The notes below the pieces were generated by a model. The model ran no database searches. It had not been told where the DNA came from and saw only the letters and a list, made by a program, of their open reading frames with translations. The translations under genes were made by a program, and so were the position numbers. This document shows positions 1-64,000 of a stretch of 64,000 bases of DNA, piece after piece. Location of the stretch: the NCBI GenBank assembly GCA_965603825.1, contig CBFDEM010000056.1, positions 806,001-870,000 of the forward strand, in the 5' to 3' direction. How positions within the stretch are numbered: the first letter of the stretch is position 1; every line of letters starts with the position of its first letter. This DNA is from Blepharisma stoltei ATCC 30299 (taxonomy: Eukaryota > Protista > Ciliophora).

Positions 1-1
1 A

Positions 2-1975
2 TCAAGAGTATATGACGATAAGAAGTCACTGGATCGTGATTTTGCTCCTTTTCTCAAAGGAGTTGGAGGTGTTCACTTTAGAACAGAAGAAGATGATGAT
101 TTAGAAAGGCAAGCATTAGCTGAAATTGAAAAATTACAACAAGAATTAAACCCAGAAGAGCCTTCACAAGTTGAGTATAAAAGGTCGATCCAAACTCCAA
201 TGACTCCAAGTGAAGAAAATGTTCTCGGAATGCTACAGACTAGAAATAGCAGAAGGAAAAGGACTGTGGGTGCTGAAAATTCTCGACCTGCCACAATGCC
301 AGTTGCTAAGTCTATTATGAAGCCTCCAAGTGAGACTAGAACTATAGTGACTCAGTCCACTGGTTTTGAAACAAGACCATTTACTTCTTTTACTACTGAT
401 GAATCTAAAATATCTAAAACTAAAGATGAAGAAGAGGCTAAATCTCCTGAACAATTAAGGATAAAGCTACTTGAAACACAGCTTGCAAATTTATTAGCAC
501 AGAAAGAAAGAATGATCTCTGAACAAAAGGCAAGATTTGATAATCAGCTGCAGCAAGAAAAGCAAATTCTTACTCGTGATTATGAAGGAAGCGTAAATCA
601 GTTAAAAGAATGGTTTGATTCTAAAAAGAGCTTGCTGGAATCAGCAAGAAGGCAGCAAGAAAAAATAGCTAGCCTTTCTCAAACCTTGTCAAAAAATGTT
701 CAGACTGTTTCCAGTCTAAACCAGCAATTTTCAAGAGACAAAAATTATTCAGAAAATTTGAAAGAGCAAGAACTCATCGCAAAAGAAAAATCATTAGAGC
801 TGAGAGAAAGCAGATTGACTTCACAAGTCCAAATTCTTGACCAAGATAAACAAAAGTTTGCAAATAAAGTTAGACTAACTGAAGAGATTGAAGCACAGAA
901 AAGAAACTCCATTTACCAAGATAAGCTGCACTTGAGACATGAGCTTGATAAATTAGAAAAATATCAAGAAGAGTTAAAAGCCCAAGAAAGAAAAGAAAAA
1001 AAGCAACTTGCAATGGAAAAACATCAATTATCATTATATAAAGACCAGATCGAAAGAGAAGAAAAAGAAATGTGGGCAGATATAGAAGAAAGAGAAAGAA
1101 AACTAATAGAAAAAGAAGACACAATAGAAAACGAAAAAAATGAAGCCATTTTCCAAATTCAGCAAGAAAAAGGTGCAATTATTGCTCAAATGAACTCAAT
1201 TGAAAATTTTAAGAAAAATATTAATGCAATGTTTGCAGAGCTTGAAAGAAGAACAAAATATATTGAAGAAAGGGCAAAAGACATTAAAATAGAAATTGAG
1301 TATATCAGCAAAGAAAGCGAGCTGCTAGAAAGGGAGCGCGAAAAATATGAAAAAGAAGCACAAAAAGTCCACCAGATGTCTGTAGAAATAAGTCAACAAA
1401 CTGAGCTCATTGTAGCTACTAGAAAAGATATAGACACACAAAAAAATGATTTAGAAAAAAAGAAACAAGAAGCGCTTACATTAATGGCAGCTTCAAAAAG
1501 CGAAAAATTAAAAATTGATCAGAAAACCAGAGATTTGATAAATAGGATGAAAACTTTTGAGTGCTTAAGGACTTTAGATATTTCTGAAGTAGAAATACCC
1601 AAAATGGAAAGCATTGACATCGATGCCATAAAAGTTCCTAAAGTAAGTCGCCAAATCCGGTCAAAATCTGTTGCTCCAGTAGCTAGAAAATTCAATTCAC
1701 AAGAGTTTTTAAAAGAACTTGAGCCATATAATAAAGCTCGAGAAGAGTTTCAAAATTATCTTACAACAGAAAACAGTGTATTGCTTAACAGTAAGTTGGC
1801 TTGTGAAACTGGAATAACGAAGAGTATGATAGGATCAAGGCATGTGTTTTCAGATGCATCGAATTCTTTTTTTGGGCAGTCATCTTATTTTAGTGCAGGA
1901 AGTTTTGCTAAGCCGATTGATAGTATTAGAAAATCAAGGAATTTTGAAAGTTTTTCTTCGAATAATCCACTTTAA
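2..1975 (+). CDS. 5'-truncated coiled-coil protein (possibly FBF1-like, uncertain)
   Basis: The frame of ORF 200..1975 is open back to position 2, so the gene starts before the window. Long E/K/Q-rich heptad region; TAA stop. Confidence 0.7.
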   Translation, partial: SRVYDDKKSLDRDFAPFLKGVGGVHFRTEEDDDLERQALAEIEKLQQELNPEEPSQVEYKRSIQTPMTPSEENVLGMLQTRNSRRKRTVGAENSRPATMPVAKSIMKPPSETRTIVTQSTGFETRPFTSFTTDESKISKTKDEEEAKSPEQLRIKLLETQLANLLAQKERMISEQKARFDNQLQQEKQILTRDYEGSVNQLKEWFDSKKSLLESARRQQEKIASLSQTLSKNVQTVSSLNQQFSRDKNYSENLKEQELIAKEKSLELRESRLTSQVQILDQDKQKFANKVRLTEEIEAQKRNSIYQDKLHLRHELDKLEKYQEELKAQERKEKKQLAMEKHQLSLYKDQIEREEKEMWADIEERERKLIEKEDTIENEKNEAIFQIQQEKGAIIAQMNSIENFKKNINAMFAELERRTKYIEERAKDIKIEIEYISKESELLEREREKYEKEAQKVHQMSVEISQQTELIVATRKDIDTQKNDLEKKKQEALTLMAASKSEKLKIDQKTRDLINRMKTFECLRTLDISEVEIPKMESIDIDAIKVPKVSRQIRSKSVAPVARKFNSQEFLKELEPYNKAREEFQNYLTTENSVLLNSKLACETGITKSMIGSRHVFSDASNSFFGQSSYFSAGSFAKPIDSIRKSRNFESFSSNNPL

Positions 1976-2004
1976 ACTGAAATTTTTGAATTATTTAACT
2001 TATA

Positions 2005-2772
2005 TTAAGAATAAACTAAAGTTATTACAGTTAAAAAATTGTGAATAAGCATATACCAAAATGTTTCGTTTTCTAATCGCTTTAGCTTCATATTTCTAAG
2101 TCGTAAAATTTGACTAAATAGCCAAGGCAAAAGCAAGAATGTTAATCCTCTTATAGACCCATAGCTAATTATGTCTATAATAGTATAAAGAGCTATAAAT
2201 AAATTCAAAACAACAAAAAGTCTGTAGCACTCATGTCTTCCCAGCAATACCGCTGTTGTGACTGTTTTTGCTTTGATATCTTCTGAAAAGGCGCAAAGCT
2301 CAAAGATAATTTTTCAGTTTTGGTATAATAAATGTGTAGGAATCATATCTAGAAATAATTTAAATGAGATTTCGCCTGTAATCGTTATAGAATTTAGTTC
2401 TATAAGCAGAAATCCATGTGTAAATAATCTTAAAAGTCCACCATATCCTTTATTTTCTAAATTTATTTCTGGAATGTATTGCAAGGCTATTAAAGACAGT
2501 AATATAAGCGAAAATACTGCAAATTGCCAAAAAGACTCAGCTTGTGCGGCTGTAATAACTGCTATTATAATGCAAAAAGTAAATCCAAATGCTCCATAAT
2601 ATCATCTAGGTGTTTTATTATTTCCGATCTTTAAGCATCCAATTGAAATCTGCAAAATGAAAATAAAAAGTATTCAGATTTTTCAGCAGTAAAGCTTAAG
2701 ATGTGGATAGCTGTAAAGAGAGCATAAAAAATATTGAATCAATGCAAGTGCAGCATCATCTATAGCTATCAT
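2005..2772 (-). CDS. Multi-pass membrane protein, divergent UbiA/MenA prenyltransferase-like (255 aa, 4 TGA=Trp)
   Basis: ATG at 2772 reads through 4 TGA into ORF 2005..2247 in frame. Hydrophobic segments; LENKGYGGLL and EDIKAKTVTTAVLLG resemble the MenA/UBIAD1 motifs LKY.GLGD and D..AG..TLAV.LG. Confidence 0.55.
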
Positions 2773-3166
2773 TAACTATTTATATCAGAAGTAAAAATGG
2801 GATCAAATGCAAAGTGCAAGATTTACGGTAAGGCTGGCTAATTCTAAATTTTTAGTAATAAAACGCTTGCTTTTAAGCGTATAGTTAATTTAATGAGCAA
2901 AAATTATAGGATTTTTAAATAATATATATATGTAAATAAATACAGCACTTAGATATAAAAATTTTTTATCAACATAATGATTGATAATCTTTAAATAAAA
3001 AATTGCCATATTACAATAATCTACTCATCACTTATATATTCAAATCCAAAATCCCATTTCCGTCCCAACCTTTTCTCTTCTTACGCCCCTATCACTCTTA
3101 AAAATCCCTAAATTTCCAATTCTAATTAATCAATCTCATCAATAGCCATCGACAGTTATAATAATT

Positions 3167-6100
3167 ATGGAGCCTCCTTCACGCAAGCAGAGAGGAATTT
3201 ACTCTGAAGTATTAGCTCAGCCAGATAAAGATGACCCAACTGACAATATAGTTCAAGAATCAGTCGCTTCAGGCCCAACAGCTCGCTTGACCACCCACCA
3301 AGTCCAGCGTCTTCCCCGGGCTCGAGGTCTTCAAAGGCGAAATCAAAATGACCACGATAAAAGCATAAACGCAGACTCCTCAGGAATTTATTCGAAAAAA
3401 CGCGAAGGCGTCGCAGACCTCGACCCAAAAGTCTTTGAACCTTTTGTCCCCATTCCAGGCCGAACACCTCGTAAGGTTGTGATTGACCGAAAGAAGAAGC
3501 TTTTCGCATCCCTTCGTATTGAAGATTTGTTGAAGGCTGAAGGGGTTGATTATAGCAAGCCCATCGTCGCTTGGCTACCTCTTGAACCTTTTGATGATAG
3601 AGAATTTGACGTCAGGAACCCTGAAGAATGAATTGAGTTGGCCACAAATAATGGGACCTTTGAAGCGGTGCCAGGACTTGGGCTGCAAAAAGACCACAGA
3701 GAGCCCGGAGTTTTCAATTGGAAACAAGTGCTAATTCACTCATATGACGCTGAAAGAGAAGTTTTCTATGGAATCTGGGACGATGCGTCAAAAATGGCTG
3801 TAGAGCTGCCGAAAATTAATTTATTGATCCTTGCTGAAGACCCTTACGTTTTTGCTAAAAGAGTAGCAGCCTCCCATCAGCAGAGAAAGTACGCAGAAAG
3901 CTTGATAAGATACAACTTTTATATCGACAATATGCCAACTGAGGAAATCCACACACTAGATGGAGACCAGAAGGCAAGACTTGTCTATAAAGCCACAAAC
4001 GTAAAAGAAATGAATAAAAACGTGAACCCTGAGAACTCCCCATTAGTTTATGAAGTATGTTTAGATTTCGCAAGGACTATGAATAAAATTATTTTTGATA
4101 AACACATTAATGAAAGTGGAAAAGACCTGATCGCCAGCAATTTAACGCTGCCTCCTCCTGAGCCGCCTAAAAACGCGCCTGAATTCGGAATGGTTCAAAT
4201 ACCTAAGCATGACTTTCCAGAGCAGTTCAGCAATTTTTGCTTCAATAGTCTTTATATCAAAGAAGAAGTTATTGTTTCACTTGATAAAATTAAAGAACAG
4301 TGCTTAGGAGTGACCCTGGAAAAAGAAATTTTTAATACAAATTTCACAAAAACAATGAGATTGGAAGAGTTCAAGCAGATTGAGTTTGGGGCCATAAGCC
4401 AAGTGGCGCTTTATTTAAATGCATGGAAAGATAATATACAGAACATTATCCAAGGCTCTTTTCAAAATGTCGGCAAAGGGTGGTTTAACCTGCATGAAAC
4501 TGCAAAAGAGACTTATGAGTTCGGAAAGCTGAAAAAGTACCTGACAATGGTAAAAATAATGATGCAGGACTCTTTATTTACCTTAACTCATAAATCCCTT
4601 CACAAGTTTGTGGATATTTTAGAAAAATTCATCCCTACTGAAGTGTCTATTTACTCCCCAAAAGAAGTCCGCAATCTTTTTGAGCTGACAGAAGAGCAGC
4701 TAACAGTAGACCCTGAATATGCAAGAAATAACCCTCCGATTCCTTTAATTGCTATCGATATTCTGAAAGGAGGAAAAATGTTCTTATACTCTACAGAACC
4801 CAGCCAAGTTATAGAAAAAACTAAACAAGTGTTTGAAGAAGGCCTCGCCAAAATAAAAGACATCCCTACTATGGAAGAAGTCGTCATGGAAAGCTTATTT
4901 AAAAAGCAAGGCGGAAAAACACCGCTAAAAGTCCCTGTAATTCCTGTAGACCAGCCAACTCCTCCAAAAGACGAAGAAAAGAAAGTCGGCAAGCTGCCTG
5001 ATGAAAACACCTGGGTTTGGGATTTGCGGGAAAGAGTAATCAGCTTGATGACAAAGGCAATCCAGCCGCTAAATGAATATATAAAAGTTTACGATAGATT
5101 TGAAAGCGTAATGCAGCTCAGCGCTGATAATTATATAAAAAGCTTAGAAGAAGGAGAAGAAGTCTCAGTTGAAGACTTAAGAGACGAAATTCTTAAACAT
5201 CAAGAACTTGAGAAAAAACTGCTAGAAGAGATCCCTGAAACTGTCAGAGTGTCCTGCTTTGAGGTCCATTGCAAAGAAGTCAGGAACACACTAGCAGGGA
5301 AGCATACTTTATTTGTCAAACAAATTACAGAACTAATAGCCCACCGCGCCAGAGAAAAAAACGCAGCCATGCTTGAAAACTTCAGAAAAATGCATAGGGA
5401 TATCAACAAGCCTCCAAAAGATATAGAAGAGCTTACAGAAATAAAAGACCTAATTGCAAGAGTCCCTATGGAAATAGAAAAGATGAAAATTGATATAGAG
5501 GGTAACATGGTCACTTATTCAATACTTGAAAAATTCCAATATAGGTTTACAGTTGATGACATGAATAAGAAATGGGATTTATATGGATACCCTAAGAAAA
5601 CTTATGATTTAATAGCTCAGAAAAGTGAAGAGCTTGATAAACAAAAAGAAGTCTTTAAAGAGCATATGGTCACTGAGCAGCAAGAATTTAATGAAGCAAT
5701 TGAAGATTTAGAAAATATCGTTAAGACTTTTGTCCAATATACTGATATTAATCAGTATAAAGAAACTGCAGAAATGGTAGAAAGAGTCAATAAAAGACTT
5801 GAAGAGTGCATCAATATGGCTAAAACTTATAATCATAGAGAATATTTATTCGGCTCTGAGACAACTGATTATTCTCAAGTCCATTCTTGTGCAAAAGAAT
5901 TCAAGCCGTTTTCAGACCTGTGGCTAACCATCAATAATTGAAATGAAAAGCATGAACACTGGCTTCATGGAGAATGGGAAACTGTCAGCGGAAGAGAAAT
6001 CGAAGACACTGTAGAAACAGCGACTAAGACAATTTCACAGGTCCTCAGACATTTTAAAAATAGAGATATCCAAAGCATCTTGCCTGTTGTAGAAAAAATC

Positions 6101-9100
6101 AAAGGAGACGTTGACTACTTCAGACAATACGTAAAAATGGCTGTAGCTCTCAGAAAGCCTGGTATGAAAGATAGACATTGGGACCAGATTTCTGCCAAAG
6201 TTGGATTTGAGGTCAGGCCATGCCCTGGATTCACCCTTACCAAAGTTATTGATATGGGCCTCAAAAAATGGGAAGATTTCTTAGAAGAAGTCGGAGAAAG
6301 AGCTTACAAAGAATTCCAAATAGAAACCAAGCTAAATGAAATGGAAGCAGCCTGGGAAAAAGTTGACTTTGAAGTATTTGACGCCAAAAATACTGACACT
6401 TTTATTCTTGGAGGCATCGATAAAATCCAGAATTTATTAGATGAGCATATTGTAGCTTCCCAAGCGATGCAGTTTTCTGCATTTAAAAAACCATTTGAAG
6501 AGAGAATTGAAGACTGGGTACAAACTCTTATGAGGGTCCAAGACATATTAGATGAATGGACCAAATGTCAGGTGAACTGGATGTACCTACAACCTATTTT
6601 CGACTCAAAAGATATTATGAAGCAGCTGCCAAACGAAACCAAAAAATTCCGAAGTGTAGATGGCACATGGAGACATACCATGAGCCAAGTCAAAGCTAAC
6701 CCTAACGTTATCAAAACTTGTAAAAATGAAGGAAGACTTGAAGCTTTAAGAGAAGCCAACCGAAACTTAGAAGCTGTCCAAAAAGAGCTAAACAACTATT
6801 TGGAAACCAAAAGAGCTGCTTTTTCACGTTTCTATTTCTTATCTAACGACGACCTATTGTCAATCATCTCAGAAACCAAAGACCCAACCCGTGTGCAGCC
6901 TCATTTGAGAAAAGTCTTTGAAAATATGGACAAGCTTGAGTTCCACGAGGATAAGACCATCCACTCAATGTTTTCTTGTGAAGGCGAACAGGTAGCTTTT
7001 GTAAGACCAATTGACCCAAGAGAGAAAAATGTAGAGTTCTGGATGGGCGAGCTTGAAGATATGATGAAAGAAAGTGTCAGATATGTTCTTAAAAATAGCA
7101 TTGATGAGTACTTAAAGAAGCCTAGAAATGAATGGGTGCTAAGACATCCTGGACAATGTGTGCTGAATGGCTCTCAGGTCCACTGGACTAGTGATGTAGA
7201 AGCAGCAATTCTGAAAGGACTAGAAGGAGTCCAGGACTACTACAAGTTTTTAGGAGATCAGCTTATGGACACTGTTAAACTTGTAAGAGGAAATTTGACA
7301 AATCAAGAGTCTACAACGTTAGGAGCACTTATTGTTATTGATGTCCACGCTAGAGATGTCGTGTTTAGGCTAATTGAAAATAAAGTCACGTCTATTGAAG
7401 ATTTTGACTGGATCGCACAGCTTAGGTATTATTGGGAGGATGATGACTGCTATGTAAAATGTATTCAAACGAGGTTCCCATATGGCTACGAATATTTAGG
7501 AAATACGCCAAGGCTGGTTATTACTCCTTTGACTGATAAATGTTACATGACACTTATGGGAGCGCTTAACCTGAACTTAGGAGGCGCCCCAGCAGGCCCT
7601 GCAGGGACAGGTAAAACAGAGTCCGTCAAAGATCTTTCGAAAGGTCTCGCTAAACAAGTCGTCGTCTTCAACTGCTCAGAAGGTATGGACCATATCATGG
7701 TTGCCAAATTCTTCAAAGGCCTTGCATGCTCAGGCGCTTGGGCTTGTTTCGATGAGTTTAACAGAATTTATATCGAAGTGCTTTCTGTCATTGCCCAGCA
7801 GCTTCAAACTTTGCTTGACCACAAGCGAACTGGTGATCTTGAGTTTGAATTTGAAGCTTCCAGCATCAAAATGCTGCCTACTTTTTCAGTCTTTATTACT
7901 ATGAACCCTGGGTATGCTGGCCGTACCGAGCTTCCTGACAACTTAAAAGCGTTATTTAGGCCAGTGGCTATGATGGTTCCCGATTACGCTATGATCGGTG
8001 AAATTATGCTTTATTCCTTTGGTTTCTCCCAAGCTAGAGAACTTGCCAAAAAAATGGTTGACACCTTCAAGCTAAGCTCAGAACAGCTCAGCTCACAAGA
8101 TCATTATGATTATGGTATGAGAGCTGTCAGATCAGTCATTAATGCTGCTGGACTTATTAAAAGAGCCGAGCCTGACATGGACGAAGAACAGCTGCTGCTC
8201 CGTGCACTAAGAGATGTAAATGTTCCGAAATTCTTAAAAGACGATCTTCCGCTGTTCGATAACATTATTATTGATCTTTTCCCACATGTAGAACGTCCTA
8301 ATATTAATAGAAAACCTCTTGACCAGTCTATACTAGAAACCTGCGCCAAGCTAAACTTGCAGCCTGAAGATTCTTTTATTGACAAAATCTTCCAGCTTTA
8401 TGACACCATCAAAGTCAGACATGGACTTATGATCGTCGGCCCTACAGGAGGTGGAAAAACAGTCAACTACAAAGTCCTTTCCAATGCAATGAGCGCGTTA
8501 AAGCACCTTGACCAGTTTGACGAAGTCTTTGTGCACATTTTGAACCCGAAATCTATCACAATGGGTCAACTTTATGGTAAATTTGACGAGCTTACCCACG
8601 AGTGGACTGATGGAGTGCTTGCCGATATCATCAGAAAATGTGTGAGAGACCAGCATAATCCTCCTTACACAAATAAGCATTGGGTTATGTTTGATGGGCC
8701 TGTAGATGCGCTGTGGATTGAAAGTATGAACACTGTGCTGGATGATAATAAAAAGTTATGCTTGAACTCTGGTGAAATTATTAACCTTTCTCAGCACATG
8801 ACTATGATGTTTGAGGTCGAAGATTTAGCTGTGGCTTCACCAGCTACTGTATCTAGATGTGGTATGGTCTATATGGAGCCTGTATCACTTGGATTGCCAC
8901 CGTTAGTAAGAAGCTGGCTTAATACGCTGCCACCAAAAGTCAAAGAGCATGATAATATCAGAAATAAATTGTCACAGTTCTTTGAAATTTATACCTACCC
9001 ACTAATAAAATATGTGAGAAAGTCACTTGTAGAGCCTGTTATGTCGATGGATAATAATCTCTGTCATAGTGTGTGCAGAATTTTGAACTGCTATTTAGGA

Positions 9101-12100
9101 AAATATTATGATACTGAGCTGAAAGTAGTTAGTCCTGAAGAAGTCGCTGAATTAGAAGAGCTAATAGAAGGCATATTTATTTATGCTGCAATTTGGGCTT
9201 TAGGAGTTACCACAAATAATGAAGGCAGAAAGAAATTTGACCATGCGCTCAGAGATATAATGAAAACAAGAGCACTTAACCCAGCATTCCCAGAAGCTGG
9301 AACTGTCTATGACTGGTTCTTTGATCCGACCACTAAAACTTATAAGCTTTGGACTGATACTGTTCCTCCATATGAAGTTGACCCTCATGCACACTTTAAC
9401 GAAATTGTGGTACCTACTATGGATTCTATAAGGAGCAAGTATCTAACCAAGCTGCTCCTTACCAATAAATACCACGTGCTATCTCCAGGCCCAACTGGTA
9501 CAGGTAAATCTGTCAACGCCAATAGTATGCTAGGAGGCGAAATGCCTGACAATTACCAGTATATCAGCTTGACATTTTCAGCACAAACATCAGCAAACCA
9601 AACACAAGACCTTATTGATGGCAAAGTACAGCGTAGAAAGAATAAGGAATATGGCCCACCTCCTGGGAAATATTATGTAATCTTTGTAGATGATCTCAAT
9701 ATGCCTAAAAAAGAGAAATATGGGGCCCAGCCTCCTCTTGAACTTTTAAGACAGTGGATGGACCATCATGGATGGTATGACCGCAAAGATAAATTCAAAA
9801 AAGACATTGTAGATGTGGTGTTCTTGTCAGCTATGGGGCCTCCAGGCGGAGGGAGATCACAAATCACTAATAGGCTCGTCCGTCATTTCAATATTTTAAC
9901 TTACACAATTCTTGAAGAATCTGATATCACCATGATTTTCTCTAAAATTCTAGGAGCGTTCTTAAGACCTTATCAAGAGCCTATCAGAAATTCGGTACCA
10001 AACTTAGTCAGTGCTTCAATTGAGCTTTATAATATAGTTGAAAAAACACTTCTGCCAACTCCTGACAGATCTCACTATACTTTTAACTTAAGAGATATGG
10101 CCCACGTCTTTGAAGGAATCTGCTCTTCAGACCCTAAAGTAACCTATGAATATATAACTATTGTCAGACTCTGGTGCCATGAAAACTTGCGTGTCTTTGG
10201 AGACCGTTTAATCAACAACGAAGATCTCAAAATTCTAAATGACGCCATCAGAACCAAAGTTGAAGAAATTTTCAAGATAAAAGCTGAAGAAGTGTTTTCC
10301 AGAGAAAGGCTTATTTTCTGTCATTTCTTGAACCAAAATATCCCTGAAGAACAAAGGGTTTATGAAGAAGTCGCGAATACTGAAGAGCTAATGAGAACTG
10401 TGAACGACTATTTGGACGGATATAATGATAGGTATACTAAAAGACAAATGAAGCTTGTTATGTTCCTAGACGCCTGTTGCCATATTACCAGGATTTGTAG
10501 AATTCTGAGACAGCCTCAAGGAAATGCACTTCTGCTTGGTGTAGGTGGCTCCGGAAGACAAAGCTTGAGCAAACTTTCCGCTTTCATAATGGAAACCGAG
10601 CTAAAACAAATCGAAATCACAAAGAGCTACAATATGGCCCAATGGAGAGAAGACTTAAAGTTCGCTCTTAAATTTGCAGGTGTCAAAAACGAAAGGGTCA
10701 TTTTCTTGCTTGTAGATACCCAGATTATCGATGAACAAATGTTAGAAGACGTCAATAATGTGCTAAACTCTGGCGATGTCCCTAATATCTATAAAGCAGA
10801 CGACTGGGAAGACATCGCAGGAGTTGGCAAACCTGAGTGTCAGCGTAAAGGTATCCAGCTTTCTGAAATGAATATCATGTCTCAGTATTTAGGAAGAGTC
10901 AAAAAGAACATCCATATCATTTTAGCTATGAGTCCTATAGGAGAAGCTTTCAGAAGCAGACTTCGTATGTTCCCATCACTAATTAACTGTTGTACCATTG
11001 ATTGGTTCACAGATTGGCCTGAAGAAGCTCTTGTGTCAGTCGCAAGAGGTCAGCTATTAGAAGAAGACCTTAATATAGACAGTAGCATAGAACCTTTAGT
11101 CCAATTCTTCAAGGTCGTCCACAAGTCAGTTGATGGAATGTCCCAAAGGTATCTTAATGAGCTCAGAAGGCACAACTATGTCACCCCAACGTCATATTTA
11201 GAGCTCGTCAGGTGTTTTAAGACTCTTTTACTAGACAAACGTGCACAGCTTACAACTATGAAAAATAGATTCTCTGGAGGAGTCGAAAGACTTATTAAAG
11301 CAGCCCACGAAGTCGAAATCATGAAAGCCAAATTGCAAAAAATGAAGCCGGAGCTTGCTGATGCACAAAAAGAAAGTGAGCATATGATGGAAAAAATTGT
11401 GGTAGATAAAGCATCTGCAGAAGAAACCCAAAAAAGCGTCGCAAAAGAAGAAGCAAGTGCCCAAGAAAAGGCTGATGAAGTAGAAAAACTCCAGTCTCAA
11501 GCTCAAAGTGAGCTAGATGAAGCTTTGCCACTGCTAGATAAAGCTCTTGAAAGTGTCAAGCAGCTTAAAAAAGAGCAGCTAGTCGAAATCAAATCCTTCA
11601 CAACCCCAGCATTAGGCATCGTCAAAACCATGGAAACTGTCTGCTACTTCTTCAGAATCAAGCCAGTCAAGAAAAACGACCCCAATAAGCTTGGAGCCAA
11701 AATTGATGACTATTGGGAAGCCTCGAAAAATGAGCTGCTAAAAAATCCAAAAGCACTATTAGAGGATCTATTGCATTATGATAAAGAATCAATCACAGAA
11801 GAACTGATAGAAAGAGTCAGACCAAAAGTAGAAGACAAAGATTTTGCACCTGAAGCTATTAAAGTGGTCTCAGTGCCTTGTGGGGCTATGTGTGCATGGG
11901 TGCATGCCATGTATAAGTTTTATCATGTAAATAAACAGGTGGATCCACTCAGAAGACAAGTTGCACAGCTGAATGCAGAACTGGAGGTGAGCAGATCGTT
12001 ACTTAAAGAAGCAAAAGCCAGACTTAAAGAAGTCACAGATCAAATTGAGGAGCTGGAAAGAAGCTATGAGGCTTGTATGCAGAGACAAGAAATGCTTAAA

Positions 12101-15100
12101 GAAAGCATCAATGATTGCGAGATAAAACTAGAAAGGGCTGAAAAACTTATTGGTGGTCTTGGAGGTGAACAAGCCAGGTGGACCCACGAGTCAGAAGTCC
12201 TCGCCGGAATGATTGTCAAACTTCCCGGAGATTGTGCCCTTTCAGCTGGTATGGTCGCTTATACAGGAGCTTTTACAGGGACATATCGAGGTGCTTTAGA
12301 AACAATGTGGAGAAATTCCCTCAAAGAATTCGGCATCGACCACACAGACGGTGTAAATATGAGGTCTACCCTTGGAGACCCAGTTGTCCTACAGATCTGG
12401 AAAGCTGCAGGGCTTCCTTCAGACGCAGTCTCAATTGAAAATGGTATTATTATATCCAAAGCCAGAAGATGGCCACTTATGATTGACCCTCAAAACCAAG
12501 CCAACAACTTCATTAAAAAGCTTGGAAAAGACCACGACGAAGGCATTGAGTTCTGCAAAGCTTCAGACTCCAACATTATCAGAAATCTCGGCACTGCCAT
12601 TATGAATGGCAAATGGTTTTTAATAGAAAACGTAGGTGAAGAGCTTGACCCAGCACTAGAATCAGTCCTCTTGCAACAAGTAGTAAAAGAAGGTGCTGGA
12701 TTTTCTATCAGAATCGGAGATAAAAATGTGGAGTACAACAAAAATTTCAAATTCTACATGACGACTACCTTACCAAACCCTCATTATTCCCCTGAAACCT
12801 GTGTAAAAGTGACTTTGCTTAACTTCGCCATCACTCCTGAAGGTCTTGAAGAACAAATGCTCGGAACTGTTGTCGCAAAAGAAAATCCTCAGCTAGAAGA
12901 AACTAAAAGCTTGCTGATCCAGCAGAATGCTAGAGCTCAAAGAGACCTTAAGCAAATTGAAGATTTAATTCTGGAACAGATTTCGAGCTCAGAAGAAAAC
13001 ATTTTGGAAAATAAAGAACTGATTGATACTTTGGCTGCTAGTAAATTAACGTCTACAAATATCATGATGAAGGTAGAAGAAGCGAAGAAGACTGAGCTGG
13101 AAATTGACTCTAAAAGAGAAAGCTATAGACCTGTAGCGTTTAGGGCTTCTTTACTGTTTTTCTCGATTATCAATTTGTCAAATATTGATCCTATGTATCA
13201 GTACTCTTTACAGTGGTTTACAAGGCTGTTTGAGCTTGGAATTGATAATGCTCCGAATCCAGGAGGAATTGATGAAAGACTTACGTCACTAAATGAATAT
13301 TTCACGTATTCGCTTTATCAAAATGTCTGCAGAAGTCTTTTCGAGAATCACAAGCTGCTTTTCAGCTTTATTTTAGTTGTGAAAATTCTTGATGGTTATA
13401 GGCAGATTGACCCTGAAGAGTGGAGATATATGCTGACAGGGCCTCAAGGATCAGTTCCAATCCCTCCAAACCCGACTACTTGGCTTAACGATAACACTTG
13501 GAAAACAATGTATGAAGAAATCCATGGACTTGAAGACTTAAAGATCTTCAAAGGCTTTGAAAGATACTTTATCACCAATATTGACCAATTCCGAAAGATA
13601 TTTGACGCAGTAAACGCACACGAAGAGCCGCTTCCTATAGAATGGCAGAACAAGCTAAACGAGTTCCAAAGAATGCTGGTCCTCAAAGCAATCAGATCTG
13701 ACAAAATGATTTCTGCAATACAAAACTGGGTCACCCTTAAGCAAGGCAGAAAATTCATCATCCCTCCTACTTTTGACTTAGGGCTAATTTACCAAGACTC
13801 AGGCGTAACCACTCCTCTTATTTGTGTCCTGAGTCCTGGTTCTGATCCAATTTCTGCAATTATGAGATTTGCTGAAGAAAAAGGAATGACCAAAAAAATG
13901 ACGTCGATTTCTCTAGGGCAAGGACAAGGTGAAAAAGCCAAGAAAAGTGTGGACGACGCGAAAAGCAGAGGAGAGTGGGTTTTGCTACAAAACTGTCACT
14001 TGGCAGCAAGTTGGATGCCTCAGCTAGAAAAGACCGTAGAAGAGTTTGATGACTCTATACATAGAGATTTCAGGCTCTGGCTGACTTCTATGCCATCTAA
14101 AGACTTCCCAGTCTCTGTCTTGCAGAATGGTATTAAAATGACTATTGAGCCTCCACAAGGGCTAAGATCAAATCTGCTGCTTTCTTATTCTTCAGTAGAC
14201 GATAAACAACTAGAAGACTGCAATAAGATAGAAGCCTTCAAGACTTTGTATTTCGGGTTCTGCTTCTTCCACGCCATCGTGCAGGATCGTAGAAAATTCG
14301 GTCCAATTGGCTGGAATATCCAATACGAATTTACAAATGAAGATTTAGGGGTCACTCTGAAGCAGCTTAAGCTGTTCTTAAATCAAAATTCTGAAATTAT
14401 CCCTTATAAAGTTCTCAATATTTTAGGAGCTGACGTAAACTATGGCGGCCGTGTAACTGACGATAAAGACTGCAGACTTATCGTGACCATCCTTAGAAAT
14501 TACATTTGTCCTGAAGTTTTTGACCCTAATTATAAATTCTCCACATCAGGGAAATACTATGCTCCACCTCTAGGCAAAAAAGAAGACTATGTAAGATACA
14601 TTGAAAGCCTTGACCTAAATCCTGAGCCAGAAGTCTTCGGTTTACACGATAACGCTGAAATTATTACAGCCCAAAACGAGACTCGTAAAGTTTTCGAAAT
14701 CATTTTAAGCATGCAGCCAAGATCTGGGTCTGGGAGTGGTAAAAGTAGAGAAGAAATAATCAGAGAAATTGCCCAAAATATTGAGACTCAGATGCCGAAG
14801 AAATTCTCCCTTGAAGATGTAGCAACTCAGTACCCTACGCAATATAATGAATCTATGAATACTGTGCTGTTCCAAGAAGTTGTGAAATATCAAAGGCTAC
14901 TGCTAGTAATGGAAAGCACCTTGACAAATGTCCAAAAAGCATTGGTTGGGAAGATTGTTATGAGTGATGAGCTTGAACTGATTGCAAAAGCTTTATTTGT
15001 GAACCAAGTGCCTGAGCTGTGGGCGAATGTAGGATTTCTGTCTTTGAAACCGCTGTCGTCATGGTTCCAAGATTTGCAGGACAGAATGAAATTCTTGAAT

Positions 15101-15598
15101 GACTGGATTTCTAATGGAACGCCTAAGATCTTTTGGATTTCTGGGTTTTTCTTCCCTCAAGCCTTTATTACAGGAACTCTGCAGAACTATGCAAGAAAGC
15201 ATGTGATCCCAATTGACCATTTAAGCTTTAGGTTTGAAGTTTTGGATAATTTAAGGGTTGAAGATATCAGAGAAAAGCCAGATGACGGATGCTATGTGTA
15301 TGGACTGTGGCTAGAAGGAGCAAGATGGGATAGAAATCGTCATTGCTTGTCTTGGAGTTACCCTAAGGATTTATACACAGAAATGCCAATCATCCATTTC
15401 CTGCCTTCTGTTGACCGCAAACCGCCTGAGACAGGAATTTATCAATGCCCTGTTTACAAAGTTTTATCTAGAAGAGGTACTTTGTCGACAACTGGCCACT
15501 CAACTAACTTTGTGCTGTTTTTAGAATTAACTTCAAAAGAGTCGCAAGATATATGGATTAGAGCAGGAGTCGCTTTATTCTTAGGTTTAAGAACTTAA
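3167..15598 (+). CDS. DNAH1: Axonemal inner-arm dynein heavy chain, DNAH1-like (4143 aa, no frame-breaking intron)
   Basis: ORFs 3167..3631, 3638..5941 and 6080..15598 share one frame, joined by TGA at 3629 and 5939. P-loops GPAGTGKT, GPTGGGKT, GPTGTGKS and GVGGSGRQS; CFDEFNR; C-terminal CPVYK...RRGTLSTTGHSTNFV. N-terminal PGRTPRKV and LPLEPFDD...PEEW are DNAH1-like. Confidence 0.93.
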
Positions 15599-15645
15599 AT
15601 AATATATTTATGAAAAATATTAAGGAATATTGTAATATTGCATAG

Positions 15646-17139
15646 CTAATCTGGGCTTTTTCTGGCACTCATGAGTTTGGTTAATGATCTCGTGGAAGAA
15701 AGAGCTCCTGCAGTGTTAGGCCTGGTCGACTTATTAGCCAGCGTTGTTGACATAGAGGCGTTTTGGCTTGACCCAAGCCTCCCTGCAATGTGGAATTTCT
15801 GAAAATTTTTATTTTTTTGCAGCACAACTGAATAAGCCTCAGACGCACTTTTCGCGAGCTCTTTCATATTTTCGTAATTAGCTTGATAAACACCTTCTTT
15901 TCTGTTCGCAAACTCACTGTTTTCGTCCTCGTTCCAAGTCCCGCTCTGGACTTTTTTCTTGACCATGCTTTCTAAGCTCATATTTACGTGACAGAGTTCT
16001 CCGATTTTATTCATATACATTTTCCTTTCATTATCAAATCCATCTTCTTTGATTTTCCCTTTGATTTCCATCTTATACATTTTCCTTATCCTTTTATTGG
16101 CTTCTTTCAGCTCAGCTTCTTTTTCTTCAAGCTTCTTCTTATAGTGCTTTACAAGGGCAAGATTTGTGTCATAAGGCTCCTCCTTGGCGAATTCCTGAGG
16201 TTTTTTTAACTTTTTTAAGTCTTCTATTTCTTTCTGCTGCATTGCGACCTGTTTTGTAAGCTTTTGGACTTCTAATTGTTTATTGTCTAGTTTTACTTTC
16301 ATCCTATTGCATTCTATTTCAAGCTTTTGTACAGACTTGGAGCGGTTAGAAATAAGCTCTTGTAACTGCTCCATTCTACCTCCATTATCAACTGTTTTGT
16401 GGAACTGGCGTCTATAGCTTTCAAGCTCCATGGATAGCTGCTTGATTTTTTCTTCATATTGTGCATTTAGAGCTATTATTTTGTGGTACTGCTTAAGTTC
16501 TTTAGAACTTTGTGACATTTCATTGGAATGTTTGACTGTCATTTTTGTCATATCAATTTGATATTTCTTTTCTAGCTCTTTTATGTTTTGTTCTAGCTTA
16601 GGAACTGAAGCAATTTTGTCTTCTTGGCCGAGAATCACTTGTCGATGGCTTTCAATTTGCCCTTTGAGGTCGTCGATATACATTTCTTTCATTTTGAGGA
16701 GATCAATTAAGCTTTGATTGTCTTTTTTTATTTCGTCGATTAGCTCTTTGCTAGATTTTGCGAGCTCTTCTTTTGATTGCTCTGCTTGCTCGAGCTTTGT
16801 TTCTGCACTTTCGAGCTTTAGTCTTAGCTGTTGCTCTTCTTTTGCTTTATTTCGGAGGTCTTTTTCGAGGTTTTGGACGATTTCTTGGTAGTCTTGGATT
16901 TGAGAAAAGACCTGGTCTTTGTCTTGCTGCTGGGCTTGGGATTTGAACTGAAGTAGGCTGTGAATTTTGTCTCTAACTTTTTCGATTAGCTGGATAGGGT
17001 TTAAAGAATTTATATTGGTGATTTCATATGTGTTTATCTCTAAGCCATCCAAATTGCTTATTTGTTTAAAGAGAAATGAGCACAAATCCCTAAGCTCTCT
17101 TTCGATTCTCTGATATCTCTTTTCAGTTGTTTCTCCCAT
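15646..17139 (-). CDS. Coiled-coil protein of unknown function (497 aa)
   Basis: Single ORF from ATG to TAG, E/K/Q-rich, AT-rich flanks. Confidence 0.8.
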   Translation of the reverse strand: MGETTEKRYQRIERELRDLCSFLFKQISNLDGLEINTYEITNINSLNPIQLIEKVRDKIHSLLQFKSQAQQQDKDQVFSQIQDYQEIVQNLEKDLRNKAKEEQQLRLKLESAETKLEQAEQSKEELAKSSKELIDEIKKDNQSLIDLLKMKEMYIDDLKGQIESHRQVILGQEDKIASVPKLEQNIKELEKKYQIDMTKMTVKHSNEMSQSSKELKQYHKIIALNAQYEEKIKQLSMELESYRRQFHKTVDNGGRMEQLQELISNRSKSVQKLEIECNRMKVKLDNKQLEVQKLTKQVAMQQKEIEDLKKLKKPQEFAKEEPYDTNLALVKHYKKKLEEKEAELKEANKRIRKMYKMEIKGKIKEDGFDNERKMYMNKIGELCHVNMSLESMVKKKVQSGTWNEDENSEFANRKEGVYQANYENMKELAKSASEAYSVVLQKNKNFQKFHIAGRLGSSQNASMSTTLANKSTRPNTAGALSSTRSLTKLMSARKSPD

Positions 17140-17411
17140 TTATATCATATATTATGCCAGCCCAAAACTCCTTAAACAAAAACTAATTCTTATAAATCTT
17201 GAAAAGTTTATTTTTTAAATTTAAATTAAAAATATTTCTATTAGCAGAAAAAGTATCAGCCATCTCACTTAACCGTAATTTAATATGTCTAATTATTCTC
17301 CTAATTTAAATTACCCACAAATAGCTTCACCAAATCCGTTTAACAATTAATTCATACGAATTAAACTTAATCCCTTATGGCAACTATAACGTTCTCTTCA
17401 AAAACAATAAT

Positions 17412-19152
17412 ATGGAAGAAGGTAGTAAAACTCTGGTCTCAGAAGGTAATTCCCATTCAGACGATGTCCCTAAATTGCTTTTAGAGTATATTACCCTGTC
17501 TCTTCAGTTTATTGAAAAAGAAGAATTTGAAAATGCTCTTGAAGCTCTTTCACAAAGTGAAGAATTACTTGAAGCAATTACGACACAGTCAGGCTACGTA
17601 GACCCTGATCTTATATTAGTTACCATTCACAATATTGCGCTTTGCCATCAAAAGTATTAAATAATATAGACTAAACCGATTAGAAGAATGTGCTTCATAT
17701 CTCGATGGGTGCTTATTTAACATACGCACCAAAAGAAACCTTCAAAAAGATAAACAAGACTCAAAAGCACAAAACTCTGCTGCTGAAAAGCTAAAATATT
17801 TGAAATACGAATGTAAAGCTCACATACAGCTATGCGCAATCCATTCGCAGTTAAATAAGCATGAGTCAGCATTTTCTCATGCGAAAATTGCAGTAAAACG
17901 AGCACAGTCTATTATACAGTATTGCTACAAGGTCTGTAATAACCATATACAGCGGCAAAAGAAACCAGGATCTTCTATAAAATTCCGATCGAGAAATTTT
18001 GAGCAGTGCAAATATATGGAAACTCCTCAATACCAACACTTTAACGAGCTGATCGTAAAATCTTTTCCTCTGCTTGAATACCTTACTGCAAAATTTGAAG
18101 GAAAAAGAATGATTAGAAGGCAAAGCATGAAAGTCCCAAAATTAGACATGAGAAGCGTTTTAGGTGTACAGCACCATAATGACTGGGTTTATGCGTATAA
18201 TATTGGAGACATGATGGCAATCCAGCTGCTTTCTATTTTAGAGCTTAAAACCAGTTTTGGTGTCCAAGCAGAATTCACTCGAGATCTGATGCTTGACAAA
18301 ATTTTCCTTCTCGTTGTTTCCCATTTTTGCATGGCAACTGAACTGCGGTTTTTAGCATGCTCTGAAAATTCTACAATAAAAGCTAAAGAAGCCCGAATTT
18401 GGCACAAAAAAGCTATGGATTATGCCAAAAGCTACCTACCTGTAGAGTGTCCTCTTTACGATCATGTGAAATCAAGTTATCACAGGAACTATAAAGAAGA
18501 TCTTTCAAACACAATTAACAAAAAAAAAGAAAAAAACTCAAAATCCCAGCGAAAATTAGAGAGTTCGTTTAGGTCAAAACGAGCCAAAACCCCTCATACC
18601 GAGCAAACCAAGTCGCAGTCAAAACTCAGGTCAAGCTCAGCGAAAAATAATTTGGTATTAAAAGAGGAAAACAGAAATCGACTAAGCCAGCGTCACAAGA
18701 CCCCACAGCTTAAACATAGTGTGGGGAAAAACCCACCGAAACCTGAAGAGTTTTCTATAGAGCAGCAAGAAACGAATTTTACTGAGCCAAGTCCGAAAAA
18801 TGAAAAACAGTATAAAATAGACGTTAAACCGGAAAATTATATACATAAACAAAATGATATGTCGCATCCTGTACCTTATGATGAATTGGATGCTAAATTG
18901 AAAAAAATACAGGAGCATTATAACAAACAAAACAAAAACACTTGCAGTGAGGAGAGTGAAGAAATAGACAGAGAAGAAATTATAATAACTTCATATGATC
19001 TATATGGAATCCATTCAGACGAAGAAGATGAAGATTACGAAAATTTCCAAGAATCAGACAGCACTGGAGGGAGAAATGAGAATGAAGGATTTTACTTGAA
19101 AGAAAATAATATGATAGGGAAAATTATAAGTGGGACCGGCGGAGGACATTAG
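17412..19152 (+). CDS. Unknown protein with TPR-like N-terminal helices; exons 17412..17653 and 17670..19152
   Basis: Removing the 16-nt intron 17654..17669 joins ORF 17412..17660 to ORF 17800..19152 in frame (LCHQK|LNRLEECASYLDGCL). Confidence 0.8.
17654..17669 (+). other. 16-nt spliceosomal intron GTATTAAATAATATAG
   Basis: GT..AG ends, A six nt from the 3' end, contains the TAA that ends the upstream ORF; removal restores the frame. Confidence 0.85.
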
Positions 19153-19301
19153 TAGCAAATTGTCAATTTTGAAATATAAGTGTTAAATTTTAACTTATAT
19201 AGTAATATCATTTTAAATCATATCGAAACAATGCTTACTATTATTTTATATTTATTTACAAAATATGATTGGCTTTCGATTATATTAAAAATATATTAAC
19301 T

Positions 19302-21857
19302 CTACCGCATTAAATCTTCTCCAAGTTCATTCTTAATGGTTTGAGCTTCTTCACGAGTAGGTCGATCAATTCCATTTTCTATAATTTTCAGTCTATACTT
19401 TCTTATCCCTGTCATTTTCGACACCTGCTTAATCGTTAAATTTTTCTTCATCCTAATTGCTCTTAAATATTGCCCTGTAATTTCTGCAAGTGGGTCTACA
19501 ACTGTAATAGTCTGAATAACTGTCTTTTTTCTCTGATCAGGAGAAAAATATTGAGTTCCAGACCTTTTCACCCCTCCAATTTCAAACTCATTAATTTTTG
19601 TCATTGTAGAACTTCTCAGCAAATTCATCGAGTCCCATTTATCATCAGCCAGAAAGTTCCTGGGAGTTTCAGCATTAGCAAATAAAGTCGCTGGATCGTC
19701 CATGCCAGTAGTCTGATCAGGGGCAACTGTTGCTTTTTTCGCTGTATATCGCCTTTTCTTTTGCCGAACCACCGGAGGCAAGTCTTTATTAATTTCCATT
19801 TTCCTCTTGCAACAGGCTTCTTGCAGCACAAAAAGTAAGCTTCCTGAGCACCTTGTGACCATAATAAATATTCCTACAATTGCAATATAGTAAAACAACG
19901 AAAACTCAAAGTCAAGCTCCAGCTTGTCAAATAAATTAAAAAAATAAGCAAGTGAAGCGTTACAAGTGACCCAGATAATTGACCATTTAGCTCGGAATTC
20001 TTCATATTCGTCAAGTCTGGCACGCTCTGAGACTTTTAACGGCTCTGTGTCTTTTTCCCATGAAATATCATGCATATTGCAAATCGCATAGGTAAGGAAA
20101 ATATTCACGTGGGTTGGGATCAAAAATATATAGTGAAAAATACCTTTACATACAGTACTTAAAGCGTTGTGAATAAAAAGGTCAAAAAAGAATAAAAAGA
20201 CTATGGCTGCGCAAGCAAGACCAAGCCAATAAATGCCAACAGCAAGTGTAATGAAATCATAAAGTATTATACCAATTGTGAAAAATATATAGCCTCCAAA
20301 GGCAGCTGATAAGATTTTATAGCCGTCTTCTAGTCTTCTGGGTTTAACTGAGAGCGCTAAGATTCAAACTATAATTACAAGGCCAACATATATAAGTATT
20401 ACCCAATTTCCAAATCCTGATTGGTCATAGTCATTTGTGTAGCTTGGGAACACTTTTCTTACGGTTAAAGCCATAGCTAAAAAATAAGACCCAACCAAAA
20501 ACCATGAAAATAGAACTGTGATCATATAATACCCCATCTGCAAAGTAAAGCACAGCTTGCGCAAGCAGTTATGATTTGTTTTAAAAATTTTAGTTGTATG
20601 TCTCAGCATGTCAATCAGCGAAAACCACGACCCATTTATTCATCTCCTGCGCTGTGCCATTAACGCAGCAAGTGATTTTGGAATTTCCACTCCTGCAGCT
20701 GCTTTCCAAACATATCTTAGCTTATAGCTGCTATTCTTTTTTGTTACTAAAGCGTGACAAAGTACTCTATCTTCTGCTAAATAAATATTTGCATGGAAAG
20801 CGTCCATCATTTCTGGGTGGCAAATTGATTTAAAATATTCTTTCCATAGAGGATCTCCTTGTAGCGCCTCTCATCTATATGCACAAAATGCACTTGGCAG
20901 CTTCGTGACAAACCCTGAAAGGCTTTCCAATGTTTTGCCAAAAATATGTTCAAATTTATACTCCACAGCCTGATACCCGCCAACTAAATTCCAGTTATTT
21001 TCTTCTACAGGCTTTATTTCTCCGCAGCATCCTGCTAGATCATTATCCACCTTCAGCGCCTCATATAGATAAAACAGCGATTTGGCTGCAGGCTTTGTCC
21101 CAGCATCCATCAAAAATACAATATTCGGGTTAAACATTTCACAGAACCCTCCAAAAAGCCACAAATGTGAGTTCAATTTTCTCCTTGTTTTCTGCTTTAC
21201 ACAGAAAATCATTTGAAGCCCTAAATCACAGTTATCAAAAAAGGCGTTCTGTATAAAACAATGAGCAAATTCATCTTCTTCGTTTTCACTAGGAATTTTG
21301 CACTCGTGGACATCAGAAACATTGAAAAAGGCTTTGATCCTTTCTTCGTCAAAAAACTGAGCGAAAAAAAATTTTTGCTTTAAATATGTTTCGATGAATG
21401 GTTTCATGCCATCTATAATAACAACGCAGCAGACCTGGTCAGGGGAAATCCCAGCCTTTCTGAACTCTTCTAGATGTCCTGAGATGCCTAGAACGGTGTT
21501 TTTGAAACTTTTTGCATCTTCATCTTGCATGGAAACTCCTATGAGGATTTCAACCTTTGAAGTCATGTTTTCGACGTAATCATATAAAAGTTCGGTAAAA
21601 ATACTCTGCCGAAAATCGCGGTCGGGAGGGATTCAGGTTAGACCTTCAACTTTGCTGAGGCCTCGGATTTGTTGGGTTCCGTAATAGTGATTGGTCATGT
21701 GTTTCATTAGTTTCATGGGCTGGTAAACCATTTCTTCGCTGACTCCTAAAGCTTTGTCTCCGCATTCGTCACCGTTCTCTTCAGTGACTAGCCCATAAGG
21801 GTCTCTAGGAAGTCGGACAACCTTTAATGATTTGATTGTTTTTCGTCTTTGCTGCAT
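19302..21857 (-). CDS. CHS: Chitin synthase (GT2) with C-terminal XRE-type HTH domain (851 aa, 4 TGA=Trp)
   Basis: Four ORF fragments share one frame, joined by TGA at 21633, 20871, 20640 and 20364. Motifs: KQKTRRKLNSHLW, MDAGT, AGCCGEI, QAVEY, LPSAFCAYRW, NIYLAEDRVLC, QRRRWING, TM helices, NMHDISW. TAG stop. Confidence 0.92.
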
Positions 21858-22169
21858 GACTAAAATATATTTATTATTAGCTACATAGCATCGCTAGCTT
21901 TTAAATTAAGTTAGTTTATTTATATTAATTTAAAGGATTAAGTTTTTTTAAGTAATAATAAGAGAATAAACAAAAAATTTTGAAAATTCTTTAAATTTGA
22001 TGGAACGCATAATTTAGAGGAAAATAGGGAGAAGAAAAAATCTTGAGATTGCTGGAATATAAAATAAGTTAGTGTTTTATCCAAGAATATGTTGAGATAA
22101 GATAATCTATGATAAATTTATAGTGTGATCTAGGCATAATATCAGTTTTGAGCATTTATTTTTCAAATA

Positions 22170-23078
22170 TTAATTATTTATCGCTGCATCTCTCAACAGC
22201 GCTAAAGGTCCTATTTTCTTTAAAAATTCCAACTCTTCATTACTTTTTACAAGCATAAATCCCATATAAGCCATAGCGTTTAAATCAAACCTGTTAAAGC
22301 TTCTTTCCTTCTCCCTTGGCACCAGAAGCATTCATTTCTCTGTAAGAATCAGATTATAAGAATGTGACGGATTCAGCAAATTCATCAATTTCTTATAAAT
22401 TCCATGCAAGTGCTCATATGTCGGATTTTTCGGAATCCCATGATAAAAATGCTTGAAATGGAAACAAGAAATTGCAAAAGGCCTCTCGCTTAAATTTTCC
22501 TCTATAACTTTGCCTAATGGAAAGTTTGGTAAGCTTGACCATGGTATAACCTGTATATGTTTGTGTTCTTGAGAATATCCTGAAGCCGGACCGGAGTTAT
22601 AAAACGCAAAAGCCCGGAGTTCTTTACATACTTCTCAGGCCACTCTGAAATCTTTTACTGTTAAAGGCTCTTCTTGCTTTTCAAACTGATAAGTAGCTAT
22701 CAGCACATGTTTGTCTACAACCGGAAACTTATTAAAAAGCAGCCTATAGCTTTGCCCAATATTTCTTATATGAATGCCTTCCTCAAAAGGATAGAGAAAG
22801 GGGTTAGTCTTTTGTGAGTTCCGAGCTGGTTTTTTGTGTTCTTCAAGTTTTACAGAGACTATAAAAGGGATATCTTGATCAATGACTTTTTCGTCCTTTA
22901 CTTTTAATTTCAGTACTGAGGGTGGGTTTAAAGAATAGATAACTTCTCTTAAGTTTTTCCTTGATCTTCTCCTAATTATTTTTCTTAAAGCCAAATAGCT
23001 TGCTGCAATAGCACTAATCGAAGCCAATGTTGCTAAAACATGATACTTTCACTTACGAAAATTAGCTAACAAGTCCAT
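22170..23078 (-). CDS. ATP adenylyltransferase / Ap4A phosphorylase (302 aa)
   Basis: Motifs NPFLYPFE, LFNKFPVVDKHVLI, FYNSGPASGYSQEHKHIQ, SYNLILTEK(W=TGA)MLLVPR and LNAMAYMG; TAA at 22170-22172. Confidence 0.88.
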
Positions 23079-23107
23079 TTTATTTAGAATGGATACTATC
23101 CATTTAC

Positions 23108-24211
23108 TTAATCCCATAGAGAATGAATATGAAGCTTGAAATCAGCAATAAGATTCGGGTGCCAATATTTCTTGTCTAAGCAAAGCTTAAAGTTCTCCAT
23201 TGTGCTCATGTCAGTGAGGGTGACCCAAGTTCTATCGTTCACGTTATCAAGTCCAGTCTGTGGGGTTGGTGGGAGAACTTGTAGATGGGTGACTTCATGA
23301 GCTACTTCTACTTCATGTGACCAAAAGGCTCCTGTTCTTTTAGTAATGAATAAAATATCTTTAGATGCATTGAACTGCATCTTTGACACAATATCATCAG
23401 TAGCTGCATGAAACAGATAAGTGTATCCCAGTGCCATAAGTGGGATAAGAGGGACCACAAATGCAGTCACAGCAATTGACCCAGTAGCTTGCCAAGGCGA
23501 GTCGAAAAGTACAGTCTGCTGCAAGAAGTTTTGGTTAATATTAGCATGGTCGCTTCTGATATCCATAAACTCATTTCCTACTGGATAAATAAATCTGCCA
23601 CTCCAAATACCATGCCACATATTAAAGCCTATATAAAAGAAGCTAGACCAGCCAATTTGCCTGACAAGAACTGCGCCTTGTCCAGCGTCTTTATTTTCAT
23701 ATAAAATATCCCCTTTTTCGAAATCCACATCTGGGTCTGGCTCTCTTGCAGGTTCTTGGACGAAGTGCGACTTGAAATTAGGGTTGTTTAGGTCAGTTTC
23801 GACTTGAAGCCATTTCAAAAGTTGGTCGTTGCCGGTCTCGATATGTTTTCTGTAGTTTCCAAGTCTTTCAGCTAAATGTGGGTATTTATCTTCAGTAGGA
23901 ACTGCTTGTCCATACCAGGGATAGGCTGGAAAACGGCCAGCTCTGCCGTACTTGTTGGGGAGGTTTCTGATTCTGATTTCTTCTGGTTTGCCAGCTTCTC
24001 TTAAGGCTTCTATTTTAGCAACATTTGAATCCAGCTCAGCTAATCTTTCGTCGAGAGTCTTCTGCCTTTCTTCTTGGGGTACTTTTGCCTCAGCTGGAGC
24101 TACCTTTTGGAGTACTTGAGCAATTTTTTTTTCTAATTCATCAGTAGCAGCACCTTGGCTGGTGGCTGCTGAGCTTGTGAAAGCTCTCCATAGTGTTCTA
24201 CGGGCCAACAT
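23108..24211 (-). CDS. Mitochondrion-targeted membrane protein (C-terminal region possibly TMEM70/186/223-like)
   Basis: 367-aa ORF; presequence-like MLARRTLWRAFTSSAA; two hydrophobic segments; no TGA codons. Confidence 0.7.
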   Translation of the reverse strand: MLARRTLWRAFTSSAATSQGAATDELEKKIAQVLQKVAPAEAKVPQEERQKTLDERLAELDSNVAKIEALREAGKPEEIRIRNLPNKYGRAGRFPAYPWYGQAVPTEDKYPHLAERLGNYRKHIETGNDQLLKWLQVETDLNNPNFKSHFVQEPAREPDPDVDFEKGDILYENKDAGQGAVLVRQIGWSSFFYIGFNMWHGIWSGRFIYPVGNEFMDIRSDHANINQNFLQQTVLFDSPWQATGSIAVTAFVVPLIPLMALGYTYLFHAATDDIVSKMQFNASKDILFITKRTGAFWSHEVEVAHEVTHLQVLPPTPQTGLDNVNDRTWVTLTDMSTMENFKLCLDKKYWHPNLIADFKLHIHSLWD

Positions 24212-24368
24212 TATTTATTTAATTGGATATCAAAATGGGATACTGAGACAGCTTATCCATCCAAAAAAGCCTTGTTTTTCTCCTTACCCTGCTTATCTTT
24301 TTATTTACGCTAAAATAATAATTCTCTGTTAACTCGCTTACGGTTTATTTCCATAATTCAAAACAGCA

Positions 24369-25127
24369 ATGAAATATTTTGCTAATATGGAAAACAGAGT
24401 TTCAGATCGAGTGGAGAATATCGTAAATTTGGATGAAAGACCTGTACAAGACTTGCTTGATGAAGAAAACAAATTTTATTATGACCTCGAGCCTATGGAC
24501 ATAAGTGAGCCTTATACCAGCAGTATAACTGATTCAACAGACCATTATTCATCAAATATCGAATATCATAGTCTAGAAAGCCATGATCTGCTTGAAGACA
24601 TTTTCATGGCAGACCAAAAAGAAAAAAGGAAAAGAGGTCGAAGGCCGATTCGCCCCCAAGACCCGATTCGAAAGAAAACAGAAGAAAAAGATAAGTATTG
24701 GCTTCGAGCTTTCAGAAGCTATACTTTTCAGAATTTTAATGAAATCATAAAGGGGTTGGGGAAAGAAGATGTAGAATTCTGACAGTTTTATATGAGTCCT
24801 GATGGAAAACCTGGGAAAGGGCACAAATTTTTGTCATATGGAAAAATTTATAAAACATTTTTATTTTCACATAACACATTTAGGAGCGCTTTTCGAGTCT
24901 GGTTTGAACAGGTGGGAGACGAGCTGCTGAAGAAGAAATATGAGCCAGGGAGCGATAAGTGGTTTGTATTTTATGATTATGCAAGCAAAGATTTGTGCTA
25001 TTATGATATGCCGCAGCCGACACCTGAATCTCCGCCCTCTCCACTTGTATGTATGACATTGGATGATGTGGTGCCGCCTGAAGAGTTTTTACTTGAGTTT
25101 AGTGACCATACTGAGCCTGCATTATAA
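24369..25127 (+). CDS. Putative nuclear/DNA-binding protein of unknown family (252 aa)
   Basis: ORFs 24369..24782 and 24792..25127 are in frame across TGA 24780. Basic KRKRGRRP segment flanked by acidic regions. Confidence 0.75.
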
Positions 25128-25686
25128 TGATTCTTATATAGATATTGTGTTAAAACTAGGACGTGAATAATCTATTCATTTCTTTTCAATTAAAGGAATC
25201 TTTTAATAACCAAAATAAATCAAAAAATCCATAATAAATAAAGAATCTGAATTTTTCACGACTTTATAATTTTGTTTATCTAAAAACCAGCCTTAATTAG
25301 AGCATTATTCCTTAGCTTACCTTCAAAATAAAAATGTTGCATTTTTCTGATCAGATATACATAATACCAGCTTGAATTTCTTTTAAATAAATTTGTAATT
25401 TACCGGCAGTTATTTTATTGAAAATCAAAAACTCCAATAAGTCATCAATTTTTCATCTCCCCACAAAAATGTTTAAAAAATTATTTATTATTTATAATAC
25501 AATTCTCCCGCTCTATCCAATCTAAATAGCTTCCCAAAATAATTAATTATCACAATTTCTCTCAGCCTACAAAGATCTTTAATACTCATTTTAAATATAG
25601 CCACAAGGAATTTCCCGGGTTATATTTTATCATACCCATTTTCAACGCATAAGTTAAAGTAAATTTAAATAATTATAATAATTACA

Positions 25687-28254
25687 ATGAATTGTGAAGA
25701 ATGTTCAAATGCAATTGCCAAACTGTTATGTACTGAATGTGATGAAGCTCTCTGCACGAGGTGTGATGAGGCTATACATAGAGGAGGGAAGAGAAAAACA
25801 CACACAAGACTCCCTCTCTGCCAAAACTGCAGGTCATCCGCCTCTGACCAATGTAGCACATGCCAAATTGTGTTCTGCGGGGAATGCAAGCAGTCACACT
25901 CTCAGCACAGCCTAATCCCAATAATGCCTATAATCAAAACAGCTGTTTTATGGGATTTAAATTCTTGCAAGCCTTATAAATCTGAAGACATCCAAAGAGT
26001 TGCTGGAAATATCAGGGAAACTGCTCAGAATGTTGACTGTTTTAAAGCCTACGGAGAAGCTTTCCAAAAGTGAAAAGGTCTATTTACCTCAAGTGGCATA
26101 GAGTTCATACTGTGTGAAGGTCTCAAAGAAACCGAAGCACTCATGATTGACCTTCCAATAATTGGAACTAAAGGAATCACCGATATCTTAATCATTTCCG
26201 CCCAGGCCTCTCAGCTGAAGCCTTATTTATCACAAATCCAAACAAATTTCCCATCAGTCCGCATCCTTATAGCTACTTCTATTTCCCCTTTGAATTTTGT
26301 AACAATCAGCCAGCTTGCCAAAGACCTTCCAAGATTTTCAAAACCTGAGGTGTTTTCTACAAATTCCAATAGAAACTCATGCTCACAGCTCAATATAAAG
26401 CCTATAGAAAAAATTGCCAGTCCTCTCAGTGCAGCCGTTAATCAATTTTTCAAAAAATACGGACATGATTCTGCATGCGAAATTGTGATAAATTCACTAA
26501 AAGAGCTAGCTGAAACAGGTTTAATAATGCACGACGCTGCTTGGTTTACTCGTGCTTTAGCTCAAAGACACCAATTTTCTGTCGACAGGGCAGCAGACTA
26601 CATAAATCTTGCCCAAAGAGCTCAAATTATTCATGTAAATGAGCGTCAGTTCGGAAACATAAAAACCATCAAATTCTGCAGCTTTAAGCTTGAAAGTGTC
26701 AGCTTAGAAAGCTTACTGTGGGTTTTAAGGTCTCTAAGAATAGATGAAATGATGCCTACTGAAAGAGCGATCCAGTCTAGAATGAAAGAGGCTTTTGATT
26801 TCAAGCCATCCCCTTCTCAGTGGGAAAACCTTATAGACTCCTGTAAAATATATTCACCGAACAAGCATCAACATACAAAAAGTGCGCCTTCTGACAAGCC
26901 AGAAACAAGTTTTTCATTATTTGCCAGAAATTTATTGAGTAGGGACGAAAAAATCCCTGAGTTTTCTCTATCAGAAGTAATTGATCCTGTAACTGGGGTA
27001 GAAACTTATCTGATTTACCCAGTCGGAGAAGAATGGGAATCTGTCGATCAGCTTATAAAGAACGGGGACACACTTAGAATCAAGGCAACTAAAGAATGGG
27101 AAGCTTTTGTACAATATTTAGAGTCGTATTTTCTAGGATCAAAAATTGATGATAATTTAGCTATTCCAGGAGGTAGGTATGGGTGTGCACAATTTTTAAA
27201 ACTATGTGCCTCACAAACATTGAAGAATTGCTCATTAGGAAGATTAAGCTATATGGTCCAGCTTGCTATTGATGAAGACTTATTGAGATACCAAAAGACG
27301 TTACTTGTCTGGACAGCTGCAGCGTCTAATAAGTCAGAAGAAGAAAATATGATGAAGCTTAGACTAGTTACCAAAGGGATTTTAGATTTATTAAGAGAAA
27401 ATAGGTCAGGGATTTCACTTGCCCAGCTGCCACAAAATTTGAAAAAGAAGCTAAATTTCAGCTATGATATTACCGAGCTTGGGTTTTCCAAGCTAAAAGA
27501 CTTGCTGCTGACCATGCCTGAAGTAGAAATTGAGCTGCGAGGCTCAAACCATCCTTTTGCAACATTAAAAAACCCTAGGAAGAGAAGGTCTGATGAAACT
27601 GAACTTCTTGTGAAAGAAATGGACGATATTCTTGGTGACTTTAAACAAGGACTTCCAGGCAACAGAGTTGACAAAATGCTTCATGCAAAGCTTGGGCATT
27701 CTATTAACTGGACTGACTACAAGTGCAGCAATATTTATGATTTTGTCCAAAAGAGAGCCTCAAGCTCGTTTGCGATAAGTGGAAGTGGAGACTCCAGAAC
27801 TATTATAAGCAAAAGATCAATATCGTCTGATATAGAAACCAGAGACAGCGCTTCGTCAATGGAATATTTTTTATCAAACCCAAGTGATTTATTCTACATA
27901 CCAAATTCCCAGCCAAAAGTAATTAATGTTTCAAATCTGCCTCCAGAGCTGCAAGATTCAATGCAGCAGCAAGCTTTAGAAGGCCATGCTGAGCAGCAGA
28001 GGAAGTTTATAGAAGAGCTGCTTTATGAAGATGAAGATATTTCTAATACTTTGCATGGAGTGGATCCACCACATTACAGGACTGATAGTGTAGAGTATCA
28101 CTGGAGCCCAATGTTTTCAAGCCAGATGGGAGAAACACACAAAAACAAAACGTTAAGTCAAGATTTCAATGGGCAGCTAAATGAGTACACACGAAAACAT
28201 CATTCTTCTTATGAAGGACTTGGATTTTGCCCACCTCCTGGATTTAGCCAATAG
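25687..28254 (+). CDS. B-box + degenerate NYN + OHA + LOTUS (OST-HTH) domain protein, MARF1/limkain-like (855 aa)
   Basis: Joined across TGA 26071. B-box CEEC...CTECDEALCTRCDEAIH; NYN-like TAVLWDLNSC; OHA-like GGRYGCAQFLK...SLGRLSYMVQLAI; LOTUS GISLAQLPQ...ELGFSKLKDLL. Confidence 0.8.
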
Positions 28255-28270
28255 TGTAAATAATGCGATT

Positions 28271-29008
28271 TTAAGAAATTTTAAATTTAATAGTAATTAG
28301 TTTTTCATGAATGTGCTTACATTCATACTCATTTGTATCAACTTCTTCTATATATAAGCTCTCTGGTATCGAATTATTTCAATATCCTGCCGCAATTAAA
28401 TTTCCTTCATCATTTACTGAGCTGGTTACAATTATACCTGTATAAATACTTAGCCTTTTCAAAAGCCCTTCCAGCTCTTTGCACAGCTCATTAGCTTGGC
28501 CTCAGTCTTCTATAGAAAAAAGCAAAGGTGAAATCCCATCTATTACAACTAATCCATACGGATTCGCCCGACTCAACCCAAAGCATATACAAATAAGCGA
28601 TTTAATATCAAAACACGGTAAAGTTACTAAATTTTCATGATAATTCAAAGATTCAGCAAATGCGTCACAATTGCACTTTGAGATGTTTACATATAGCACC
28701 TTATTTTGCTTTAATAGCGCATTCGAAACAGCTCGCCTGCAGAGCATAGTTTTCCCTTGTTTCGCCCTTCCTTGTATTTCTATTAATCCTTCACACAGCT
28801 CTAAAGCTTGGTCAAGCTCAAAAATCCCAAACTGAAACCTGCTTTTCTTATCAATCAATAAATCAGCAGCAGATACTGGTATTGGTGCAACCTGCGCAGC
28901 AATTCCTGCATAAATATCATCAATCTCTTCTTCATTATACTCGGAACGCTCATTTAGCATCACATTTGTTACTCCTTTCCTAGAAAATTTAAATATGAAG
29001 TCTTCCAT
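28271..29008 (-). CDS. Divergent RAD51 paralog (RAD51D/XRCC-like, 245 aa)
   Basis: GIFELDQAL, Walker A EIQGRAKQGKT, VLYVN, Walker B LVVIDGI. Reads through two TGA to TAA at 28271-28273. Confidence 0.72.
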
Positions 29009-29021
29009 TTTATAGAGTTAC

Positions 29022-30938
29022 TTATGGATTCGTTTCTTCCCACTCCAGGTCTCCATCTTCATCAGGGAACACCTCAGGCGGGATTTCAATTGGCCTATTG
29101 CTTTCAATCTCGTCAAACTCCTGCAGAAACTTGTTATCATCAAAAACAGCCCTTTCTGCAAATTCGTCAAGCAGGTCTTGCTCTTTATTAAACTTATCCC
29201 TAGCTTCTTCTAAAGCTTGCTGTTTCTTATTGGCTAAATCTTCAAAAGTTTTGATGGCAAGCTCCCTTTCTTCTTTTTTCATAAGATATTGTCTTCTTCT
29301 GCAGGTCACGTCAAGAATCCTGACTCGTAGACACAGTTCTAAAAACCTGAAAAGCAAGAAAAGTGATAAGGAGTATTTGCGTAGAAGCTCAGAATTGACT
29401 GACTTTACGTCTTTGTCTAGTTTTAAAGTTCTAGCGTAGGCTGGAGGTTTTTCGTTTTTTGGCCCAGAAGGGTTGACTGTTTTGAGGCAGTTTTCGAAAT
29501 GGTCGTTGAGGTATTTTTTGGAATTTTTCCAGTTTAGCTGGTTTGTGCCAGGGGTGACGAGCTTTTCTCTGTCAATTCCGAAGTAGTAGAAGACAAGTTG
29601 GAAAACCCTGGCGAATTTTATGACTTTGAAGTCTTTAAAGCTGTAGATTTCTCTGAGCATTGAAGGGTCTAGCACACGCTTTCGGAGGATTTCAAGGAGA
29701 GCTTTGGATTCTGCGAGGTGTTTTAAATCGTCGTGGGCGTTTACATCGAGGGTTTTGACAGCTTCTTCAGCAGCAAGTCTTTCTTCTTCGCTTCAATCAA
29801 GCTGTTTTTCGTTGTAGACTTCTTTGTTGTGGTCATAAACAGAGAGATAGGCAGTTATATCTTTTTTTAGGGATTGGTTTTCTGCTCTTTCCCATTCATT
29901 TGTAAAGAAGACGATTCAATCGACACATTTTTTTCTATCTTCTTCTGTAAATTCTCTGTCTTGGCCCATTGAATCGAGTCCGACGATTAGTTTTATGTCA
30001 TTGGTTTTATAAGGCGCTTCTACGATTTCTTCGAAAATTTTCTCTTCTTCGTCCTTGTTGCTTCTGTTTTCGTAGTTTAATTTTTCTTGCTCTTGGTCTG
30101 CTCTTTGTCTTCTGCATTCTAAGGCATCTTCCACTGCAAAGTCAAAGCTAGCTTCAGATAAGCAGCTCTTATAAGTCATAGGCACCACAAAATAAGAGCC
30201 AAGCTTTGGAACATCAAAGAACTTCAATTTAAGTTCACTAATAACATCAGGCACAAATTTTGCATTGAGCTGGTACAGCTTTGGCGGTTTTTCTACTTTA
30301 TTTTCCTCATCTCCACTTCCTGCATCTTCAACTTCCGGCTCCTTCCAAACGCTATAAGTAATTTCTCCTTCCTCTTCTTTAATTGTTTTTCCAACCATAA
30401 ATTCGGAGCCTTCAGAAGCTTCGATATATCTGATATGCTGTGGTGCCTCATCGTCTATATGTGCCAACTCTTCATCAGTCTCTTTAATAGGCCTTTTCAC
30501 TTTTTCCAAAATCCCTGCATACACAGCAGTTGCATTGGTTGATTTTTTTAAGAAATTTATAAAATCCTTCAAAATATCATCAAGATCTAATGAAGCTTTT
30601 ATTGATGCAGCGAATTCTTCTTCTTTTGACTTTTTCAAGTCTTTTTCAATTCTTTCTTTTTCTTCTATGTCACGTTCATCTTGTAGAGCTTGTTCGTGCT
30701 TTTGGATAAGAGAGTCTTTTTGTTCAAGCCTTGTGTATTCTTGGTCTTTGTTTTTAAGAGTAGCGGCATAGTTTAGAAGCCAGTTTCCGAGAAAGTGGAG
30801 AGGGTTATTTGGCTTGGCAAGATATAGCTCGCTTAGAGCTTCAGCGACAACGTCACCAATTGGGTCTTGTTTGAGGTATTTAATGTCTTCATGCTCTTGG
30901 GCCTTTATAAACCTCGCGTGGTTAACCAAATTTGACAT
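29022..30938 (-). CDS. Dpy-30/DD-motif protein, probably ciliary (638 aa)
   Basis: ORFs 29916..30938 and 29022..29675 join in frame across two TGA. N-terminal IGDVVAEALSELYLAKPNNPLHFLGNWLL is a Dpy-30 motif. Confidence 0.78.
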
Positions 30939-32025
30939 AACTGCTAAATATGGATTAATAGATTTTAATTTATTGAGAAAGTTATATTGATTAATAGATT
31001 GCAGTTTTTTGCAACTAAAATCTTATTTAAATAAGTATTAGGTTACTTAAGACTTGTCTATTTTTCTATTTTTACTAAAATAGTTCTTATACTGATATGG
31101 ATTTTGCTTTTTAATTTATAGTAGCTTCTTGAGCGGATAAAATTGCTGCTTTAGCGCTTACTCGAAACTAGAAAAATTGTCGCATCTAGTCATACTGGAT
31201 ATCTCTGTTGAGAAAAAAATTAGGATTTCCCCTTTCCAATTCAAACTTTTTCTCCATGCAAAGCTTAAACTAACGAATTGCAAGGCTATCTTAATATTTG
31301 AGTTAAAGTTTAATATTATCTGATTAAGAACTTATACAAATTAAAGATATGTCTGCACCAAAAGCACTTACCATACTCTTTTTGAATGATGCCAAAATAA
31401 ATAGAAGAATACTGTTATCTTTATAAATATGACCATATCATACTAGAGACATTAATAAAGAGAGAAAATCTTTTGAGCCTTTATACAGCTCTAAATCAGG
31501 AAAAGCTTAACAAATCTGACTTCTATTACAATATGCGCATTAATGCTATACGCAGAGCTAATAATTCAATAAATTCTTTTACAAAATCCTCATTACCAGC
31601 TAATATATTCTCCCAAATGAGAATTTAATTCTTCTTCATGATCTGAAGGCAATTGTAAATACATATCATCTTCTGAACTGCATATTAATTCTCCTTCCTG
31701 CACTGAAGATAATGGCAATTCACCCAATATTTTTCCTGAACTTAATCTTTTTTCTTTTTCTATAATTAAGATCTAGCATTCAAAATAATTATTTAATTTT
31801 AAAGCAAGGTTTTTTGTAGACTTATACTGAATTTATATATAAATTTTATTACATGCTTATTATGATGATTAGCTATTTCAATAAAAATAGTTAAAATTCA
31901 GTCACAAATATGTTAAAAAATTATTAAAAATGATGACGACTATAAAGCCATATCATACGAAGTCTGAAAAATAAAAAATAATTATTCACTGACTCAAAGA
32001 TTTGTGTGTTAGAAAACGAATAAAA

Positions 32026-32256
32026 ATGGGATCCTGCATATCCTTTAAAACCAAGATTTTGGCTGATAAACAAACCGCAGAACTTAACATTAATTATCAA
32101 CAAAAAAGAATTGCGATCCGCCAAATTTACCAAAAAAAGGCTAAGCAGGCTCCTATTTTAAAACTTGACACGAATCCCTTGTATATTAAAAGAACTTTTT
32201 CCGAGATTACAAGCAAAACTGGAGTGAGTAATTCCCTAAATCATCTTCTTGACTAA
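32026..32256 (+). CDS. Small putatively myristoylated/palmitoylated protein (76 aa)
   Basis: ATG in an AAAAATG context; N-terminus MGSCIS fits dual acylation; TAA stop; AT-rich flanks. Confidence 0.5.
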   Translation: MGSCISFKTKILADKQTAELNINYQQKRIAIRQIYQKKAKQAPILKLDTNPLYIKRTFSEITSKTGVSNSLNHLLD

Positions 32257-32469
32257 GGGTTCTAAATTTACACTCAAGGCTTAAATAATTTTTGATTTAA
32301 TTTATTTCATTCCCAAAAACATCGAATTCTTCTTCTTTCAATATTTGGATTTTGCTAATTAAAAATCCATTAATTTTCTATTTTAAAAAATCAAGAAAGC
32401 TGAGTCATTTTGGATTTCAATATTATAGCATATAAGTATTGGCACATATTATGGAAAAATCTATTATAA

Positions 32470-34923
32470 ATGTCAAAGACAAGAGTTCCAATCTTGCCAA
32501 TAGGTCATCGTGTAATATTTCCTGGCACGACTGTGCGGATTACGATCTCAAATATTTCTGAATGTAATTACCATTTAGTTTCCCGAGGAAAAAAGCTGAC
32601 AATGTTTGGAATTCTCCCATTCAAAGATCCAGATCGCAAGCAATTTTACAACTATGGAACCTTAGTCGGAATAGTCCACGAGCAGCCTGTAATTCGCCGT
32701 AATCCTAACACAGGAGAAAGCCTTATCACGAACTTTTTTAACACCCCTGTTTCTTCTTTTTCTAGAAATGACTCCAATATAATCGCAATCGGTGTCGAAA
32801 GATTTAAACTCTTATCAATCTCTGAAGAAGGCAAGAACTTATGGGGAAGTATACAAATAGAAAAGGACACAAACACGAAGGTTTCTGATACTCTAATAGA
32901 AGATCTCAGAAAAAGTGGAGTCCATTATGTCCAGCGCGCTAGGATGGCCGAAGCTATTTCTAGAGAGTAATCATTATGTAGGCGACTTCAAAGAATCCAA
33001 GAAGAAAAAGATATAACGAACCTAGGGTTTTATATTGCAAGCTTTCTCGAGATATCTACCCCTGAAAAACAAGCTCTTTTAGAAAATTTCAATTTAGAAA
33101 GCAGGACTAATCAAATTATTGCACATGCCCTGAATACGACTGAAGAAGACCAAATAAGCGAAGAAATTAGTAAAAAGGTGCAGAAAAACTTGCAGGAGCA
33201 AAGCAAAAGGATAAAAAGTGATGGGGTTATAAGTGGGATTCCTGGGATGTCTGGAGGAGAATCTGATGATTTTATTACAAAAATTCAGCAGAAACTGGAT
33301 ACTTTGCAAATGCCAGAAAATAGCAAAAAATATGTCCAAGGAGAGCTGGATCGGCTGAGGACGCTTAGGTCTGTTAACCCAGAATATAATATGATTAGAA
33401 CTTATCTAGAAACAGTCTGTGCACTTCCTTGGAATACTTCAAGCCAAGACAAAAATGATATTGACCAAGCACAAGTTCAGCTTGACAATGACCACTTTGG
33501 GCTGGAAAAAATCAAAAAGAGAATCATTGAATATTTAGCTGTGCGTGGGCTCAAAAAAGATATGAAAGGCTCTATTTTGTGCTTCACAGGCCCACCAGGT
33601 GTCGGGAAAACATCTTTAGGCAAATCAATAGCAGATGCTATGGGCCGAAAATTCCACAGAATTGCTTTAGGAGGCGTCCGTGACGAAGCTGAAATAAGAG
33701 GACATCGCCGCACTTATATTGGATCTATGCCTGGTGTCTTTATTCATGCCCTTAAAAGCTGCGGGACCAACAATCCAGTCATTCTTCTCGATGAGATTGA
33801 TAAAGTTGGTAAAGACATGATCAGAGGTGACCCTGCTTCTGCATTACTTGAAGTATTAGACCCAGCCCAAAACCACACATTTACAGATCATTATATGTCA
33901 GTACCTTTTGACCTCTCTAATGTCCTATTTTTAGCCACCTCAAATCGTATAGAAACAATCCCAGCCCCACTCCGTGACAGAATGGAAGTTATTGAGCTGA
34001 CTGGGTACAGTACTTATGAGAAGCTACAAATTGCCAAACGGTTTTTAGTACCAAAGCAAGTCAGTGAAAATGGAATAAAGCTGGAAATTATTGAGTTTAC
34101 TGATGACAGCTTAAATAAAATCATTTTGGAGTACACAAGAGAAGCTGGGGTAAGGCAGCTGGAAAGAAATATTGGGTCGATATGCAGAGGAATTGCAGTG
34201 GAGTATTCAAAAGCACTTAAAAACGGTAGCAATTTTCCACAGAAAATCATAACAAATGCAGTTGTGGAAGAAATTTTGGGAATTCCGATTTTTGAAAACG
34301 ATATAGAAGAACGCTTAAGCACGCCTGGGGTTGCATTGGGGCTTGCATGGACTCCTTATGGAGGAAAAGTACTGATAGTAGAAACTTCAAAGTCACAAGG
34401 ATCAGGAAAGCTTCGAATTACAGGGCAGCTTGGAGACGTCATGAAGGAATCAGTCTTAACTGCAATCAGCTGAATTAAATCAAAATTCCCCAGCATTGCA
34501 AATGCAAATTCTTCTTCCAGATCTGACGAAGGCTTTGACGGGCTTGACATCCATATCCATTTTCCAGCCGCAGCAGTCCCAAAAGACGGTCCATCTGCAG
34601 GAATTACTATCACAACTGCCTTAGTCAGTCTTTTATCAGGCGTCAAAGTCAGAAGTGACACTGGGATGACTGGAGAAATTTCTCTCAAAGGAAACGTACT
34701 TCCTATTGGCGGTCTAAAAGAAAAAGTCCTCGGCGCACACAGAATGGGAGTCAAGAGAATCATTTTGCCTGAGAGGAACAAAAAAGACATTAAAGACATC
34801 CCTGACTACGTGAAAAAAGATTTAGAATTTATATGTGTCAGAAAAATAGAAGAGGTGCTAAGAGAAGCCTTAGAAGACAAAAGTATACTTGGGAAAATGG
34901 AAATAGATAATCCTAAGCTTTAG
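32470..34923 (+). CDS. LONP2: Lon protease, peroxisomal type; exons 32470..32966 and 32982..34923
   Basis: Lon N-domain PILPIGHRVIFPG; GPPGVGKT; RGHRRTYIGSMPG; LLDEIDK; PKDGPSAG; PIGGLKEK. 15-nt intron; TGA=Trp at 34471 (AISWIK); C-terminal PKL is PTS1-like. Confidence 0.92.
32967..32981 (+). other. 15-nt spliceosomal intron GTAATCATTATGTAG
   Basis: GT..AG ends, A at position 10, contains an in-frame TAA; removal joins the Lon N-domain to the AAA+ domain. Confidence 0.9.
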
Positions 34924-34925
34924 AT

Positions 34926-35750
34926 TTAAATTAACCGGACAGCTAATGATAAATGGTCGCTTGGATAATGTGGAGATGGAAGACCATTAGGCCCAATTTC
35001 TTCTAATGATGGAATTGAAAGCAAGCTTTGGATTTGGAAGCCACGGAGCCATATGTAGTCTTCGGTTTTTTTCTGAAGAGAATTTCTGATTTTTACAGTT
35101 GTATAAGGGACTTCTCCTTGTGAAAAAATGTCTCTGTAAGCACTTCGCAAGCCAAGCTGATTGTTAAACATTTCTAAATGGGCTGGGTTTTCAGGCAAAC
35201 TGTTGAAGTCTCCACAAAGGATTAAGCTTTTGGTATAGTCAATTGGTTCTAAATGTCTTATCAAAGATCTGATCTGATTCACCCTTACATCTTCATAGTC
35301 TTTATTCGCTTTCAAATGCAAAGCATAGACATAAAATTCTTTATTTGACCACGTGTCTAATAGCCTAGCCCCTAATGCAAATTGATTACGGCCTTCAAAA
35401 TGGCAAACTTCATTAGAAATCACAGTAAACCTGTTTGTTTTATAAAATATCGCAGAGCCATCTCGATGCCACGATGGCTTTTTTTGAAAAAATCCTGCAT
35501 ATCCAAGTCTTATAAGTTCTGGCTCTAAAAAATCAGCATAATGGTCGACCTCCTCTGCACAGAGAATATCAGGATTGAAACGTTCAATTTCAAATAAAAT
35601 TCTTGGCCTTCTAAAATTTCAGCTTAAATTTTCTTCATTTACAGCTGGAAAATCATTTGCTAGTTGGTCTGCCAGCATATTTCATTGCATCACAGTTAAA
35701 CTGCTTTCACCTTCAGCAACCTGCACAAAAGCTCTAGGGAGAAGATCCAT
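34926..35750 (-). CDS. NOCT: Nocturnin / CCR4-like EEP phosphatase (274 aa)
   Basis: TVMQ(W)NMLA, LS(W)NFRRPRILFEI, PDILCAEEVDHY, DGSAIFY, HLKA, CGDFNSLP, YPSDHLSL. TGA at 35682 and 35619 both fall on conserved Trp positions. Confidence 0.88.
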
Positions 35751-35777
35751 TTATACTAAAAAAATTATTAATAAATC

Positions 35778-36923
35778 ATGCTGCCTCTTAAAATTGATTT
35801 TAGGCTCACACCTTCTCAACGTGCAGGTGCTACAAGTTCAGAGCCTCCTCGAATAAGCAGAAATACAGTAGAATTTGGCAAAAAAGTAAGGCTTATAAAA
35901 AAAATTCCTGAAAAAATCAAGACATATGAAGAAGATTTTTTATTAGAAAAAGAAGGAGACATTAGATCGTTTTTTGATGAAGCTAATTCTCCTGGTACCC
36001 CAGGAGTAAGATATAATGATAAAGGCAAAATTATTCCATATTCAATTATTGGACCTGCTTCTTTATTTGAAAATCAGCCAAATGTTCCTAAGTATTCTCC
36101 TCTCCCGTCCTACAGTTTGCCCAGCAGCCCACTAGGGATTTTTAAATTTGGCTTTCCTTTAGTCAGAAAGCAGCTGCTTAAAATAGACCATGAAAAAAAA
36201 TTTAAAGATCGGCTTGCACAAATAGAAGAAGTTAAAAAAAGCAGCAAAGCCAAAGAAAAAGAAACTTTAAAAGCTCTGAGTTTAGAAGAAAAAATAAAGA
36301 TAACTAAAGAGCAGAGAGCTTTAAGGCAATTTCAAAGAATGCAAGAAAAATGAGACCATATTGATGAAGGACTTTGTAAAAGGATACAAAAACATAAAGA
36401 AGAGCTGCTTCCTACAAGGGCTTGCGAATATAGAGAAAAATTAGAAGAGCTTGATATTATTGATAAAGTTAGGAGCTTAGACAAATCAAATAAATATCAT
36501 TGATATATGTCGTTAAGAGGGGACCCAAGAACAGATAAACTTGATGCTATTGTAAATGTTGGGAATTTTATGACAGGTCTATATACAAGAATAAGGCAAA
36601 GGTCTTCTTCTCAGTCAATTATTAGGAAACCAGGAACAGTTAAGGCAAATTCTAAGACTTTTCGTGATGACCCTTATTTTAAAGATACAGCGAAAAATGG
36701 AGAAATTTATAGCAGCTTAAGCCAGGCGAGAAATATAAAATGCGAAGAGCTTAATGTTATTGGGTTAAGTAAATTGCCAATGGAAATTGATGCAGTTAAA
36801 TCAGCAGGCTACGAAAACTTAAAGCTCGAAGCTATAGAAAAAGGGGACGAAGAAGAAATCATTGTCGAAAACTACGCTCCCAGAATCCGTGCATTTAGTA
36901 CAAAAACCACTATAAAATATTAA
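35778..36923 (+). CDS. MYCBP-associated protein (MYCBPAP) N-terminal-like protein (381 aa)
   Basis: Joined across TGA 36351 and 36501. RYNDKGKIIPYSIIG and ALRQF...W...LL...EYRE..E.L resemble MYCBPAP; family call is tentative. Confidence 0.6.
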
Positions 36924-36931
36924 TTTTTAAT

Positions 36932-37513
36932 TTAAATAGAAGCCTCGCTCCCGCCCGACTCACTTTCATTTCCATCTTCCCAAAGCCCTTTCATTCCCAT
37001 CTCATCATCTTCTATTTCTTCTTCTGCCTCCTCTTCTTCTTCCGCTTCTTTTTCATTATCTTCTTCATTTTCTTTCTCACTTTCCTCATTTTCTTCAAAA
37101 ATCGGGACATTTTTAAGCTCTTCTTCTTCGTCAAGCTTAATTTTTTTACTATGCAGCTCTTTAGGAAAAGCATGCGGTCTCTGATGTACAAGGCTTTTCA
37201 TAAATTGTGTAGCATAAGATCTCCGTGTTTCCAGCAGTATGTGTGGGTTTATAGATTTCCGGAAATATTGGTAATAAGGAGAATTTAGTGCTTTTCCTAG
37301 AAAAGACCTGCTTATTGAGACAAGCTCAGCTTGTTCTGGTGATAATGAAGGGTATTTAAATGTTACTTTTCTAGGCGGATAAAGCGCTGGGATTTCAATA
37401 TCTTGTGTATCAATTCCTCCTTTCTTTTGAGACGATAAGGTGCCTAGCTCTGCTCTTTGGTTCCTAACAAACACAGAAACAGCTGATCTCGCTTTTCTTT
37501 TTCGTGATGACAT
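36932..37513 (-). CDS. RPC31: RNA polymerase III subunit RPC31/RPC7-like
   Basis: PALYPP, NSPYY, FPKEL and a highly acidic C-terminal tail; 193 aa. Confidence 0.7.
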   Translation of the reverse strand: MSSRKRKARSAVSVFVRNQRAELGTLSSQKKGGIDTQDIEIPALYPPRKVTFKYPSLSPEQAELVSISRSFLGKALNSPYYQYFRKSINPHILLETRRSYATQFMKSLVHQRPHAFPKELHSKKIKLDEEEELKNVPIFEENEESEKENEEDNEKEAEEEEEAEEEIEDDEMGMKGLWEDGNESESGGSEASI

Positions 37514-37520
37514 TATTTAA

Positions 37521-38675
37521 TTATCTTAATGGCATATACAAATAGGTTGATATTAATTTTTCTGCAGAAGTTTCGCTGTCGTTTATTTTTTCCCGTAATT
37601 CTTCTATTTCTTTTTGGGCGTTCTCTATAAAACTTGGCAAAACGTTGTTGAGGAAGGTAAAACAGCTGAAAATTACAATATTCCCTGAGTGCGCTACAAT
37701 GGCCATGGTAGGGGTAGAGAGGTTATCGACTGCGTAAGCTTGTGGGACTTCTTCGTAGCGATAATAATTGCTGATATTTTCTGAGACAAAATAAACACAG
37801 CCATCTGAGGTCCCAATTGCGACGGTTTGGCTGTTAAGATAGCCTATAAATACAGGTCTTTTTGTAATAGAAGTAGTCAGTGAGCTTTCACTGGGCTTGT
37901 CTGAAACCCCTACAGAGTCAAAACACCCTATTTTGCCATTCCCATTGACAGCAGCTACACAATTTTGATATGTCGTGACCATTACATAAGTGGAGTCTTT
38001 TCCACACACCTCAGTAATATAATTCCTATTGCTAGCTCTTTCAGGATTATCATTTGTAGGGTGAATTATCAGGACTGACCCATCCCCCTCTCCTAAAAAT
38101 AGCTGTTTTTCGCTTTCCCTTACCCTTATACAAATAGAAGTGATCTCATTTCCAAGCGTCCAAAGTTTCCCTGCCTTTCAAGGGCTGCTCGCTTTAGAGT
38201 CTTTCCCTGACATTTTATAATGTGCGAAAACTCCATAAGAAGTCCCTATAAACAATTCCGTCCTTTTTGAGTCCTCATTCTGATATAAAGCTATGCATTG
38301 AGGATTTAATAATAACTGCTGAGTATATCTGGGAGTTCAGGATTCTGTAAAACCTAGCATACGATCCATAATTATCTCAAAAATATAAGACTTGCCTTCT
38401 AATGTAGCGACTAGTACTCCTATATCTTTTAATAGAGAAATATAATCAATCTTTATGCAGCAGATCGACCCAACCTCTGTAGCCACTAATAAAGGCTCTT
38501 CATTATCAAATAAAAATAAGCATAAAGTCCCATCTAGGTTTCCGACTACTAGTATATCATTCTGAATAAGCTATACGTTTTCTCTTCTTCCAAGACAAAT
38601 TGCATTTCCTAGGACTCTTCCTGTGAAGTTAAGAATTTTTGAAGGAGTCAGTGGGATTGCAGTAAACTCAGACAT
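37521..38675 (-). CDS. ITFG2: ITFG2-like (KICSTOR subunit) beta-propeller protein; exons 38675..38577 and 38561..37521
   Basis: The N-terminus LNFTGRVLGNAICLG...ILVVGNLDGTLCLF matches the ITFG2 pattern FSG.LF..AICLGD....ELVVGD..G.L. Also WTLGNEITSI and C-terminal LISTYLYMP. One 15-nt intron and two TGA. Confidence 0.68.
38562..38576 (-). other. 15-nt spliceosomal intron GTATAGCTTATTCAG
   Basis: GT..AG ends, A at position 10, phase 0, contains an in-frame TAG; removal gives a continuous ITFG2-like frame. Confidence 0.85.
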
Positions 38676-38682
38676 TTTATAT

Positions 38683-39663
38683 ATGTCAAGCAAAAGGGCT
38701 AAAGGCTATTTGGTAGAAGGTTCAACTGATGAAGGGAATATTGAAACTTTGACAGAAAACATTGAACAAAGTGTAAGGAGAATCCAATGCTGCCCTGTTC
38801 TTTCTGATGATTGGCTTGTGGTTGCTACTGAAATAGAGAGATTAAGCCATTTGTCAGCACTGGAAGAAAACACTAATAGCAACCAAGCTCAAAATGAAGA
38901 GGGCATGAAGATGCTTGGGAAAAGCGGAAATGAGACACTTTGGGATACGAAAAATCATATAGAAACACTTAAAGCTCTAGTTGAGCAGGCAAAATGCAAT
39001 GTTTTGATAAGGCTTATTAAGGAATATAAAGAGTGGACTCGATTGCCTTCAGCCCCACAAGAAGTCCAAAATTGTGTTGCAAGACATCATAGAGAATATG
39101 ATGAAATTATATCAAAGTTAAACCAATTTGAATTCGACCTCGGGCTTCTTCTAAAACGACTTTTCGAACACGCTGAAACTTTACAGATCTCTGACATCCC
39201 TCTTCTATTAGAACATATCAACTTTATTTTAAGAGGAATTATAGATAGAGCAGCCTCTTTAGAACACTTAGATTTACGACAAGAAAGCTTGGTCTTTTTT
39301 TATCTGTATTCAATATTCAAAGCAATTGAGCAACTCAACGAAGAGCAAATCGTCCACTGGAGCAAAGAGCATGAGCTGCCTAGACTTCTAGTCATCATTT
39401 TGGTGGATTTTCACAGCATCTATTCTGAAGGCTGTAAAACAAAACTGTTAGAAGCCTTAGGAGCTATGTCAGACGTAGATTCATTTTTTAGTAATGATTA
39501 TGATTTCGCTGATGCTCATTATAAGCAAGAACTGATTAACCTAAAAAAAGGAATGATAAGAGATCTCATTGTGGAGCACCCAGAAAAGAGACCAGGAATT
39601 CGGCCATTCTTAGACTTGATTGACAAATATGAAAGAGATATAAGGTTTCCAAAGAGAAAATAA
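38683..39663 (+). CDS. Helical protein of unknown function (326 aa)
   Basis: First ATG of ORF 38623..39663 is at 38683; TAA stop. Confidence 0.75.
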   Translation: MSSKRAKGYLVEGSTDEGNIETLTENIEQSVRRIQCCPVLSDDWLVVATEIERLSHLSALEENTNSNQAQNEEGMKMLGKSGNETLWDTKNHIETLKALVEQAKCNVLIRLIKEYKEWTRLPSAPQEVQNCVARHHREYDEIISKLNQFEFDLGLLLKRLFEHAETLQISDIPLLLEHINFILRGIIDRAASLEHLDLRQESLVFFYLYSIFKAIEQLNEEQIVHWSKEHELPRLLVIILVDFHSIYSEGCKTKLLEALGAMSDVDSFFSNDYDFADAHYKQELINLKKGMIRDLIVEHPEKRPGIRPFLDLIDKYERDIRFPKRK

Positions 39664-39688
39664 TTTAGCCATTAAAAATATTATCTAA

Positions 39689-40858
39689 CTATCCTCCTCT
39701 GCTAATAAACACCACTAGAATATCACCAATCCTCATTTGGACAGGCTTATGCCTATCAAACAAAAGTCCCATTCTTTTTACCTCATTTGTAATCACTTCT
39801 TCTTTAAGTTTGACCTCAATTAATATCCCTAGTCTTGATATAGCGTCCAATACAATCCCTTCTTTTACGGCTTTAAATGTATATTTAGCGACAATCACGT
39901 CGACCCCTGCAAATTCTGCCTTAATCAGCTTCAAAAAAGGTTCAAAATGGTTATAGTCAAAGGATACGTTGGATTTAGAGTAATATCTGGCATCATACCA
40001 ATCATTTTGTATCAGCTCCATTTCACAATGCCTGGAGATGTTGTACATGTAAAGCTTCTGCTTTATTCCTTGGTTTTCTGCTTTTTTTCTTGGAAAATCG
40101 GGCTCGAGTTTGATGGATTTTAGGATAGCTTTAGTGTCTTGGATTATAGGAGGCTGCCATTGGATAGACTCAAGCCTTGTGAGGCCTAGTAAGTTGTATC
40201 AGTTTATAGCGAACTCAAACAAATCTCCTATACAGATTTCAGGAATTTGTTTGGAATAAGCTTTATTAGAGTCGTTTGCGTTGATTCTGCATTCGTCTTT
40301 GTGGAGTCATAAACTCATCTTTTGGTATCGTATTATGTCAAGCTTGAATTCAGCTTTAAAAATAAATTCAGATTGGTAGGTCCTATAGGTATATCGAAAT
40401 TTTATTGTTTTGCCTTCTAAAGTGCTTAGAGGCTCTGCCACAATTGCACGATCAACTCTGTAGCCTTTTCGTTCACTAACACAGATGCCACTGCTGCTTA
40501 AAAAGCTTTTATTGAATGCAAAAAGGTGAGAATGGACTAACGCAAAATGGCTTTCAATTGGATTGAACATTTCGTCAAAAGCATCAATGATATGGATATA
40601 TCAAGAGGGCGATACAGCCATGAGAGCTCTTATATCACTTGCAAGAAATTTGATTATGATTAGAATAACTTCGTTTGGTAGGTTAAGGAAATCTAGCTTT
40701 GGGGTAATTGATTTTGAGTGTTTATTTAATATTCTTCACATCATTTGATTATAGATTGAAAAATTTTTTTCTCTGGCTTGTTCGATTGTTGATGAACGAT
40801 GCTCTCTGGCTGAAATAATATCAGGGTCTGTAGCTTTTGTAGTGAATTTTTGTCCCAT
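39689..40858 (-). CDS. F-box protein (389 aa, 4 TGA=Trp)
   Basis: ATG 40858 reads in frame through ORFs 40307..40570 and 39689..40048. FLNLPNEVILIIIKFLASDIRALMAVSPS(W)Y is an F-box motif. Confidence 0.75.
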
Positions 40859-41039
40859 TTCTTAACTTACAATAATAGATAATTTTTCCATAATGATTTT
40901 CTATCGGCATAAGCTTTGGATATTAAGATAGAATAATTTTAATTGCTTATTTTCGCACACATATACAATTATATGATTTTAAAATTTTATATATTAAAGA
41001 TGAAAAATTAAAAAATATATTAATAAATTTTGCTTTAAA

Positions 41040-42188
41040 TTATATAGTGACAGTATAGCTCATTAAGAAGTTTTTAATTAAGCCTAGCAATTCATTTGTG
41101 TGAAAACGGTAAGCACTTTGATTAAAAATAATTTTTTCTGCTTCTTTAGAAATACGCTGATGGCCACGAGTAAATCAAGGAACTAAAAAAATTTCACTAA
41201 TTTTCCCTGCATAATTAGGATGACTTTGAAAGCACAGTCACTTCCCTTGAACCCCAAAAATTTCATTTGGGCAACTATTAGAGTACCCTCATCTTTCCCA
41301 TCCACTTGGCAGCCTCACAGCATTTTCTCCGTGATTTTCCGCAATTTTATATACTTCTCTTGTATTTTCAAATCTCATTCTAAATTCATTTGTTGTAAAT
41401 ACTGTTTCATATCCTAAAATATATTTATTTTTCATTTTTTCTACAGTTCCACCAAATGTCTTTGCAATAATCTGTGCCCCTAAACAGATTCCAACCACTT
41501 TAATATCAGGATAATCCTCATTAATTTCTCTTAAAAAACTTTTTAAATTAATCAGTCAGTTGTATTGATCATTTGCAGAAAATTTCCCACCTAGTAAAAT
41601 TATGCCTTTTATAGTTTTAAGCGCATCTTTTGAAGGAAGCTGGCCACTTACTACAAAATAATGCTGCCATCTGTCAAAAGGCTGGGAAAAAATGCTTGTT
41701 GACCATGCTTCCACAAATCCACAAATATTTGACTCCTCATCAAAAAAATGGAAAACTGCATAATCAGGGTTATTATGTATAACAGGTAAAGGATAATGGA
41801 TTTCTTCATTACGTAAAGCTTTTTCTAGAAACTTGTATTCTTGTGATAGATTATAATTAGAAATCAAGATTTCTTCATATGCAACTAAGCTTGGGAGCGC
41901 CAAAATCCCTTCAGGCAAGCTATGAATTGGGATATAGATTGTGCTATCTGATATGTTATATGAAAAATAAGTAACATGGACCATCACTAATTTAGTTCTG
42001 TCATGCCATATTGCTTGAAGAGAGTCTCATTCATTTTGTGAGTATTTTTTGAGTCCATATCACTCTGTAATTGCTCTTGATGCTGCCATTTGGACTCCTA
42101 GTTCTCATTCATTTATAATGTATACAATTGGCTCGCAAGTAAAAATAACGTTGTTTTCAACTAAATAAGGAATAACGTCTAAAAGCAT
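41040..42188 (-). CDS. Class I glutamine amidotransferase-like protein with N-terminal extension (382 aa, 7 TGA=Trp)
   Basis: KGIILLGGKFSAND...(W)L, VVGICLGAQIIAKTFGG, ENHGE, LCFQSHPNY; TAA at 41040-41042. Confidence 0.8.
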
Positions 42189-42329
42189 TTAGTTTTTAAT
42201 ATTATCTGCCCATATTGCATATTGAAAATAATAGATGAGATCAGAAGCCACAAAGTTAGTGTATCGTGCTGTACTATAATAAAAATTATATTTATTTGGA
42301 TTGTTTTATAGCAAAATTACCATTAATTC

Positions 42330-43229
42330 TTAAAAAGTGCCCTTAATTGAAAGGCCATTCATATCTCTTTTTATTTGTCTCATTTCTACTTCCGTAAGCC
42401 TTCTCTTTTTCTTCGCAAATCTTTTCCCTTTGGTAATCCCATCTAAAACTTGATAATCTTTTCCAAGCCCTTCAATCACGTTTGCTGTATTGCTCTTAAA
42501 CGTTTTATTGTCTATAAATAACTCATCACACTTTTGTATAATTTCCTTTATTTTACTCAGTTTTGTACCAGCATTTTGAGTACTAAACGACTTTCTCCTC
42601 AAAGTCAGTCTAGACGGCGACATCATAATATTCAGCCTATTCTCATGGTTTTTTTGTTCAGTGAATATTGACTGCCTCATTGCATTTATGTCCATAATAT
42701 AAGGTTTGTTTGGTTTTGATATGCTTTTATCATTTTTTATGATATCAATATCATGTTTTTTCTTTATCCCTATATATGCGTCCCATAGCCCATTAATTTT
42801 TAAAAATGCTTCTTCTTTTGATTCACCTCAAAGATCTGTCATACACGAATTGGGCATGGTAAACTTCTTTTCTGATGCTCCGAATCCTCGGATAAGTGAA
42901 GAATGCTTGTCAAAGTGGCTGCGAAAGCCCATCTTGTCGAGTGTTTCCATCTGTTTTTTGAGGGATTCCTGTCGTTTGTATTTTTGTTTTTTGGAAGGAT
43001 TTAGAATATCTCTGAAGGCTAGCTGCGAATATGGCCTGTCGGTAATTATTTGTGGAGGAATAGGGGAATTTACACTAGACCTTGTTAGATCTTTTATGTT
43101 CAGTGAAGGAAGCGAACTTGAGACTTCTAATATATTTTTAAAGCTTGTTGATTTGAAATTTTGTTTAGTTAAGTCTTTACTTTTTGGGGATTTTGCGCTT
43201 TTTTCGAGGTCTGGAATAGGAGATTTCAT
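42330..43229 (-). CDS. Basic protein of unknown function (299 aa)
   Basis: ORFs 42828..43229 and 42330..42695 are in frame across TGA 42828 with an open linker. Confidence 0.7.
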
Positions 43230-43629
43230 TAGATTTTTTAATAAAACGTTTCAATCATCTTTTTCTTATTAATTTGGAAGAATTTAAGATTTTATGGATT
43301 GATTGTTGGGAGAAAAAATTGAAATATTTTTTGGACTTAATTATTACGATGCCACTAATATTTATTTAATATATAAACAATTCAATATTTTTTTTTTATT
43401 TTTATTAGCCCTAAGTTCCTTAATTGTCAAAAAAAGAATTTTATGAATTCTGATTTTTAACCATAAATATGACATTCTTTTTATCTTTAAAATGATGCAC
43501 TTTTAATTTAATTTTTATTTTAAAGAATTCATCTCGCTTTTTATGTTTCAAAAACCAAAAGATCACTTTTAAAATAATTAATGCTAATATCAAAGCCAAA
43601 CTATTTGGGGGCAATTTTTTATTATAATA

Positions 43630-45009
43630 ATGAACATAGTTAGTTTAAATTGCAATGGGCTTCACAGTTATTCTTCCAAATTCCCCTCCTTTGAAGATAT
43701 GCTTGATTCATTCAACGCCGATATTATCTGTCTCCAAAAAATCAAGCTTGCACGAGAAAAGCTCCAGCCAGAGCTCATCAACCTAAACCGCTATTACGCT
43801 TTCTACCAATTTTCTCAAAGCAAAACTGCAAACGGAGGAGTCGCCACTTTTTGCAAAAAAGATACAGCATGCCCTGTCTTTGCAAAAGAAGGCTTCTTGC
43901 AGCCTGAAAACAATAACCATGACTTAGAAGGCCGGTGCCTTGTCACAGACCACCAAGAATTTGTATTATTCAATGTTTATTTCCCAACTAATGGCAATGG
44001 TGAAAGAATTCCTTTCAAGTCTTGGTTTTTCTACATAATTCAATATGAAATGGAAAAGCTTGTCAGCGGAGGAAAAAACGTAATTTTAGCGACTGATTTA
44101 AGTTTTTCGCATCATGAAATTGACCATTATGACCCGGACTCAACCTTAGCAGAAATGGGGCTTGATTCATTTAATGAGCACCGAGGACGGCAATGACTCA
44201 CAATTTTATTATCTTCTGACCGATTTTTTGATGCATATAGACTATTGTATACAAACCAAAAAGGATATACATACTACAAAACCCCTGAAATGAAAGCTGA
44301 AAACAAAGGCTGCAGGTTGGACTATTTTATAGTTTCAAAAAAAATAGCTGATCAATATGTAGAAGACCTAAAAATTTTGCCTCATAAAATCCCAAGCCTG
44401 CCTTCTGACCAAGTTATAGGTCACTGCCCTATAAAATTAACCTTATCTAGCTATCACAGTGCAATCCCAAGTGAGCCACCTACAAGTTGTGCAAAATTTT
44501 ATAATGAATTTTCCTTTGAGAAGCATAGAAGTTTAAATATGTATTTTCAAGGTGAAGAAGCCAAAGAAATTTGTAAAAAAGTCAAAAGGTCAGGGGTTGA
44601 GCCAGAAAATACCAAAAATAATGAAAAATTTAATAAGAAATTTGAGATGGATGGAGTGGAACTTTGCACTCATGGGGAACCTGCTATTGTACAAGAAGTC
44701 AAAAAAGAAGGCAAAAATAAAGGAAGGCCTTTTTTTACATGTGCAAGACCTCCTGGACACCCTAGAGACCCTGAAGCTAGATGTGGGTTTTTTAAATGGG
44801 CTGATGAAAGCAAGAGTGCCCCAGTTTGTGAACATGATATGCCTGCAGTTGTAAGAAGAGTACAAAAAGAGGGGGCAAACCATGGGAAATGATATTATAG
44901 ATGTCGAAAAAATATGAAGCAAGGGCAATGCGGATTTTTTAAGTGGGCTGATGCTTTGAATAACCAAATGAGAAATGATAAAAAACGTCAGGAACCAAAA
45001 GATGAATAA
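43630..45009 (+). CDS. APEX2: APE2/APEX2-like ExoIII-family protein with two GRF zinc fingers and a degenerate active site (459 aa)
   Basis: MNIVSLNCNG, ADIICLQ, GVATFC, DLEGRCLVTDH, NVYFP, GCRLDY, HCP. GRF fingers CTHGEP...NKGRPFFTC...CGFFKW and CEHDMP...NHGK(W)YYRC...CGFFKW. TGA at 44194 and 44890. Confidence 0.85.
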
Positions 45010-45527
45010 CACATATTTAATGTTAAAATAATCCTATTAAAATTATACTCTCACACGTATTATGGATTAAAATAGCCTTAAGCTGTTCTTCTTATATATT
45101 ATAGTTATTTTGCAAGCTTTATTTATCATTTGTCATATTAATGCTTCTCTAATTGAAATTAAGCTCCTCTAAGATTCTCATAAATAATTATTCAACATCA
45201 CATTAATTTATAAAAGTTTTCGATTTCATCAGTGACATCTTTTTCGCTCATTTTTGTTTAGGACTGTTTTTAAATTTTGCAAAATATTTCAGTCTTTTAG
45301 TTCATCTGTTTGTCAGTTTTATTTTTAAATCGCTTATTTTATCACTTGCGGCTTAAAACTAAGCTCTTAAGACATTTTATATTTTAGCTTCAATAATTCC
45401 TTTTCCAGTGTCAAAAAATTTTAGGTTCTGCTTTTACTGCCCAATAGATTCTTTTCTGTCTTAGTGCTTCTTTTTAAGGCTTCTTAAATAATATATTTTT
45501 AAGAGATATTATTAAATATTCATTGAA

Positions 45528-46640
45528 TTATCCATAAAATAGTTGAAATGCAGCCTCAAGAGAGCTTACTCTTTCGCTTATTTTAATTGCAGTATTTAAG
45601 TCAGTTCCTGTAACTTCCATTAGCTGCTTAGCTATTTCATATTTCTTTTGAGCTTGCTCTTGCTTTCTCTGTTCTAATTCTTCTTCTGTTAAATCAACAA
45701 CTCTACGATTCTCATTTTCAGGTGGCAACAAATTATTTTCATTATTCGGCGGGCCTTGCATTTCTTTATCAAGGACATCCCGAAAATCTTCGTTTTCTTC
45801 TATATTTTTTTTGGCATTAATTTCTTGAATTACTATTTTATTAGGAATAGGATCTTTTTCTATATTTTGCTGAACATTAATTTTTTGAGGTACTACTGGA
45901 TTAATATTGATATCAGGGATAGGATCTAGAACTTGAGGTGCCATTTTATAAGGTTTTGCATTTAAATCGGGTAGAGGAGCTTGATGTGCTAATTCATAGG
46001 GATTTAAGATAGGGGCTGGGGCTAGGTTAGGAAGGTCATTAAGTTCATTTTGAGGTGGATTAGGAAAGCCTGCTTTATGAAGAGGGGCTGGATTAAGGTT
46101 GGGAAGGTTATTAAGTTCATTTTGGGATGAAATTTGCTTATTTTGAGAAGGGTTAGGAATATTTGCTTTAGAGATAAAGGCTGGATTTTCTTGGATAAAA
46201 GGTGGATTATTATTTGATTTTGGTTGAACAGGTCTTGGAGGCATAGGTGGCCATTCTTGATATGGTATATTAGGGATAGCTTGACCATAAGCGTTAGGAT
46301 TGGGGTAAATTTGAGATTTTGAAAGATTAAATGCTTCTTCAGGCAAAGGCACATCTTTATTATTTATTATTCGAGGAGCACCAGTAAAAACTGCTTTTCT
46401 AGGTTCATGAGAAGGAGGCAGACGAGTTTCTCCTTGCTGAGCATTATATTTAACTTCTTTTTGTTGAGGTTTAATATCCTTAATTTTTATCTCTTGCTTG
46501 GGTTTTTTAGGTGAAATTCTAAATTTAATCTCAGCATCTATACTAATTAATTTCTCTAAAATTTCTATACTTGCTTCAGAATCTCCTGCTGATATTGCTT
46601 CTATAAGTGACTTGCTTAGCACCTTAGGATCTTTATCCAT
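45528..46640 (-). CDS. Pro/Asn-rich protein with C-terminal UBA-like domain (370 aa)
   Basis: C-terminal IAKQLMEVTGTDLNTAIKISERVSSLEAAFQLFY; low-complexity middle region. Confidence 0.72.
   Translation of the reverse strand: MDKDPKVLSKSLIEAISAGDSEASIEILEKLISIDAEIKFRISPKKPKQEIKIKDIKPQQKEVKYNAQQGETRLPPSHEPRKAVFTGAPRIINNKDVPLPEEAFNLSKSQIYPNPNAYGQAIPNIPYQEWPPMPPRPVQPKSNNNPPFIQENPAFISKANIPNPSQNKQISSQNELNNLPNLNPAPLHKAGFPNPPQNELNDLPNLAPAPILNPYELAHQAPLPDLNAKPYKMAPQVLDPIPDININPVVPQKINVQQNIEKDPIPNKIVIQEINAKKNIEENEDFRDVLDKEMQGPPNNENNLLPPENENRRVVDLTEEELEQRKQEQAQKKYEIAKQLMEVTGTDLNTAIKISERVSSLEAAFQLFYG
46011..46124 (-). repeat. Imperfect intragenic duplication with 72-nt period (QNELNNLPNLNPAP / QNELNDLPNLAPAP)
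   Basis: 46011..46052 and 46083..46124 are near-identical 42-nt segments. Confidence 0.8.
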
Positions 46641-46812
46641 ATTTCTATAAACTTATGTATAACTCTTATTTATTTCTATTAATTTGTAATATATGACTTT
46701 CTTTTAAAAAATTATTAATTTTTAGTTCATATATTTTTCTTGATTATTTATTCATATGGAAATTAATTTTAATAAATTTTGATGAGATGAATGAACGATT
46801 AATAATAATTAA

Positions 46813-47082
46813 ATGGCAGAGAGACGTGCAGTGATTAAGAATGCTGATATGTCTGAAGAAATGCAGCAAGATGCTGTCGATTGCGCAAATCAGGCTATGG
46901 AAAGGTTCAATATCGAAAAAGATATTGCAGCTTACATCAAAAAAGAGTTCGACAAGAAATATAATCCAACTTGGCACTGCATCGTTGGTAGAAACTTTGG
47001 AAGTTATGTTACTCATGAGACAAGGCACTTTATTTATTTTTACTTGGGACAGGTAGCTATCTTACTCTTTAAATCTGGTTAA
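46813..47082 (+). CDS. DYNLL1: Dynein light chain LC8
   Basis: 89 aa; [17 protein letters not shown]...[36 protein letters not shown]...LFKSG. Confidence 0.98.
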
Positions 47083-47408
47083 GCTAAATATTTAAATTGA
47101 ATTTCGAATTTTCTTAAATAAATAACTGATTTTATGTAAATTACAGATTTAACAAAAAAATTAAGCAAGAAAATCCATTTATAGGCTGTTATGATGAAGG
47201 CGCTGCACATCACATTTCTCAATAGTTATTAATTTTAATTCGATTTTTATTGATATTTTACTATTTACATTGATGCTAACGCTAATAATGACTTAAGAGA
47301 AAACAATAGCAGTAAATAAACTAATAATGCATCAGTTCTCCTTAAAGAGACTTAAAAACCTCCAACCCCATTTAAAAACTTAATTGTCCTATATCTTTGG
47401 CTATTAGT

Positions 47409-48599
47409 TTAAGATGATGCTTTCGCTTCTTCTTTGTGCTGTTTTCTTGCAAGTGGTCCAAAGAATGCGTATTTTTCGTCTGATGTCTGCCATCTACCAT
47501 GTCCAAACTTGCTGCTAGTATCAATGAACTTAAGTGAAATTTGTTCAGCAGCTGCTCTCGAAACGTTAGTAATCAGTGATTTCCTCAGAGTAATGACTCT
47601 CTTTCTGGTACCAATAATGGCTCCTTTGACCATTAAGAAGTCATTCTTAACAACACCATAGTGGGCGAATCCTCCCATTGGGGTGATTTTCTTTTCAGTG
47701 ATATCTTGGTCAGTGCTGCCGTTCTTTGGGTCTTCAGCCTTGCCAATTCTGTAGATCTTCTTGTTGATTTCAGTTCTGTGGTGGTATCCTCTCTGTCCAG
47801 CTCTTGGGACTGCGAAGTTGACTCTTGAAGGATGCCATGGCCCAATACAAGCGATCTTTCTCCTACCTCTGTGGGTCTTTCTCTGTAGAAGCTTAACTCC
47901 CCACCTTCTTACGACGCCACTGAATCCTTTACCCTTGCAGACTCCAATGGTATCAATCATTTCGTTTGGCTGGAAAACTTCGCTGACAGCGACCTTTTGC
48001 TCGAATTTAGCATAAGCCCAGTCAACCTTTTCTGCGATGTTAGCACCACCGTTGACCTGGATTTCCATAATGTGGGCTTTCTTTTGGGAGAAACCTACAA
48101 GCTGGGTTTGGGTGTGGGCAATGACTCTGACGACTGAGCAGTACTTCTTGATCCTGTCCAAGGCTCTTTTGATTTCAGTGCCTGACTCGTACTTGGCAGC
48201 GTACTTGACGAAGGCTCTTTTCTTGGATTTGACCCAGTTTCTGTAAAAGCGGCGCTTGCACTCTTCACTGAGATGTTGAGCCCAGACTGTGGTAAGAGCT
48301 TTGAGGCCTCTAGGGGTTTCGATGTATCCAACAAGTCCAACAATGACCATAGGAGGGGTCTCCACAATGGTGACTGCTTCAATGACTTCTTTTTGGTGAA
48401 GCTTGGAACCTGGCTTATTGACCTCACGAAGAATATGGGTCATTCCTGCCTTGTAGCCGATGAAAGCTGTAAGGTGTGGAGCCTTGCTAGGATCATCTTT
48501 AGGGAAGCTACGCACTCTGCCTCTATGATGCTTTGCTCTTTTTCTTGGGAGGAAACCAAGAGACCCATGTCTCGGACGCTCGAATTTACGGTGAGACAT
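47409..48599 (-). CDS. RPL3: 60S ribosomal protein L3 (uL3)
   Basis: [42 protein letters not shown]. Confidence 0.98.
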
Positions 48600-49211
48600 T
48601 TATTTGTAGCCATAAGCACGTAGGTGTGAAAATATGAACATTTAAGGAAACTAAGTCTATGCAGAATTTGTGGATAGAGGTTAAAGAATGATCGTGCAAA
48701 AGAAAATAGCTTATTCAGGGTATTCAAAATTTTAATCCAGAAATAATGAAAACAACGCTAAGCGTAAAATTCATAGCTTGTCCAGCAGAATCGAACCAAA
48801 TCCTTACGTACTCTTCGCAATGATTATAAAGAGCTTGAAAAAGTATTTTACTTTAAAATTCAAGTTCTAAATGATTAAAAATAAAAAACAATGACAAGCT
48901 TGAATTTTTTAAGCACAAAGCTAAATATTTTTTTCATTTGTTAGATGCAAGAACTTTTGGAAGGATTAGCCAAAAATATTCTGCCCAATTCCCGCATCCA
49001 TTTAAATATCATAAAGCGCAAGCTATTTTTGAAATTTAATTTTCCAAATCTACTCAAGTTGCAGAATACGAAAATTCTCTTTTTTCAGATCGCTAAAATT
49101 TGGCATAAAAGCTCAGACTATGTTTTCCTCTCCAAAATTAGCAAAATTTAATTGATTTATGTTTTAATATTCACTAAGTCTTTATATAAAAACTCACAAA
49201 AATTATTTTAA

Positions 49212-50918
49212 ATGGTAGAACGTATTCAAGATTCTCTAAATTCAAGCTCGAATAGCATTATTACGAATAATAGAAACATAGAAGAAATTCTGAAGTGCTT
49301 TATTTGCTTTGAAAAAGTAATTGATGCCAAATTATGCCCATCCTGCTCAAAACTATGCTGCAATTCTTGCATCATAAAATGGTTATCTAAAAAGCCAGAA
49401 TGCCCTCATTGCAGGTCTCCTTTAAGACACCAGAATTTGGTTAATGGACGTATTGTTTCAGAAATATCACAAGCCTTAGAATCTCTTCAAGTATCTAAAC
49501 CAGAGCCAATAGAAAAATGTGCTGCACATTCAACTCCACTTTCTTATTATTGTTTGACTTGCCTTAAAGCAGTTTGTTCTGATTGTGCAATGTTTGGCTT
49601 AGAGCATAAAAATCATGAATTTCAGCGTCTTTCTACAGTTCATGAAAAACATGTAGAAATTATCAAGCATGAATCACAAATTCTTAGAAGAAGAATTTGA
49701 GAACTTTCTTCAATTTTGCAAGAAATTGATTTAAATATTGCAAAAGTAAAAAAGAGCAATGAAGAAAAGAGTAATGAATTGATTTCCTCGGTTCAGCAAA
49801 TGCAAGAAAGATTGGATTCAGAGCTAGAAAATAGGCTGCAAGTTTTAAATAAACAAAAAGAAACTTTAAGTGAAGAAATTGATCATTTGGAAAATATGCA
49901 TATTAAAATTAGCAAACAGTTAATCAATAATGCAAAAAGCAAACTTATCGCAAAAACTCCAAGAATAATCAAAACCCTAAAGGAATTGCATTTAGCCCCT
50001 TTACCTCCTTTAATACCTGTGCCCTCTGAATTTCCTTCCGAGATAATTCCTAACTACGACTCCGAAATTTTTGAAATTAACCACTACACCGTGCTCAGAT
50101 CGTCAACTGAAGTGGTTTATTCCAAAATCCTCCAATCTGACGGAGTTTCCTGAAGGCTCAAAGTATATCCAAACGGAAATGGCGTGGCTCGAGACAGCTA
50201 TCTCTCAGTATTCATAGAGATGATTAAAGGATTCCAATACTCCTCAAAATACGAGTACCGTATAGAAATGGCCAACCATTTAAGCTCAAACTTATGTGTT
50301 GCTAGAGAAAACACTTCAGAATTCGAGCCTGGAGAATGCTGAGGGTATAACCGCTTCTTTAAAATCCAGCTGCTAAAAGAAGAAGGCTATTTAAATGAAG
50401 AAGACACAATTCTACTAAGATTTTTCGTAAGAGCTACCACTTATTCACAGAAATGCAGGGACCAGAAGCATTATATTAACTATTTAGAAGCAAGCAAAAA
50501 CAATCTACAAGAACAGCTAAAAAATTACAAAGAAAAATGTGAAAAAAATGCGTCGGTTTTGGATTCTGATGAAAATCCACTAGAAAAAATAGAAGAAGAA
50601 AATTTAGAAGAGGAAAAAGATGGAGAAGAGATAGGAAAAGAAGATGAATTAGGGATATTGCAGAAACAAATTGAAATAGAGTGGAAAGTTAAAAATGAAG
50701 GAGAAGAAGTCAAAAAAGTGTCTAGAGATGAATTAAATACAGTTTTGCAGCGGTATATGATGACCCCAGAAGAGGTAAGCTCTCTAAGTTCAGAATCTGC
50801 AGAAGACTGTCAGGAGTTTGGATCTCGCAGCTGCTCTGATATTCTTCTCCATGATCTTTTAGACCCCTATGAGCCAGAAATCTCGAATTCCCATACAAAT
50901 TCTGAGCCCTTTAGGTAG
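49212..50918 (+). CDS. TRIM37: TRIM37-like E3 ligase: RING, B-box, coiled coil, MATH (568 aa)
   Basis: [22 protein letters not shown]...CPHCR; B-box CAAH...[10 protein letters not shown]; MATH GVS(W)[10 protein letters not shown]...YLSVF and FEPGEC(W)GYNRFF. TGA at 49698, 50151 and 50340. Confidence 0.93.
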
Positions 50919-50975
50919 TGCTTCTAGTCATGTTTTACATAATAAAACCATTCTAAATTATCTATAATATTTAAT

Positions 50976-52469
50976 TTATTTTCCCTTATAAGGTGAAGGT
51001 CCAAGCATTTGTTCAGGCCTTACCCACTGATTAAACTGCTCTTCCGTCAGGTATCCAAGCTTAAGTGCTGACTCTTTCAGCGTAGTCCCTTCTTTATGTG
51101 CAGTCTTCGCTATTTTAGCTGCTTTGTCATACCCAATATAAGGATTCAGTGCCGTCACAAGCATCAAGCTTTCATTCATAATCCTATTGATTTTTTCTCT
51201 ATTTGCCTGAATTCCTGACACACAATGGTCAGTAAAGCTTCTTGAGGCATCTCCAATTAGTCTGATAGACTGTAGAACATTTCTAATGATAAGAGGTTTA
51301 AATACGTTTAGCTCAAAATGCCCATTGCAGCCTCCAATTGTGACTGCAGTATGGTTTCCTATTACTTGGGCACATACCATAGTTAAAGCTTCACATTGGG
51401 TTGGGTTTACTTTACCAGGCATAATGGAAGACCCAGGCTCATTTTCAGGCAGTAATAACTCACCGAGGCCACATCGTGGCCCTGAGCCTAAAAATCTGAT
51501 GTCGTTAGCGATTTTCATAAGAGATGTGGCAACAGTATTAAGGGCGCCGCTGAAGTGAACCAAAGCATCATGTGTGGCTAACGCTTCAAATTTATTAGGA
51601 GCTGTTTGGAAAGGAAGTCCTGTTTCTCTTGCTACATCTGCAGCGAATTTTTCAGGGAAGCCTATATAAGTGTTAATCCCAGTGCCTACAGCTGTGCCGC
51701 CTTGGGCTAAGAAATAGACGTCTTCTAAGCTTCTTTCAACTCTTCTAATGCCATTTTCTACCTGTGCTGCATATCCGCTGAATTCTTGTCCAAGTGTAAT
51801 AGGTGTTGCATCTTGAGTATGAGTTCTACCAATTTTTATAATATCAGCAAACTCCTTTGACTTATCCAAAAGTGCCTGATGAAGCTTTCTGAGCCCTGGC
51901 AGTAACACCTTATGCGTTTCTACAGCAGTTGCGATATGCATTGCAGTAGGAAATGAATCATTTGAGCTTTGGCTTCTATTGACGTGGTCATTAGGATGGA
52001 CTGATTTATCACCTATTTTTCCACCTAAAATTTCGATAGCTCGGTTAGCTACGACTTCGTTGCAGTTCATATTAGACTGTGTGCCTGAGCCAGTTTGCCA
52101 GACCACTAGTGGGAAATGAGCCATAAGTTTTCCTTCTATGATTTCGTCACAAGCTTTTTGGATTGCAGAAGCGTGCTCAGCAGACAGCCCGAACTCTGTA
52201 TTTACTCTAGCAGCACATTTTTTTAGGATTCCAAAGGCTTTTATGAGAGGAGCTGGCATTCTTTCAGTTTCTCCACCAATGTCAAAGTTTTCTAGTGATC
52301 TTTGGGTTTGAGCACCCCAATATTTGTCACCTGGGACTTTGATGTCACCAAAAGTGTCTTTTTCGATGCGAAAAGTAGCGAAAGTGGCTGAGGTCTGGGC
52401 AAATGCGTACTTGCTGCTGGAAAAAAGGACTTTTGAAAAGAGAAGCTTATTTGCTCTAGCCAAAAGCAT
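50976..52469 (-). CDS. FH: Class II fumarate hydratase, mitochondrial precursor
   Basis: [32 protein letters not shown], signature [15 protein letters not shown]; N-terminal presequence. Confidence 0.97.
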
Positions 52470-52592
52470 TATTTATTATATCCATTATTTATTCATAATT
52501 AGATTTGTAGTAATTTTTAGATTTATTTAAAGATTATTTTAATTTTCACTTACATAAAACAGATATTAATATTCCCATTATATTAAATAAAA

Positions 52593-53696
52593 ATGCGTTT
52601 AATTTTTATCATCAGTGCTGCAACTGTATGTCTTTCTATTATTGAACTAATAAGCCATGAGCAACTAGAAAGCACTGGCGCATACATAATTGAAGAAATC
52701 CAAAAGGACAGAAGTGAGGGAACTGATGAGCTATTTTTGATGATTGGGTCAGTCACAAGCATTTGCTTCTTTCTTATCAGTGGTATTTGCTACTTAACTG
52801 GATATAAAGAAATAGGATTACTAGGAATTTTTGGAAGCCAGCTGGGTGCTGCATTCTCTGGTGTTCTGAAATCTGCCTTTGCTCACCCACGGCCGTTTTG
52901 GAAATACTCAGAAATTGACGCTCTTCAATGCTCAAAAGACTTTGGGGCTCCGTCAGGCCATGCTATGTCAGCTGGTGGTAGTTTATTTGTATTAGGATAT
53001 ATATGAATGAAAAATACCGACCGATGATATATAAAACTTTTTATTATAATTATGATCTCTATTATTACAGCCTACGACAGACTGTATTTAGGCGTTCACT
53101 TTTATTTTCAAATAATCCTTGGCTATGCTTTTGCCTTACTAATTTCTGCAATAATTGTCCATCCTTCAAGCATAAATTTACTTCAAAAATTTGGCAATGA
53201 TAAGGAATTATTAATAAAAAGCCAAATAACATGACTTTTATTATTGGTTTTTTCTACAATTTTTTGTTTGTGTAGAAGTCCTGATTGAGATGAATCGTGG
53301 TCTATTAATTATGAAAAAGCATGTGGAAATAGTTTTGCGATTGAAGATGTGATTATTAAGAATACTGCAGATTCTTATGTCTTTAGCTTGTTGGGAGGAT
53401 TAACAATGGGGCATTATCTGCAAAAAGAGAAAGGGGTGCCTGAGTTCTCACTTCTAGCAATAATTATATCTGGATTTTTGCATTTGGGGTTTATCAATAT
53501 ATGCCTTAAGATGATAGAAGGATATATCTCGCTGAGCACAAGCAATTTTTTAGGTTGAATTTTATTATTCATCACAAGATACAGTTGTGGAATAATTTAT
53601 GCGTACTTTTTACCTGAGATAATTTTTAAGCTATTTAGAAAAAATGAAGCTTTAGAGCAAAGATTTTCAGTGTTGACTTTTAAAATCAAAGTATAG
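52593..53696 (+). CDS. PAP2-family membrane phosphatase (367 aa, 5 TGA=Trp)
   Basis: C1 KSAFAHPRPFW, C2 PSGH, C3 DRLYLGVHFYFQIILG. TGA at 53004, 53025, 53232, 53286 and 53556; TAG at 53694. Confidence 0.85.
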
Positions 53697-54178
53697 TAAT
53701 ATAGCTAAGATTATATAAAGACGAATAACAATTTTGTTTAACAAATATTTATATGTATTAATTCTTTACAAAATCTTTACAAAATTTATCCATTTTATAA
53801 TATTTATATTAATAAGAAATCAAAATTAATATTCATTCCAAAATTAAACCCCAAATGTAAAAGTAATAAAAAGAGACACAAATATTTTTTGAAAAAAACT
53901 TAAAATAAAAAAATATCATTAATCGTATGTTATTCACAAAATAAATCACTCTATCTCAGTTTCTAACGCCTAGTCTTAAAATCCTAAAAGCTTTTTAAAA
54001 TGGAAAAAAAATTAGTAGTTAAGAAATTTAAGATGGGCAAATCTAAGACTCCACCAATTCGCGCAATATTTATTGAAAGCGATTATGCCTCCATTAAATT
54101 TAGCAATTTTAATATAATCCATTGCGTTTTTTAGAGTCTTATTTGGCTCATTATGCGTTTATTATATTTCTAAATAAT

Positions 54179-55141
54179 ATGGGCTGCAATTTTTCACACA
54201 TAGAGAGAGACATAATTGGCTCTAACAAAGAAGAAGAAATTATCCGCAGCTGAGAAAAGGCTTTGAATTTTTATACCTTAAAAGACGATGAATTTCTTCG
54301 AGCTATAGATGGCAGACAAGACGATGATGGGCTTATTCATATAAATTCACTATGAGATTTATTTTATCTCTGCAATTTCCCTGCACACTCTTTCCCTGTA
54401 AATACAGGCCCAGTTAGCATTTTTTACAAAACAATTAGAAAAAACGACAAAATTGACGCACGGAAGCTGATGACTTTAATAATCTTGACCTCTTCATTTA
54501 CAGACAAAACAAAAGCTCAACTTATATTTAAGGTGTATAGGGAAGACAAAACTTTTATGAAAGAAAAAATCCTTGAGAGGCTTTTAATTGATTTATCGAA
54601 CATATCAATTAACCTTATATGGATGGCTCTAGGAAAACAGCCAGGACAATTATCAAGAGAAATCTTGATGAGGTATGAAGGAAAGCTTGAGCAAGGTCAG
54701 CTGAGCTTTATTTATAAGCTCAAACACTTAATAATTGACTCTGACTATTTGGCTACTGAAAAAGGATTTCTTAATAGAATTGGAAAATATCCAAAAATTT
54801 TATCACCTTCTGGTATTCGGAAATTTATATTGAAGGAGATCAAAGAAGATTCTTTATTAAGCCCGAAAAAGCCATATATAAGACTAATGTCTATTAAAAC
54901 AAGTGATACACTTGACGATATAACTGAGAATGATAGGGGTAACAAGAGGCTAAATATAGATTTTAACAGTAGGATTTCGAGGCATCAGAGCAAAAGCTCA
55001 AATCATGTGTCTGACTCAGGTAAATTGTCAAGTAAAGTGGATGAAAGGTATTTGAAAAATTCATTGATGATGAAGAAAATAGTAGAAGCTTATCTTAGTA
55101 ATTTGAAGACTGCTATAAAAATTTGGAAAAATATGAATTAA
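54179..55141 (+). CDS. N-acylated (MGC) protein with degenerate EF-hand-like region (320 aa)
   Basis: ATG 54179 (MGCNFS) reads through two TGA into ORF 54470..55141; DKTKAQLIFKVY is recoverin/calcineurin-B-like. Confidence 0.62.
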
Positions 55142-55451
55142 GGAGAATATGCAAGCTTTTTCTATTAAATTAAATAGCATAAATTTATGCTATTTAAATT
55201 ATTTTAATCTCTAAATAACCTTATTTTTCATGCCTAATTCTTAAGTACATTAAAGAAAGTCTATTATTGAAATAGAAAATGCTATTTTAAGGTATGATAT
55301 CTGAAAACTTTTTATTCCCGCCAATTATTAAAGCAAAATCTCTGATTGAAACTCATTTTTACAAAAATTATTCAAAAATCTTTCATAATTCTCAATATAT
55401 GTTTATATCTGAGTTGCAATGCCCGATTTTAAATTTTCATAATACTTTTAA

Positions 55452-58400
55452 ATGGTTGAAGACTCAAATGTATGGTCAGCTCTTGGAACCTGCATTTCTC
55501 GGTGCTTAGAAAGCAAGCGTGGAATTGTAATTCCTAGTCTTGGTACTTTTACCTTTACCTCTCAAGTTTCATTAGAAGGAGTTACGAGCCCTAATTTACG
55601 AGATCGTGATGATCGTTTACCTGTTTTTATTGCAACCCCCGATCTGGCTCCGAACGTCAGAGCAGGTATATCTCATCAATCAGGCATTAGGCCATTTTCA
55701 GCTAAAGGAATCAGTGGAAAAGTCCCTACAACCAAGCTGAATTACGCTGAATTCGCCATCTTGACGAATTCAACCAAAGATGAAGGCAAAAACAAGGTAG
55801 ACGAAGCCATAAGACATCTAGGGGAATCACTAAAAGCAGGAAAAGACATAAGAATCCCTATAGAAGGAGTAGGCAGTTTAGTAGGGAAAAATGGAATCGT
55901 GGCAGTTGTATTTCATAAAAAATATGAGCCCAATCCAGCTGCAATGACTGTTACAGAAGATGGGGCAAATTGGCTAAAATCTAATTTAGGCATTGATATT
56001 ACAAGGCCGAATTCAAGTAGGACTGAAAGGGTGCCGAAATTTCAGAATCCAAAAGGAAGACCTTTGACGGCAGGGGCTAGACAAATAAGAAGCAGTTCAC
56101 AAAGGCCGATATCAAGCAACTCAGAATTTTTGCAAGAAGACGAGACAACAAGGCTTGATAGGCTGCAAGGCATAGAGCCAAAAATGAGGCCTTATTCAGC
56201 TACTAATCTCAATACGCTTAAAAAGTTTGAATCAGCTGTAAGACCGCAATCTGAGCAATTTCCAAGGCCTCAGCAGTCACAGTCAGCTTGAATTTTGACA
56301 CCTCAAGAGTCCCCACTCAACATAGTCCGGCCTCCTTTGCATTCAAAATCTTCTATCTCCCTTAACGAGTCAAGCCAAGTTGGAAACTTTTTAACCGAAA
56401 ACCAAGCCAAATATATTTTGACTTGCCAGTCTAAAGACCAGTCAAATAGAGGAATTTTGCCTTATGACGATTTTGTCCAGGTGCTTAGGATGCTAGAAAT
56501 CCCAAACCTCACAGAAGAAGCTATAAATAAACTTATTTTGATAACAGGCTGCAGAAGTGCCAATAAAATCAGGTATATTGATTTTATAGACGCATTAACA
56601 AAAAAATCATCATTTAAAAAAACCAATGGAAAAGGATCGGTCGCTTCAGATTTTACTGCAAATTATAACAGAAATTCAATTATGCCCATTGTAAATTTAA
56701 TTTGGGATAAAAAATTAGTTATAGCTGAGCTCTCTGGGAGTGGCGGGATGAGACCTAGGGTAGCTTTAATTCCATCTGAGCTATTAGCGCTGCTAAAAAA
56801 AGCAGGGATTCAAATAAATATTCATCAATTAAAAGCAATTTTAAGGGAAGGGAATATGACTTCTGCATCAGCACTTGATTTGTTGAAATTGGTAAAAGAT
56901 TTTATAAATCCTGCGTCAGATTCTTCTGTATTAAGCGATATAATGAGCGAAGCAAAGTTTTCAAGGCCGAACTCAGCTGTAGTTTACGACGACCAGCTTG
57001 AAAAAATCAGGAATTTTTTAAGAAATTATGATCTACAAGAAGTTTATAACGAAATCAGTGAAGGCGGCACTCTTAATGCTGAGCAGTTTATTTCATTTAT
57101 ATGTGAAAAAAGTGAAGGAAGAATCAAAGGCCACGAGGCCCACAAAGCATTTTTATTAGCAAGCCAAGGAATCGATACTATAGCTGAGGTCGATTTTTGT
57201 AGAGCTTTTCAAATATACCAGCAGCCTAAACATATTGAAAACAGAGGGATGATTAAGCTAAAACACTGGCTTAGAAACGCAAAAATCACAACTGAACAAG
57301 GTTTTCAGCACCTTTTACAAGCGGCCAGCTCTGCTGATACCTTAGACAGAGAACAGTGGAAAATAGCAATGAGGGAGTTTGACTTTAATGCTTATGAAGC
57401 TGAAATATTATTTGACGCTTTAGATGTAAAACATGATAACGTCATTGATCTTGCAGAATGGATAAATAGGATTTATGAAGAAGCTGGGCCTTTACAAAGC
57501 TTAAGAGACACCTTTATAGGACACAATTTAAGCGCTGAAGACTTATTAATTAAACTTAATGCCCAAGGCAAACAAAGGCTGAGTATTGAAGAAATGGCGA
57601 ATGCGCTGCAAAGAATGGACCCAACTCTGACAACTGGAAATGCAGTCGATATGGCTCGAGCGGCTTCAGGGAAAAAAGGGTATGTGGATATTCAAGATTT
57701 TCTGGTTCAAATTTCGCAGAAGCCATTTGAGTTTGAAGGGGATTGGAAAAAACAAATTCTCAGAAAAATCCAACTAAAAATCAGTGGAGATATAGCTTCT
57801 TTTAAAAAAATTTTTGAAGAATGTGATGAAAGAAACACAGGGAAACTACCTATGTCTACATTTCAAGATTGCATATACAAAGCTAACGCTGGTCTTAATG
57901 AAATTGAAATTGACAGGCTAGGACGAGTTCTTGACAATGGCCAACATTTAGTTGACTACACTGAATTTCTTGATCACCTTGAAGGGCCACTTTTGCCACC
58001 TCAAGACCCCTTAAAATCAACCATTATCCGTATCCAAGTCTTCATGAAGCAAAATGGCCTAACCCACAGCAAGCTATTAAAAAAAATGGGAAAGCATGTA
58101 AGTGTCCAGACTTTCGCTGATTTTATATCGAGGAAACTGCAGAAAAAGCTGGATAAATCCACTATTTATGAAGTCGCTAACAAGTTTGATGTAAATAAAG
58201 ATGGATTTATTGATATCCACGATCTCAATGCTACACTTTCTGGGAAGTCTTTTAAAGACATAAATAGTGAAAAATCATTCCCAGCCCAAAGACTAGCCCC
58301 AGATAGGGCAAAATCTGTAATAAAAGATATAAGAAGAGCTCTAGTTGCAAAAAGAATGAGCTATTATGATGCTTTTAGGGCTTTTGATGCAGAAAATAAT

Positions 58401-60311
58401 GGAGTTTTATCTGCCCAGGAGTTTTATGATGGGCTGGACAAAATAATTGAGCTTTCTCAGCCGGTAAAAGATGGACTTTTTGCTATTATGGATAAACAAA
58501 GCATAGGGATCGTGACTCGTGAGAGTTTTATTGCTGTCTTAAAAGACACAAATATAGAGCCATCTGTGTTTGGAGACTCGTGGGGATGGGAAAATGAGAC
58601 TTTAACCAAAATAAGGCAGTGGATTTATAAAGAAAATTTGACTGTTGAAGAAGCTTTTAGGGCTTTTGATAAGGATTTTGATGGGGTTATCAATAAAAAA
58701 GACCTTGAAAAGGCTTTGGTAGATGTTCTTAAATTGGAAGAAAGAGAATGCTACTCAAGCAAAGTAGATAGGCTTTATAAACTTCTAGATACTTATAAGA
58801 GAAATTCTATACAGCTATCTGATTTCAAACTGCTTTTTGAAGAAAACAGAAGTCCAGAATGAAAAGAAAGTGCAAAGCAGCAACTTGGACTATTTTTGTC
58901 AAAAAATTATAGTGACATACATGAGTCATTTGAGACGATAGGCGAAATGACTGGTAAAATCACATTAGACCAGTTCATCTCTTGAATAGAAAAGAAGCAA
59001 GTCCTAAACGGCTTCAACCTGACCCCAAACCTTCTCCGAGAACTTTTTACATATTTCGATCCTCACCGCAAAGGTTACTTAACGGAGCAAGATTGATTCC
59101 ATGCAGGAGGTAACATAAGCCATATAAAGCAAAACGTTCAAGAAATTAAAGACGCTATTAGAAGCAATTTTGCTGATGTAAATTCTGCATATGAGTATTT
59201 CCTAAGCTACCACAACTCAATTTCCCAAAATATCCTCTACCAAGAGTTTGAGCAAGCCATTCAAGCTTTAATCCCTAACAGATTTAAAGCTGCTGACATC
59301 AAAAAAGCCTGGGACTCAATTTCCAAAGAAGCCTCTATCTCAGAATCCGACTTCAAACGGCTATTCGATGATGGGCACTTTATGAGCACTTTTTCCCTAT
59401 CAAAATCCTCCCACAATTTCACTAAAACAGCCAGTTCAAATTCAAAATTAACGACATCCCTGTCAATTTCTTCATATAACTCTGACACCGATCCACTAAA
59501 AAAACTGCAAAAATTGATAAAAGCGAGTCCTTTTACTGTTGAAGAAATTTTTAAACAAATGGATACTGATGCGTCTGGGAAACTTTCAGCGATTGAGTTC
59601 AGAAATGCAATGAGAAAGCTTGGGCTTGGCCTGACAGCAAGAGATATAGAGCTGGTTGTATCAAGAATTGATACAAATAACGACGGGCTAATAGACTGGC
59701 AAGAGTTTTCAAGGCATTTTAAAGATACAGAAGCAGAAAGCCATATAAAGGCAGCATCTAGCTTAAGACTAAACACACTTAAAGACCATATGAGCCATTA
59801 CATGCTGTCTCCAAAAGACGCTTTTGAACAATTTGACACACAGAGATCAGGCAAGCTCTCCTTTAATGCTTTTTCTGCCTTAATAAAGCGACTCTGTGAG
59901 CTTGCCAATGAGCCATTTCCCCCTTTTAATGTGATAAAAGACCTTTTCGATATCATAGATATCCGAAAAGATGGGTTTTTAGACATGAGGGAGTGGCTTA
60001 ACACCTTTAAATTAAGCAAAACAGACAGCTGGGAGGACTCAAAGTTATTTGAAGACGTCAGTAAATTAATTGCAAGAAACAGAAAACTCTTGCAATTGAC
60101 CTTTGAAATTGTAGCAAAAGATGGGAGAGTTGAGTATAACCAAGCCAGAGAAATATTAGGAAGTGTATTAAAAGAGGTCAGGCTAAATGAAGAGCAGTGG
60201 AAAAGTACATTGGGAGTTGCTATGAGGAGCGGGATGGTGGATTATAGGTTTTTACTGGAAGTATATAAAGAAAGGGCTGTCACAAAGCAGTCACATCCAA
60301 AACCTTTATAA
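55452..60311 (+). CDS. Large multi-EF-hand protein with N-terminal tandem HU-CCDC81 domains (1619 aa)
   Basis: Three ORFs share one frame across 4 TGA. HU-CCDC81-like VWSALG...KRGIVIPSLGTFTF and KLNYAEFA...IPIEGVGSL; EF loops such as DVNKDGFID, DKDFDGVIN, DTDASGKLS and DTNNDGLID. Confidence 0.85.
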
Positions 60312-60349
60312 GTGTCTTTTAAATCATATTAGAAATAATTTTAATAAAA

Positions 60350-60736
60350 ATGATGACCAGCCAGGAGGAAGAAGATGCAAGAGTTATAAATAAGCTGAAT
60401 GATGAGTTTTTCAGAGGACTTTTCTTAGAAAGAGATAGAAAATGCATTGCGTGGAATGGAGAAGATATGGATACTTATTTGTGCAGAGAAATATACCCAG
60501 CATTGGTACCTGCTTTGGAAGAGCTTTCTAAAGAAATAGAGAGATATATGAGAGATGGCAGCAGCATTGACATAAGAATTAAATCAAGGTTTAATCCTTG
60601 TAGGTGGCTTGCACAGTTTTTGATGAGAAATAACCCAAAATTTGGACAAAATCCAGGAATAACGGCTGATTATAACTCAAAAGCATATTTAAATGCTGCA
60701 ACAAAAACTATAAAAGCAATGAATCAGGAAAGATAA
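60350..60736 (+). CDS. Small DD/Dpy-30-like (IQCK/EFCAB5-type) protein (128 aa)
   Basis: TYLCREIYPALVPALEEL...RFNPCRWLAQFLMRNNP. Confidence 0.7.
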   Translation: MMTSQEEEDARVINKLNDEFFRGLFLERDRKCIAWNGEDMDTYLCREIYPALVPALEELSKEIERYMRDGSSIDIRIKSRFNPCRWLAQFLMRNNPKFGQNPGITADYNSKAYLNAATKTIKAMNQER

Positions 60737-60969
60737 ACTAAGGAATATTTTAGATATTATGAGAGCTAATTGGAAACAATTAAGAAATTAAAATTATAAT
60801 TTAAAAGAACATGGTAGAACTTTATAATGTTGCAGATAGCCAAATTTCATATTTGAGAATACTAAATAATTCTTTTCAGTTTGTATTAAAGATGAGCTTT
60901 TTATAAGATCATCCTAATTAATCTCTTTTTCCATCTCTTAATATATTTAATTTTAAATAAACAACAAAA

Positions 60970-61791
60970 ATGGCTTTTAATTATCAATCAAAATTCACAA
61001 AAATCAAAAATTTGGAAAATGCCAACCTTCATCAATTTCCTGCAAAATCAGGGACTTACACTACCTCGTCTACTTACCAAAGCTCAAAACAGCAGCAAGT
61101 TTCTCAAGATAATAACGAAAGGTTTATAAGAAGATATAATATGCTAATGAACAGGTTTGCACAAAAAACCAATGAAAAGATTAATGAAAATCATCTGGAT
61201 CTTCAAAACTGTGACCTTCCTAATGAAAAAATTAAAGATCAAAATTTTGAATTTACCAGTGATACTACACATGGGCTTGAGAGCACCGTTTTGCCTCATT
61301 TTGGGGATATAAGCTCAATACAGGTTGAAGAATCTCAGCTGGAGTCTACAAATCATGAGCTATTTTTTAATGCAGGTGACGCGGAATCATACTTGCAGCC
61401 TTGGCATTTAGTTGAGCAGGCAGGAAGTGTTCCACAGAAGCGAGACCTTGATGAATTTGTAAAAAACTCAATGAAATATGGAGAAAAAGTTACCAAAATA
61501 TTAGCAGGCTCGGGGGTGGTGTCGCCTGCTAAACTGAAATCTTCCCCTCCAAGTTTTCCAATTAAAACTGAAAGAACATCAAAACTTAGACCGATATCAG
61601 AAGGGCATATAGATTTTATGAAATATAGATCACAAACTGCGAGAGCAGCAGCCAAACACAAGAGCGAAGTACCAATGAGTCCAGTAAAGCATATAACAGT
61701 GCGTCTGTCACCATCAATATCTTCATTAGAACTGCTGCAGCAAATTAAAAGCAAATCATATAAAAATTTGCTTGCGAATAAAAAGCGATAG
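60970..61791 (+). CDS. Unknown protein (273 aa)
   Basis: Single ORF from ATG to TAG with AT-rich flanks. Confidence 0.7.
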   Translation: MAFNYQSKFTKIKNLENANLHQFPAKSGTYTTSSTYQSSKQQQVSQDNNERFIRRYNMLMNRFAQKTNEKINENHLDLQNCDLPNEKIKDQNFEFTSDTTHGLESTVLPHFGDISSIQVEESQLESTNHELFFNAGDAESYLQPWHLVEQAGSVPQKRDLDEFVKNSMKYGEKVTKILAGSGVVSPAKLKSSPPSFPIKTERTSKLRPISEGHIDFMKYRSQTARAAAKHKSEVPMSPVKHITVRLSPSISSLELLQQIKSKSYKNLLANKKR

Positions 61792-62069
61792 ATGTGCTAC
61801 CCTAATTAGACACTAATTTTTAAAATAATTACTTCAAGTGTTTTAATTGGTATTTATAGGAGGGGTTATTAGGTTTTGAGGATAATAGTGCTATTAATCA
61901 GATAAAATCATAAATATGGTTGCTAACAAAGAAATAGTTTTAAAAAACTTATATGGAAATTAAAACTTCTATTTATTTATCTATTTTAAGCTATGATTTT
62001 TATTAATTATCACTTTTATATGTTTAAAATTATTGCTTTTAATTCCAACAAAATCAAAAAATACCAATT

Positions 62070-63851
62070 TTATTCAGTTATAAAAGTTTCTGTTTTTATT
62101 TCCTCTTTATTTTCTTCTACTACTGTCGGTGAGACTATTTCTTTTTCTAGCGTAACAGTATTTTCAATAATCTCAATAGGAGCTTCTTCTACTATTTTTT
62201 GATTAATTGTCTCAAAATTTTCTTCAACAACGCTTTCGTAAATAGGATCTGAAAGTTTATATTTTAACAAATAATCCAAATTCGCCAATTGAGTTTTGGC
62301 TTCTGGTGATTCTATTTCAGCATAATCATTGGTGAATACTTTTAGCGGCCTCACAGGTGGAGGGGTTTTTGATTGCTTTATTTTTTGAAATGGCACAAAT
62401 TGGCTGCGTGAAGTAATATTCCTTGCTGCTGCTAAGCTAAAAGGGCTTCTTGGCTCTATAGTAGGGTGATAATAATTAGACTGGTATGATAATGCCATTG
62501 ATTTTTTGCTTTTATATTCGTCTTCAATCCTCTTCTGCCTGAGCTCGTTTTTCAGTCTTTCTAGCTCATTTATTGCGTCAATTCTTTCATTATTAGAGTT
62601 GCTTGCTTCTTGGCGTATTTTTGTAATGATTTCTCTTAGCGCGTTGTGCTGGCCTACTAGCTCACTTCGTGACTGTCATACTTCTAGTTCTCTTGGCTTT
62701 ACATCATAAATTGTTTGCCTTTGGGGTTTGACTTCTTGATATTCTTTTGTCTGGAACTCCATTTTGGGCTTTTCAATTTCTCTTTCTTTCGGTGGTAGTG
62801 GTTCTTGAGAAAAAGGCTCACTAAATTCTGAATTTGTGTCTTCTCCTTTTTCAAATTTAATTTCTTTTTTATATTTATGCTCGAGCTCCTTTAGTTCTCT
62901 CATAATTTTAGCCTCTTCAATTTTTTCTTCAAGCAGTTTTCGCTGCTTTTGCTCTTCTTTTTGTCTCTGTCTTTCGAGAACTTGTTCTTGCAGCTCTTTT
63001 CTTCATTCGTCCTTTTGTTTTTGTTTATTATTTTGATAATCTTCATTTCGCAAAGGCTGTGGGCTATTTCCATTGGATCTTGGGTTGTTTTGGTGCTGAG
63101 GCTCAGGTTGAGAATTCATGAAATTTCCTGGTCTTTTGGTCACAATATTACCGTTTTCGTCTCTATTTGGAGCACCAGCGCCAGGCTTTCCAAATGGAAA
63201 ATATTCTTCTGAGGGACGGTTATTGGGGAAGACAGGGTAATTTATTTTTGAAGGTTGCTCCTGGAAAGACACTTTTTGAGGAATATTTTGGGAAAAATAA
63301 AAATTTGAAGAATATTGGTCTTGGGCTGGAAAAGTTTTGTCAGGAGTCAGCCATGTAGGCTCAGGCTCTTTTGAAAAATTATTTGAAAACGACTGTTGCC
63401 GATATCCAAATCCATTCATAAAATTTTGAGTTGGGATATTCCCTTCACTGCGGGTAAAAGATTGCTGGATAGGGTATGGTATGGGGTATGGTCTTGGCTC
63501 TTTATTTAGTGTATCAGGCACATAAGTTTCTTCGTTTTCTGGAATCCGACCTTTCCTTGTTTTCTTTTGTGATTCTTGCATACTTTTCTGGAATTCTTTC
63601 TTATATTCTTCCTGCATCAGTTTTCTTCTTTGTTCTCAATCACTGGTCGGGTTAGTAAAAAAATTGTTTCTCTCTTGAGCTGTTTTCTGGGCTTTTTGCT
63701 GCACAGGTGATTCAACTGTAAGTGTAGGCTTTTCTTGGTTTGACTCTAAACTTATATTTGATTGCACTCTTTGAAATCTTATAGGTGGATCTATACTAGA
63801 TTTTGAAGCATTTAAGTACCTTGCTATTGGCTCTAAAGAATATAAGCTCAT
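62070..63851 (-). CDS. CCDC66/CSPP1-like centrosomal/ciliary coiled-coil protein (593 aa)
   Basis: Four ORFs share one frame across TGA 63636, 63003 and 62676. Motifs FPFGKPGAGAPNRDENGN and E(W)RKELQEQVLERQRQK. Confidence 0.68.
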
Positions 63852-64000
63852 TTATCTTCTAAGATTAAATTTTATCTTTATTTAAAACAAGAAGATTTTA
63901 ACAAAATAAACCTATCCTCTCTGCATATAACACAAAATTTAGTATAATTCTTAATTTATTTCTTATACCTTTTATATAAAACGACTCCAGCCAATATAAT

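Follow-up and report, generated by a model that had tools for sequence, protein, structure and literature searches.

The window analysed here is a 64,000-nucleotide stretch of a Blepharisma stoltei contig, and on its minus strand lies a single-exon coding sequence (19302..21857) of 851 codons and a TAG stop, the product of which is referred to here as P0158. The only internal stops in this frame are four TGA codons (codons 75, 329, 406 and 498), and B. stoltei decodes TGA as tryptophan. Once TGA was counted as sense, the summed length of the frames of at least 300 codons in the window rose from 32.5 kb to 51.0 kb. The one-frame reading is further supported because the TGA codons fall at conserved tryptophan positions. 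Codon 75 (21633..21635, minus strand) aligns with a TGG-encoded tryptophan in the syntenic ortholog (locus L023), and codon 329 (20871..20873, minus strand) belongs to a YRW motif whose W329 is nearly invariant in the family. Similarly, codon 406 encodes W406 of the catalytic QRRRW motif (residues 402-406; 20640..20654, minus strand), and codon 498 (20364..20366, minus strand) lies within a transmembrane helix of the structural model. A preliminary description of this DNA had proposed a single 851-codon frame under TGA = Trp, and the codon scan and the TAG end bear this out. The same description had the standard code cutting the gene into four pieces, but the four TGA codons give five. Nor is the fusion hidden by gene calling, as had been claimed, since the public B. 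stoltei annotation, made with the right code, already holds the full 851-residue protein, and its database entry carries a precomputed PF12844 (HTH_19) match. Relatives in other assemblies have been split by standard-code gene callers. Heterotrich chitin synthase genes are all single-exon (PMC10946202).

A single study supplied the transcript-like data for the locus, namely contigs assembled from four runs that are presumed to be RNA. A 2571-nt transcript-like contig was colinear with the window over 19280-21845, with no joints or introns, and reached 22 nt past the stop rather than ending short of 19475, in support of one transcript carrying the fusion. Frame-keeping hidden introns of 15 nt, a size common in heterotrichs, were considered for this gene and are excluded by the colinear contigs. 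Depth was close to zero in both intergenic flanks in all four runs. It was likewise close to zero at 19163-19283, and the contigs from runs X1 and X4 stop at 19280; these contig ends place a short 3' untranslated end at 19280..19301 (minus strand). All 11 of the variants found within the coding sequence in run X4 were synonymous. The locus is thus almost certainly a genuine, transcribed, intron-less gene that encodes a division 1 chitin synthase of the Chs1/Chs2 type, a linker of ~105 residues and an independently folding XRE helix-turn-helix (HTH) domain.

Pfam searches were run on the standard-code pieces separately and on the isolated 70-residue tail. The second piece matched Chitin_synth_1 (81.4 bits, cut-off 25, 9.3e-23) and Chitin_synth_2 (40.3 bits, cut-off 27, 2.1e-10). 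The catalytic motifs DAGT (D..D), QxxEY (here QAVEY), LAEDR and QRRRW are all present in P0158; ScChs1, C. albicans Chs2 and Phytophthora sojae Chs1 resemble it in both Pfam families and in the DAGT, QxxEY, EDR and QRRRW motifs. The full-length AlphaFold model had a mean pLDDT of 83.6, exceeding 90 over most of the body including the GT-A region. This cytosolic GT-A glycosyltransferase region (residues ~40-430; 20568..21740, minus strand), delimited from Pfam, the model and Foldseek, contains DAGT, QAVEY and LAEDR. It is followed by a transmembrane domain (residues ~431-682; 19812..20567, minus strand), delimited from the model helices and homology to ScChs1. Solved division-1 synthases have the same order of a GT-A domain and a helical membrane domain (TM-score ~0.6-0.75). 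Foldseek retrieved ScChs1, PsChs1 and CaChs2 (8k3w, 7wjo, 7stn) for the body at E ~1e-35 to 1e-34; ScChs1 was the best structural match of the full-length model, and BcsA was also among the structural relatives. The body is a chitin synthase and may make chitin from UDP-GlcNAc. It differs from the solved division-1 synthases in the XRE HTH that a long linker adds to its end, in its short N-terminal region and in having WEKD in place of WG(T/N)(K/R).

The last of these differences may bear on catalysis. The deviant motif ISWEKDTEP (residues 598-606; 20040..20066, minus strand) occupies the place of (C/V)(T/S)WGNRPD in relatives, which is equivalent to yeast WGTKG. In SWEKD the tryptophan is retained, but glycine is replaced by glutamate and arginine by aspartate, so that the (S/T)WG(T/N)(K/R) pattern is lost; WGNRPD was found in more than 90% of the 48 relatives aligned. 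The L023 ortholog shares the identical deviant motif, and the alteration is limited to this one ortholog pair. Chitin synthases are dimers regulated via a cytosolic swapping loop that starts at the WG motif, and the ScChs1 variant G970A does not rescue (PMC10409773). The enzyme activity of P0158 is therefore uncertain, its WG motif being deviant and G970A being non-functional in ScChs1.

The transmembrane domain is followed by the linker (residues 683-788; 19494..19811, minus strand), which has a basic juxtamembrane start with a CC pair and for which residues 702-787 had pLDDT values below 50 in the full-length model. Across the family, linkers range from 60 to 538 residues and their sequences are unalignable. 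Within the P0158 linker, a short linear motif, ETPRNF..DDKWD.MNLL (residues 730-747; 19617..19670, minus strand), proved on sequence comparison to be shared with the ortholog only.

The protein ends in an XRE/Cro-C1-type HTH (residues 789-850; 19308..19493, minus strand), identified by Pfam, AlphaFold and Foldseek. The preliminary description had quoted a 52-residue stretch of this domain at 19305-19475; that stretch occupies 19323-19478, and 19305-19475 corresponds to residues 795-851. The 353-residue last piece scored 30.7 bits for HTH_19 (cut-off 30.2) and 25.9 bits for HTH_3 (cut-off 23), and the isolated 70-residue tail scored 35.1, 30.3 and 27.1 bits for HTH_19, HTH_3 and HTH_25, respectively. 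The core of the tail had pLDDT values of 94-97 when modelled alone and of 88-97 in the full-length model, where its helices span residues 795-804, 809-816, 820-827 and 835-850. The assignment of the tail as an XRE HTH is therefore supported both by the above-cut-off HTH_19 and HTH_3 matches and by the predicted structure. In Foldseek the tail superposed on SinR, DdrO, C.Kpn2I and P22 c2 at an rmsd of ~0.9-1.0 A over 51-52 residues (probability 1.00), and a profile of 27 tails searched against the PDB matched CapH at 1.9e-6 and DdrOC at 6e-6. SinR, DdrO, CapH, C-proteins and P22 c2 are thus the best sequence and structure matches of the tail. These prokaryotic and phage XRE repressors are small soluble DNA-binders, whereas the HTH of P0158 ends an 851-residue eukaryotic membrane enzyme.

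Two residues are invariant among the tails, R802 and E827, presumably corresponding to the buried R10-E35 salt bridge of the 434 repressor. The net charge was +1 to +9 in 26 of the 27 tails (+8 in P0158), which we counted in favour of a docking or regulatory role, and helix 3 has a conserved basic pair. At the helix-3 positions by which 434-type domains select bases, the tails differ from one another, some paralogs having acidic residues there. The charge and the basic pair of helix 3 are indirect indications that the tail may bind DNA.

The tail had also been called RodZ-like, and this holds at the level of the superfamily. RodZ likewise has an XRE-fold HTH tethered to the cytoplasmic face of a membrane and is linked to wall synthesis, and the tail profile matched T. 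maritima RodZ (2wus_R) at 1.2e-4. The likeness does not extend further: HTH_25 scored below HTH_19 and HTH_3, and DdrO and CapH were closer. RodZ consists of HTH_25 at the N-terminus, one transmembrane helix and DUF4115, whereas in P0158 a multi-helix synthase precedes the HTH, which is C-terminal; no DUF4115 match was found in the P0158 pieces, and the NCBIfam rodZ model gave 13.8 bits (cut-off 375). MreB, the partner of RodZ, is missing from eukaryotes. The resemblance to RodZ is one of design, not a sign of descent.

MBF1/EDF1 also shares the HTH_3 fold with the tail, and Foldseek listed the EDF1/Mbf1 ribosome complexes 7o81, 6zvh and 9f9s at ranks 33-48. The Pfam search of the P0158 pieces found no MBF1 N-terminal domain, and the aMBF1 model reached 16.3 bits (cut-off 110). 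An origin of the tail from the cell's own MBF1 was considered and rejected, as the tail profile scored 2.1 bits against both B. stoltei MBF1 proteins (genes at C55:420.9k and C37:510k of genome G000) and ~30 bits against bacterial XRE; against solved MBF it scored 19.5 bits. The ESM Atlas neighbours of the tail were bacterial HTH_3 and viral clusters (including Nucleocytoviricota), all with scores below 0.9, and are leads rather than a basis for naming a donor.

The fusion does not stand alone. Five B. stoltei paralogs have the same terminal HTH, which is also present in Stentor coeruleus (SteCoe_24170, SteCoe 6072 and 10593) and in about 20 metagenomic heterotrich-like proteins from independent assemblies. 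Among 74 full-length homologues, 21 carry a terminal HTH, always at the C-terminus. The fusion thus defines a conserved subfamily, the known members of which all come from heterotrich ciliates, namely Blepharisma, Stentor and metagenomic relatives. Between P0158 and the syntenic ortholog, identity was 77% in the HTH, 52% in the linker (21-33% against paralogs) and 49% in TM5-6, so that nothing else in the C-terminal third, the flanking transmembrane helices included, is as well conserved as the HTH. The HTH is under purifying selection and is always at the extreme C-terminus in the subfamily. Nearly all HTH-bearing members have intact catalytic motifs; one paralog, P0006 (locus L011), keeps the HTH while its catalytic motifs have eroded. 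HTH-less sister paralogs carry other conserved C-terminal motifs instead, and this suggests that the tails can stand in for one another as address or regulatory modules.

Two further readings of the history of the tail were set aside. Grouping all HTH-bearing synthases into one clade was rejected in an AU test on a 52-row subset (LG+G4; lnL difference 180.6, p ~3e-76), the group having been named after the tree was seen. Equally, HTH remnants at the tail-less loci L005/L006 and L010/L012, proposed from a likeness to a truncated helix 1 seen by eye, were not upheld by a six-frame profile scan, in which all matches had E >1. The tail region of P0177 alone, searched against a large protein collection, returned four close relatives only.

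Accessory domains are well known from other chitin synthases and include the myosin-motor, cytochrome-b5 and DEK-C domains of fungal classes V/VII, the oomycete MIT domain and the mollusc myosin-CHS fusions. They direct transport or placement of the enzyme. These synthases resemble P0158 in having a non-catalytic cytosolic domain attached; their domains differ from its tail by sitting at the N-terminus or by having a quite different fold, and no XRE HTH is among them. No description of an XRE HTH on a chitin synthase was found in full-text literature searches, in agreement with the earlier statement that no such fusion was known. The text of a 2024 survey of 86 ciliate chitin synthases, for which CD-Search was run, makes no reference to an HTH (PMC10946202). 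With chitin synthases being placed or regulated by accessory domains, the XRE HTH of this heterotrich subfamily represents a new kind of accessory domain. The fusion also bears on how protists position wall and cyst synthesis, a field that is little understood.

ScChs1 has six transmembrane helices, two of which follow the WG loop, forms a dimer and has both its N- and C-termini in the cytosol (PMC10409773). By homology, the tail should be cytosolic, with two tethered HTHs per synthase dimer. We favour, with a probability of roughly 0.4, the reading that the HTH is a docking or regulatory module tethered near the membrane and not a nuclear transcription factor. The HTH would bind an anionic partner belonging to the cell cortex or to the secretory pathway, and this binding would dock the synthase, or expose it to regulation, at or near the membrane. 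Docking would in turn set the place and time of chitin deposition for the cyst wall or lorica. This role is favoured because accessory domains such as the myosin motor and MIT do likewise in other chitin synthases. Since nearly all HTH-bearing members have intact catalytic motifs, the tail normally serves an active enzyme, and the variable length and sequence of the linker leave no family-wide cleavage site apparent. If true, docking would be a rare non-DNA role of the XRE fold. The large majority of XRE domains bind DNA, and the tail keeps both the generic features of the fold and a basic helix 3, which makes nucleic-acid binding a strong prior against docking. Paired HTHs on a dimer are also the geometry of classical repressors, a point that was entered against docking. 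In the small clade of the window gene, its ortholog and P0006, the tail may matter independently of catalysis, because P0006 is eroded yet HTH-bearing and the window gene and its ortholog deviate at the WG motif; here a sensor or regulator fits as well as docking does.

A membrane-tethered transcription regulator is possible but rather unlikely. Proteolysis in the linker or the last helix would free the HTH, possibly as a dimer, to enter the macronucleus and regulate genes, triggered by encystment, substrate level or wall stress, with the synthase body active or eroded. The nearest folds to the tail, those of SinR-DNA, P22 c2-operator and DdrO, are of DNA-bound repressors, the tail is strongly basic, and the retention of the HTH in eroded P0006 would suit such a role. 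An NLS-like basic stretch directly after the last helix points the same way, although the positive-inside rule alone predicts a basic juxtamembrane stretch. Against proteolytic release stands the lack of a conserved cleavage site among unalignable linkers of 60 to 538 residues, while the variable and sometimes acidic base-specificity positions of helix 3 and the apparent activity of most members as enzymes also argue against it. XRE domains are, to our knowledge, nearly absent from eukaryotes apart from MBF1, and we know of no XRE protein other than this co-activator that regulates transcription in the nucleus of a eukaryote.

It is improbable, to a greater degree, that the HTH acts within the synthase itself, either folding back as a gate onto its own or the partner protomer's GT domain or swapping loop, or pairing with other HTHs to build synthase arrays. 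A PilZ domain gates bacterial cellulose synthase, and BcsA, a structural relative of the body, bears a C-terminal regulatory domain. The loop through which chitin synthase dimers are regulated (PMC10409773) starts at WG, and it is exactly this motif that is altered in the window protein and its ortholog. This alteration is nevertheless confined to one ortholog pair, whereas the HTH is family-wide, and linkers of up to 538 residues would be odd for an in-cis plug.

Two other possibilities have a small chance each. In the first, the tail would bind RNA or ribosomes, as the HTH of MBF1/EDF1 does on the 40S, and keep ribosomes or mRNAs close to where the wall is made. The match to ribosome-bound EDF1/Mbf1 and the basic surface of the tail are consistent with this, and RNA is the most accessible nucleic acid for a cytosolic tethered domain; the bit scores given above, far lower for the cell's own MBF1 and lower for solved MBF than for bacterial XRE, and the missing MBF1 N-terminal domain speak against it. 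In the second, a synthase body that has lost some or all of its catalysis in the small clade of the window gene would serve at a membrane as a sensor of UDP-GlcNAc, nascent chitin or wall stress and control an XRE DNA-binder, in the manner of one-component signalling. Taken together with the further step that the XRE domain, released or operating from the nuclear envelope, would switch encystment or wall genes, this is given the same small chance. If true, it would be the first nuclear eukaryotic XRE transcription factor besides MBF1. Were docking not its role, the tail would be a eukaryotic nucleic-acid binder tethered to a membrane. The tail is open to tagging, deletion and pull-down, and RNAi is established in Stentor.

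That the fusion is an artefact or neutral relic (through the mis-joining of a neighbour gene, faulty assembly, or the capture of a fragment that is now decaying and functionless) is very improbable, for although the Pfam scores are barely above the cut-offs, the architecture recurs in five paralogs, the syntenic ortholog, Stentor and ~20 metagenomic proteins, the gene is covered by a single transcript-like contig and the HTH is conserved above the flanking transmembrane helices. The tail is weakly detected by Pfam, a precomputed HTH match being listed for 1 of 18 HTH-bearing full-length proteins, and standard-code assemblies detach it from the synthase, so that it stands there as a small 'HTH protein' of its own. 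One protein of the family carries a tandem HTH pair.

Read with TGA as sense, the minus strand at window 19302-21857 forms one frame of 851 codons followed by TAG. The only in-frame stops are TGA (n = 4; codons 75, 329, 406 and 498), codon 406 supplying the W of catalytic QRRRW and codon 329 one that is nearly invariant across the family. Blepharisma stoltei is a ciliate in which TGA encodes Trp, and frames of at least 300 codons, summed over the window, rose from 32.5 kb to 51.0 kb when TGA was taken as sense. The preliminary description, of a chitin synthase with a helix-turn-helix (HTH) at its C-terminus, was thus right about the single frame under TGA=Trp, of which the four TGA are the sole internal stops, and about its terminal HTH, but not about the four pieces expected under the standard code, of which there are five. 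Nor is the fusion hidden, as had been claimed: the complete 851-residue product is present in the protein collection (P0158), and B. stoltei paralogs are deposited in public protein records. Database entries of tail-bearing proteins carry automatic names, and a precomputed HTH family is found on P0158 only. We found no report of an HTH on a chitin synthase in the literature. A 2024 survey of 86 ciliate chitin synthases (CHS), including those of B. stoltei and Stentor, assigned domains by CD-Search and does not mention one in its text or available supplement, the figure aside (PMC10946202). The anatomy of the fusion is solid and new to the literature, the sequences themselves being already public.

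The gene stretch was present in four runs of one study (X1-X4), in gene-shaped contigs. Single contigs of 2571 nt (X1) and 2546 nt (X2) spanned 19280-21845 and 19309-21854, respectively, free of joints, insertions or deletions over the gene. In each of the four runs, depth fell to about zero across the intergenic stretch on either side (19163-19283 and 21946-22066). That the runs are RNA is our guess; this pattern is the one expected of a transcriptome assembly, and the empty spacers in the same data serve as a silent control. On this presumption the proposal of one transcript holds, the transcript-like contigs being colinear through the HTH, with a contig end 22 nt past the stop codon downstream of it. 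All 11 coding-sequence differences in run X4 were synonymous. Heterotrich CHS genes all have one exon, according to the survey (PMC10946202). A 1243-nt transcript-like contig at 20622-21035 (runs X2 and X4, record 6) matches in two short conserved stretches only, separated by a diverged segment of equal length; it comes from a transcribed, diverged paralog rather than from alternative splicing.

Pfam searches with pieces of the gene matched both Chitin_synth_1 (E 9.3e-23) and Chitin_synth_2 (E 2.1e-10), and placed the last piece above cut-off for HTH_19 (30.7 bits; cut-off 30.2) and HTH_3 (25.9 bits; cut-off 23), with HTH_25 at 23.5 bits, in agreement with the domains first proposed. The 70-residue tail alone scored 35.1, 30.3 and 27.1 bits, respectively. 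NCBIfam matches were all weak (archaeal regulator, RstR, MqsA, aMBF1 and RodZ). AlphaFold, given an alignment of 27 tails, modelled the tail with a core pLDDT of 94-97, and this predicted fold superposes on the XRE repressors SinR, DdrO, C.Kpn2I and P22 c2 at about 0.9-1.0 Å over 51-52 residues. The full-length P0158 model (mean pLDDT 83.6) was confident for the body (residues 40-700) and the HTH (789-850), with pLDDT <50 at residues 702-787; among solved structures, its body matches the chitin synthases ScChs1, PsChs1 and CaChs2 (E about 1e-35).

The fusion extends to a family. In the B. stoltei genome (41.46 Mb, 64 contigs; the window is C56:806001-870000), searches that took HTH_3, the tail and the C-terminal piece as queries brought out no fewer than 14 paralogous chitin synthases, and five of these end in an HTH: the window gene (19302-21857, minus strand, P0158) and those at C36:491.4k (L003, P0157), C36:783.8k (L011, P0006), C20:336.7k (L004) and C56:72.9k (L008, P0167). 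The other above-cut-off HTH_3 matches were two MBF1 genes only. Synthases also occur in tandem, three at C20:336.7-342.8k (HTH in one only) and two at C62:22.6-26.2k. We searched 1.84 billion representatives exhaustively without a profile; together with a word-indexed search this gave 74 full-length homologues, of which 21 have the tail, invariably at the very end. The architecture, sought in other heterotrichs as earlier suggested, was found in Stentor coeruleus (SteCoe_24170, 6072 and 10593; SteCoe_5130 and 10702 have no tail) and in metagenome proteins, the remaining bearers lying on gene-dense eukaryotic contigs. Among the more distant homologues that lack the tail are proteins of Climacostomum and Perkinsus and further paralogs from Stentor and Blepharisma.

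A tree was computed from the bodies of 81 synthases, each stripped of any HTH, and is unrooted as regards the order of gain and loss; every tail fell within one 47-row clade that includes Blepharisma and Stentor sequences. Its Blepharisma group has the tail in 5 of 14 rows, and the Stentor-like group divides in two, tail-bearing (17 rows) and tail-less (16 rows), each with support 100; the pattern requires a minimum of three state changes. Monophyly of the HTH-bearing rows was rejected (p-AU about 3e-76, on a 52-row subset under a simple model, with the group chosen post hoc from the tree). The distribution would fit either a single early acquisition with later losses or tail exchange between paralogs. 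The best PDB matches of the tail profile were the bacterial CapH (1.9e-6) and DdrOC (6e-6), ahead of RodZ (1.2e-4) and an MBF (6.6e-3). Because these two matched best and the B. stoltei MBF1 itself scored 2.1 bits, a copy of MBF1 was rejected as the source, and the domain is of prokaryotic or viral XRE type. ESM Atlas neighbours gave leads only, naming no donor.

A syntenic ortholog of the window gene lies on L023, a contig of another TGA=Trp assembly, where it is called as separate pieces, the HTH being a 205-residue 'protein'. Upstream neighbours (window 22170-24211, minus strand; L023:207-2246) are apparently syntenic and so speak for orthology. The case for synteny is a 367-residue ORF of equal length; the other neighbour, an Ap4A-phosphorylase-like gene, was read from L023. 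Identity to this ortholog was 77% in the HTH, 52% in the linker and 49% in TM5-6, and to paralogs 54-57%, 21-33% and 33-39%, respectively. Linkers range from 60 to 538 residues across the family; a short linear motif, ETPRNF..DDKWD.MNLL (window 19617-19670, minus strand), is shared by the window gene and its ortholog and absent from paralogs, the rest being unconserved. The same sample (Logan SRR24908292), from a TGA=Trp heterotrich-like organism, contains a chitin synthase ending in two tandem XRE HTHs, with catalytic motifs intact (L022:2108-4825, plus strand).

More than 90% of 48 relatives carry the consensus (C/V)(T/S)WGNRPD, at the position of yeast WGTKG, the swapping-loop start. P0158 has ISWEKDTEP instead (residues 598-606; window 20040-20066, minus strand), its remaining catalytic motifs being intact; the identical form in the L023 ortholog marks the change as maintained rather than as decay. 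The ScChs1 mutation G970A, in WGTKG, gave no rescue (PMC10409773), and the change in P0158 falls on this G, which is essential in ScChs1. The sister paralog P0006 (C36:781501-785127) has YSYESEV for YLAEDRV, QRRCW and LLEAGT, has lost WG, and is on these motifs likely a pseudo-enzyme; its 832-codon frame is intact, and its end branch (1.2) is the longest of its clade. As P0006 keeps its HTH (56% identity) despite eroded motifs, the tail may have a value beyond catalysis in this small clade.

ScChs1 functions as a dimer and has six transmembrane helices, cytosolic N- and C-termini, and a cytosolic swapping loop beginning at WGTKG (PMC10409773). Two helices follow this loop, and by homology the C-terminus of P0158 would likewise be returned to the cytosol; a basic stretch after residue 682 agrees. 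A synthase dimer would then bear two HTHs, each on a tether of about 100 residues. Two positions are invariant among the tails, R802 and E827, which we take to be the counterparts of R10 and E35, the buried salt bridge of the 434 repressor; they are fold determinants. Helix 3 retains a basic pair, (R/K)-L-(R/K), and 26 of the 27 tails carry a net charge of +1 to +9.

For the role of the tail we tentatively prefer docking or regulation by a tethered module of the synthase (probability about 0.4), because the sequences of nearly all members are those expected of active enzymes, the linker shows no conserved cleavage site across the family, the sister clade that lacks the tail has a conserved C-terminal motif of its own, and the accessory domains known on chitin synthases serve in placement. 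A membrane-tethered transcription factor freed by cleavage is unlikely: the helix-3 positions that read bases in 434-type domains are variable across tails and acidic in two paralogs, and comparison of family linkers by sequence and length found no conserved cleavage site. Somewhat less probable is an in-cis or oligomerisation regulator. We give slightly less credence again to an RNA or ribosome binder. An artefact or relic is very improbable, the HTH being the most conserved of the three regions compared. The short acidic motif at the C-terminus of the Stentor-like proteins without HTH (P0169, P0172, P0174, P0160 and P0161), approximately (F/L)-D-x-I-x-x-K-I-D-x-E, may serve them as another kind of address or regulatory signal. 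On two metagenomic contigs (L013:16630-18736 and L016:12869-18607) an HTH-bearing synthase lies 1.6-5.9 kb from a NUP210-like nucleoporin gene, one to four genes intervening, which is probably nothing more than synteny between related organisms.
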